DNA from: Lobosporangium transversale
Taxonomy: Eukaryota
Length of the DNA stretch: 64,000 nucleotides
Direction: 5' to 3'
Assembly: GCF_002105155.1 (NCBI RefSeq)
Contig: NW_019029012.1
Span: 310,001 to 374,000, forward strand
A program made the translations under genes and the position numbers. The notes below the pieces were generated by a model. It made no database searches, had not been told where the DNA came from, and saw only the letters and a program-made list of their open reading frames with translations. Below, piece by piece: positions 1 through 64,000 of this stretch; the stretch's first letter is position 1, and the number at the start of each line of letters is the position of its first letter.

Positions 1-454
1 AACCCCCCTTCTTCAGGTTTATGAATCGTTGATTCATTTGATTCCATTCGCAGATTCATCTCAATAAACTCGTACTTTTGTAATCATTCGCAACTGCCTT
101 GCCCCTGCCTTTGTCCAAGCTGCTCAGATTTCGACTTCTTTTCTTTTGCGTCCCCTTTTTTTTTCCTCAACGATTTATCGCGTGTTCTTTTCATTTTTCA
201 TTTTTTCATTTTTAAAAAAGACTGACCGAGCACACGCTCATACGCTCAACAGTGCTCTTTCACTATCAGCCACGACCCACTTTCATTCTGTACCAACATA
301 TTCCTTCTTCATACTGCCTGTTGTTGAACAAAAAAAAAAAAAAAAAAAAAAAGCTGTTCACAACTTAACACAACAGTTCTAGACCCGGCGCATTTTTTTT
401 TTTTTTTTTTTTTTTTTTTGATACACATTCAAAATAAGGAGACTGCAGCACAGA

Positions 455-1015
455 ATGCCGATCACACGTTGGGCATTCGATATCCGGCAAGCATTGCTGT
501 TGGAACACATTGAGCCCTTGGTTACCTCGCTGGTAGAAGATGATAGCTCCAATATCGTTCCAGTAACAAACCTCTTAAACTTCTTGCAAGGCGAAGACTC
601 GGACTATTTACTTCGGTATCGAAATGACGATGACATTCGGCGCGCCTTGATCGGTCGACTCATGATCCATGCCTTCTTTGTCGCGCATTATGGTTGTCAA
701 TGGGAGACAATGGTCTTTTCTAGGTCCGCGACTAATAAGCCCATCTTGGTAAGTATGTTATTTATATAGTATAACAAGAAAATGATCAGAATATTATTCT
801 CAAACAATCCATGGTAAAAAAAGGAAATAGACGTCTTATCTGGCGGCGATTAAAATAGCACTTTCTTGCATGTTCCCACCGTCAATGATGGCTTATGAAT
901 TGAAGGCGACTAACGCGTCAGAATACCCTCATTTATTCATCTCATTCTCGTGTATAAAGTGTTTGAAACATTTGAAGTCATACTAGTACACTACAGCTCA
1001 TTACCATCGATCGTT

Positions 1016-1046
<31 letters not shown>

Positions 1047-1353
1047 CTTGGTTTGCATGATACCTAGCTAGAGCCAGAACACCTTCGGAATGTCAGCTTT
1101 AATGTCTCACATCATGGAAACTGGGTCGTCTTCGTGGGAAGTACATCTTTGGAAAGCAACGTCCGACTTGGCACTGATGTCACGGACTTCAAGGAGCAGG
1201 TTCCAATGGAGCCATTTGACGCATTTTTATCATGCTATCGAGATCAGGTATGGTTCTTTTTATTTTTTTCCCCAGATTCATGCATTCAATGGCTACACGA
1301 TTAGCATGATGTCATTTGTCTTTTTTTATTTTGTAACTAATTCCTGGGTTACC

Positions 1354-1386
<33 letters not shown>

Positions 1387-2172
1387 CATGCTTACTGACA
1401 CGACGCCTTTCAAATGCTGTTGACTCGAACACCCAATAGTTCACTTTGAACGAGCTATCGTTTGTGAAGAATGCACCTTCAGATCTCTTGGACTCTCAAA
1501 ATGCTAGCAACCAGCGTAGGCGGTTCTGCAGGGTCTGGTGTCTCAAAGAGTCTGTAGGCAAGGCATTGGGTGTTGGCATCGATTACAATCTTAGATCAGT
1601 TGAGTTTTCAATCCATGAGGAGGAGGAGACTCAAAAGGTAATAGTTTTGCTTAAGTATGAATGCCACACAATTTCGTAGAAAATGCTTCACACAACTACG
1701 CGTTTAGTTGCGCATAGCCATAAAACACAGCTCGCGTAACTTACCAAGCTAAAGAGCTCTGGGGTAATGTGAAGCTAGGCTAGCACTAGGAATGGCCCAA
1801 GGAGATGGGGAAATGAGAGCCATATCAGTCAGCACCGATTAATGACATGGGCTAACCACTTGCTTGATTAAATCGTGATTTATCTTGTCCATCATTCTAA
1901 CCAATGTCTTTTCCCCGTATCGCCTTTGATCAATACTGCATTAGCCGATACACTCCACAACAATGCAAGTTCATAGCCCAACACCGGACTTCCCAGGAGA
2001 TGGATGGTCATTCGAGGAAGCATTGCTTGACGACGAGCACTGTTATGCTGTTGCGGCGCATTCATCGGATGTGGATGATAGTGAATCATTGATGGACGGC
2101 TCTGAGATTAAGCGCCTCGATTGGAGGGAACTGCTCAAAGATGCTGTTCCTTATCCGCCTCAGTTTTCATAG
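455..2172 (+). CDS. Sfp/Lys5-type 4'-phosphopantetheinyl transferase (AASDHPPT-like), 4 exons: 455-748, 1068-1247, 1440-1637, 1945-2172
   Basis: Spliced translation gives NKPIL, FNVSHHGNWV, LGTDV and WCLKESVGKALGVG motifs typical of Sfp-type PPTases. GT-AG junctions keep the frame. Confidence 0.9.
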
Positions 2173-3627
2173 CCCTACAATAATGGCTTCCTTTGCCAAA
2201 TCATCCGACCCCTACTGTGTACAGTAAAATGCATCCTTTTTACTCTTCAATAATGTTGATTGGTATAATATGATCAGAGTAGTTCTAGCGAAAAGATATA
2301 GCATTGATCCAAGCGCACCGTGTGATCAATCCATCCAAGCCTCTTTTTTTTTTCTTCTTTTTTTTGTTTGTATCGACAATCTGCACAGGAGAGAGGCCTG
2401 TAGCTTACACGGCCATGCCCATAATGCTTGCCATAAATAGTTTTTAGCTCCATTCTCATCCGATAGTTGTAGAGTGGACGTGTGTTGGTTTACAGTATCC
2501 CACGATACATAAATGGTACAATCACTACTTCTCGTCTTGTCTTATTCCAAATCTTAATATCAGAGAGAGGTTAGTCTGGAGAGACTCGGGCTTGAATGTC
2601 CTTAAACCTGCCTGGTATGGAGCTCTCTTATTCGTGGCCGACGAGGGAGGGACGTGCCTCACTAAGAATAGAGCCGCCAGGACATTTGGTTTCTAACAGT
2701 CATATGACCGTAATCATACCGAGATCGACAGGGTGTTGCGTTTGTTGACATAATTTAGGATCACATTCTTTTTATTATTATTGATATCGTAATATTTTCA
2801 GTATCCACAATTAGGAGATTTTCTTCGCGCCAAAGTCTTTCATCTGTTACTTTTATGGGTGAATCCTCCTCTTGAGGCCCTTTTCCGACATTTACCACAA
2901 ATAACGCTCTAGACGGTTAATATAAGAGGTTGAAGAAATCTCTCTGTTTCTCAACCTTTTCAGATCAAGCAAATTTTCAAGTTCAAGCTAATCTAGTCCA
3001 TTATTCACTAATTTCAATTTTCGCCAAGTCCTAGATCCTTGAAGGCTCAACTATTGAGGTGATCCATAAAGTTTTTCTTCTTCTTGGCGTTCTTACGGTT
3101 CTTTTTGCGGTCTGATTCCTTTTCGTAGATATTTGTCTCCCACCGTGGGGTTGAAAAAGAAGGAAAGAAGGATTGTGGGTAGTTTGACGTAAATGGCATT
3201 TGTCACCGAAAATCAATACTCTCCGCCAGGAGGCCCACTTTTTCGATATTCCTCAGTTGAAGAACGAATGATCACAAAACCCTGTGGCCAAACGGAACTG
3301 TTCCCACACATATATTAAACGCTCCTGTCGCTTAAGGTTGGTTACGCAACATTCTGTGGGCGTCATTTCAACTTCTCCCCCCCCCTAGCCTACCATCTGC
3401 TGATCATTCAGCCATACCACCTTCGATTAGAAGTATCACCATCCGCAACTACCTTAGTGATCGAAACGAGGGAGTACCAAGGAAAGCAGGGCCTCCCTGA
3501 GCCTCCAACCTGCACTTGCGAACACCCCAACGGAGGTTCATCGAAAGGAGACAGAACTCTCCTCTGGGCTAAGTCAAGGCGAACATCGCGCAACAATCCA
3601 TTTTGTGGCAAGGTTGCACATAAAGCG

Positions 3628-3647
3628 GTATCCAATCAACGCGTTCA

Positions 3648-3679
<32 letters not shown>

Positions 3680-3782
3680 CGAGGACCCACGACGTCATGT
3701 AGGATTTATTTAGATGTTAGCTCCATAAATGGAGTCCCTGAGGACCTGTGGCACGGCTCTACTTCGTATCCAATCAACGCGT
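3628..3782. repeat. Exact 17-bp direct repeat GTATCCAATCAACGCGT (3628-3644 and 3766-3782)
   Basis: Two identical copies read directly; each contains CCAAT and ACGCGT. Confidence 0.8.
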
Positions 3783-3919
3783 CCACACGACTAGTATCTA
3801 CGACAAAGCCACATTGTTATACACCATCTTTACTTGCATTCTCGTAGTATCATGTGATATAATTAAGGTGTTTATTTAAGTATATAATATATTTAATCTG
3901 GAACATTTCCATAATCAGG

Positions 3920-3991
3920 TCTTTGGTAGTATAGTGGTCAGTATCTCCGCCTGTCACGCGGAAGACCCGGGTTCAATTCCCGGCCAAAGAG
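3920..3991 (+). tRNA. tRNA-Asp (GTC), intronless
   Basis: Acceptor stem TCTTTGG/CCAAAGA with discriminator G, D-arm TAGTATAGTGG, anticodon stem TCCGC/GCGGA around the loop CTGTCAC, T-loop GGTTCAATTCC, and TTTT Pol III terminator just downstream. Confidence 0.96.
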
Positions 3992-4613
3992 CAATCTTTT
4001 GATCGCGAAATTTTTTTGCTTCGTTTGTCGTTTCCTCACTTCCTAGTTAATGTCCCAGAAGTATTGTCCGCATCAAAGGATATGCCCTGTTGATAAACGG
4101 CACTTTTGTTTGATATAATAATGAATAAAAGAAATAGAAAAAAGAAAGCTTGACCAAAAAAAAAAAACAACAAGTGACATCTAGAGGCTGTGGAAGAATG
4201 CGTCCGATGCAGTATGCCATTGATATGGTGAGGACAAATAACAGAGTTTATATGCTAACAAAACTAATGTTTAGGCTTATATATACTTGGGAAAAACAAT
4301 ATAGTTTATTGGTGTTTTGAGACTGATATAATACTGATATTGTCACTACTCCAGAGGGTATTCTCTTCTGCAGACAGGGTCACCGATGGTTTTCATTTAT
4401 ACATATAATATGATTGCTCCCGATAATGGCAGTTAATATTGAGACTGCAAAACCGGGATTTGGCTTTCACTAACCCTCTTTTCGCGGAAAAGAGAAGAAT
4501 GAAAAAGTGAAAGAGAACAAAGAGAGAAAGAGAGAAAGAGAGAAAGAAACGATGAGAGAAAGAGAGGGAGAGAGAAAGGAAGGAAAAAAAAAGAGAGGCA
4601 TTTTGTTTTCCTT

Positions 4614-6809
4614 TTAATCATCAACGTCTCTTGGTTCACATGCAAGCCGATACCATTCCTGAATGGTGATTCTTTTGGGTGGTGGAGGTTTGGTGTCATG
4701 ATTCCAATAATCTTTGTTAACCCAACGTTCCATACTAGGAGGCCATGCAGTTGGACGGACGAAAGGAACCAATTCCAAAAAGTCCAGATAAGCCTCCAAC
4801 CACTCCTGTGTTTCTTGATTTCCAGCCGCATTGAGGTAAATCCCAAGGGCTCGAAGCCAAGACTCCTCCCGTGTGTAGCCACCATGCTTGGGGAAGAGTA
4901 AGGACAGGTAGCTCTCACGGAAGGGTCGATAAGGGATAACAACCTTGGGAGCAAAAGGAGAGTTGCCTAGTCGTTGGTGTCGAAAATACATGCCCAGGAA
5001 CTGAACACCTTGAAACTTCTTATAGTCCATGGCGCTGTCATCCATCAGTCGATTAGTTGAGAATGATTTCTTTCCGGACCAGTCAATGTTGAAGCATTCC
5101 TTGACTACATCTGCGAGGATCTCTTTGGTTAGACCCATCCAAGGTGTCTCCAGAGCCATGACCATGTCATCGCCAAGGACTACCATCTCACATTGTGTCA
5201 AGATCAAGTAGACTCCAATGCTTCCTTGACGTTTCTCGGCCTCATAAATGAGCGCAGTGTAACCCAAGAACATGGTGATGATGCTCTGAACCAAGGTGTT
5301 GAAACAGTTCCCACTTGTGGTTCCCACGTGTTTCTGCAGTCGAATACCATCATCTCGACAGATGATCACCTCCACCAAGCTTTTGTAGACGAATGTCCAC
5401 AAGGTATCGTACTTGGGGTTCATTCCATCCTCGTACTGAGCTCGGAGTACTTGTAGGGCTTCTTGGACAAGCCAGCCATCAATTGCAGCATCGAATTTCT
5501 TTGCGTCGAAACAATGATAAATAGCATGCCGAGACATTTTGTTGACGAATTTTTCGGCTCCGCCATAGTACCAACTCTGGCCGATGTAGATAGGCCACTT
5601 ATCATCCAAATAAGCCTTGGTAAGGGGCTGTTCCAGTGAGCCCAGGATCAATAAGTCGCGATGACTCAACATAAGGATTAATCGACCCATGGATGTGTTG
5701 ATGGATTCCAAACTGTCGAGATTCCTGCTGCCGGATGAAAACAACCAACTCTCAGCATCCGGGTCCTTGATTTTGCCGTGCATATCCTTGTCCATCTCAA
5801 CTTGTTTTCCCTTGCCTCCCAGTCGAGTATCGTGTGGATGGACTAGATTGCCATCCATGAGCGACGTCCAGACTTCTTCTGCATGTCGAAGCGCATATGT
5901 GTGCGCTTCTCTTCTTTTATAAAGTTTATCGCGCGCATACTCCAGTCCAGCAAACTTGGAGCCATCATAACGAACATCCTTAAGGGACTCGACCGTAGGC
6001 ATGGAGAGTTTTTCCGGAAGAGCCATCAAAGCCTTGACATGCTCAACGGCTCGTCGAAATGCCTTTTCAAACTTTGCAGGCATCACTCGTGGCTGACGAT
6101 TAAAGAGCTTTAAATGATTCATCTGAATCCTGGAACATGTTTTAATGTACGCGCACTGGTCCAGATCTAATTCAGCAGGCAAGGGCGGTGGGCGAATCTT
6201 GGAGAAAACCTCGACAAGTGGATCTCTAGGTGCATGTTCAATGATGTTGTCCATTTGTTTATAGAACTTTTTGTTGTGATGGTGTGTAAAATGATGGTAC
6301 TCCACCTCCAGCTGACGCTTGATCCGTCTCAGCTCATTGATATCGAAGAGCCGAAATCCCTCGGTGAATTTGTGTGGTGGATTCGGTAGTTGTCTAAGGC
6401 TGCTGTCACTTATTATAGAGAGTCTTTGCTCAAGTTGGTCGACGCCCAGAGCAATCAGTCTCTGGTTATGATCGGCCCATCCGCTTATTATTGTCGCACG
6501 ACTGATGGGGTTGGCATAGCGGTTTCTATTATCATGGCCATTGACATTGTTGTTATCCGTTGTAGTGGCGTCAATATTAGTAGCGAAGCTGTACCTTGGC
6601 GCTGAAGTGACGCCGTAGTCAACAATAGGTGGCGCAGAGCTAGCGTCAAAGGACCTAATACGAGTGGACAGGCTATTGTCAGTGCCGATGACTTGGGTGC
6701 TTAAAGCAACGTGTCCTGTCCCCGTTTGGGCTTGTGGTTGCTGAAAATTAGTCACTGTCGGGTAACGCCTTTGGTTAGACGAGGGGGAAGTGTAACCAGT
6801 GCCTATCAT
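4614..6809 (-). CDS. Endogenous viral element: RNA-dependent RNA polymerase of a dsRNA virus (Durnavirales; Curvulaviridae/unirnavirus-like), 731 aa, intronless and uninterrupted
   Basis: Viral palm motifs in canonical order: F (RLGGKGK...GRLILM), A (FDAKKFDAAI, ~5490-5507), B (GTTSGNCFNTLVQS, ~5285-5324), C (LGDD, 5166-5174), E (QFLGMYF). No introns, unlike all neighbouring genes. Confidence 0.92.
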   Translation of the reverse strand: MIGTGYTSPSSNQRRYPTVTNFQQPQAQTGTGHVALSTQVIGTDNSLSTRIRSFDASSAPPIVDYGVTSAPRYSFATNIDATTTDNNNVNGHDNRNRYANPISRATIISGWADHNQRLIALGVDQLEQRLSIISDSSLRQLPNPPHKFTEGFRLFDINELRRIKRQLEVEYHHFTHHHNKKFYKQMDNIIEHAPRDPLVEVFSKIRPPPLPAELDLDQCAYIKTCSRIQMNHLKLFNRQPRVMPAKFEKAFRRAVEHVKALMALPEKLSMPTVESLKDVRYDGSKFAGLEYARDKLYKRREAHTYALRHAEEVWTSLMDGNLVHPHDTRLGGKGKQVEMDKDMHGKIKDPDAESWLFSSGSRNLDSLESINTSMGRLILMLSHRDLLILGSLEQPLTKAYLDDKWPIYIGQSWYYGGAEKFVNKMSRHAIYHCFDAKKFDAAIDGWLVQEALQVLRAQYEDGMNPKYDTLWTFVYKSLVEVIICRDDGIRLQKHVGTTSGNCFNTLVQSIITMFLGYTALIYEAEKRQGSIGVYLILTQCEMVVLGDDMVMALETPWMGLTKEILADVVKECFNIDWSGKKSFSTNRLMDDSAMDYKKFQGVQFLGMYFRHQRLGNSPFAPKVVIPYRPFRESYLSLLFPKHGGYTREESWLRALGIYLNAAGNQETQEWLEAYLDFLELVPFVRPTAWPPSMERWVNKDYWNHDTKPPPPKRITIQEWYRLACEPRDVDD

Positions 6810-7099
6810 TTTCTGTCTGAGTCACAACTTTGTTACGGAGTACTTGTTCCTATGTCAAGATGGAGCAATTAACAAGGAGGACGTTTTTTAAAGAGCGTGA
6901 GAACGAAAAAAATATATGTGTGAGAGACAGCAGCAATGTTAGCAAACGTTTTTTTTTTTTTTTTCTTTGTTTCTTTCTTTCTTTCTTTTTTTATCATTAT
7001 ACGACAAAGGGATTTGCACGTATGCTGTATATGGTCTAAACTTGAATCGCACGCACAATAAATCACAGTACAATGTGAGTAAGGGACATTGAAGGAAAC

Positions 7100-7200
7100 A
7101 AAAGGAGAGTAAAGGGAAAAAAAAAAAGAAAAAAGAGAAAAGGAGAAAAAAATACCACAGGAAGGCAAATGCGCCGTTATTATATATATTTATATTTTTT
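7100..7200 (-). promoter_or_regulatory. Putative core promoter upstream of the RdRp ORF (TATA followed by a pyrimidine-rich tract)
   Basis: Minus strand reads TATAAATATATATATAA (~7178-7194), then a long CT-rich run, the same layout seen upstream of the fungalysin and Git1 genes. Confidence 0.4.
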
Positions 7201-7564
7201 TTTTAATTGTTTCGAAAGAGTGAGTGGCGCAGAACTTGTGAGACTAATGATTGATGTATTAGAATAACTGGTTCAAAACAGAGCCGGTTGACGGGACGGG
7301 ATTTTTGGAGGCCTTTCTACTTTTCTGTCGTCTCTATTCCGCCTTTTGATCCCGCTAGAAGCAAGAAAGAACAAGAGAGGTTTGATTGATCTTACTGATC
7401 TTAGTTTGTATGTATACTTTATCACTGCCACACAACGCATATTTCTAATTCTCTAGCCTCAACACCCCTCTTTCTTCACCATGTGTTTCTGTCAGCCTGT
7501 CAGCATGACATAAAAAAAAAAAAAAAAAAAATCAAATTTCTTTATGAAAACGTGCTATATTCTA

Positions 7565-9310
7565 TTAGTCAACATCATCTGCGGAAGGAGATGAAGTCGA
7601 ATTGCTATTACTTTCATGTCGAAATGGACTGTATCGCGTAGAAGACGGAAATGCACCAGGAATAGAGTTTACTCTTGATGTGAGGATCCTATTTCCAACC
7701 TCACCTCCTTCAGATGTGGGTCCGGTCGGAGTTGGTAGGGTCTGTGCGTTGTTGTCCTGCCCTGAAGACTGGCCGTCATTCCCTCCTGAAGTTGAATTTC
7801 TCTGTTGATTGTTATCGTGCCCACCATGTTGGGGTACCAATTCAAACCGACAAGTTGGGCAAGTACCATTCAATTTAAGCCAAGGCTTGATGCAATCTTC
7901 ATGGAAGATATGCCTGCATTTCAGTTGCAACAAGTTATCTTCTTTTGTGAACTCGTCTTTGCACACGCTACACTCAGTTTTTGCTGCTAACTCTTCGTCC
8001 GTGAGGATATGTGGTGGTATGCTTTCAATGATCTCATCGGATGCTCCAACAGGTCCGTTCTGGCGCCTGAAATCCCCGAAAAACAATGATTTAGTATATG
8101 GTCCGCTAAAACACTGAACTCCAGGACATACACAGTCAGAGCAACATAGTCTTTTAAAGAGATAACTTACCCTTGCATCTCCATCAACTGTGTAATGACA
8201 TCATCCAATCCTGCCTGACTGAACACATAATCCCCAGGATTGCCAATCATATTAAATAGACCACTCAAGCCCGTATCATGACCAGGGCTATCTGAGGCGC
8301 TCTCCGTAGCAGGGCTCATCTCTTGTTGCATTCGCTCCAAAAAGCTATAGGTCGATAATGGCCGTGTGATTTTACGGTAAATATTCATTATTGTCCTCAA
8401 GACGTCAACCCCTGTTCACTTCATTCAATCCATTACCGTTCTTCCTACCTAATTAAAAACGCTCGAGATTGTTGAAATCTATCAGCTCTATTTGGGTCAT
8501 CGGGGTCGCCATTTGCTTGTGAAATGTCCACAATTATATCATGGCTATCATGGCCATCATCATCGTCGCCATCATCACCAACGTTGTCATTCTCGTCATC
8601 ATCTGATATTATAGTGGTGAGGCCATCAAAGCGATCCCTAGACCGTAGTGGGTGATCAAGTAGAGTAAGGGAGTCAGAATGGTCTCCTGTTGCTATGTCT
8701 TCACTGCGTCGGGCCCGTGGTCGACTAGCCTGTTCCCCTACTGGTCGCATCAATCCTACAAGCTGAACCATACGTTGTAGATCCTCGATGAATAATTGTA
8801 TATGCCCTTGCTCGTCACCGTTCTCGATGTCTTCGCCTGCATTTTCAACAAAGTTGCGCGGATCGTTGTCTTCTTCGATCTAGTTCAAAAAGAAATCGTC
8901 ATGCATGTTAGGGGTTATTGCACCGTTAATTGAATTTCTATCGCAAAGATAATCATTTTCACAGAACTTGGGAAAAAAAAAAAAAAAAAAAAAAAAAAAG
9001 AAAAAAAAAGAATGCCTTTGTACCTTTTCAACAAATTCACTATGGCATTCTGGGCAGAGTGGATGTGGTACCATGAGCGGGGTGATTTCTACAGCACACT
9101 AAATGCCAAGACATCAAAGCAAACATCCAAAATTCGTTAAAATGACATGTGCTATTTCATTGAATGCGTCATTGCTCATGTAACTGTGCTGTTTGATTGG
9201 AAAGAACCAGTAAAACGGAGAAAAGTGCTTGCCTGGTGACACCAGAATTCGTGACGAGGACGAGGGCTAGCTACTGCCGCTGCGTCGTCGTGAGCTGAGG
9301 AATTGTCCAT
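7565..9310 (-). CDS. RNF126/RNF115-like E3 ubiquitin ligase (N-terminal zinc ribbon, C-terminal RING-H2), multi-exon
   Basis: N-terminal FWCHQC...CPECHSEFVEKI, GNPGDYVFSQAGLDDVITQLME and CSVCKDEF...CRHIFHEDCIKPWLKLNGTCPTCR. First intron is GC-AG (9099-9232). Confidence 0.92.
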
Positions 9311-9945
9311 GAAGTTTGAAGCCTAATGCTTAGTTTTGTGAGGTTTAGAGTAATGTCCTTGCGTCTCGTTCCAGGAACAGAGAGTTTGAATGGTTTTTAA
9401 TATTGTTTCCTTCACTAATAGCTATTTTTCCCTTGATAACTTCGGGGAAGGTGGTATAACGATAAAGAGGAGTAAGGGTCGACGAGGACGGGCAAGGAAC
9501 GGAATTGAAGAAGAAAGAAGAAGGAAAAGGAAGTAATTCAACAGCAGATCAGACGAGGACCTGACAGCCCTCGTGCTTGCTCGTGACCGTGTTTGATGGA
9601 CAGCATGCTCAAGGATTGCAATTGTGGAGGTAAAAATGACAAGTCTTACATGCGGGAATTTTTTTTTTAAATTGATGCATGAATTAGTTTACATTCCTCT
9701 CCATGGCCTATTACTGAGGGTAATGCTATTTCTCATGGGCATACCAGATGAGTGCCATTATTGAGAGAAAGGTGCTCAGGATTATGAAGAAGACCCAGCT
9801 TATATACATGCCTCATACTTCCATTGGTATGCCGATCATGCTAATTGAAACTTTATTTTCCATTATTAATAAAACCTTGAGTCCGTGGATAATGTCTTTT
9901 CTTTCCTAACCTAATAACACTCATTGCTCCTCATTCACCAGTGCA

Positions 9946-12462
9946 ATGATCAATTCACATCACAATGCAGCATCCTCTTCTTCCCACCTGAACAGGCATA
10001 CGGAGGAATACTCACCTTTATGGAAAGGCCATCAACAGCCACCTCTCGGAGGTCCAGTAGTCTCAAGATCTAATCTTCGATACTCTGCCGTTTCACAATC
10101 CAATCCCGAATCACCTATAATAGACACAGATGTTGCTGAAAACAGACTACAGGATCTAGGCCGTTGTATGGATGGGGATCCATTCAGATCACCCATACCT
10201 TTACTCTACCTTTATGTAGTGCATGCTCTCTGGTAAGTCAGGTTTATAGATCCAGTTTTAAACGGCGTTAATCGCTTTTAATAACAAATAAAATTGATTA
10301 TTAAATAATAGTATTATTATTGATAGTACATTTGACGAACGCATGTATGAGTTTGCATCTTATTTTTTCATCATGGAGATTTTCAAAAATACGTTGTTGC
10401 CAATGTCCATCTATGGGTTTTCTACAACAGTAGCAGGCATCATACTGAGCACAACTGTCGGATCGTTCGTAGACACCACACCACGATTAAAAGGTGAAGT
10501 GGGCTTTTTTTTATTTTTTATTTTTTTCCACGTTATACACTTGTCTAGCGTTTTTTTCCTTATCTGTTGTGTCACGTTCTTTTTTTTAATTTTTCCGAAC
10601 TAGCGGTCCAGTCATTCCTCTTGACTCAGAAATTGACTACCATCCTCAGTGCCCTTGTATTTTGGGCACTCTTGACATGGTTTGATCCATCATCGGATAT
10701 TCATATTCCCGCTATAAAATCTACGAAAACAATAGTGGCAATATCAGAGCCTACCCTTTCGCTCTATCAAGGCTATTCCTTGTTTACCTTCTTGGTCATA
10801 GCGAGCGGAGTTTTGAAGCTCTCTGCACTTGGGTGGTCTATTTCAATTGAACGCGACTGGATCGTATCTCTCTGTCAATCCGATTCTGAAATGTTGACAA
10901 GTAAATAAATTCATATTCATCAATACATCAATAATAACTGGAAAAAAAAAAAAAAAAAAAAAAAAAGCGTTGATTTAGAAATGTCGTGTATTGATTTTCT
11001 CTCTCTCCCTTACTAGAAATCAACGTCTTCATGAAAAGGATTGACCTTGTTTGTAAACTGGTATCACCATTGGCGTTTGCCACGTTGCTCACTCTGCTCC
11101 AGAACCCGGGGTATTGTAGTCTAGTCATAGCAGCCTGGTGCATGTGTTCGTTTTGTCTAGAACTCGTGCTTGTAAGGCGGATCTGGTTTAATTCCCCCAT
11201 CCTGCGCCTACCACGATCCATTCGATCCCATCGTAATAATAATGTCCGAACACGTCGCGATCAAAAACATAAGAAGGCCAACAGCTATAGCAGTGTGGTC
11301 AACCCTCTCTTCACCACAGAATACAATCATGATGAAGTAGAGCCCCGACGAGATCTGCTTTCAGAAACAGAGTCTGAGATAGCACAGTCTTCAACCAGAA
11401 AAATTCACCCCTCACCTTCACTCTTTAGAAGAGGTATCCACTCCTTTCAGGACTATGCTCATCATGTCGTGTTCCTTGGTAAGGGAATGAAAAAAAGAAA
11501 AAACAAACTAAAGCTATGTTAAAGTCTTAATGTCTTCAATATCATAGGCATTGTCTGATTCCTTTTTTATTATTACTATTATTTTAGCTTCACTATCCTA
11601 TGCAATCATTTACATCAATTTGATGAGGTATGATCTGCCATTTTTCACCGTTCATTCCGTTCATTATTAGCTTGCAAAAAGTGATTCTTATTTTACTCGG
11701 ATCTTTTTTATAGTGTTTCGGGAACTATGATTGGGTATCTAAAGTGGCGTGGTTTGACTGCAAGTTCGATTGCTCTATTGAAGGGAGTCTGCACATGTTC
11801 TGAACTCTTGGGGACCATTCTTATGCCCATCACAAGCCGTTATATTGGCCTGATCCGTAGTGGAGCTTGGTCAATCTGGTTTGAGGTTGTCACACTGACA
11901 CCAGTGCTCCTTTCAATCTATTCGGATCATTTGCCTATCCAGGCGATGATCTTTGGTAAAGTAAAAAACAAAAAGAGAAAGAAACAAAGAGCATGGTGAA
12001 CTATCAAAATTGTCAACAATATCGTTTTTTTTTTTTTTTTTTTTTTTTTTCAATTTATTGAATTTATTTTTCCATTCTTTTCGTATGCGCATTTGTATAG
12101 CTGGTATGGCACTTTCTCGTGTCGGAGTATGGTCTTTTGATCTAGTGATCACTCAAATCATGCAAGAGTACGTTGAATCTGATGCTAACAACGCTGGTAT
12201 AATTAACGGCTGGCACTATTCCATGATGAGCCTATTTGAACTGATCCAGTTCATCTTGACCATGGTCTGGTCAGACCCACAGCAATATTTTATGCCTTGC
12301 ACACTCTCATTCGTTTGTGTCATCGTGGGTGCTGCCGTGTACTCTGCGTATGCCATGCGTATGCGTGGCCATCTGTTCCATTATCATCGGAATAATCTCA
12401 CTGCTCACATATCACCCGCTGTTGCAGTGAATGAGCAAAGAAGTGAAGATGATAGCAGATAA
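9946..12462 (+). CDS. Ferroportin (SLC40A1/FPN1 family) metal exporter, multi-exon
   Basis: Spliced HALCTFDERMYEFA, ISIERDWIV, MKRIDLVCKLVSPL and SRVGVWSFDLVITQIMQE are ferroportin-family signatures; multiple TM segments. Confidence 0.9.
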
Positions 12463-12600
12463 AGTAGATTTTGAATAAATCATCTTTATCTATTGTACAA
12501 AGGGGGGTTTTTTCTTCTTCTTCTTTTTTGTCTATTCTATGCCAAAACAGTATATCTATTGGATGCTTTCAGTTCATGAGGGTGTTTATCACTAATCCCA

Positions 12601-13658
12601 TTATCGCGCTCCAGGTGGCAGTACATCGCCACCGTGGCCCGACCATTGCTTTACATAGTCCATTACAGCTTCATACACTAGGAAATTAAGCGAGTGGATC
12701 GGCATGGCTCTGTAGCATGTGACACTCAGTCCTCGATACAGCCCGCGTACACCTTCGCGTCTGACAATATCTCGAGCACAATCAAATGCGCCAGAGTACT
12801 TTGGATTAGATACCAGAACCTCTTTCTGGACTACACTCTTGACAAGATCAATTGGGAAGACCACCAACCAAGAGAATACACCGCAGAGACCACCAGCAAA
12901 AAAGTGGACCATTGGTCCTGGACCTTTGAATTGAGCTGTCATCGGTGTTTCCGCCGATCCAGATGTAGGTTTCATGTCGTGGTGGGGTCTAATATGTTCA
13001 ATCGTTTCCGACATAAGTCGCTTGATGGTCTCATAGCTTGAAAAGTAGATACCTGTGCCCAACAGGTCTCTAGCGATATGCAGGTTGGCGCCCTTGTACA
13101 GTCCAGTCCAGCCCTTCTTTTGTACAATAGCCTTTGCAGTCTTCCAACTAGATGCTCCAGCCTCTTCTTTCGGTGGTATTCCATATTGGGAGACCGATCC
13201 ATGGGACTGCCTCTCTGCTCTCACAGCGGCCGCAGGCGACACAGCTGAACTTCCAGTTTTTTTGTCCATAGGCAATCCTTGTCTTAAAAGAGTATCGCCT
13301 GTCAATGCTGTAATCTCTGCCTCCTTCCTCGCATGCATCTCCATTAATTTCTCCAATTGTCGCTGCAGCTTCACAAGTTCCAGAGGACTGGACATCAAGG
13401 CAACGACTGTCCCTGCGACTGATCCTGAAATAAACGTAAGGCCAATTAGCGATGGTATCGTATTACCATGCATGGCGTCAGCATAACTCCTGACGTTTTG
13501 TTTAGTTCCCTCGTACACAGAGAAGGAAATGGATTTGATGATCGAGACCGTAATAAGAGGTGGGATCATACCTAAATCAATTATCAAATCAAAATCACAT
13601 CCAAGTTACTCTCTCTCTCTGTTTGCTCTAAAGAAAGTTTCTTTGATTCCGTCTATCC

Positions 13659-13689
<31 letters not shown>

Positions 13690-14580
13690 TTCTTATCATA
13701 CCTCGAAAGAATCCTCCCAGTCGCTCTTCTGCATATGTTTTTTTAACACAGTCCATAATAGAGTTGTATGAATGTGTCTGCATCCTTGTCTTGACAGAAT
13801 CAAACTACATCAGTTAAATAAAGAAATAGAGCACCGTTCATTTCAGTTATCGGTAAGGTAAAAATAAAAATAAAATTAACGACAATCCCTATTGCCATTT
13901 TTTATCCATCCAGCCACTCCTTCTTGTTTCCATCGTCTATATGAACATTTTGTCGAGATCCAAAAAATAAAAATAAAATAAAAAAAAAAAAAAAAAAACA
14001 TTCCTGATAGGAATTTCTTGTCCATTGACTTAATCAATTGATTGAGTGGCAAAGTTTAAAATTGACAGCATGGCAATAGTTGGTTTTGACTAGCACTCTT
14101 ACTTACAGGGAAGCCCGACAGCACACTGCATACAGCAGCGCTTGATGCTGCCAATACAGTTCTATTTTCTGAGTGATGATACCACAGATGAAGGAAAAAT
14201 CAAAAAAAAAAGGATCGGCGTGTAAAAGGTTAGTTGTTTTTTTTTTTTTTTTTTTTTTCACTCAAGGACAAATACAAACAGATCTTATAATTTCTTATTT
14301 TCATTAACCGAAGAGTGGTCCATAAAGTATTCATAAACATACTCCAAGCCCAATCCTGTGCTGCTTGATAGGTATGTGGTGTGATAGGGAAGAGATGTGA
14401 GACAGTGGAGGAGGTTGTTGTGGTTGGGATGTCGGTTTTTAGCTCGGAAGACAATCCCTCATCGGATCTCTTTTTATTATGGTTGAGGATGCTTTTGTTG
14501 TCTGGTGGAAGAGATACAGAGGAGGGTGATCTGTCCCCTGGCTGTAGAGCATCCTCTGTGATGGAGGATGCATGGACCAT
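12601..14580 (-). CDS. Mitochondrial carrier family (SLC25) protein, 4 exons
   Basis: Three Px[DE]xxK repeats: FP|FDSVKTRMQ, SPLELVKLQRQ and FPIDLVKSVVQ, with GFFRG/GLYKG/GLYRG motifs. Start inferred at ATG 14580. Confidence 0.9.
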
Positions 14581-14956
14581 TCTAAAAGTAATACTGTTGC
14601 TGGTCCGTTGCAGATGGGAAAGATAGTGTCAGTAATGGAAAAGGAAGACAAGACTGTGTGATGCGACAATCAGAATGGTAGAAAAGGGATGACATACACG
14701 CAAAGAGAAAGAGAGAGAGAAAGATAGAGACAGATGGGTGGCCAGGATTCGGAGAAACAGGTGATCTATTCCCCAGCCGTTCTGTATTTTGAAGTTCTGT
14801 GGGGAGCAATCGCCGATCCCGCTGGCAGTACCCATCCAACCACAGCCATGGATCTGAATAATCATGTCACATCTTTTTTTTAGTTCGTTGTTATTACAAT
14901 TGTTTATTGATATTTTCCGAGCAAGTGAAAAAAAAAAAAAAAAAAAAAAAAAATCT

Positions 14957-15990
14957 TCAACGCCGCCCGTTTGTTCGCTTCATCGATGGAGGTAGGATAG
15001 CTTCTTCTTCAGACGATGACGCCTCTTCTTCATCTTCTTCCTCTTCCTCTTCCTCCTCCTCTTCCTCATCGTCATCATCATCCTCACCATCCTCCGATTC
15101 ACTTTCACTTGAGCCACTTTCTTCACTTGTTCCTTCCTCGCCGGTCTCCTTTTCACTCTCCGAACTCGTCCCCTCTTCCGAGCTTGTCTCCTCTTCTGAT
15201 GATTCGTAGAATTTGTCCAACGATTGTGCACCTCGATCATACCGTGATCCCATACTGGGGCTAGCACTGCTGCTCATCTGATGTTGGCGATTCTGAGGAT
15301 AAAAGGAATCACTACCAAACCCAGTGCGATCATTCATATATCCAGGCGCCTCCATCGTGGCAGCTAACCTACGCACAGATGGGTCGGGTTGAGTTGTGGG
15401 CCAGTCCGGCAAAGGCTCATATCCAGCCACGACACGGTTCAGCACCAATGACATGGATCCGATCTTGTACTGCTCACGACCTTATTGTAACAGCAAAGTT
15501 AATAATCAATTAAAAAAAAAAAAAAAAAAAAAAAGTTAATAAACATAGTAAGAAAATAAATAATCTCAGGACTTGGAGATCGCCAGATCTACTTTACTCA
15601 CCATGTGAAGGGTTCTCGCGCTCTGGTGCAGGCTTTTCACTTAACAAGATAGCTTTAGCATGGTCGGAAAGATTGAGTGCCTTTTCATTATATTCAAAAC
15701 CGCCTGTATCACCATCGTCCTGATTGATATCATGTGATGTACCGTTTTCATGTTGTTCTGGCTCCAGATCCACATCTGTAGAAGCTAAAGCTGCAGTATT
15801 ATTTTGGGCGCCACCATAAACGAGTCCCCTGAGAAATCGAGCCCTATCACGGACAATGTAGTCGAGATCGTAGCGTGCCATGTTGAGAACGTATTGAAAC
15901 AGCAAGTTGATAGTTTTCGATGATGTTCCTTCTTGTGCTACCAGTTTTCCTCCAAGTGTTAGGATTTGAAGCTTGCTAGTTTCATTCTAG

Positions 15991-16025
<35 letters not shown>

Positions 16026-18346
16026 CGTTATTGTTGTTGTTGTTAGTGTTGTAAATAGAAGATTGTATCGTTTAGAATAAAAGTGCAATGATTGATGGAT
16101 CTCTTGACTGCTTCGTTGATGTATCCACATACCTCTGAGCAGAACGATTTGGCGGCTTTACGAAGCACATCTGGAGCTATGGTGGGTAGCTGTTCGCAAT
16201 GCTGTCCAACGAGCCAAAAAATGTTTGCGCGAGCCAATGATTCAGTGATATCATCCAAACCTCTTGCGAGTTGCGTAATAATGACCACGCTATCGCCCGG
16301 TCTCTGTTGAAGAAGGCGACGGATAGCGACAACGGACTCGGCAGCGACAGAATCTACATAAAAAATAAATCGAGATATAACAGTCGGTATTAGCATCCGA
16401 TTGCAGCTCTTCGATCCAGTGTATTGATCTGGGTATGCAGGTTATACTTGCCTGATTTGCTATATGAGAGCTTGAGAAGGCCACCGAGGCAGCTATGTGC
16501 CATCTCGGGTATATTTGATGCGCATCGACCAATTGCCTCGATCGCCTGTGTGACAAAATCCTTGTTCGAACTCTTGACATATTCTTGTAGCTCGCGCAAA
16601 ATAAACGTGATATTACTTTCAGTTGCAATCATTGTCAGAATATCCAATTTTAGATTGCGGATAAAAATCGGATCCGTAGAACGAACAAAGAAGTGTTGGT
16701 AAAACTGATCGAAAATGTAGGGTCGTTCACTGGCTATGGCAACAATGTTGTTGAGAACTACATATTGGATTTCCCGATGACTCCTTAACAATCGAATTAG
16801 TGGGCGTCCAATTTTATAACAATCTTCCGCCGGTGCTAAATGCATAAAAAGTTTAGCAACTGAAAGGACGACCTATTGCAGCAAGAGTAGCCTGTGTGTT
16901 AAAAAGAAGAAGTAATAAAGCTGACTTGGGAGCATAGATGCGGCTTCATAATTAGGCAACACATCTTACTTGACTGTTCCGACTCTGTAACAGTGGTAAT
17001 GCACATTTCAATAAGAAAGCGAGATCTGGGTCTATAGTATTGTTGCTATCGTCATCAGATGAATCATTGCTGTCGGAGGAGTGATGAGATATGTCTGAAT
17101 CATCGTCCGAATAAAACGATTTTACAACACTTTTCTCCTTTTTGGCGCGGATCGTAGGTGCGGATGTCTTTCCAATGGGATTAAGAAATTGTGTCCTGAA
17201 AGCCAGTAAGAAGAAATTGATAACGGTCATTAGTAGATAAATTGATTTAGTAGATCAAACATCATTGGCATCATTAGGATATGAAACGCTTCAGTTGATC
17301 AAATATTAAGCGCTCCATCGAAGACCTACCTTGAATAGCGCAGTAACAAGTCTATAGCTGTAATTTGACCCCACTCATCCATGTCTACTAGCATCCTGCA
17401 GAGCTTCCTATACTGAGGATGAATGAGGTCCAATCTATCAGGACAGACGTGGTTGAACGCCATGATGACACTGCCAATTGTGAACGTCGAGTTGTCGCCA
17501 AGCATTGTACTGATAATGTCGATCAAAGCTTCCTTTTGGGCTGGGTCTAATCTATTTTTTTTTTACATACAAAAACTATAAGATAAATATGGGTCCAGGA
17601 AAAAAAAAATAAAAATAAAAATAAAAATAAAAATAAAAATAAAAATAAAAATAAAAATAAAAATAAAAATAAAAATAAAAATAAAAAAAATAAAGGCGAC
17701 GAGTTGTCATGTTGTATGCTCATATTTCCTTTGCTTATATGGTCAACGTACTGATAACATTTTGGGATTGCATGAGCAGCTATCTTGCGGACATAGGGCG
17801 ACAGATCGGTAACACACTTTTTAATACCCAGCATGACAATAGGGCTAATGACGGGGACACGGATACCAGACATGACGCGTAGTGCCATGGCTCGGATAAG
17901 CTGATTTTTATCACTCAAATCCTTTTGAAATGTGTTGATGGATAACAATGCGAGATCCTGTTCCTGTTCTGCATAACGTAAGATGTAAATGTAGACCAAT
18001 TTGCGGACTTCCAAACTTGTAGATGCCACATTCTTGACTACATCAGGGAAAAACTCGGACACATCTCTACCCTTGGAGATCATCTATACGTGGTTTGTTG
18101 TCAGAGGACGATTTTTTTAAGAATCGAGAGTGTGAATGAGTTACAACATGGATGTAAAGTATTTGTCGAACTTATTCCAGATAACATCTTTCATCTATTG
18201 ATTGGTAGCTTTTACTCCGGGCTGAGAGAACTACGTACAGCGATCAACCGCTTCAAACCATCCAGTTTTTCTTTCTCATATTTTGAATCCAAGTTCTTGC
18301 GGATTTCTCTATTATATTAAAATGAACAGATATGTGTGAATGGCTT

Positions 18347-18379
<33 letters not shown>

Positions 18380-18587
18380 ACGCTAGAATATGTTGTCATG
18401 TTTCTGAGGCTAATATGGGGTGAGTTGTTGCTATTTACCTCATTTTGTCTTCGTTTGTGTCGAGAAAATGCGCTTGGTTCTCGAAGCGAAAGTCACGAGT
18501 ATTTTCCACTATGCCATCCTGAACTTTTTTAGAGAGTTTGACTGCGTTGGAAGTCAAGGTCTTGAGGTACGCGTCTACGTTATACAT
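14957..18587 (-). CDS. APL6: AP-3 adaptor complex beta subunit, multi-exon
   Basis: [59 protein letters not shown] and [16 protein letters not shown] motifs, followed by an acidic Ser/Glu hinge. Confidence 0.93.
17600..17691. repeat. (TAAAAA)n microsatellite, about 13 copies, in an AP-3 beta intron
   Basis: Tandem hexamer read directly. Confidence 0.9.
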
Positions 18588-19705
18588 GGTTGGTTGGAAC
18601 ACTAAGTATCCGTGATAGGAGGATGACAGAAACGGATGAGTATGCCACACGGGTAGAGAACGAAGAGACTGACCCTCCAAGAGCAAGAAAAGAAAGGAGA
18701 AGTTTAAAAATAAAGGTCAATTAACGTAATGTGTAATGTGGAATGTGCGATGCAAGTTTTTTTTGTTTCTGTTTCCTCAACTGGCAGGAGTGTTCTCTGT
18801 ATGCATTTCTACGTACGATATTTCTGTTGGACGAGCAGATCTACGTGTCTGTTCTAATCATTATAGCACGTGATAATATACCCTTAATTATAACCTTTTT
18901 TTTTGTTTGTTTTTTTTTTTCCCCCGTTGGTTTAGTGTGATGTGTGTCAGAAAAAAAATATTCAGACACCCTTCACAGGCTGGGGTCTAAAGAGTTTTGG
19001 CAACAACATAAAATAGGACCGACCCCCATCAGAACTTCATCCTTCTTTCCTTTTCTCCTCACCAATTTACAAGGTAATACCCATGCACCATTAACCCATG
19101 CACGCACCCCCCCCCCATTCCTTCGCACCCTCCTCCTATTTTTTTTTTTTTTTTTTTTTTTTCCATCCTTTTTAAATACTCTTATTTATAAGACACATTA
19201 CCCTTATTTCCACTTCATCTTTCTCTTTTTTAATCATCATACTTTTGTTAGTTCATGTTTATTTTATTTACTATAATATAATTGGGGAAGGGACGTGAAA
19301 AAGGGGAATACTAGGTTGCTTAACATAAACGCCATCCATGGACAATTAAGATGCTCCGTAGCAGTACTGGAAAGTTCGGGCGGATCGACCGACTGGCTAT
19401 GATCTAAGGAATTTCTCAACATCTCTTTCTGGACCAAAACCACAGCTCACAAGGAGCTATTATCTCATTGAACCCAGAACATCGGATTTGAAGAGGGGGG
19501 AGGAGGGAAGAGGGCAAATGAGAAAAGAGTGTATGATGTTACAGTTTTTTTGTTTTCCATGGGAGATTCTGGCGATGGGGAACGCTTCAAAAAAACTTTT
19601 TCCTCTCTCTTTCTTTTTAGCTTGAAAGTTATTCAATAAGGCTACACTACGAAACTTAACTGACAAGTGCATTTTTTTGCTTTTTTTTTTTTTTTATTAG
19701 ACACA

Positions 19706-20330
19706 ATGTCCGACGACGAGCAGCACAACGTCCAGTTCGAGGGTACCTCCTCCGGAGCCTCGTTGACCTTCCCCATGCAGTGCTCTGCCCTTCGCAAGAA
19801 CGGTCACGTTGTTATCAAGGGTCGTCCCTGCAAGATTGTCGACATGTCGACCTCAAAGACTGGCAAGCACGGTCACGCCAAGGTCCACTTGGTTGCCATC
19901 GATATCTTCACTGGCAAGAAGCTCGAGGATCTTTCTCCCTCCACCCACAACATGGATGTCCCCAACATCAAGCGTACTGAGTACACTCTCGTCAACATCG
20001 ACGATGGTTTCTTGAACCTTTTGGACGCTGATTCCAACCAGAAGGACGATGTTAAAGTTCCAGAGGGTGAACTCGGTGAGAGGATTGAGGCTGACTTTGA
20101 AGCTGGCAAGGACGTAAGTCAAGTTTTTTAATACCCTTTATCATCCCAAATCGAACATTCGCTATTCTCTTTTAATTCCTCAATTGACTTTTTTTTAACT
20201 TGTTTGGACTTGATCTTTAACCAATATACATATATATTTTTTTCTGCTTGCTTATTAGCTCCTTGTCACTGTTGTTGCTGCGATGGGTGAGGAGGCTGCC
20301 GTCTCTGTCAAGGAAGCTCCTAAGGCCTAA
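19706..20330 (+). CDS. HYP2: Translation factor eIF5A, exons 19706-20113 and 20259-20330; probable 5'-UTR intron ~19074-19700
   Basis: Hypusine motif [12 protein letters not shown], strong codon bias and in-frame GT-AG splice. Confidence 0.98.
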
Positions 20331-20766
20331 TTAAATTTTTGGCAGTAGTCCTTTTGAAGTGCATTTTCGCAAAGCATTTGTTATTCAATTAAAATAACTT
20401 TTGAAAAACATCCTCGAACTTTTGAAGTTGAATGTACTGTAAAAAGAAAAAGAAAAAGAAAAAAGAAAAGAATTATTCAGACAAGGGCTGCAATTCTGGC
20501 ACTCACTCTTAGTATGAGTATGAATATGAATATGCTCATTTTGTTTTTGTATAATACAATCAGATTTGTTGGTAAAGTGAAAGTATGCAGTACTTTTTTC
20601 TTTTTTTTTTTTCTTGTTGGTGACAAAATTGTGCGTGCAAAAAAACCAAAGAATTGGAGGGAATGATATTGACAAATAAAATGGGTTTCTAAGTAAATGA
20701 GATGAGAGGGTATAAAGGTGTTGATTTACAAAAAAGAAAAAAGATAAAAAAAAGAATCTAATCAAT

Positions 20767-23700
20767 CTATTCTGTTGATGTTGGTGGATTTGAAGGGATG
20801 CCTATGGGCTCAAACGCTGAAGACCCCATGGACAACGGTCGTTTCAGCTTGAAAGCTGCTCGAGCCAAAAGACTACTTGTGGGAGTTCGGCGTGTTGTAG
20901 GTCTAAGTATCCCAGAGGCGCTGCTATTGCTAATGATATCTTCCGAGACAGGGGTGCTTGATACAAGTGATCCCACAGTGGCTGTTTGGCTACTTGATGG
21001 GCCTGTAAAAGGTGAGGATGGAGATGATAATGGAGAGGACAACAGCGTCGTAGCAGAGGATGCTGCCATACTCGAGGAAGCAGAGGATGAAGCAGTGGCC
21101 ATGACTGGCAGAGAGGAAGTCCGATTGGCTGATGCTGGCCTCTCACGTTTATCCGCTTTAGGACTGAGTAGCATCGACAATCGGTTACCGATGGTCGACA
21201 GCGGCCGCTCGCGGTCACCGCCCTCAGATGCATACTTTCTGTTACGAGGACGAGTCAATGATGATGCTGCCGTCGACAGAGATGGTGGGACCTCTGAGGC
21301 AGGAGTAGTAACAGCGGTTGTGGTAGTGGAAAAATCGGATTGAAGGCTAGATTGATACTCAGCTTCCAGGGTTGGTAAGGAATCTAACGTCCTATTCGGC
21401 TGCTTCTTAGCTTCGCTTTTTTTTCTGTTATTGTTGTTCTCAGTAGAGGAAGATGATTGTGTTGATGGCGTGGGTGATTTGAGAGGAGGTGAGGTAATGG
21501 GACGCTTGCAAAACAAAAGCTTGACCCGTTCCATCTCTGTGTTCCAATGTGGCTGACAGAGTGTGTATTCGAGTGGAATGAACATTTCGTTCTTCTCAAT
21601 CATCTTGCCTCTCTTGACCCAAGAGTCAAAATATGGGCCATCGCAGAACGAACAAGCACGGGCGCTCTTGAGATACGATTTTAGATGTTGGGGAACCATC
21701 GGTGGAGTCGGTACATCATGACGGACCATGACTCTAGCTGCCAGCTCGAGAAGAGTGGGTGGGGAATGCAATGGTTGGTGCTCAAACTTCTTGACCAGCG
21801 GACATCCATCCAAGTTCAACCGTCTCAAAAACTGAAGCTTTCCAACCTCTGCAGGCAAAACAGTGATAGGATTGTTTGAGAGATCCAGATTGACAAGTCC
21901 CTTAATGAGTCCAATCTGAGACGGGAGGGATTCAAGGCGGTTGTCATCAAGGGAAAGCGCAGCAAGTTTGACCAATCCACCGATGCCTGCTGGAAGGGAC
22001 TCGAGCTGGTTATAGGACAGCTTGAGATCCACTAGCTTTGTCAAATGCATGATAGACTCTGGCAAACGGGTTAATCTGTTCTTGGAAAGGTCCAATAGGG
22101 TCAAGTTGCGAAGGAAGCCAATCTCTGCTGGAACTCTGCTGAGTTCGTTACAGCAACTGATTGATGGTATTGTTAAGGGTTGAGATGATATTGTTAATGG
22201 GGTAAAGATCCAATTTGGGGTCGCGTTCAGATCCATTGTCAGTAAGGACCGTGTAAGTTTCATTTAGTCCCAATAATTAAATTCGACACAGACAGTGATC
22301 GTCATTGGTGTAGGGAAGGAGGGAATTAGGTCGGTAATTAATCAAACAAGCGCCAAAAGATTTTTTAAAGTACAAAAAAAAAAAAAAAAAAAAAAAGCCA
22401 AGTGGTTAGTATATTTTATTGAAAGGCTATTGTCAAAGATCAAATAACGATAAGTACAATAAATAATCATAATAACAAATAATAAAAAACTTGCTTACAT
22501 TTGTACACATGTCGCAGAGGCTAAAAGGCGGATGTTGGACGATAATCTGACGATGCCATGTGAGCACAATCCAATGTTGGTCAGACTGGGCAATTCGGAG
22601 AATGGTATGGGGCTGAGATGTTCTAGTTCCTCGTCCAGAATCGAGTCAGTCTCACCACCACGACAGTTTTCTAGATGTAGTGTGTTTGCATCCCAAGACT
22701 CACTGAACTCCTCGTCTTCTTCCTGTAACCGTTGAAGTTCACGCTCAGTCATCTTCACTTCGTACGACAGCGTCCGCTTTGAAGATGGATGGGCTCGAAA
22801 ATCAGGTCTAATGGTCCTATTGTTTTGGGTGCTCCTCATCTGTATTTCATCACTCTTCTGCGATTGTTCTTGCATCTCCAGTAACTGTGAGCCGCTGACA
22901 AATAATGCAATTGAGTCTTGTTTTGTCAGCATTGGTGGGCGATGCAGATGTGGTTGAGGTTCTGGGTGTGAGGATTGGCAGGACGAGCTAAAAAAATTGT
23001 ACGGGTTCTGATTTGGTTGATCGGTGATCCTTAGAGTGGAGATCACATCCATTTCGCTCTCCTGCCCTATCTGAGTACGGCTTAACTGCATTGATTTTTG
23101 ATTCTGAACTGTGGATGGCTCAGTTGAAGTTATAGTTGCAGTAACAATATCAGTCTGGACTTGACCTGGACTGGTTGATAAGACAGATGAGCCTGGAGAG
23201 GCAGGTGTGGAGAGAGTTGTAATCTGTGCAGCTTGATCCATACTCCGGTGCTGTGCATGAACTGTATTCGCTTGCGAAGATGCAGATCTTGTTGCTGCTA
23301 TTGTTGTTGTAGTTACTGTAGCACCCACTGCTGTCCGCGATGCCACCGTTGTTCTCACACGTATTGAGGGTGTGCGAGCGGCTGTTTCATTTATATCAGA
23401 TTCAGGCACCGGACTGGTGGAAAAGATCGCAGCAGACCCTGCCCCTGTTCCAGATTCTGGAACAGTATGATGATAGTGTACACTTTCACTATGATTATGA
23501 CTTGTGTTACTACCATTTGCAGACTGAGAGGACAAAGATTCATATAGGTGTACACTAGTGGACAGGGGTAATGGTTGTGAGACCATTTCTGGGATGGAAG
23601 CGACAGATGAGGTGCCATCTTGGATGGGGAAGGGGGTGACTGAGGTGGTGTCTGGTGTTCTTAATAGACGAGGAGCGAGCCGTTTCCTCGAGACTGACGA

Positions 23701-23781
23701 AGTATTAAATGAGTGGTCTTTACGGGCATGAGTGTAGCCAAAAGGGAGTTTGGCATGGTCGCGTGAGAGAGTTGTGCCCAT
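20767..23781 (-). CDS. Leucine-rich repeat protein (LRRC58/SHOC2-like LRRs) with long S/T-rich N- and C-terminal regions, 2 exons (intron ~22158-22498)
   Basis: Repeated LxxLxLxxNxLxxLP units, then PPTLLELAARV and CSFCDGPYF..LCQPHW. Splice CAA AT|T TGC keeps the frame. Confidence 0.85.
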
Positions 23782-23808
23782 TATGAGGATAAGACAGAAT
23801 AAAATAAT

Positions 23809-23909
23809 AGAGAGGAGAGAGAGAGAGAAAGAGAGAGAGGAAAGAGAGAGAGAGGGAGAGAGAAAGAAAGAGAAGAGAGAAAGAGAAAGAGAAAGTGAGA
23901 GCGAGAGAA
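23809..23909. repeat. GA-rich purine tract (CT-rich on the sense strand) in the 5' region of the LRR gene
   Basis: Low-complexity (GA)n-like sequence read directly. Confidence 0.75.
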
Positions 23910-24117
23910 ATAAAGTAAATGAAATGAGGAGGGTAATGTAAGAAAGCGTCGGATCAGGGATGAAGATTATACATCAGTGAATAAAAGAGAGTGAAGAAGA
24001 GTGAGGACAAGAGTGAGAAGAGGAAAGAAAGACGGGGGGGCTGGAAGGATTAAAAAGACAATGGAAAAACACAATGCACAGGAACAAAATACAGGCACAG
24101 GGGAAAATGGAAAAAGG

Positions 24118-24151
<34 letters not shown>

Positions 24152-25600
24152 AGAAAAAAGAGTGATAGTCAGTTTGAGATTTACATTCAACACGACCAAC
24201 GCTAACACTTCCAATACTCATGGTAGACTAACGGATGATGAAAAGAAGTCAGTCAGCCAGTCAGCCAGTCAGTCAGAATAGGTCAGACAAAGACACATGG
24301 ACATCCCATCCGTCCACACGCTTGCTTACTATATTTCTAACCTCTTTTGTCCTGTGCTCCAGTTGCAGGCCAAAATCACACAAAGCAACATTCCGCATCA
24401 GTGCACACAATCAGTCATGAGTTGTTAAAGAAAAAAGAAAGAGCCTGCCTCCAACAATGGCTTTTTTCTTGTTGATTGGTCTCGAATTGATGCGGCTATG
24501 TCCTCTCTCAACTGTCCTTGTTTGTACCCTGTTTACACCATGTGGCATCCATTCTCTCTAATCAATTTCAATTTCAACAAGAATAAGACCAGGATATTGA
24601 TTATGCGGACTGACTTGTTGCCTGGATCGATGGTTCATTATCATGATTACCATGGTTTATGTATACATTTGTTTTTTAACAAAAGATCAAGAGCATGATC
24701 GAGGAAGCAAGGCCTGGGACCAGAGTAGTGTCTCCAGCCTTTTGAATATGCAGTCCAAATCTACTGTATACATTTACTGCACTCCTGCTTCCAAATGATC
24801 CGAGTTAGGTCCTTCACTTTGCGTTGCCACGCACACAGTTAGCACGGGCGGGATGTTTTTTTTTCAGCCATCCCGTAATATTTCCAGGGTTCTTTTCTGT
24901 GAATCTGTTGAAGGAGAGCTAAAAAAAAAAAAAATGCTCTCCTTTCGCCAAAACCCTTGCCTTTTCGGCTACCTCTGGCGCCTAGATCCTGTGCTGGTAT
25001 ATACTATCCATCCCTTCTGCTACTTTCTGTCACTAGGTCGATCTTTGTTCATGGGGTTCACATAAATATGTTTAGACTTGTTTTGACATGAATATTTTTT
25101 TTTTCTTTATTTGTCTGAAACTATTTCCATGTTTACGCTCTAACTCCTCGTTCACCCACTGAAAGAGATCAATAGTACGCATCCAAAATATTACAATCAA
25201 GTCGAAGCACCAATAAAAAAAACTTTTTGATTCCTGAGCATACACTAATCTAATCAAATCTTACTACTTCCATGCTCATTGAAAGGAAGAGAGGATTTAC
25301 GCTGTTAATGGTTAGTTCGCTTGCAGCAAAAAGAAGTTCAAGATCGTACTATGGACATACGCACAGCCAAAGATTTGTTTTATCGAGAGACAGTAAAGAA
25401 AAAAATACAATCTCATAAAATACTGTACATTCCTGATCATAGAGCCGACATTGCAATTCCAATGAGGCTATCTACATGTACAGCTCTTTTTTCTTTCTTT
25501 CTGCAGCGTGGGAGCAGAAAACTAAATCTCCTGTGTATTTTTATTCTTTTCTGTGATAAAGGAAAAAAGGAAAAAAGGAAAAGAAAAAAAGTTCAAATTG

Positions 25601-25632
<32 letters not shown>

Positions 25633-25638
25633 TCCCAT

Positions 25639-27244
25639 TTAAACCATCATCATCTGAACCATAAACACAATCAATAACAACTCTGTAAAATAAACCATCT
25701 TCTGGCTCTGATCGCCAAACGATAGTAGTAGCGATGCTGATGAAGTGTGCGATGACGAGGTTAATTCGACTGTAGAATTGGTCCTATCCTCGTCATTATT
25801 CGATTCTTTGGAGTCATTAGCAGTCAGTGATAGGAGCTCGACGCTAGTTGGGGCTGTACGTGGCATTTTAAATGCGCATGAATAAAAAAAAAAAAAGTTT
25901 GGGACGAGATGAGAGCAAATGCAATATTTATGATTGTTAGTAAACACATTGGACAAGTACACAGATGTATTTATGGAGTGGACAGTAGTAAGTCAAGTAT
26001 TTCAAAAGAACTTGCATGATCCGCTTGCGCGACTTTCACCCGTCTTATGATCTACTCCGGTCTTGAGTTTACCCTTGGTAATGTCTTCAATGTACCCTTC
26101 CATCTTGTTTTGTAGCTCCTTCGTAAACACATTCGAAGCCTCATGCACTGGTGCCAATTTAATGGCACTCTGCGCTGCATCAGCATTCACACCGAAGAAA
26201 ACCGTCGATCCACCTGTTAAGTTGGCCCGTAACACACTCTGCATCACAGATCGCACAAGGACCCTGTAATCAGTCTGAATCGATGTCAAGATATGCTCGC
26301 TACCGGGGACAGACCCATACGCCCAGTTCGTAACCCATTCATCCGATCCAGATCCGATCCCATAGACCCCTTGCTGCACTGTCAGATTCTTGAGCGTCGT
26401 GGTTCCAAAAATCGAGGCTGCATTAAACACCACACTCACTTTACGCGATTTGAACGCCTGGGACACAGAGGTCGATGTCTTTGGATCTGCATCAAAGGTC
26501 CCTGCATAGATACCATAGGCACGACAGGTTGAACACGAAGCCTTAACGCCGTTACCGAACCCGTTCACTTGGCGGCGCACACTAGGCTGGTCTATTCCTC
26601 CAATGACTTTTGAAATCGATACATCACTTAGTAACCAAGTAGAGCTATCTATTCATCTATTCTCCCTTGAAAATGCCATCGTATCGTATCATATCATCAG
26701 ACTTACCTGCGACTTTTCCTCCCCGTGTCTTGGCTACTTCACCTGCCAAGAGACCGGCCAAATAACCGATCTGATCCTCTGAATACATCACACTCACAAT
26801 GTTCGCCACTGGCGGTGTAAACTCGAAATCTGCGATTGCAAACAACTTCTGGCCATTTGTATTCGCTGCAGCTTGAATGGCCTTTGAGGGGAAATACCCA
26901 AGAGCCATCATAAAATCATTCTCCTTCGCCTTGGGAGGAATCAAGCTCGAATAAGCTTGCAGCGTCTCTGACGCAGGTGTGAACGTGTGCAACGTACAGG
27001 TTTTGTATTGATAACCTGCATTCGTAGGCAAGTTCCCGATACATGCCTCCTTAGCCCCCTGGAGTGCCATCGCGTTACTCGTCCCTTCCTTAGTCCCATC
27101 CGGACCACCTTGCAAAACAAGGGCCATATTGACGTTACTGTTGCTGTTGGTCTGAAGCGCTAAAGCCCCAGTAATGCAGTGTAGTGACAGCAGAAGAATC
27201 ACAGCTGCAGCATGGACATCTACTTGGAAGAAGTTGGAGTACAT
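25639..27244 (-). CDS. BMP/PnrA-family (basic membrane protein) substrate-binding protein with signal peptide and probable GPI-anchor tail; exons 27244-26707, 26606-26016, 25853-25639 (447 aa)
   Basis: FAIADF, YSEDQIGYLAGLLAG, KVAVIGGIDQPSVRRQVNGFGNGVK, YAGTF, VVFNAAS, YGIGSGSD and ILTSIQTDY match the BMP pattern. Hydrophobic N-terminal signal. The third exon is S/T-rich with a hydrophobic C-terminus and joins in frame through a GC-AG intron. Confidence 0.82.
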
Positions 27245-27642
27245 CGAAGAAAAGTATGTATAAAATTGACCTTTAACCAGAAGTTTAGCTGAGAAATATG
27301 AAAGAATTTGTAAGAAAGAAACAGAACAATAAGCAAAATCAGCAAGCTTGTGGAGGAGAAAAGGCAAAGATGGATGAGTCTTTTGACATAAAGAAGATTG
27401 TCTACAACTAAGCATCCTTTATTGATCATGTTCCCATCAATGTCGTAAACCACCGACTTCGTGGTCTTATGAACTGGAGCAAACGTCTCCAAAATCACCC
27501 ACCATCAACTAGGATCAATAACAGAAAATCGACCATCAAGCTATATTTATTGAGCAAGCGTGTCGATCAATTTTGATTGTGAAGACATGTTATTATTAGA
27601 TGAGATTGCTATTCTCATAGGAATTCGCGCATGTCACCAAAT

Positions 27643-27677
<35 letters not shown>

Positions 27678-27750
27678 AAAAAGAAAAAAAGAAAAAAAAA
27701 AAGAAAAAAAAAGGGAAAAAAAAAATAGCTACGAGATATTTAATTATAGT

Positions 27751-30700
27751 TTATCGTGCTCGGGCACCCCGCAGGCCATGCAAGAAGATTGGGCCTTCGT
27801 CATCCTTGGAAACACCTGTATTCACGTGTGTTACAATGTTATCACTCCATCGATGATCATTTGTAGCTGCCAGCGCTGATGGAGTTCCTATTCCTTGACT
27901 ACCGCCGTTAAGCTGACTGATGTCATTACTTACACTGGCCTGACTAGCTTGATTTGAATTATATACATTTTGCACGTGGTGGCCAGCTCCGTATCCACTC
28001 CTTCTATTGTCTTGACCTTCATCAATGCTGTAACTAGAACGGTGCTGATATTTCCCACTGTCCACTCCATCTTCTCGCCTTCCGTATCCTGCCATTTCGT
28101 CATTTGATCGGTGTCGTTGATGATGAGATGACTGCTGTGTTTGTTGGGTGTTTGATGGTGACGAGTAAGGATGAGAGTTGTAGAGGTGAGGATATTTTGT
28201 AGAAGACGCAGTCTGCGCAGGCGAAGAGTGTCTCGAACTTGAATTCGCCCGTGTTTCATCCGCACTGACTCTTCTCGGACTGTTACTCTCATGATTCAAA
28301 TGAACGTTACCTCCATAGATACTAGGCAGTTGATCAGCTGCCCATCCACGATTGGCTCGGTCTTGACTACCATTTATGAACAAATCTGAGGGCCACGCTG
28401 CAGTCGAGCCACCAAACGAAGGCGCGATAGCTGCATTAGACCTCGACCCTATGTTGGTCGAAGTGGCCATGGATCCGCTGGATGGTGGCCGTGAAATACC
28501 TGGATAATAATCTGGGCCAGGTGAGTTCGTTGATCTGTGAGCTGAATGATGGTGCTGATGAGGAGATGAGTTGTTATACGGGTGTTGAAGTGGAGGAGAC
28601 ATAGTGGAGCTTCGTGCACTGCGGCTACCTTGGTGGTGTGGTGAGAGATGAGGTGGCGCAAATACTGATTGAGCTGAGGATATAGGTGGCCCGGATGAAG
28701 ATTGATTACCACCGTCATAATAGGCCATACTAACAGGCCGGCTCAAAGTATGTTCTCGCCGTGATCGTAGTATTCCATCATCAATTTCCGTTTGATGCTC
28801 GCCAGCCCCTCGCCGATCAAGATCATGAAATGCTGGAATGGGGGTCGGAGATGAGGTCGAACGTCTAGGCGCATCTGGTGAGGGAATGGTAGAGGACGAT
28901 CCTCTTTCTGAGCTTGCGTTTGAGTGAATGTCCAGTCTTGCTATCCTTTGTCTAGCCTCATACGCCATGCTGTTTGGGCTTTCACTGTCTCCAGTGTCTA
29001 TAATACATTTCATATACATTGATTTGTTAGAAAGATGGTTCGTTATGCGTTAATGATGGCACCCTTTTTTTTTTTTTTTTTTTTTTAATTAAAAAAAAAG
29101 GAAGAAAAAAAGTTAAACGGTGAGTCCGGCTTACCATCAAACTGCCGCTTTCGCCTAGGGTTCAATAGTGCGTTCATAAATACATCCTCACCAGATTCCC
29201 ATACGGGTCCTACCCTAGATACCGGCGGTGTAATAGGGCCTGATTGAAGAGGCTCTGTTTGAGCCATTCGAGTAGAAATGATAGGAGATGATTCCGAGGA
29301 TGCAGCACGTGATGCATTGGTAGAACTTAATATACTGTGAAGTTCAAGAGGTGCTGGTGTAACGCCTGTTTCGGTGGGTGTGGGCTTGTCAAAAATTTCA
29401 GTCTTGACAGAAGGCGGTTCCCCCGGTACCATTACATGTGCTGCTGCCGCCATATTCTGTAGGGAATTTGCCGCATCCTTCATAATAGAGTCGCCTTCTG
29501 TATCAATTGCTGTTGGCTCATCTTCTTCGCTATCGGAGATCAGATCTATGACCTCAGTTGCTGGCTTTGATGGTTTTGCTGGTGGGGCAGCTGATGCACT
29601 GTCTTCATTGTCGTCCGAATCATCCTCATCAATAATGAACACGCTATCCCCTGTAGGGGTTTTCTTTTTGGGAGATGGTGCGGCAGCTTGTTCAGTTTGA
29701 GATGGCGCTGATGGAATTTCCCATGATCCATCTGCTTGGACAGTGATATTTTCTAAATCTTTCGGCGTTGAGTTGAGGATATTTTTGAAATAGCTAAGAA
29801 TGTAAATAAGCATAATACATTAGTTAGCAAGGCCTGCCAGATACGGAGCTATATTAAAACTGCCATATGGGCTTTGAACAAACGTACCCATCTACAACAA
29901 TTTCCTCCCACGAGTGCATGACTCTGCTGCATACTGGACATGTCCACGTAGGTGTTTGCTCATTGAGATTGAAAAACGTGTAGGCATCAAAACACTGTAA
30001 ATGTTGACAGTATGAGGAACGACATGGAATCTTGATTCGTTGAAACCCAAGCTATTTAGAATCATAAAGGACAACGTATCTGTAAGACAAATAAAGTGAC
30101 ATCATCGATGATACAGATCATTGCGTTCCTTCTTTGCACGACTTACAGGACACTTAAGGGATAGCGTGCTAGATGTTGCCATGATATCGTCATCCTTGTT
30201 CCTGTCTTCAACTATAAATGTTTTCATAAGTGAGTGGACTTTAGTGTCTTTTGCCAATATGCTGATATCCTTTATGGCTGCCACAACAAAACGATACTTA
30301 CTCATTCGCAACATTTTCTCTTTACTCAAAAACTTTCCGCGCTCAATTTCCGCCACGATCGATTCAACAGATGTTTTCTTTACGAGATGAGTTGACACAT
30401 AATATCTCTATGAATTTCGGATATATTAAATGAGAAAAATTAGACTTGTACTATAAATTATGAAATGGGGAGGTTGGACCAAGTTTTGGCTACGTATGCT
30501 CATACCTTGGTGGAGTTTGCATAAATGAATTCAACCTTGTTGTAGTCTGCCGCTTCTAGACGACATAGTTTTGTGATATTGGCTGGTGATACCGTGCCAG
30601 GCTTATTTTTCATTCCACGAAGGTTCTAGAGATAATTAATGATAACATTTAAATATGAACATCAGGATCTCTTCCAATGTGTATGTGATTCATACTTTTG

Positions 30701-31130
30701 GAATAAGGTATAAGGGCATATCCAAGCTCACTTACTGCTTCCAAGACTCTGCCGTTAACCTTAATTTCACAGACATGAGGAAACTCCATTAACACAGGTG
30801 AACTTGGGCCATCCGCCCATCCAGAAAATACCATGAGTTGATATTCCGGATCCCTATTGATTGTAGCAGTAATGATATGCTAAGACGTTAATATATTTTT
30901 CATTGTAGATCCTGAGTACGCTCTCCTTTAATTTTTGTGAAAAGCAATGGCACGTCATTAAAAATAACACTCCTTCTTTACTTTTTAAGCTGAATGGATA
31001 ACATAGGTGCGACTGTAAAAGACAGCGTGACTGAAAGTGTGCGATCCTTAGCCTCTAATGAAAGAAAAAAATGATCCAGACCCAGCCGAAGAGATATAAC
31101 GCTGAATTAAAATCGATTTTGCAACATCCG

Positions 31131-31163
<33 letters not shown>

Positions 31164-32303
31164 AAGACCATCTAATTTTGGTTCACAACTTAACGTCAAC
31201 AAGAGCATTTTATGAAAAATGGTTATGAATTTACCAATACAGAGCCGAGGTGGGGTCAAAGTTTGAATGTCTCTGTAAAAGGGGCTGGATTTAAAGATTT
31301 GTGCAGGCGGATGTGATTGGCGATGTTGAATATGATGCTGCGTGGCAGAATGATGTGTTTGGTGTTGGCTCCTCTGCATATTCATGTTACCATTTTGTGA
31401 TTGAATAGGAGGATAGCCGGCTCCTGTCTTTGAACCGAGCATTGATGATGAACTCGATGTTGATCCAGAAGATAGTCTATACACGTTGGTGCTACTACTC
31501 CCGATATTGTTACTACTATGAGGATGGTGCAATGCAACGGACGGCGTTGTGATAGATACGTCCCTATTGAATAGGTGAATCAAGTAAGAAGTGCATGAGT
31601 ATAATCATCGAATCTGAAGATGCCGATGCATGTAATAGCAATAGAGAATAGCGATAACGATTGGTGACGAGAAGGAACACATGAAATATGTTTCATTGCT
31701 AAATGAAGCATGAATGCATGATTCCCGAAAAGTAAAAAAAAAGGAAATGAGTCTAATGCTGGCTTTACATACCCCTGGTTGAATGCAGCGACACAGTGAC
31801 GAATCTGTCGAATTACAGCTTGGTCACCAAGTTGATGGTATTGAGTAATGAATCCTACGACTCTATTAATTAAATCCGACTTGTTGCCACTGAGTTTGAG
31901 TTGAGGCGCCGGGCGGATAGTTTCGTTCAGTGTTTTGATGAGAGCCTTTAATTGAGTAACAAGGAGGGACGGAATGATTCGCCCAGTGATGGTCTAGTTG
32001 CAAAAAAACAAAAAACAAAATACAAAAAAAAAAAAATACCCAGACAGACAAAATATTAAAAAGAAGTATGAACATTCAGTTCTCCTATCCTTCCTTTCTT
32101 TTCTTTTTTGTTATTTTTTTAGCATGGGCAAAGTCATTGCATGTGCTGATGCATTGCTGGTGAGGGCAGTCCTTGTTTGCTTTTTTTTTTTTTTTTTTTT
32201 TTTTTTTGTTTGTGTGTTCTTTTGACGCGAGAGAAACTCTGGTTCCAGGACAGAAGAGGGGAGGAGTAAATTCAGTTTGTATGCTTACCGAGAGGTCTTC
32301 CAT
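27751..32303 (-). CDS. SIZ1: SIZ/PIAS-family SUMO E3 ligase (SAP-like, PINIT and SP-RING domains), multi-exon
   Basis: LKLSGNKSDLINRV (SAP-like), FKSSPFY, MEFPHVCEIKVN, LRGMKNKPGTVSPANIT and SLKCP|LGFQRIKIPCRSSYCQHLQCFDA..TPTWTCPVC (SP-RING), plus SIM-like VIDLISDSEED. Confidence 0.93.
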
Positions 32304-32592
32304 TGGGGCACTAGATGTGCGATGTATTTATGATAGGATGAATGAATAGTAGCTGCGTAGGTTCCTCTGTGAATGGGAAGGTCAATGGTAAAAGAGATGT
32401 AAGGATCGAAGCGTTGACGACGATGTAAAGTGTGTGAGCGACAGACGGAGAGAGAGAGGCGGAGAAAAAGGAAAGAAAATTTTGCCCAAAGAGGTAAAGA
32501 GTTTTTCGATCATACCACTTGATTCGACATGTACTAGGTCAACTCAACCTGACGGGTCAAATGAGTGTGTATCACTTTGCTTTATTACTGGT

Positions 32593-33005
32593 CTAATCAC
32601 TATCATCAAAAACAATCTTGTTGCTCTTGGACCCGGATAAAGCTGCCGCCATCGCTGCCTTCTCAGTTTGCTTGGCAATCCATGAAGGATGCAGTGTAGG
32701 GTCATTAAGATCTGGTCCCGAGGGAGTCTGTGTTATTGGCTTGGCTACCGAACCATCACCAATCGCACGTCGATTCGCTAGTTTCTTTGCGTTAGCAGAC
32801 GATGCATCCTTGGCCTTGAATTGTTCCTTCTTTGCCTTGCGTGCGGCCTTTCGTTCTTCTCGCAAACGAGCTTCTTCTTCTGCTTTCTTGACATGGTTGG
32901 CTTCTTTACCATACTTACGTTCCGCTTTACTAATATTCAAGTGAAAAGTGAAGCAAATGACGAATAGAATGAGTCATCAGAAAAAGAATACTACCCCTTT
33001 CCTCT

Positions 33006-33046
<41 letters not shown>

Positions 33047-33431
33047 AGAGAGCATATACAAATGAATATAATACAAGAAGTGCTTACAGTCGACGTGCTC
33101 GCTGACCGGGTCGATTCTTTTTGGTCTTGCCATAAATTTCATCAAATTTGTCATCGACCCAGTCGTTTTTATCCTTTTTGTCTTTTTTCTTCTTCTTCGA
33201 GTCACCGGCATTCAAAGAGCCGATAAACATGGATGTTGCCGTAGTAGCTTTTCCGTTCATAGGTAACGGCAGACCATCCGAGTCGTATCCGTCATTATGT
33301 TCACCGTCACTGATATGTGACATGTCAACAGATTCATTATCACTTTCGTCTCCATCTTCGTCACTGTCATTGCTCTTGTGTCTATATTCCTTGATGTCTT
33401 TACTTGTCCTCGCTTTCTTGCTCTTCTGTAG

Positions 33432-33477
<46 letters not shown>

Positions 33478-34978
33478 GAGATATTTTAGATGCAATCCTT
33501 TTTATAAAGCAACTCAGATGATGGTAATATCGACAAAAGGACAGTGTTCTGGATTTGACTCCGACGTATCAAACGTATTACCTCAGCCTCAGTATTATCA
33601 GTATTGCCATCGATACCCATTTTCCGTTTCTTTGCCAGTTCATTATGATCCACTCTCTTTCCAGTGGCAATATGCTCGAGTTCGTCCCACAATTTTGTCA
33701 TGTGCTCTTTTACAGTTTTTGTATTTGTCAGACGTGCCTCAATGATCTGAACAAGTGATTCCTTCATAGTTGAATTATTGTTTTCTAAAGAGTCAGTTTT
33801 GGGTTTCTCGCTCTGCTGATTCTTTTCAACCTTGGAGCTGATATTGGCGTCTTCAATTTCGATGTAGGGCTTCATCAGTGCATGTGACCCAAGTATTGGG
33901 TGTTTCTTTAACTTGGCAACAAATGCATGCTCTGATAATGAGTCCATATTCATGTTCTATAATATAACAATATGTTTTCAGTCTGTTTTTGCTCTTGGAG
34001 CTGCATACTTATCAATCTCTGTAATAAAAAAAAAACATCCTGGCTCATGTAACAAACCTTGACCAATTCGAGTTCCTGTTCAAACTTTGGAATATCATCC
34101 TTTGTTAACTCTTTCTTTTTACTTTGCTTGGTCTCTTCTGGCGATTCCTCCTTGTGGCCATTCGATTCACTCTTGCTCCTTCATTTAGTTGAATAGAAAG
34201 TGTTTAAATAGATGATTCATATGTAATTAACAGGAGAGAGGGAAAAAAAAAAAAGTAAACATACTCTATTGCTTTCCTGGCCTCCTTCAACCGCTTATGA
34301 AGTCTCTGAATCTCAAATGATTTTGCTTTGACGAATGCTCTCCTGATCTCTTTTTTTGCTTGATACTGTTATGTTATCCATAATTACCATAGAACGAAGA
34401 TGTTCGTGATATGATTCATTCGTTAGATGGAACTCTCACTTGAAATAAAAACAAGACAAATAGAAAGAAAAAAAAAAAAAAAAAAGTAAAATCATTCCAC
34501 ATACAATCTTTTGACTAATTTTGACCTCTTTCAATTTGAGTAATTTCTCTGCAATTGCTTTTGCCTCCTCAGATCCTTCCTCGGGCGTCGTTGCTGTTGT
34601 TGTTCCTGTCCCTGTCCCTGTACCTGATCCAGATCCTGTTCTTGCTGTTGTTGAAGTCGATGCATTCTCTTTTTTTCGTTCAGCTTCAATGGCCTTCTGT
34701 GCTCTTCTTAACGTTGTTTCTCCAATCTGAGCTTGGAGTTTACTAATTTCCCAATTGAGATTCTCCTTCTTCTTACCACTCTTGTGGTCTGCCTTAATAT
34801 TTGTCTATTTGAATATGAATTTATTTAGAGAATATCTTGTCCATGTCAGAACTTTCAACAGTTTTTTTTTTTTTTATTTTTTTATTTTTCTAAAGTCATT
34901 GAAGCTTCTTTTTTTTCTTTTCTTTTTTTTTTTTGCTTCAAGTCTTTCCACCACTACCATCCTTGACTGTCTTACCAT
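32593..34978 (-). CDS. BUD22: Bud22/SRFBP1-like ribosome biogenesis protein, multi-exon (first coding exon appears to be the ATG alone)
   Basis: C-terminal KKNRPGQRARRL, KYGKEANH, LHPSWIAK and KIVFDDSD are Bud22/SRFBP1 motifs; N-terminal KAKSFEIQRL-type segment. Confidence 0.85.
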
Positions 34979-35240
34979 GGTAATTTTTTTATTCTTTCCA
35001 ATTAGTACAATAAAGCATGCAAGCGCCAATGCAAAATTGACTTTAGGAATTGTACATGTTTTAAAAAAAAGAAAAAACAAACAAACAAACAAAAAGATGC
35101 GTGACTGGGTTATTCCTCTGAATTATGGTATTCTTTCAAATCAGTCTTTCTGTAAAATATGGTGTCAAGAATAAAAGTCTTTATGCTGATAAAGATACAC
35201 TAATCTATCCAATCTACACCTGAAAAACCGTACAAATAGT

Positions 35241-36373
35241 CTATTTCTTACGACCCGCAGCCTTGGCTGCAGCGGCCTCCTCTCTTGCTAATAACATTTT
35301 TTTTTAAAAAAAAAAAAGCATATCAGTGTCATATTCACTTGGTAGGACAAGAACATGCATAAGTTGAACAATAAATAACAAAACGAATCATAATAAAAAA
35401 CCGCAGTAATTTTTTTTACCTTTTGCCTCGGCAAGACGCTGTGCGGCTGCCTCCTCACGCTTCTGACGAATAACTGCCAAACGAGCCATGTCGGCCTTGG
35501 CCTGGTCCGTCTTACCCTCCTGATGTAATTTCCAGTATCTCTGTTCAGCAGCCTCCTTTGCTGCAGCCTCCCTATTTCATAAAAAAAAAAAAAAAAACCA
35601 CAGTACAATGATTTATGAGTCAGATAGGAGAAAGTGGATAGATCAGCCCTAGCCCAGCCCAAGTTTAAACTAAAAAAAAAAAAAGAAACAAACACCTCTA
35701 GATAGAGGATTCAAAACGACAAGAGAAAAGAAAAAGGCTATGGTGTTAACCATTTACCTCTCCTTGCGAGACATTTCAACAGGCGTAGCAAGGTCCGATG
35801 CCTTCATGACTCTGTTTCCAGCGGAGCGGTTAGGATTTGCAACGTCGATGACTGGAGCAGCGCTCTTCTTAGCAGGTTTCTATGAGTTAACATGTCAAGC
35901 CTCCTTTCATTAGTGGACCGATAGTCTTAGAGTAACACCATAACATAGGATAAGATACAAACCTGGGACTTACAGCGGCAACCTCCTCCTCTCCAGATTC
36001 CGACTCGGACTCAGACTCGGATTCGGTGGTGGCCTCCGATTCAGAAGTGTCCTCTTCGGATTCCTCTTTGTCACGATACTAAAGAGTTCATTTGCATATT
36101 AAAAGGGTAAGACAGGGAAGGGAGTGAGTAAAAACTTATTTGGCCAAACGTTGCCCATTGGGGATTTGTAGCAAGCGAAGGGGTTTGTTCGTGGTTGATT
36201 CAAAAAGAGGATCTCTTGTTGACAAGAATGAAGTGGGATGCAGAAGAAGAGGAAGAAGAAGAGGAAGAAAAAAAAAGAAGAGTTCTTACAGAGTTTGTAT
36301 GAACAGCTTCAATGCGACGACTGAAGGTCCTGCCGCCTCCACGCTGAGGCTTCTTGAACTTTCCTCCGGCCAT
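35241..36373 (-). CDS. PDAP1/HASPP28 (casein kinase substrate phosphoprotein PP28) family protein, multi-exon
   Basis: [18 protein letters not shown] start, acidic S/E segment, [49 protein letters not shown]. Confidence 0.88.
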
Positions 36374-36451
36374 GGTGATTGGGATGAGAATGGGTTGTGG
36401 ATGGTAGGATGTAAAGAGATGGCTCTGCACTTTGACAAAGAAAATTTTATC

Positions 36452-36482
<31 letters not shown>

Positions 36483-36606
36483 TGTCTACTGCGTATCTGC
36501 TGCGTACAAAAATCCGCAATTTCTGTTGTTTGGTCATTCCTCCTTTTTTTGTCTTAGTTACTTAGTCTTATGTAGCAATTTTTTTTAAAACAAGCCGTGT
36601 CTTTTA

Positions 36607-38819
36607 TTATTGCTCCTTGCCAAGGACAGCCAGTTGCTGCAGGAACTCCTTGGGACTCAGTACTTCTGTGGATCCATACGTGATCTTTTTCTTGATTGTC
36701 TGGCGTTGTGCGTATTCGTTCAGATTCTGATACTCTACATAGTTACCACCACCCACCACAAACACAATCGCTTCTTGGAACGGCGTCTTCGTACGCGGCA
36801 TCTTGGCATTGGATGCTCGACTGACTTTAGGATCAAAGTAAAGAAAATCCTCATTCGTTTCATTAGTACCCCCACCAGGCTCCATAATTGACTCGACAAT
36901 TCGAGTCATTGGTAGATCCTTCTTGGCCGGAAGGAAATTTTTCACACCTGCCAAAAGGTTTTCAAATCCACCACCCAACCCACCGGAACCGAGATGGTCA
37001 GAAAGCTATTTGGACAAGAAAATAAAAAATTGAAAAGAAAGAAACATCTAATAAGTTAACGGCCTTCTTCTTCAACAGCCATTAATTTTGATACATTATG
37101 GAGAAAAAAAAAAAAAAAAAAAGGTACCTTGTTACCAATAGTACCAAGACGATTCAAAAGGTAATCAGGGCGACCAAAACTCTGAGGCTGCTGCTGTGTC
37201 ATGTTCGTCATACGGATGTACGCACGAATTCCTTTGATATATCTCAACGGTGCAAGGTCACATCCAGCTTTCACCAATGCATCCTCATATTCTTGCATAA
37301 CGTCATTAGGAATGTCCTCCTGAACCGAAAGATAGTAAATTAAGAAAAGACGCATCTTATCTTCAGCAACTTTTTTTTCTGGATCATTAATGGCCTCGAG
37401 AATGCTCGCTTTTGTCTGCTTGGTGATTGAGTCTTCCATTTGGAACAGAGTGTCCAGTTGTCGTTCTTTGATCCCCTGCAACAATCCAGTCGCAATATTC
37501 ATGTGCATATCCAATGTTGCTTTTCTAGCTGTGAGTTCCGGAAGGGCTGTGATGGCAGTCTTCAAGTGCTTTGCGCCTGATGAGAAGTCTCTATAGTTGT
37601 AAAAAAAAAAAAAAAAAAGATGAATGAGTAAACCGCCAATTCAATTGAGACTTGTAGCCGCTCTCTGATCAAATCCATATTGTAACTTACAGTTGATTGA
37701 CATCGTCCAAATTGTTGACACCAGTCATTTGTGATATCACTGCAGCATCTTTCTTGTATTTTGTCAACTCACTGTCGATTTCCTCAGCGACCTGGGGGAA
37801 AGGTGCTGACGCATTCTTATTCCAGAAGAAATCCTTAGCATCAATATCATACTTCTTCTTGACTACACGACCATTCTCCTCCGTCTATTACCAAAGCAAC
37901 CAGATAAATGCATGTTATCTTAATGTTATAGGCAAAGCGTACTTTCTGAGAGCTCGTTTCCAGTCAAATGAACGACAGACCGTACCTGGACTACGATTTC
38001 ATTCAGCTTCATGTCCATGACCTCATGCACTAGTGCCTGGTAAGTCCACGAGTGACTGAGGATAGGAACTAGGTCCATATTACGATCTAAAATAACAAGT
38101 ACGGGGCGTTGGAAATTCATAGTGTTGGAGTCCGAGAACAAATTGTTCCTGCTATTCATGACATGATCTCTCAAACGACTGTCGAGCTTCTTGGCCAACA
38201 TCTCTGCTGCACCGCGCCTGGGGCAGCGAATGATGGGGATAACGCCCATGGTAGCTAGAACAGAGAATAGAGCGCTGGCTGCCTTATCAATTGAGGCCTC
38301 GATTGCTGTCTCAGGCGCTGTTGGGTCATTTAAGGCCAAGTAAGATTGTCGGTCATTGAGTGAGAACATGTTGGGTTCTGTGCAAATGAAGTTCAAATGC
38401 TGATCGTAGACTTGTTGGATCAATGATGAGTTCCCACTAGGGATTGTTGAAGCAGCAAACTCCTCCATAAGTGGTCGTGGTATTACTGTAGAGAAGTTGA
38501 TGTAGTAAGAGTCGTAAAGATGGTTCGAGAGATCCTGATATCATGTTGGAAATATAAATTGTATCAGCAGAACTTTTTTTTAAAAAAAAATGAATCCTTT
38601 AAATGAGCTGATCCTGAAATCATGGACAGATAGGAACTAACCTCGCTAATCTTGCGTATATTTTCAGAGGTTGGCTCCACGAAATAGACAGCAGGGACAT
38701 CAGGAATAGGCTGCCGCTCGTTCTTCAATAGCCTGTGTTGTAAAAGAAACCCATCATTAGCGATAGTTATCGATGCGGAGCAAATACAGAGACAGTGCAT
38801 AGATCAATTTTCTCGCTTC

Positions 38820-38855
<36 letters not shown>

Positions 38856-39225
38856 CTTGCATATGAACAGTGACACCGTTCTCACGAAGGTCATTAACAC
38901 GAAGAACCGAGGAGATGACGTCGCGACCAAAGGCGTCAAAAATTAAAACCTTCCACTCTACATCAGATGCCATAGGGATGACCTGATCTGCCTGAGATGT
39001 TGTGTCAGGCTTTTGGTTGAGGTTCAACATGGTCGCGATGGCCGCTATATAACAGTTGCATCATTTGAATGAGGGGTGGATAGATGATGAATAACGAGTG
39101 CTTTATTTGGCTCAGGTACAGCATAAACTAGCCTTAATTGAAATGTCCTGCAGATGTCTTATTGAAGTTGGTCATTTACCGATTTGTTGCTCGCGCAATG
39201 TTGGATCCTTAGGTGCTTGTGCCAT
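36607..39225 (-). CDS. SLY1: Sec1/Munc18-family protein Sly1 (SCFD1), multi-exon
   Basis: [63 protein letters not shown] and [17 protein letters not shown]. Confidence 0.95.
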
Positions 39226-40556
39226 AGTCGTTGTTTAATGGGAATGTTGCAAGAGAGAGTTCAGTCAACATGAAGCCCGTTTGAGAAGCATCAACTATAG
39301 GCTGCCACGTTACCTGCCAGGGGATGGTGTTGTGACTGTAAAATTTCAATAAGCGTTACTTTAGGCCATTAGTCGACATGGCTTGAGAACAGAAGTTGGA
39401 AGCAAAGAACTCTGTCCGTGACAAAGTGATTGTTTCAATGAAGCAGCTACTTTGAGTATTTCTTAAGTTGTGAGAATAATATAACATTTATACATATATA
39501 TATATTATATATTACATATTCTTGCACTGACTTCGAACCCATAGCCAATGCAATAATAGGCAGCGTGTGAAAGATAGACTTTATTACACACATTCCTGAA
39601 TGGAGAGCATATGCCACCAGGTAATGCACCGGCAGAAAGGGAGATGAACTAAAATTTGACTTTAAAAGCAACTGGCCAAAGCATCAAATATATAATTTTC
39701 TAAACACATGGAAATAAAAAAAAATATTCCCATAATATCCATTTGTAAAGGTACACAATGCGATTTCTTTTACCTTGGAGCCAACAATAAAAAGCTGATC
39801 GGAGTTGACGGCTTTCTTATTAGAGCATCAAAACGTAATGCAAGAATTTTTTTCTATGAGATGCTTAATAAAGAATCCATTCGCCCAATTGCCTAAATAG
39901 CTCATCCAACAATTCTTGTTCCAGGGAGATGTCTGGAGCGATCCTGCTATCTAATTGGATAAAGCGTATTGAAGCATAGACTCAGTTCACCACCGTGTAA
40001 TTTGCGTTGGAAGACCTCAGCAGATCAATTGCCCTGGCTCTACCATTGACAAGAGATGAACCAAGCTGAGTCTCGACAGGCTGAGCTAGGAAATTTTTTA
40101 TGTCTTATAACCTCATGGATGACCGGACTGGAGGTGTTAATTTCTGCAACCTTTGTAGCCTCTGTTATTGGAGAGCGTAAGAGAATTTTGAGACCCAGAT
40201 AGTCACGCATGTATATAGTACATTTACGTTAAATAGCCTAGCGTCAAACAAAATGGCTCTTTTTTTTTCTCTTCAGATGTCAAAGGTCAGGGTGTTGTCC
40301 CAGGAGGAACCAGACAACGTACATGTATACAGTTTGATATTCCGTTTGTAGTGCATCTGGGATATCCTTTCACCTCTTACTTCAGCCACTATAAAAACGG
40401 AACATCATTTCAAACACCTCCAAGTTTTACTTCCACTCCCTCTTCTCCTCATCCCACGATCAGTTCGCAGCATTTCCCTCTTTCTCCCACACACATATAT
40501 ATCATCTTCTTTATCCATATACACTTCGCCACCTGGAATAATATTCAATCACTGGT

Positions 40557-40696
40557 ATGGATAAATTTGAATATCAGGACCCTACACTGACTACTGTCGT
40601 TCCGCAGAAACCTATTGACCAAGTTAACCAAGATGAGGTAGCGAAAAAGGAGAGATCAAGGCTCTCTTCCATATTCACTGTCATCTTCTCAGGTAA

Positions 40697-40727
<31 letters not shown>

Positions 40728-42179
40728 GGGGGGCTTAAACACTCGCTACTCCAAGTGTAAAAGTATCATTCTGATCATTTTAATAAATGCATTCTTCTCC
40801 CTACAGGTTTCGCGCTGCTATCGGATGGTTATCAAGTTGGTGTTCTATCTCTTGTCAACGTCTGCTTCACAAAGATCTATGGGGACGAGTTTACTTCCGC
40901 CATATCAACACGCATTGGAAACTCGCTCTTTATAGGCTGTATTATTGGACAGATTGGATTTGGATATATTTGCGATCGAGTCGGCCGCAAGGTCGGTTTG
41001 CTGCTCACAACATTCCTCGTCATTTTAGGAGCTGCTCTCTGTGCTGGTGCTTACGGTGCTGGAGGCTCTGTTGAGGGCCTCTTCTGGGCCCTGACGGTTT
41101 ATCGTGGCATTCTTGGAGTCGGTGTCGGAGGGGAGTATCCATGCTCGTCAGCCTCTGCCTCTGAAGCTGCAGATGAAGTCTTGCCTGGTAGACGCGGTAT
41201 GCTTTTCGTATTTGTCACCAACTTTGTCATTGACTGTGGATTTGTCCTCTCGGCTTTATTTCCATTGATCCTTGGTGCGGCTGGGTGCAGCTATCCAGTT
41301 ATTTGGAGGGCTTCGTTTGCCTTTGGTGTGCTCCCCCCTCTCTCGGTCATGTACTTCCGCTTCAAGATGGATAACTCGCAGATCTTCCAAAAAAATTCGA
41401 TGAAGAAGAACGTTCCCTATCTTTTGATTTTCCGTCGCTACTGGAAATATCTTCTAGGAACCGGTGGCTCCTGGTTCTTCTATAACTTTATCTCGTACCC
41501 ATTTGGCATCTTTGCTGGCACGATCCTCGACAATGCCATTGGCGCCGATGCCACCTTCGTCCAAACGGCCGAATGGATGCTGCTCCTCAATTGCTTCTAT
41601 CTCCCAGGATCCATTTCCGGTGCCTTGGCCTCAGATAAGATTGGCCGTAAGAGAACTATGGCTCTTGGTTTCTTCTGCCAAGGCGTCCTTGGCATCATCA
41701 TGGGTGTCTTTTACACGAAATTACTCAACGTTTTCCCTTTGTTTGTCGTCCTCTATGGTATCTTTATGATGATGGGAGAGTTCGGTCCTGGAGACATGCT
41801 TGGACTTGTTTCTGCAGAAATTTATCCCACAGCTGTCCGCGGGACTGCTTATGGTTGGTCTGCTGCCTTCGGGAAGTTTGGTGCATTTGTTGGTACCTCT
41901 ATCTTCAAGCCCCTCATTTCTAGTTTTGGCCATGGTGACGAGATCTTGGGTCAAAGCCGTGTCTTTATCTTTGCCTCATGCCTCGCCCTCTTAGGCTCTG
42001 TCTTCACCTATATCCTTATTCCTGACTATTCAAAGAAGGCTTTGGGTGAGGAAGATGAGGACTTTAGGCAGTATCTGGCTTCCCATAACTATGACCTCTC
42101 CAACTTTGGTGAGAATGGCTTTCAGGAAATGCGGTCCGCCGCTTTGGATTCAGACGAAAAATCTCGTATCAATACATAG
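40557..42179 (+). CDS. GIT1: MFS glycerophosphodiester/phosphate transporter (Git1-like), exons 40557-40692 and 40807-42179
   Basis: SGFALLSDGYQ, DRVGRK, RGILGVGVGGEYPCSSASASE, GEFGPGD and AEIYPTAVRGTAYG. Confidence 0.88.
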
Positions 42180-42495
42180 AATAATATTGTTCATTAAACA
42201 TGTATATACAAATCACACAATGAAGTTTTCTCACGTGCCCAAGGTTAACAAATAGGAAAAATGAAAAGCCACCACTGCTTTTTTGTTTTGTTTTTGATCC
42301 GCTCAGACACACACCTTCGGAGTGCAAGAATAAGGCAGAAGCGAGTGTCAACAACGTTATTGTTCATTGACTCTCTCTTTGTTCTCTGTCCCTTAGTCCC
42401 TTTGCTCCACTCTGGTTATCTCTCATTATCAATTGAAGAGAGAACAAATACTGATCCATTCAACCAGTCTCGACACACATACTTTTTTATTCATA

Positions 42496-44085
42496 ATGAC
42501 ATACTTCCTCCGCAACTCATTACGAGCTGCCCATCAGGCCCTGGTCAATAATACTCCACGAGGTAATCAGGAAACCGAGATGGAAACATGGGAAACAACA
42601 AAATAGCATACTATGGAATTATATGGTTTTAAAAACCATTGAAGAAAGCTCTGCTTTCGGAGACAAGTGATAACGAGCACCAAAGGTTTTATTTAGTCTC
42701 ACCTAACCGCAAAAAAAAAAAAAAAAAAAAAAAAAGTGAATACTCTTTTCCATCTTTTAAGAATTTATACCATTACTTCAGTTTGCACATAGCGTGCTTT
42801 GCTCTCTATTTTTTATGTCTTCATTAAGCTTTATTTTATTACGCTCTGGATAGTTGTTCGACGTGCTATGACCCAGCAATATACCGCTCCTACCTGGGCA
42901 CGCGCATCACAAATCAGCATGTACTCCACTGGCAAAGGATCGGGATCAGGAGCAGGAGCAGGAGCAGGATCAGGATCTGAATCTGAATCAAATGTTGACG
43001 ATAATGATATTCTGGACGCTATGTTGGCCGACATTGCCTCGGATTTTAAAGTAGCAACACCTGGTACCCCTACCTCAGCATCTTTAGAAACTTCATCAAC
43101 AGATGCGGAATCCTCTACATCCGCATCGTCAACCGAAGATATGAATGCTGATCCTGAGCCTACATTTGTTCCGACGCCTGTCGATATTGAGAAAAGGCTC
43201 AAGGCGCTTAGTAAGTTATACCTACTCGGTCTAAGTTAAAAACTGCCATGCTTTTATTTGGCCTTTGATGGGTTTCCATTTGGCAGTCATCTAACATGAG
43301 GAAAAAAAAAAAAAAAAAAAAAAACTCGGTGTATAGTGCCGGAATTCCTATCATATGGAGGCCAATTGGCACCTAGATCCAAATCAACACTCAGCAACAA
43401 TCCCACATCCAACTCTTTGACAATTGCTCAGCTTTTAGCAGCAGGATTGCATCTTGGTCATAGTACTTCTCTTTGGAACGTGGCGTCAATGCCTTTTGTC
43501 TTTGGCGTTCGTGAAGGCATTAGCATCATTAACTTGGAACATACCTTAACACATCTTCGTCGTGCATGTACTGTCACAAAGGCTGTAGCTCGTCAAGGAG
43601 GCATCATTTTATTCATTGGTACGCGTGATGGAGTGAATAATGTGACGATTGATGCTGCAAAATCTTGCAATGCCTACTATGTCGCCTCCAAATGGTGTCC
43701 TGGCACTATTACGAATGCTCAGGAGATTGTTGGACCCCACACGCCTCGTTTGCCTAACGCTCGCCCAGGTGAACTGGCCAAGCCCTTCCGTCCCGATTTG
43801 GTTATTGTCCTGAACCCGATAGAGAACATGATTGCGATCAAGGAGGCTACTCGATTCCACATTCCTACGATCGCCATCACGGACACAGATGTCGATCCTC
43901 GCATTGTCTCTTATCCCATTCCAGCTAATGACGACTCAGTACGCGGCGTGGAGCTTATTGCTAAAGTTCTAGCTGAGGCTGCTAAGGAGGGCAATGAGTT
44001 GGCTCTTGAGGCATCCAAGAGGCAGTCAAAGCAGAGGATCGAAGGTCGTATGGATCGTATGAAGGCATGGGGCGCCCGTGCATAA
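42496..44085 (+). CDS. MRP4: Mitochondrial ribosomal protein uS2m, exons 42496-42562, 42854-43210, 43337-44085
   Basis: Arg-rich presequence, LLAAGLHLGH, GISIINLEHTL, W.PGTITN, PTIAITDTDVDP and YPIPANDDSVRG. Confidence 0.92.
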
Positions 44086-44659
44086 TTTTTCTCCTTTCCT
44101 TTTTCTATTGTATTAGTTTAAAAAAATTATTATACATGAACTATGTTTCTAAGTGACAATCTTGACATTTCAATAGACATTTTTTTCTTTTTCTTTTCAT
44201 GTTTTTTATTTTACCATTCCTCATGGATTGCTTGCTTGAGCACAAAAGAAGACGATTTAAAGTGTGGAGAACGAGTGCAGTGGTGCCCTTAAGGCTTTTC
44301 TATTCTGTCATATATAGAATAATCATAACAGCATGCAGAAAGCAGCTGTGGTTTGTTATTGGATGTACAAATGATTGGAATAACGGGGATCCGTTTTGCG
44401 TGGACCATGTGTCAAATTCATAAGGACGACACTCATGTTCTTTCTATACATCCCTTCCTGGCAACCCTAACAAGGACTCGGACTAAAGTGATGAGCCTGC
44501 AGATTCGTGTTAAATAAGATATCTGATCCTAACGGCACCGCTATCTGCTATATATGATATTGATTTATTGCACATTAGGCGTGCTAGTGGGGCCTAATGC
44601 ATATTAATTGAAGGCGATAGAGCGGACATCCTGACTAGGTTGAGAGTTTGGGAGATATC

Positions 44660-45892
44660 TTTAATGACGATCAACATGGAAACACCAGGCCTGTGAGTTT
44701 TTCCATTTTGACCATGTCCTTACACCTAGTAATAAGCTTGTGTTTTCTTTCTTATTATACTAAGCACCTGCATGCCGATGACCTTATTCTTCATACTCTT
44801 AACGAATGAGCACGAAATCCTCACGCACTTTTTTTTTTTAATAATAATATTATTCTTATTCTTATTATTCTTATTTTTTAAAAAAATAGCTGTTTGAGCT
44901 CAGGGTCAATCAGATGGTATGTAAATATGTGACGATTATTCAGCAGGCTACCGTAGGGATTCAAGTCTTCTTCGTGATCTTTGCGACGGGAATTGTTGCG
45001 TTCACGGTTGGAATGTTACATCTCCTTCATGCCTGTCCTACAAGTGAATGTGGGCGAGTAGAAAGTGAAGGGTCCTTCCCCATTCATTTCTTTGGTGCAT
45101 TATCAGCGACGCACTTCATGCTGGTAAGCTTTTTTTTATTATTTGACATAATTTTTATTACATCCTTCGTTTTGAGTAATAGTCAATCTCACAAATGTGT
45201 TATCCATCCTTACACCCTTTTTCATAATATAGGGCGGTCGATATGATCCTGTTGACTCAAAACTTACTTCTCAAGACTGGGCTTTCCATATTATGATGAT
45301 GATGTTCTTTTTCTTCACAGTCATCTTGATGCTGAATGTGCTTATTGGTACGCAACCCTTAGCACGTTTTTTTTTTTTTTTTTTTTTTTTTTTTCTTTTA
45401 TTTCTTTGACACCATATTTTTTTGGCCATTGGGGACTTATTCTTTTATTTTTAATTTTTCCTTGCAGCACTTATCAATGTGGCATTTGCAAAGAGTGATG
45501 ATGGATGGAGAATGACATGGATTGAATCGCGTCTGCGATTCATCGAGGCAGCCGAAAATATGTCATATTATATCCCTGGCTACCGTGAGACGTACGATTG
45601 TTTCCCTGAGGAGATATATTTTGCGGCGACTACGCAACAGAAAAAAGCCTATCAAGGAAAGTTGGATGCTGATGCCAATAAGGATGTGGGGAAACATATC
45701 GCTATTGTGGATGCACGAGTGGAGCAGCTACAGAGGCGGCTACGGGAGCAACTGCGGGTGCAAGTGCAATTGCAAAATCAGCTATAGGAGTATCAGGAGA
45801 AGCAATTGCAGAACCAGCTACAGGAGCAACAGGCAGAACAAAAAATCCGCATGCAGAAACTCAAGGAACTATTGCTCCAGAGCACTAGATAG
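44660..45892 (+). pseudogene. 5'-truncated relic of a TRP-like cation channel gene (S4/S5-pore-S6, TRP helix, coiled coil) with an internal stop
   Basis: Spliced exons give FELRVN..FFVIFATGIVAFT..HFML|GGRYDPV..FFFFTVILMLNVLI|ALINVAF..W..SRLRFIEAAEN. There is no upstream N-terminus before the uS2m gene, and an in-frame TAG lies at 45785-45787. Confidence 0.75.
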
Positions 45893-47424
45893 CAATGGCA
45901 CTAACTGGTCCATCTTAAAGCATTAAAAATGAACTGTACTTCCATGGCCTATACCTGCCAAATAAATAAATAAATAAATATGTATATAACAAGAAATAAA
46001 TAAGTAATGCTATACCCTGATTTAAACACGCGTATTTTACGCGCTTCTGTGTTTCAGTGAGAGAGGACAGGGAGGTGTAAGCGAAATAAAAGTTCCACTT
46101 CATTTTCTCAGCGTGCTGTCACCAACGTGCTTCACGGTAGTAAAGCGCCGTGTAATAGATAGTTTGAAATAACATCGAGAGGCGACCAGGGGAGAGAATG
46201 ATCTGTTTTGTCAGACCATAGCCTAAAATGATGAGAAGAGGGCGGTGCCCATTTTCTTTTTATATGTGCAAAAAGATTCCGCATGGTTATGATATGAGGG
46301 CAAGATATGCGTGTGTGAGCCTTTTCTGTTAATCGTGTTACAGTCTTTGATCGACGTTCTTTTTGTCTGACTATTCTTGGAGACTAACTCAATGATGGAA
46401 GGACGCTAGACACCGCCACATTGGTGGTACAATCCCTTAAACTCCTCTATGAGAAAGAAGGTTGTGGAAAAGGGGCTCAGAACTGAAATTTTGTCAATTG
46501 CTTTTTTTTCATTTGGCCGAGGAGAAATTTTGCTGTTGCCAAATGAAATGAAAACAATAAAGGAGCCAGGTGTTTAATGAGATTACAAGTGATAGAGCAC
46601 AGAGATGCGAGTACATTCATTGATGGAAGCAAAGATAAAGGCATGATAAAAAAAATAAAAAAAAAAAAAAAGATTTGGATAATCAATCACCAACTGTTTT
46701 GTTTCGCTATAGTAGAGGAAAACAAGGCGATGACTTCTTTTGCTTACAGGTTAGTTCTTTCTGCTGAGTTAATGCATAAAACCACGTCTAAGTCTATACC
46801 ATCATTGATAAATGAGGAGAACAAACAATTTGTGCGTGGAATTTTTTCTTTGTTCCGTTGTGTTTTTTACTCCTGCTCTCATGAGAATGCATGTCCAAGG
46901 TGTGTTGCCTCCGCCTTCCCCTGTTTCTATAATTTTAATTTTCTGCTCCACTGCCAAAGTTTAAGGTCCATTCATTAACAGTTGGTCGCTATTTCTTCTT
47001 TCCCCTTTTCTTCTTTCTTTCCTCCTTACTTCTTCATCCTTCATCCTCTCTCTCTTCGTCAATCCAACAACAACCCCTGCGACATTTATTGACCCTTCGC
47101 TTGTGCTATCTTTGCGTACAACCACATCCATTGCCCCCAGAGTTGGTACGCACCTTCCTCTCTTCAATTGCAACTGCACTCAGCCCATGCACGCAGACAA
47201 TTCTTTTCTCTCTCCTTCTTTTGACTAGTGTATTATAATATATATATATATTTTTTTTCCTGCCTACTCATCTCATTCCATCTCATTCCATCTCGTCTTT
47301 GTCTTTTCTTCCTCAATCTAACATCTCTTTAAACTTAACAACTTATCATTCTTTTTTCTTTTTTTCCTTTTCTTCTTCTTGCCTCTTGCTAGATCGTTCA
47401 TATTTTTGAATATAAAGGGCCATC

Positions 47425-49257
47425 ATGCCTCAAAAATACAGTATTAAGGCCTATATACATAGCAAATGGCCATTGATGCTCCGCGTTAAAGGCACAGTCA
47501 TCCTGAGCATTTGGTGGCAAGTGCTCTTGGTCGGGATCTTCTCAGCTATCGTATTCGTCATCCATGAATTCACTGACTGGAAGATGAACTACTCTTTGGT
47601 AAAGAAAAGGAAAAAGAAAAAGAAAAAAAAGGGCTCTTTTTTTCTTTTCTTTTTTGTAGCTCTTCCTTCATTTAGCCCTATTCTCTTTGATTTCTTTTTT
47701 TTTTTTTTATTCTTTCCGTTCCGTTTGTCCGTTTGTCCTACGGGAGTGTAGCGCGTTTGTTTTTGTTATCAATGGCTGATTGTTTCACTTTTTTGGTCCC
47801 TGGAAAAATGTTTCACCTTTAATACAATTATAGTCTCTCGTCTCCGTCATGGGCATGGTCGTTTCTTTGCTCTTAGTCTTCCGAACCAACACTGGTAAGT
47901 TTTTTTTTTTTTTTTTTTTTTTTGCCGTCCCAGATCGTTTGGGAGGAAAAATAGAAAAAGTTTTATTGTTCATGCAACATTCATTTATATAATATTTCCC
48001 ATTTGCGTTTGCTCTTATTTATCATTGGGCGTAAACAATGGGCTAGTGCTTTTTTTTTCTTTTTATTTAAGGCAATGTTCTCTCGTTTACTCATTTCACA
48101 TCTTTTGATATTATCTGTATGCAACAATAGCCTATGATCGTTACTGGGAAGGTCGTCGCTTATGGTCTCAAATGACGCTTTGCATCCGCAACTTGACTCG
48201 CAGCATTTGGGTTAATGTTGCCGAAAATGAGACGCGCGATGTGCTCGAGAAAAAATCAGCCATTAATCTGTTGGTGGCCTTTGCATTTGCGACCAAGCAC
48301 TACTTGCGTGAGGAATATGGCTACAATTATGATGATATGATTGATCTTTTGACCCACATCCCAAAGTATTCGCTCCCAACCTCGACTCAGGCTATGGACT
48401 GGCGTGATGATATCCCCACTGCTTTGAGTTCACTTCAACAACAACGGCCGAATGCAGAAAAACTTGTGAATCGCAAAGCCACCTTCAACGAGGCTCAGGT
48501 GCACAAACGCTCTCGCCGTCACCAGGCCAAGATGCAGGCCCTTGCATTCGATTTCTTGACACCCACCAACATCCCTGTTGAACTGTCGTTTTATATTGGA
48601 AGCTACATCAAGAGCTGCACCAAAAAGGAGTTGGTGGATTCTGCTACGTTGTCAGTGATGAACAATGCACTGGTCTCGATGATGGATTGCCTGACCAGCT
48701 TTGAGCGTATCTTGCGTACTCCCATCCCTTTGGCTTATTCTATCCACTTGCACCACGCCACTTGGATCTATCTCCTCGCTTTACCCTTCCAGCTCGTTGG
48801 AAGCTTGGGTGCTCTCATGATCCCCACAGTTATCCTTGCTTCATTCACGCTTTTGGGGATTTTGGGTATTGGTTTTGAGATCGAGAACCCCTTCAACGAC
48901 GATTATAACGATTTGCCTTTGGATGACTTTTGCAAGGTCATCCAAGCCGAGGTGGATGCCATGATCGCTCACCGTGCTCCCGTCCCTTCAGACTGGATCT
49001 TTTCGGATCACAACTACCCTCTGTCCAACTCACGCTTGTCTGCAAAGGAACTACTGGAGTTACCTCTGACTGAAATCCATAAACTCATGGAGTCTGAAGC
49101 GGCTCCTGTCCCCAAGGTGAACTATTCACGTCCAGTGGCTGGTAATAATAACGGCCAGGCCCTTGTTCCTGAGGAAGAACCCGCTTCTCCTCCTCCATCT
49201 GCTGTCGTTGATATAACTCCGGCTTCCGGAACTGGCCCCGCAACAAAGGCTCAATAA
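47425..49257 (+). CDS. Bestrophin (bacterial/fungal UPF0187-type) channel, exons ~47425-47598, 47834-47894, 48131-49257
   Basis: LLLVFRTNT|AYDRYWEGRRLW, FERILRTPIPLAYSIHL and GIGFEIENPF..DYNDLPLD motifs. Confidence 0.92.
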
Positions 49258-49679
49258 CTTTTTTTTTTTAAAAAAAAAAAAAAAAAGAGGGGTTTTCCTT
49301 CATAACTTTTGGCCGTGATGGTCATCATATATCATATATTCATATATAGTCAACTATTATATTTATTATATTTATTATATATATTTCATTAAAACAACAC
49401 ATTATCTTAGTATAAATATTCAGATATTCAAATCGAATGGACTCTTGCGATTTGCTAATATTGTAAAATTTTATTTTTAATAAAGCACAAGCCTTTGGCA
49501 TGTCCATCTTGGAACTAAAGCTACAGCAAACATATAAATATACAAAAAACTAATAAAAAACTAATAAAAAACTACTAAAAAAAACTAAGACAAAAAAAAA
49601 AAGACAAAGACAAAAGGAAGGATACTACAAGACCAGGTTATGTGTTGTATAAAAAAAAGAAAGAAGGGTATTGGATGAC

Positions 49680-51951
49680 TTATTCATCGTCTTCTTCGCA
49701 AGTGCTTGGGGTGTTAAAGTCTTCAGTACGAATACTTCCGAAGGGAGAGTTAGCGCCAACGACCTTGGCATTGGGACCCAAGCCACGCTTGGCAAAGGCC
49801 TTCCAGATATCGCAGCGGTATTTACCCTCGGTCAGGACCTTCTCAGCCTGGATGATGGCATCACGGGCCTGAATAAAGGTTGGAGTGCATGGCTGCAATT
49901 TCATGCCATCGACCACCAGCTGGAGAACCAAAGTATTAGCATACTTGGTGATGTCCTTTGTATACCAATCCTCTGTGAAGGGCAGGCGCAAATGCAAGTT
50001 CTGGTAGACTTCAAACAACATCTGAGCCCAGACCTCACCCTTAGCATGTACACCCCAGTAGCCGGGACCGTCCATCACCTTAAATGTCTCAGGGTTTGTC
50101 TTAAGGGAGGTTGAATAAGGGAAGCGGCGGATGCCCTTGTCACCGGTAGCGTACGAGCCCATGTCGAACTCGGAGTTGTAGTCATGGTGCTTCTTCTGGC
50201 GGAACATGGTAGCAAAGAAATCACCCCAACCTTCGCCCATGCCACCGGCCTCGCCCCATCCAAGACATCCAGAGTTGGCAGGACCTCCTGTCAAACGAGT
50301 CGAGATACCATGAGCGTACTCATGGATGATGATACCACTCTCAAGATCACCATCACGGGCTACCTCCGTCAAATCCCAGACATACATGCGCATCTTGCCG
50401 TGTTGACCATCAGGAGGGGTTGCGAAATTGGCGTTATTATAGCCTGATCCATCCTGAGCATTGGCGATCACAGCATCATTACCTACTCCACCACGATCAA
50501 AGTTATTCTCCTGGAAGTTGCCTGCCTTCTCTGTGAAACCATAATGATAAAAGACGTCATGGACCTGGTTATTCCAGTAGAACAGGTTGGTCACAGCTGC
50601 GTCAACATAGGTCTTGGGATCTTTCTCCAGATCGATCTTGAAGTCAAAAACTAGTTCGCCATCTTCATCAACCGTGCCCTCGGGCTTGGGGTTGTTTTGC
50701 CAGTCATTGCCATTGCGACGGTTCTCGCCCGCGTAGACGTTGTTACCAATAGTGGTGGTAAAGTTCTTGTTCTGGCCCTGGCGGTGCCAGCCAAGAGGAG
50801 ATGCAAGAGTGTTGTGAGGGTTCTTGACCAACTTGCGGTCACCGTCATTAGGATCGTTCGTGCCCATAGGATAGACATTGTAGGTGGCATCGGCTACCCA
50901 GTCAACCATCTGCAAGACCTTGCCAGTCTTGGCACTAACTTGGGAATGGAACCAGTTATCTGTGTCCTTCATCTCCACCTGGAAATCGTAGACAAGCTCG
51001 AGCTCTCCATTCTCGGTCTGGAGATAGGCTTGAGCAACAGGAACCTTACCACTGGCAGTCAATGGACAGTTTGTCAGATGGACCTCTACTTCGTCTGATG
51101 TGAGTGAGCTAGACACGACAACGTCCATTTCCTCTGGACGAGGGATCTCGACATTAAGGTGGCGTGCAAAGGAAAGAAGGGCGTCCTGAGGTGAGATTAC
51201 AGCCTCTTCGGACTCGAAGTTACGCTAAAAAAGGTCACGTGTTAAAATATAGACAGGTTAGAAATTAGGCCTAATGTGGTAAGAATCAATCACAATCCTA
51301 AAGAAAGCTTGAGAGGGAAAGGGGAAAAGGAGACGTACACACACTCCTCTCTCAGAGATAAAAAAAAAAAAAAAGATAAAGAAATTTCCATACCTCATGA
51401 GTACGACGTCCCCATCGACCAAAAGCAATCTGACGACCTTGTTCCTGGAAAGATTGAGTCTCCTTCTTGAACCAATCCTTGATAGAGAGTGGTTTATTAT
51501 ACTGGAGATTTCTGCTGTTACCCTTGTAGAATGAATCTCCATAAGAAATCACATTGCCGTTCTTGTCGACGTTGACGTTGATATCACCATTCACCACCTC
51601 TAGGCCGTTAATCACCTGGCGAAGGTAGACATGAGTGACCCCGTTATGGCCAGAAGTATAAGCATTCTTGACAATGTAATCAGAACTGGTCAGTTTCTCC
51701 TCCACAAAGTCGAGGGCGACTCTTTCGGGAGTAGCAGCATAGCCAGTGTAGAAAACCTGGTCCTCACCGCCATCACGAATACGACCAAAGAAGCTTGTCC
51801 AGGAAGATTCGGATGAGGAAGGGGTCAAGTACTCTTTATGAGAGAGGTCTGGACCGAAAGGTTGGACACGAGCACGATGAGCACCGACGGTGCTTGCAAC
51901 GGCGAGTACAGCAGCAACAAGGGAGTAGGACTGAGTCTTGGAGATCTTCAT
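49680..51951 (-). CDS. Fungalysin (peptidase M36) extracellular metalloprotease precursor, intron 51225-51393
   Basis: Signal peptide, FTP propeptide (GVTHVYLRQVINGLEVVNGDINVNV), QDGSGYNNANFATPPDG, HEYAHGISTRLTGG and MGEGWGD. Confidence 0.96.
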
Positions 51952-54399
51952 GGTTGACTGAAGTACCCTCTTTTATGATTTTTCTTTTTTTTTTGTTCTT
52001 GTCTTGAATTAAAAAGAGGAATGTCCAAGGTTTTAGATAGTAATACGAACCCAACGAAAAAAGGAATTTGAATAAGGAGAGTGGAGTGAAATGAGGAAAG
52101 TAGAGGTAAATGTGAATGTGAATGAGAAGACAAGGGATGAAGAATGTCGAAGGGGCTGTTCCTTTTTATATGGTAGCAAAGTACATTTGGTTGGATGTTG
52201 GGTAAGGTCAAGTGAGCGAGAGGAACAGGGACGGCGACTCCAAGGGGACCCTCCCTACAAATGAAGTGTGCATTATATCACACATATTATAGTTTATTGT
52301 AACAAACAAAACATCCTTTACATGCATTTACTGCACAAGTACAGCAGTTTTTATATTCCGTATGTGTTATATATATATATATACATTTATATATAATTTA
52401 TTTTGAATTTGAATTGAAATAAAAAAAAATGCTCTTACTAAAAAGAGTCATTGTCAGATGCGCTCATTCTATTGTTGCCTGGCGCGATTGGAGGACAAGC
52501 CCTGCTGCGGGCCATTTCCGTCCGTGTGACCTGACATCGATGCAGAGACGAATCAAATAGTCTTTACCTTAGTCTTTAGTCTCAAAAAAAAAAAAAAAAA
52601 AAAGAGGGGCGATGCGATGGTGGTAGTCCATATCAAAAGTAAAAAAGCCAAGCTTATCAAGGGTAGTCAAGGTTCTTGTTTTATTCAAGTGAATGTGAAT
52701 GTATTTTTGTACAGTGCATTTTCATGTAAACTGCTTACTGTCTTTTTTTCAGCCCCTGTTCTCCCCTCCGTCCCTACTCTTCTATCCCTCCATACTGTGG
52801 ACGGTTACTTCAATGGTTTGTTATTTGACCACAGCTAGGACAACATTTAGGCGATATCCACACAGCACAGGACGGTAGGCTGATGTAGGATTAAAATCTC
52901 TGTTGCACATTAGGAATTGTCGTCCCTATCTTTGTTGCACTCCTTTATCAAAGCAATCAAACGTGTTTTGAACATTTGGCCACTTGAAGGGAGAGAGAGC
53001 ACATCATCTGTTGTATACAAAAAAATGAAAAGACGCGATGGTATCCTAAATCGGATGCGATACACGCGCTTACTCCCCAAAGTGCTCTTTTTTTTTTTTT
53101 TTTTTGTTCTAATTATTCGAGGTCACGCTGTTCACATTTATTTTTACACTGCAGTTTTGTCCGGACCCAACTCAAAAAATAACAACAATAGTCTGGCTCT
53201 ATCAATATTTATTCTAGTAAGGCAGAAAATAAGGTAAGAAGAGAGAAGAAAGATCATGAAGATGATCATATGAGCCGTAAAGATGGCTCCAGTGTGACGG
53301 GTACCAACCATTCTGTGGAACAAGGGGCTGATTTTTTTTTTTTAGTAAATTTATGTGAATGAATTTATGCAAGCACAGACAATCGACCTGGACAAAATAT
53401 AGAACACACGATCCTTTGAAGATACATCTGAAGGGATATCTATACCAAGGCACACAAGCATATATTAACACAATAGGAGGGACAGACAACCTGCAGCCAC
53501 CATTTTCCTTCATTCCCATGTCCTCTAGCTGGATGTCTATACTGATTTGTTACGTCCCTAAAGTCTTTTTTTTTTTTTTTTTTTTTTTTTTCATTCCTGT
53601 GGAAATAGAAGGAATGAAGATATCCTAACATCTAATTTATTCTCTCCCTCTCTCCCTATATCCTTCTTTCTCTGAAGAAACACGCTTCTGGGAACAACAG
53701 CAATATAGTTCATCATCACCAAGTTAATCCGAGTCGAAACAAGGAAATAGATCATAGGGGACATATTGTTTATATGTTCTGGCGAAGTTTTTAACCAATT
53801 CTTCAGCCACAACAATTAATTTGGTCTTTGCTACAGATTCTGTCAGATCAAGATCATCTTTCCCATGTGGTTGGCTCGATATCATCTAGCGCACTATTTA
53901 TATTTTGTTAATAGCATCATCGCCATCCCTGCCAACAACAAGAATAGCAGCAGCGGTAGCAGCAACAGGATTTGAATATTCATTTCGGCACAACTATCCT
54001 TTAGATCCCTGGATATGCTGATCGATCTATAACCTTAAACAACACATCTATGCCTTCAATACTCGCGAGGTAATGATGACTTAACCGATTATGAGATGGT
54101 CGTACCTTTCTGGTCCATGATAGATTTATGAATAAAAGTGACTTTATCGGATCAGTGAGTAAAGTTTTTCAACATACGATCTCCAATCGGTGCTTACAGC
54201 GACGACTTGGATCTGAAAGAAGACAAAAAGACCGGCCGGACAGAGCAATATTAGCCCAACCATCGCGACAATCATCGTCATCATCATCATCATCATTGTT
54301 AACAGCCTCACTGCCAATGACATAATCACCAGAGGACGGAGAGAAGGAAGCTGGTGCCCCTGAAAGGACTGTTAATTCAGAGCGTCATCATCGTCAGGA

Positions 54400-54434
<35 letters not shown>

Positions 54435-55577
54435 ACACGATCCGCAACGCATTTATTGGTTCAAGACCGCCACTTCCAGCGCCAATTTTGCCTCCTCAGC
54501 TTTCTGCCTTCACCATCACCACTATCGCCATTAGTTACAGCACTCATACTATTACCACTGTCTTCGTTATGTTATCATCAAGAACAATTTGAGGAGTCTC
54601 TGGGTCGATCCATTCACAAGTATGTGATATCTCATGGTGACAGTAAAGATTTTGATAACGCTGTCTACTGCTGTGTCACACAGCAATATTCATTTTTACG
54701 GAGCCAAGCACAGACTACGTTGAGGCGATGCTAAGATCAGATCTCGTTTCATAAATACGATGAGGCTTGCTTCAATCCCTATTCACGAGATAAGGCTACT
54801 TTTTACGCCTTTATTTAGTTTGAGGTGACATTTTGTTTTCTTTGACAGTGCTTTAGAAAGGATCTCAGACTCTAATAGCTCAACATGTCCTGAAGAGGTG
54901 CGTCTGTGTCTACGTCTGCGTCTGCACCTGCGCCATCTCTCTCTTTTCCTTTCAACTAAAACGTTCTTTTTATTACAACACACAAACGTACACGTCCTAT
55001 CCATGTTATTATGGGTCTGTTGATTTATTTGGCTTTGACCGGAAGGTGCTTCAGGCTAAAAGTAAAATAAAATAACCATGTCATGGAGGAAGAAGGAGAG
55101 GAGGAGGAGGTCTGCCCACGTTGATGAGTAAATTCAGAGGCGGGCATGGTTCTAAGCATGGATTGGGGGAAGAGATGCCCTAAGAAATGAGTTTTCGAAT
55201 AGAAAGTTCTCATCATCACCCTCGATTTGGGTTTTCGCCGCTTTTACTATAAACTATCAAACAAGAGAAGTAGATCTAGGAAGTTCAGGTTTTTAAAGGT
55301 GGTTATTTTATCGCTAGGCCCTATTTCATTTATCCAATCTATGAGATTCTATAACCCATTGAGCGAGAATGCTCGTAAAATGATCATCACCACACCTTTT
55401 TTTTTTTTTTTTTTTTTTTTTGAAGAATCAATAAGGTTAACCAACAATTCCTAATTAAGGTTCTGTGCGCAGCACTTTCTGACTAACCCATTCGCCTTCC
55501 ACCCTTTGCAGCTTTTAAATCTTTTTTTTTTTTTTTTTTTTTTTATCTTTCTTCTATTCAGCACTCAATTATACCAA

Positions 55578-58343
55578 ATGTCGGACGAAATTACACTCAT
55601 TTGCATTCTCGCTGGAGAGTCTACAGCATTCCCTGTGGACATCAATCCCCAGAAGACTATCGGCCATCTCAAGGATGCAATCAAGGAGGAAAAGTCTAGA
55701 TTAGGCGATATTGCCGCAAATCAGCTCAATCTTTACCATGTTTGAATCCCTTCTGTACCGAAAAGACAAATCACACTCAACAATCTGACTATCGAGGAGA
55801 GATCAAAGGAGCCAGAGGAGTTAGACGACTTGACTAGTGAGATTTCTGAAGGTTTTGGAACGGCACCACCAAAGAAAACCATTCACGCCATTATTCAGCG
55901 ACCATCGGCAGGTAAGGGGTCAGCTGATATACTCTCTCTGTTCTAAAAGTTTGTGCATGACATCATTGATCAATCATTTTTGCCACCACTTGGTGTGCTT
56001 GGGATTATTCAAATGCGTTTGTTGTGCATTGAGCATTCTAACGGCATTTCTTTATATCATTGCTACACTTACCTTGGTGTAATTCCTCCTATGTTGGCCT
56101 CAGGTAATAAGATATTGGGTGCAAAAGGCGGCAGGAAATTGAGCAGGAGTGAATGGATTGTTTAAATATTCATTCCGCGAATGTACTTCTCCTTAGCTAA
56201 GATAAGGATCGACTCAGTATCAGTACAACACCAGGTTACTCACCCGATTTTTCGACATGAGTTCTACAATCGCAAGGAGCTTACCGAAGAGTTGATTGAC
56301 GCCGCCGCCACATGCAACTACAGAAGTCGTGGCGTGATTTCACAAGCAAATCATACGATGGTTCTGATTCCAGGTGTCGGGATAGGGAAATCGTGTGCTG
56401 GTTGGGAATCACGTCGCTTGTTACATCGTGCAAAAAAAATGGGGTATTGTTCCCAGCTTAAATGACGACTTACAGAATGCTCTCGAAAACCTCATTTATC
56501 TGTATGTTGGTTTCAGTAATGAATGTCAATACAACCATCGACTTGATAAACATCAACCTCCATTAATAAGATTGGAATTTGTGTGGCGTTTGTAGCTGGT
56601 CTGTTCGAAGGATCAATGAATCTCAATCTGGATAAGCTTACCGTTGAAGGCTTCAATATCGATATTGATCGAGTGATCAAGATTCTCGAGTTACACTCAC
56701 TAGAGCACGGCCATGCTCTTAAGGCGATTATAATCCACATGGATGAATACCAGCTCTATATTGACTGTCTCCAACAATACAATCATTGGAGCTGGAGCAT
56801 GGCCCGCAATGAGCTCAAACAAATGTTGAAACAGATCGGGAATGTGATGCGCAAGGTTCAAAGCGACCACCAGCTCCTCATCCCCCCAATATGTACTGGG
56901 ACGTCTGCGCAGGACATGCATTTTTTGGCTACGGAATATGGAAAAGTAATGATTCCACTCGAACCACTGGATCTTACTACTGCAAAGTCCATGTTTTGTG
57001 ATAAATTCCAATACAACTGCGACAAAGTAATGATGACTGAGAGAAACTCTCGTACTGTAGAGAGCCTTGAGAAATTGAATCCTGGAATACCATATGCGAC
57101 CTTTTCTTCAGATGTAGTTCTTCAGCATTCCAAAGGCCTATGCGACTATGTGTGGAATCAGCCTCATTTTAAAATATCTTTAGCTGACACTGGATACATT
57201 CCTGGATTTATCGATTTTCTCCTATCAGTGGATTATCTCTTAACGATCTATGACTGGGAGAAGGTATTATTACACCACGTGTATAAAGTATATATGCCCA
57301 TAAAAATCGGAAGCAGCCCAGGGTGTTGGAGATCTGAATGAGAAATCCGCACCGTTGTCTCCTTGGCGACTACATCCCAGGCTGTTGAGCGGGAATTCAA
57401 GTTATCAAGAGGAAGAACCATCGGGGATGGTGAACGAGATGGTATCACTCACCTAAGGCAGGATACAAGGGATGAAAATCTCAATTGTGTCACTGTGCCC
57501 TTCATTTATTTGCAGGTCCTTAATAGATTACTCTCGCCTTCTATCCTGCCAGCTGATGCCCTTTCACCGCCAACAGCAGACCGAAAAAATCACTGGCAAG
57601 AATATGAGAGTCTCCATGGTTATTATCAGATGGCTCTTGTAAACGCATTGATTGATGTCAGGCAAGCAGAAGCAGAGACTGGTAGTCACTTATAGGATAC
57701 TGTAGGCAATGCTCGACCCCTGAATATATCACCACAAAATTGGCAGTACCTCTCAGACGTATTTCGTGGAGCAAAAGGGGATAAAAGTCTTCAAAGAAAG
57801 ATACAGCTTCGCAAGCTTGATGTCTTTGTCGAGAAGAACAAGTCCCTTGAACTATCAACAAGTGTTGCAGAATTCGAGACGTCTGTTGTATACCAGGACC
57901 ATATTTCTCGGGAGTTGTATGATGGTATTTCCACTGTGCAGAGGGATGTGCCAATATTGACCACCGCTGGGCCATTAAAGTCTACAACCCGCCATCTGAC
58001 AAAGAGAGAATGACAATGGAAGAAAAACCAATAGCCATTTTTATGTATTCTGGTTTCGGAACAGCCGACAACACCTTCAGTAAAGGTGAAATCAAGACAT
58101 GGTATGATATAACACTCAAATCAGTCAGGAACTACTCGGTACATTTTACTGTGGCTCTTGTTTTCCTCACTGTGCGAAGAATAACAAGCCAAACACATCT
58201 GGACTTGACTGGTATGCCACAGCTGCTTCTCATTGATGGGGAGTTGCATGGAAGAGTACTTCTCACCAACGGTTGCTAGAAGAGGCATTATGAAGCTCAA
58301 GGAACTAGAGCTGATGGAGGTTTCACGATTTACAACCAACTGA
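55578..58343 (+). pseudogene. Crinkler (CRN)-type effector pseudogene: ubiquitin-like header, P-loop NTPase and putative nuclease-like C-terminus
   Basis: ITLICILAGESTAFPVDI..TIGHLKDAIK..LNLYHV and TIHAIIQRP header motifs; GIGKS (Walker A-like) and IIIHMDEYQ (Walker B-like). Stops at 55743, 57339 and 57693 plus several frameshifts. Confidence 0.85.
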
Positions 58344-59293
58344 GCCCCAAGGCCTAGAAACAACAGAATCTGACGATCAAGAGTCAATGGATATAGCATA
58401 GATTAAACTGTTATTGGGTTGTAAATTTTTTTTTTTAGAACCTTGTCCAAGAAATAAAAATAAGAAATCAACAGCTGCTCGGATGGATGTCATCCGATGA
58501 CTTGAACTGAAGTAATGGTAAATGGTAGCAGTGTCGTGAGTAGGTTTGCAGGTCAGTTTTAAAGGACATCGATCGACATTGTCTTCGAAGAGGACAGGTT
58601 TGGAACATGCACTTTTTGATATGATAATTGGATTGTAAGTGCTAAGGAGCCAAGTGATGCTAATACTATAACGGTTGCCAATGTCTTGGACTAATATTGC
58701 AAGAAAATAAGCTTTACATGTGCCTCTTTTTTCTTTTTTTTCTTTTTTCTTTACAAAACGAGCATGATACAATTTTTTTTTTTTTTTTTTTGACTCCGTC
58801 AGGGTCTATGACGTGCCGAAAAGGAGAGGAGAGGAGCAGCTGTTTAATAGACTGCATGTCATGACTCTATCAATTGGAGATTGTTGATTCTCTACGCAGC
58901 ACGCAGCGCTTCGGCTGTCGGGCAGACGGATGGACAGATGGACGGAGTCCATGTAATATAATATAATAAATATGAGCCATTATCTAACCTTAACTTTTTT
59001 TTTTTTTTTTTTTTTAGAGTAAAAGAGACTTTATATTTGTACATATACTACCTCTTACCTGAGCCATAGACAAAGGTTTCGATTCTTCCATCTGTGGTGA
59101 AATTCAACCAAGTCTGAATAGGCGCAGTAAAAAAAAAAAAAAAAAAGCATCAAGGAACAAAGAACATGAAGAAATAAATGCAAAGGGGTGCTCTCATGCA
59201 CGGATGAATTTCGATCATGGAAAACAAGATAAGAATGTCGATCAGACGGAAAGCGGCGCTGAAAAAGAAGGTTGTTGCAGGATAGCCTCATCA

Positions 59294-59335
59294 TGCCTTT
59301 GCCTTTGCCTTTGCCTTTGCCTTTGCCTTTGCCTT
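59294..59335. repeat. (TGCCTT)7 microsatellite
   Basis: Read directly. Confidence 0.9.
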
Positions 59336-59856
59336 GTCTCGCCTCGCCCATTCTATTAGACTTTTAGGGACTTTAAAAAAAAAAATAAAAAAAAAAAAAA
59401 AAAGGCCAAATATTTGTTTGATAGCGTGGCTATTCTCTTTGTTGGGTGATCTGTTGTACAAAAATAAAGAGCCAATATGTACAGACATATAAAATATAGT
59501 CTATGGATATTATACAAGGAGTTATATTTTTATACAAGTATCATTAGTAACCACGCGCTTTCCATTCATTTTTAAACTTCCGCAGATGGACACACAAATG
59601 TAAAGTGTAAAAATGTGGAAAAGGAGAGACAGACGAAAGGCGGGAAAGATAAAAACAACAGAAAAAAAAGGATGAGGAAAGGTAGGAATGGTTATGATGA
59701 TGACGAATGTTTTGTATTCGGTTCCTGAATGGGAGGAGAATGAACCACAATAATATTCGTGTAAATATGAAGATGTATATATATATCAATCAGGAACCAA
59801 AAATAAATAAATAAATAAATAAATAAATAAACAATCACCAAGTCAGAAACCTCCCA

Positions 59857-59889
59857 CAAGGACAAGGACAAGGACAAGGACAAGGACAA
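59857..59889. repeat. (CAAGGA)5 microsatellite next to an (AAAT)n tract
   Basis: Read directly. Confidence 0.85.
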
Positions 59890-60965
59890 CAATAGTGGCA
59901 GAAATGGTAATAGCAATTGTGCAATAGTCATTGATGGGATGCGAGCGTGACCCTTGTTTTGTGTGTGTATAGATGTGTTTGTGCGGCTCATTCCAACACA
60001 GAGGGAGGAAGAAAGAAGCGCGCACAAGAGACAAAGAGGGAGGTGGCAACTGAGCGTGGTACGAAATGACAATCAGGGCAAAAAAGATGTCATTTCCATT
60101 CCATCCACTGCATTCACTGCATACACACACACATTGAGCAATTCCCGATTCTAATGCAGCCAAACGCTTCGCCTTGATCACCGGATCTAATTCTATATCT
60201 GTTACATCCCTTTTGTCCCCCCAGCAATGGCATCAAGTTGACAGTGGTTTCGACCCTTGACTTCTATAGCGACTGGGAAAATAATAAAAAATGAAAAATA
60301 AACAAACAAACAGCAACAACAACAAAACAATGCTGTAGTGGAATATATTAGACACATTCAAGCAGACAAGCGTAGACTTTTTTAATGTTCACACATATCC
60401 ACATCATTTCATTTAGCATCGGCATTGTCCTCTCATCTTGGACACTAACCTTCTGTCCTTTCGGCTTATTAACCTTCGTTCAACCTTATCCCGAGGAGAT
60501 ATAAAAGCTCGTCCATTTCCGCCATGACAAATCAACTCTTTTCAATCTCACCATCATCTCCACATTCACACAAACACACACACACACACACACAGGCACA
60601 TTAATACACACACATATATACATATATGATACACGCTTAAATCTATATATACACAAGCCTTCCCCCACATAGCACAAGCAAATCAATACTGCATCTCTTC
60701 AAAGGCATCACGTCTTTTTATCCTGCTTATATATTTTAATCTTTCTTGAACAAACATTTGTATTTGTTATCTTCTCTTCTCTCTCCATCGCTTCAATATC
60801 CCTGATCAAGTCTCGGTTTATTGCCAGGTAAGAGAAAGTGGTCAATGTCAATGTCAATGTCACTTCTTGAATAATTGACAGCCAACTCACCAACGTTTCC
60901 TTTGTCTTTTGTTTTAAGTTTCAATACATTCCACAAGATAAAAAAAAATAAAATAAAAAAAAAAA

Positions 60966-61427
60966 ATGGCTGCACCAGTTGCAAACGGACGATCTTTTGA
61001 GGAAGGTTCGAATGCCAAGAGTAATGAAAAGAACCAGACTAGTTCAAGTCAATCAAGTGGCCAGAATGGACAGCAACAACAACAGCAACAACAACAACAA
61101 CAGAATTCTGGTTCAGATCAAGAGCTTGAAGATGAGCGACCAGAATTGGATGATTATGTGAATGGGTTTTATGATGGTAAGTTTCCTGTTTCCTGTTATT
61201 GTGTAAATGTCAATTTTTTTTTTTTTGCTGCTTGGTTGCTGCTACATTGCATTAGTATGGTAGCCCTTGATGATTGGCTGATTGAGGTGTGTGTGAATGT
61301 TGATGTGTGTGTGTGGACATGTGTGCTGTGAGCAGCTCTCATAATAATTTTTTATTTTTTATTTTATTTTATTTTTTATTTTACTTTTTATTTTACTTTC
61401 CTCTGGACATTTCTTTGGGCAGACGAG

Positions 61428-61463
<36 letters not shown>

Positions 61464-61574
61464 AACCCCTGGGCCATGACGCTAATGCACGAATCGCGAT
61501 TTTTTTTTTTTTATTATAATTATTTTCCTATAGGAGACAAGTTTACAGACGTCGATAGTCGTGTTTGGGTCTAG
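60966..61574 (+). CDS. Small hypothetical polyQ/acidic protein, 83 aa, exons 60966-61176 and 61534-61574
   Basis: AAAATGG start context, G|GTAAGT donor and CCTATAG acceptor give in-frame ...DYVNGFYDGDKFTDVDSRVWV*. Confidence 0.6.
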
Positions 61575-62686
61575 ATTCCAACCAGTTTGGGCGCAAAAAA
61601 AAAAAAAAAAAAAAAAAGTTCTGTTGGATTATTCAAGCTTAATGCCAAAGTAAAAGTTTGTCCAACAGTAATTGATAAACAAAGTGTATATACCCTTCTC
61701 GATACTCTTATAGTCCTCCAGATAGGATAGATTATAAAAGCGCGTTTATTTTATTTTATTTTTCCTTTTCCATAGAATTTATCTACTTATTTTAGTTACT
61801 TTTTACTTACTTGGTTATCTATTTACAAATAAATAAATAAAAAAAACAAACAGCTGTATACGATGCAACATCTATAACATTGACAAGTGTGTCATTAATT
61901 ATTAATATAGCACATTATCCTGTCTTTAATGTCATGCAAGGCGAAGTAAGGAGGTGGAAAGACAAAAGGAAAAAAATAATCGCTTAAACTCGTCATGTTG
62001 CTTACATTTTCAGTTTTGCCGACAAAGACTTAGCGTAATATAAAATAAAAAGTAGCAGAGTGATTTCTAATCCGGAAAGCTAATTAAAGATCTTTTTCTT
62101 TTCCTTTAGGCGTTTTTCTTTTTTTTTTTTTTTTTTTTTTTTTGGGCTTTTGGGATCATCTAAACGGCCATTTACTTTTTTTGTATTAACCAGGAGACCA
62201 TGGACATGACGCTTTCTATGCCGCTCATCAATGTTATTATTAATGTTGTGAAGCCACTTGAGGAAGTGGCGCATTTTTTTATTTATTTTTTTTTATTATT
62301 GCATAATGTTTATCTGATTCTTGTTCTAGACTTTTTTCCTTCCTTCCTTCTTTCATTGTTCAGCAAAAAGCCTGTTTCAATTGTAGACTGCATTAAAAAA
62401 AAAAAGTAAAAAAAAAAAAGAAAAAGAGAAAAAGAGAAAATAAAAATTAATCGTTACTGTTGGTCAACAGAGCTTGATCAAGTCAGATATTGTAACCGGG
62501 TTTTTTAGATCTTGCTTTCTTAATAAAAAGGGCACATTTATCATTGCTTCGCATAAATCTATAACTTGAGAGACAAGCAGATGATTCATGTACTTGGACG
62601 CTTTATATTTTTATGTGTTTAATTTTTTACTTTTATTTTTTTCTCCTAACAAGAAAGCGTATAAACTTATTTCCGAGTGATTACCA

Positions 62687-62755
62687 GATCTGTTGGATAT
62701 GCTAGATGCTTGATATGCTAGATTTGTTAGATGTGCTAGATGTGCCAGAAATGCA
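62687..62755. repeat. Degenerate 9-bp tandem repeat (consensus GATRTGCTA)
   Basis: GATATGCTA, GATTTGTTA, GATGTGCTA and GATGTGCCA in tandem. Confidence 0.6.
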
Positions 62756-63210
62756 GAAGAGAATGAGACGCGTCATAGTGTCACAAAAAGTGGTCTTTGC
62801 TCATCAAAAAAAAAAAAAAAAAAAAAAGTTTCATTTCAATGGACGAGGACGGTTCTCGCGGAAATTAAAAACAGACGCGTATGCGAAATGTGTATCCATT
62901 CATCCATCATTGATCGACTGGTAAAGAGTCAAAGCAAAACTCTTGGCCCTGTATACAATGCGTACCTTATACAAATATGTGCTCTATACTGCCCATACAC
63001 ATCCTATCATTCTCAATGAGAGGTCAATGGTCAATGGTCGGTGGGGGGCAAAAATATATGGGCAAAGATTTTTTTTTTTTTTGTCAAGCACATTTCATAG
63101 GAACGGTATTTTATTACATTTCATGTCAATATTTATTTGCTTCCTCACGACCAAACGCAGACAAAGCAGACACTACCTTAATCTTTTAAATACCCCCCGC
63201 TACCTATGGT

Positions 63211-64000
63211 ATGCCAGAAACATCCATTCCACCCCCATCTTTTGATTCACCAGATCCAACTCTCGGAATCAAGCCTCGATCAGCACAATCAACAAACGAG
63301 TTAACTTATGAGAAGCATAATGACAACCAACTCGAAACCCTGAACGAATGGATGCATCCTTCAGCAATTTTGCATCAATCGCAGCCATACTCTGCTGCAT
63401 TCTATGGATGCTCTTTCAGGCTTTTTGCTTTATTTCTGATATCAGCTGTCTTGTTGGCATGTGCGATCCATTCGAGCTTTCACTATCAATTGGACCCCAA
63501 AGGCTGTATGATGACCTATATGCAGCCTACATATTACAGATTATTGGACTTTAACCTAGAAAACACCTATACCCCCGGAAACTATGGGCTATTGCTCTAC
63601 AGAGATGAAGGGGACGACCACTCAGTAGTACACCCAGATTCGCTCGAACATCTGGGAGGCACAGACTGGGCAGTTTCAAAATCAGCAAAGGTAAATAGAC
63701 GCAACTTTTGTCTATTATTGATTAGCATCAAGGAAATCTGTTCGTGGCGTCTTTTATAGATCAAATGTTCAACTATGTATTATATGACATTCATGTAGAT
63801 TCGCCCGACAGGCATCCCTGCCTTATTTATTCCGGGGAATGCAGGGAGTGCTAGACAGATTCGTTCTCTGGCCAGAGAGACGACCACAGCTTACAAGCCA
63901 GGCTCGAAGAGGATTGATTTCTTCACAGTAGACTTTAATGAAGAATTCTCGGCATTCCACGGGCAGATCTTGGTGTATCAGGCAAAATGGATTAACACGG
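63211..64000 (+). CDS. BST1: GPI inositol-deacylase PGAP1/Bst1, partial (runs off the window); exon 1 63211-63690, exon 2 from 63799
   Basis: N-terminal TM segment, GCMMTYMQPTY, YGLLLYRDEG, GIPALFIPGNAGSARQIRSLA and DFFTVDFNEEFSAFHG. Confidence 0.93.

What the first reader, a model, noticed from the sequence alone, without database searches (positions are those of the whole stretch)
4614..6809. Intact endogenous dsRNA-virus RdRp (Curvulaviridae-like) embedded among fungal housekeeping genes
Seen: a 731-codon ORF with no stops, frameshifts, introns or poly-A/T runs, and complete viral palm motifs (DAKKFD / GTTSGNCFNTLVQS / GDD / FLG). It lies between a tRNA-Asp and a host RING E3 gene. Known: this is a viral right-hand RdRp, not the cellular double-psi RNAi RdRP (DxDGD). 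From memory, the DAKKFD..RDDG..GTTSG..NTL.QS context resembles orthocurvulavirus/unirnavirus polymerases, which have no DNA stage. Inference: the gene arose by reverse transcription and integration. The other accessory genes here (CRN, TRP) are decayed, so an intact catalytic ORF means either very recent capture or a selected function, such as antiviral defence, dominant-negative interference or RNA amplification.
Basis: partly seen in the sequence, partly recalled or inferred. Interest (0 to 1): 0.92.

Follow-up and report, generated by a model that had tools for sequence, protein, structure and literature searches.

The report
Fungus-tamed RNA virus polymerase gene
A soil fungus carries, as an ordinary spliced chromosomal gene kept at the same spot across much of its family, the RNA-copying enzyme of a fungal RNA virus; the gene was already reported, and it likely still makes double-stranded RNA, possibly for the fungus's gene-silencing defence, which is untested.

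Summary
The 731-codon ORF is real and encodes an orthocurvulavirus-type RdRp (Pfam PF00680; core model pLDDT 92.7). It is neither an artefact nor a recent capture. One DNA contig bridges both flanks. An RNA run holds the whole ORF with a spliced 207-nt 5'-UTR intron. Orthologues occur across Mortierellaceae, one clade, next to the same RING E3 gene in 45 of 57 named gene models. Synonymous sites are near saturation while catalytic motifs are kept in 68-70 of 70 models. The gene itself is already known: Myers et al. 2020 reported it in Lobosporangium transversale as an expressed novel fungal gene of untested function, and Brown & Firth 2025 showed host co-phylogeny. Added here: synteny, the intron, selection, loss of the motif-E lysine in 70 of 70 models, and evidence that Phycomyces/Apophysomyces copies are a second, independent capture (AU p 0.004 and 0.014), against the published single event. 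Best mechanism (inferred, about 45%): an active, template-unspecific polymerase that makes dsRNA for host RNA silencing.

The parts
4614..6809 (-). Coding sequence of the virus-derived RdRp, 731 aa, single coding exon
   Evidence: RNA contig covers 4601-6848 with no gap or changed letter
6360..6809 (-). N-terminal extension (about residues 1-150), mostly predicted disordered, fast-changing, with a YANPIxR-type motif and a helix found only in some Mortierellaceae copies
   Evidence: pLDDT <50 for 1-102 and 133-155; motif in 8 of 30 printed Mortierellaceae rows, in none of 42 viral, sister or Mucorales rows
5670..5687 (-). Motif F region (GRLILM, residues 375-380)
   Evidence: kept in 69 of 70 models
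5490..5507 (-). Motif A (DAKKFD, D435 and D440)
   Evidence: 70 of 70 models
5283..5324 (-). Motif B (GTTSGNCFNTLVQS); the viral His after SG is Asn in the fungal clade
5166..5174 (-). Motif C (GDD, 546-548); dropped in the public gene model P0002 but present in DNA and RNA
   Evidence: 68 of 70 models
4989..5000 (-). Motif E (FLG-M); the following Lys, invariant in 30 of 30 viral rows, is Met/Thr/Ala in 70 of 70 Mortierellaceae models
6850..7056 (-). Spliceosomal 5'-UTR intron, 207 nt, GTGCGT...CATAG
   Evidence: joint in RNA run X5, absent from the five DNA-run layings that cover it; ends read
7057..7085 (-). Upstream non-coding exon (5' end not mapped)
   Evidence: same RNA contig as the ORF
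4323..4613 (-). Likely 3' UTR, including a GA-rich microsatellite
   Evidence: RNA contig at 4323-4514 and ORF contig running into the repeat; the link across the repeat is inferred
7565..9098 (-). Host RNF115/126-like RING E3 gene, the conserved upstream neighbour (first exon lies beyond 9233)
3920..3992 (+). tRNA-Asp(GTC), downstream neighbour here; not found in L001 or L002 (L002 ends inside the gene)

Best explanation
This is an old, domesticated host gene descended from the polymerase segment of an orthocurvulavirus-like dsRNA mycovirus: it is chromosomal, transcribed, spliced, syntenic across Mortierellaceae and under purifying selection, and its product is predicted to be a still-active RdRp that likely copies single-stranded RNA into dsRNA to feed the fungus's RNA-silencing defence. 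Shown: integration, one origin for the family, transcription, splicing, selection, intact catalytic residues and fold. Inferred: capture of the viral mRNA by a retroelement reverse transcriptase next to the RING E3 gene in a common ancestor; translation; catalysis. Most speculative: the RNA targets (viral or transposon RNA) and the hand-off to Dicer. My odds: domesticated gene about 0.97; catalytically active about 0.8; silencing role about 0.45.
For: Integration: DNA contig of run X4 spans 3963-7107 in one 3162-nt record, X3 bridges tRNA to ORF, depth is level with flanks. Expression: run X5 shows 12 spliced joints over 1-13000, one of them in this gene, and no cover at 2605-3472 or 7182-7445. 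Orthology: 31 hits at 56-99% (28 named Mortierellaceae), next 37 at 32-44%; one clade, SH-aLRT 100, 100/100. Synteny: 40 of 52 stand-alone named models have a RING E3 locus tag or accession at plus or minus 1, and 5 more models are fused to RING E3 sequence; DNA loci L001 and L002 both show RING E3 directly upstream on the same strand; RdRp and RING distances correlate over 18 taxa, rho 0.57, Mantel p 0.001. Selection: four-fold sites differ 62-70% while proteins are 58-68% identical; LWL85 dN/dS 0.17 and 0.21 in 2 of 3 pairs, ML 0.01-0.05. Constraint follows the viral enzyme: 101 of 121 virus-conserved columns keep the same residue; 12 of 38 Asp columns are invariant and they include D435, D440, D547, D548. 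Fold: pLDDT 92.7, pTM 0.93; TM 0.85 to a fungal dsRNA-virus RdRp model; Z 29.4, rmsd 3.4 over 516 residues to the polymycovirus polymerase 9jkc. Precedent for stand-alone activity: purified HetRV6 RdRp, same genus, copies heterologous ssRNA without primer or capsid (PMC8473416, abstract and passages). Curvulavirids are targets of fungal silencing (PMC12711003, abstract and introduction).
Against: No evidence here links the protein to Dicer, small RNAs or virus resistance. Mucoromycota already have cellular RNAi RdRPs (recalled, not checked in this genome; no genome was held). Mortierellaceae isolates that list this gene still carry other RNA viruses, and 4 of 11 transcriptomes screened list no 'unassigned' RdRp, M. 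alpina among them although its genomes have the gene (PMC7482067 Table S1). The motif-E lysine is lost in 70 of 70 models and 8 virus-conserved positions carry fixed changes, so the activity may be altered or reduced. dS is saturated, rests on three sequences, and NG86 dS and YN00 failed in 3 of 3 pairs. Only one RNA run was available, as contigs. 12 of 52 models had no adjacent RING tag among those seen.
Confidence: 0.45

Rival explanations
1. The domesticated protein is an active nucleotidyl-transfer enzyme with a housekeeping or developmental job outside silencing: tailing RNA 3' ends, or copying a specific cellular RNA or low-copy RNA replicon.
For: Steady conservation, higher than the neighbouring host E3 (70% vs 56% mean identity over 18 taxa), fits a constitutive job more than an arms race. 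HetRV6 RdRp has terminal transferase activity (PMC8473416 abstract). Loss of the motif-E lysine could favour short products (inference).
Against: The whole template channel and thumb are conserved, not just the palm. dsRNA chromatography was negative in 16 of 18 Mortierellomycotina isolates (PMC7482067 Table S1), against an abundant dependent replicon.
Confidence: 0.27
2. The protein is a counterfeit polymerase that blocks related curvulavirids by competing for viral RNA ends or the segment-2 protein (dominant-negative immunity).
For: Precedent: a Debaryomyces capsid-like gene confers immunity by negative complementation (PMC6166632 abstract). No named free curvulavirus from a Mortierellaceae host appears among the hits. 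Fixed changes at virus-invariant sites could poison replication.
Against: A decoy need not keep the metal-binding aspartates, yet they are invariant. Closest free viruses are only 40-44% identical. The bat L-gene analogue did not affect a Borna virus minireplicon (PMC4865735 discussion).
Confidence: 0.2
3. Recent, neutral insertion that has not yet decayed, or a strain-specific passenger.
For: The coding region is intronless, as a fresh cDNA would be.
Against: Same locus in nine named genera, near-saturated synonymous sites, intact frames, acquired intron.
Confidence: 0.01
4. Assembly chimera or contaminating viral cDNA.
For: Contigs often break at the simple repeats on both sides of the gene.
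Against: Single DNA contigs bridge the flanks, depth equals flanks in four DNA runs, spliced transcript, independent syntenic loci.
Confidence: 0.005

Closest known systems
Endogenous 'unassigned' RdRp gene of Mortierellales and Phycomycetaceae (Myers et al. 2020, PMC7482067)
   Same: The same gene: the paper names Lobosporangium transversale, Dissophora, Mortierella spp.; found through mRNA; called a novel fungal gene of untested function (passages and Table S1 rows).
   Different: The passages read give no synteny, intron, dN/dS or motif analysis, and propose one integration before the Mucorales-Mortierellales split; my trees reject that single clade.
Mortierellaceae Durnavirales-like EVE clade (Brown & Firth 2025, PMC12548735)
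   Same: 64 sequences, 66% mean similarity, tree mirrors the host tree, judged ancient (sections 13 and 19).
   Different: Those sections leave open ancestral insertion versus strong host specificity; shared position beside RING E3 settles it for one insertion. No expression or selection test in the sections read.
Orthocurvulavirus (Curvulaviridae, Durnavirales) RdRps, e.g. Metarhizium brunneum, Trichoderma harzianum, Cryphonectria parasitica bipartite mycoviruses; HetRV6
   Same: 40-44% identity over the core, same motifs and fold, nested in their tree.
   Different: Chromosomal, spliced, no second segment seen; N-terminal extension; motif-E Lys lost, SGH to SGN, GDDN mostly to GDDM.
eEBLL-1, bornavirus L gene of Eptesicus bats (PMC4865735)
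   Same: Intact, transcribed, selected viral RdRp gene of unknown function; same two hypotheses, interference and RNAi (abstract, discussion).
   Different: Negative-strand virus origin, kept for over 11.8 My in one genus; here a dsRNA-virus enzyme whose relative works alone in vitro, kept across a family.
Totivirus-derived genes of Scheffersomyces and Debaryomyces (PMC2805616, PMC6166632, PMC13756089)
   Same: Fungal nuclear genes from dsRNA viruses, transcribed and under purifying selection (abstracts and passages).
   Different: Mostly capsid genes, patchy, often lacking viral functional residues; here the polymerase alone, with catalytic residues kept.
Cellular RNAi RdRPs (QDE-1/RDR, double-psi barrel; recalled)
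   Same: Proposed role: ssRNA to dsRNA for silencing.
   Different: Unrelated fold; only PF00680 matched and the model is a right-hand polymerase.

Membership tests
Viral right-hand RdRp | Palm motifs A, B, C with catalytic aspartates, plus D, E, F | tested here: met
   motif E keeps FLG but not the following Lys
Viral right-hand RdRp | Closed right-hand fold | tested here: met
   pLDDT 92.7; Z 29.4, rmsd 3.4, 516 aligned to 9jkc
Viral right-hand RdRp | Template-directed RNA synthesis | not testable with these tools
   needs enzyme assay
Curvulaviridae / Orthocurvulavirus (as a virus) | RdRp falls within the curvulavirid RdRp tree | tested here: met
Curvulaviridae / Orthocurvulavirus (as a virus) | Bi-segmented dsRNA genome (PMC12711003 introduction) | tested here: not met
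   chromosomal DNA bridged to host flanks, spliced transcript; it is virus-derived, not a virus
Curvulaviridae / Orthocurvulavirus (as a virus) | Segment-2 proteins and conserved terminal sequences | not tested
   no segment-2 sequence and no whole genome were in hand
Domesticated non-retroviral EVE | Integrated, with host flanks | tested here: met
Domesticated non-retroviral EVE | Orthologous position in related species | tested here: met
   45 of 57 named models by tag, accession or fusion; 2 of 2 fungal DNA loci
Domesticated non-retroviral EVE | Purifying selection on the reading frame | tested here: met
   (three sequences, dS saturated)
Domesticated non-retroviral EVE | Transcribed by the host | tested here: met
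   spliced RNA contig in one run; also PMC7482067
Domesticated non-retroviral EVE | Protein made and a host phenotype | not testable with these tools
   needs proteomics and knockout
Cellular RNAi RdRP (double-psi barrel) | Pfam RdRP family match and double-psi fold | tested here: not met
   only PF00680 at E<=1; right-hand fold
Single Mucorales + Mortierellales endogenous lineage (Myers et al. 2020) | Monophyly of Mortierellaceae and Phycomyces/Apophysomyces copies | tested here: not met
   AU p 0.0037, LG+G4, 38 rows; p 0.0137, LG+C20, 30 rows, quick tree

The most novel reading that the evidence does not exclude
Early-diverging fungi have twice, independently (Mortierellaceae; Phycomyces plus Apophysomyces), turned a curvulavirid polymerase into a permanent host enzyme, and the Mortierellaceae protein is a working right-hand RdRp that amplifies RNA silencing: a viral replicase recruited against viruses, doing the job of the unrelated cellular RdRPs.
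Probability: 0.3. Interest if true: 0.85.

Novelty: already known. Interest (0 to 1): 0.5.

Why it matters
Host genes taken from non-retroviral RNA viruses are mostly capsid or nucleoprotein genes, and no domesticated viral RdRp among the papers I read has a shown function. This one is kept across a fungal family with its active site intact, a relative of it works alone in vitro, and it sits at a fixed, known locus. That makes the open question (what does a eukaryote do with a viral replicase?) directly testable by enzyme assay and knockout. The result also corrects public gene models that delete the GDD motif or fuse the gene to its neighbour, and revises the origin from one capture to probably two.

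Tried and rejected
No whole genome was held, so copy number, segment-2 remnants and the host RNAi gene set were not examined. Single-protein search of solved structures found nothing useful. First metagenome scan found no locus; the second gave two; viral contigs gave two 1.9-2.8 kb loci. Run X7 does not cover the stretch and was not used. No changed letters among the runs laid on 3750-7700, so they may be one strain and give no polymorphism data; I cannot tell whether X5 is independent of data used in print. Contig depth was not used to rank expression. The first fold, from 29 close sequences, was poor (pLDDT 60) and was replaced by the core model. P0130 was dropped from motif counts: it is the downstream gene in a fused M. 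alpina model, not an RdRp. P0133 lacks the GDD stretch and P0148 lacks motif F; both look like gene-model errors but were not checked against DNA. The downstream neighbour is not conserved: the M. alpina one has no match in the window. No RdRp hit was named for Actinomortierella, Modicella, Benniella or Entomortierella parvispora although their RING genes were found; absence is not established. Two look-ups in earlier findings returned nothing. Paper searches for a functional follow-up listed none; the library lacks most subscription journals. A search for a dated age of Mortierellaceae found no paper, so no age is given. Brown & Firth supplements gave no hits for species names or accessions; their figures and Myers' Fig. 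9 could not be seen.

Full report
Observation. The ORF at 4614-6809 on the minus strand gives 731 residues without a stop; by composition such a frame has a chance near 2e-17. Pfam returns one family at E<=1, viral RdRP_1. The gene lies between tRNA-Asp and a RING E3 gene; the wider window holds ordinary fungal genes (phosphopantetheinyl transferase, ferroportin, mitochondrial carrier, adaptin, eIF5A, Sec1, ribosomal S2).

It is chromosomal. Seven public runs were listed, all under one organism code. One 3162-nt DNA contig of X4 runs from the tRNA (3963) through the ORF to 7107, and an X3 contig bridges tRNA and ORF. Depth over the ORF matches the flanks in X1, X2, X3 and X4.

It is a host transcript. 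Run X5 behaves as RNA: over 1-13000 it shows 12 joints with spliceosomal ends and no cover of 2605-3472. One contig covers 4601-6848 without gap or change and then jumps 207 nt to an upstream exon; the skipped stretch, 6850-7056, reads GTGCGT...CATAG on the coding strand. A cytoplasmic dsRNA virus would not be spliced, so this RNA comes from the nuclear gene. The same contig keeps the GDD codons that the public model P0002 (724 aa) leaves out. No cover at 7182-7445 lies between this gene and the RING transcript. This is one run, kept as contigs; levels cannot be ranked.

It is family-wide and old. The core search gave 68 hits: 31 at 56-99% identity (28 named Mortierellaceae, the top one Lobosporangium transversale at 99%), then 37 at 32-44%, led by bipartite mycoviruses. 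The 31 fungal rows of the tree form one clade on a long stem. Searching with the RING part of a fused Gryganskiella model and reading cluster members let me compare locus tags: 40 of 52 stand-alone named models have a RING E3 neighbour numbered plus or minus 1, and 5 further models are fused to RING E3 sequence; 12 had no neighbour among the RING records seen, which were not exhaustive. Many models are strains of one species, so these are not 57 independent events. Two metagenome loci confirm the order in DNA. RdRp and RING distances agree over 18 taxa (rho 0.57, Mantel p 0.001), with the RdRp core the more conserved, 70% against 56%.

It is under selection as a polymerase. Among the window gene, L001 and L002, four-fold sites differ at 62-70% while the proteins are 58-68% identical; dN/dS is 0.17-0.21 by LWL85 (2 of 3 pairs) and 0.01-0.05 by ML, with NG86 dS and YN00 undefined through saturation. 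Motifs A, B and D are kept in 70 of 70 models, F in 69, GDD in 68 (P0130 dropped). Of 121 columns conserved in 30 viral and virus-sized environmental rows, 101 keep the same residue in the 31 fungal rows, 8 carry fixed changes and 12 vary; 109 of those 121 are conserved in the fungi against 163 of 455 other columns (Fisher p 1e-28). The core folds with pLDDT 92.7 and matches fungal dsRNA-virus polymerases. Against a simple 'unchanged replicase' reading: the lysine after motif E, invariant in the viral rows and kept in the Mucorales and sister rows, is Met, Thr or Ala in 70 of 70 models.

Probably two captures. Phycomyces blakesleeanus and Apophysomyces carry related genes on long contigs. They form their own clade; the Mortierellaceae clade is sister instead to unnamed environmental sequences, some on 1.3-3.2 kb contigs and some on 7-145 kb contigs. 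Forcing the two fungal groups together is rejected: AU p 0.0037 under LG+G4 on 38 rows and p 0.0137 under LG+C20 on 30 rows, 8 left out, quick tree. The hypothesis came from print, but I had seen earlier trees, the intervening sequences are not proven free viruses, and the Mucorales flanks were not seen.

Mechanism. Capture by reverse transcription is inferred from the lack of a DNA stage in this virus family. A poly(T)-headed element between 17-nt direct repeats at 3628-3785 looks like a retroposed insertion and hints that such machinery has acted in this genome, but it has no shown link to this gene. For function, the kept aspartates argue for catalysis rather than a decoy. HetRV6 RdRp, from the same genus, copies foreign ssRNA alone and without primer, and adds terminal nucleotides (PMC8473416, abstract and passages). 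A host-encoded copy would therefore be able to make dsRNA, the trigger of fungal silencing, which targets curvulavirids (PMC12711003, abstract and introduction). I put this at 0.45, a housekeeping RNA-end or RNA-copying job at 0.27 and interference at 0.2. In Myers' Table S1, 16 of 18 isolates gave no dsRNA band, 7 of 11 transcriptomes list an unassigned RdRp, and several isolates still carry other viruses: no abundant dependent replicon, expression not seen everywhere, protection at best partial.

What is known. Myers et al. 2020 (PMC7482067; passages and supplement rows) describe this gene, naming L. transversale, as an expressed novel fungal gene of untested function from one ancient integration. 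Brown & Firth 2025 (PMC12548735; abstract, sections 13 and 19) describe 64 members and host co-phylogeny. Analogues are bat eEBLL-1 (PMC4865735; abstract, discussion) and yeast totivirus-derived genes (PMC2805616 abstract and passages, PMC6166632 abstract, PMC13756089 passages). I found no functional study in searches; figures and subscription journals were out of reach.

Verdict. Real, domesticated and already reported. New here, as far as the passages read show: conserved locus, host intron, selection on the active site, the motif-E change and a likely second capture. Interest 0.5; 0.85 if the silencing role holds.

Noticed in passing
window 3628-3785: About 90-nt element headed by a poly(T) run between 17-nt exact direct repeats, 135 nt upstream of tRNA-Asp; DNA depth spikes in that bin in X1 and X3. 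Looks like a retroposed SINE or LINE 3' end with target-site duplication; one copy in the window.
   Followed up: partly
P0002 and P0133: Public gene models that omit the GDD stretch; for P0002 the window DNA and the RNA contig keep it. Six other models fuse the RdRp to a neighbour (five RING E3, one other gene).
   Followed up: partly
P0051, P0052, P0189, P0200 (unnamed, contigs of 7-145 kb): Further likely endogenous copies in the sister clade; P0051 has GDE in place of GDD. Hosts unknown.
   Followed up: partly
P0054, P0276, P0190, P0286: Apophysomyces and Phycomyces copies keep GDDN and the motif-E lysine, so they look closer to the viral state than the Mortierellaceae gene.
   Followed up: partly
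window 26002-27418 (-): Two ORF stretches match Bmp/PnrA, a bacterial-type ABC substrate-binding family, inside what appears to be a larger fungal gene.
   Followed up: no
window 9098-9233 (-): The RING E3 first intron has GC-AG ends in the RNA contig.
   Followed up: no
window 3376: Runs X1 and X3 both show one extra C in a C-run, a possible small assembly slip.
   Followed up: no
RING E3 homologues: Mortierellaceae genomes often list two RNF115/126-like paralogues; in the cases seen only one is next to the RdRp gene.
   Followed up: no
window 7063-7089 (-): A possible 8-codon upstream ORF near the 5' exon, read from the sequence; whether the transcript includes its start is unknown.
   Followed up: no
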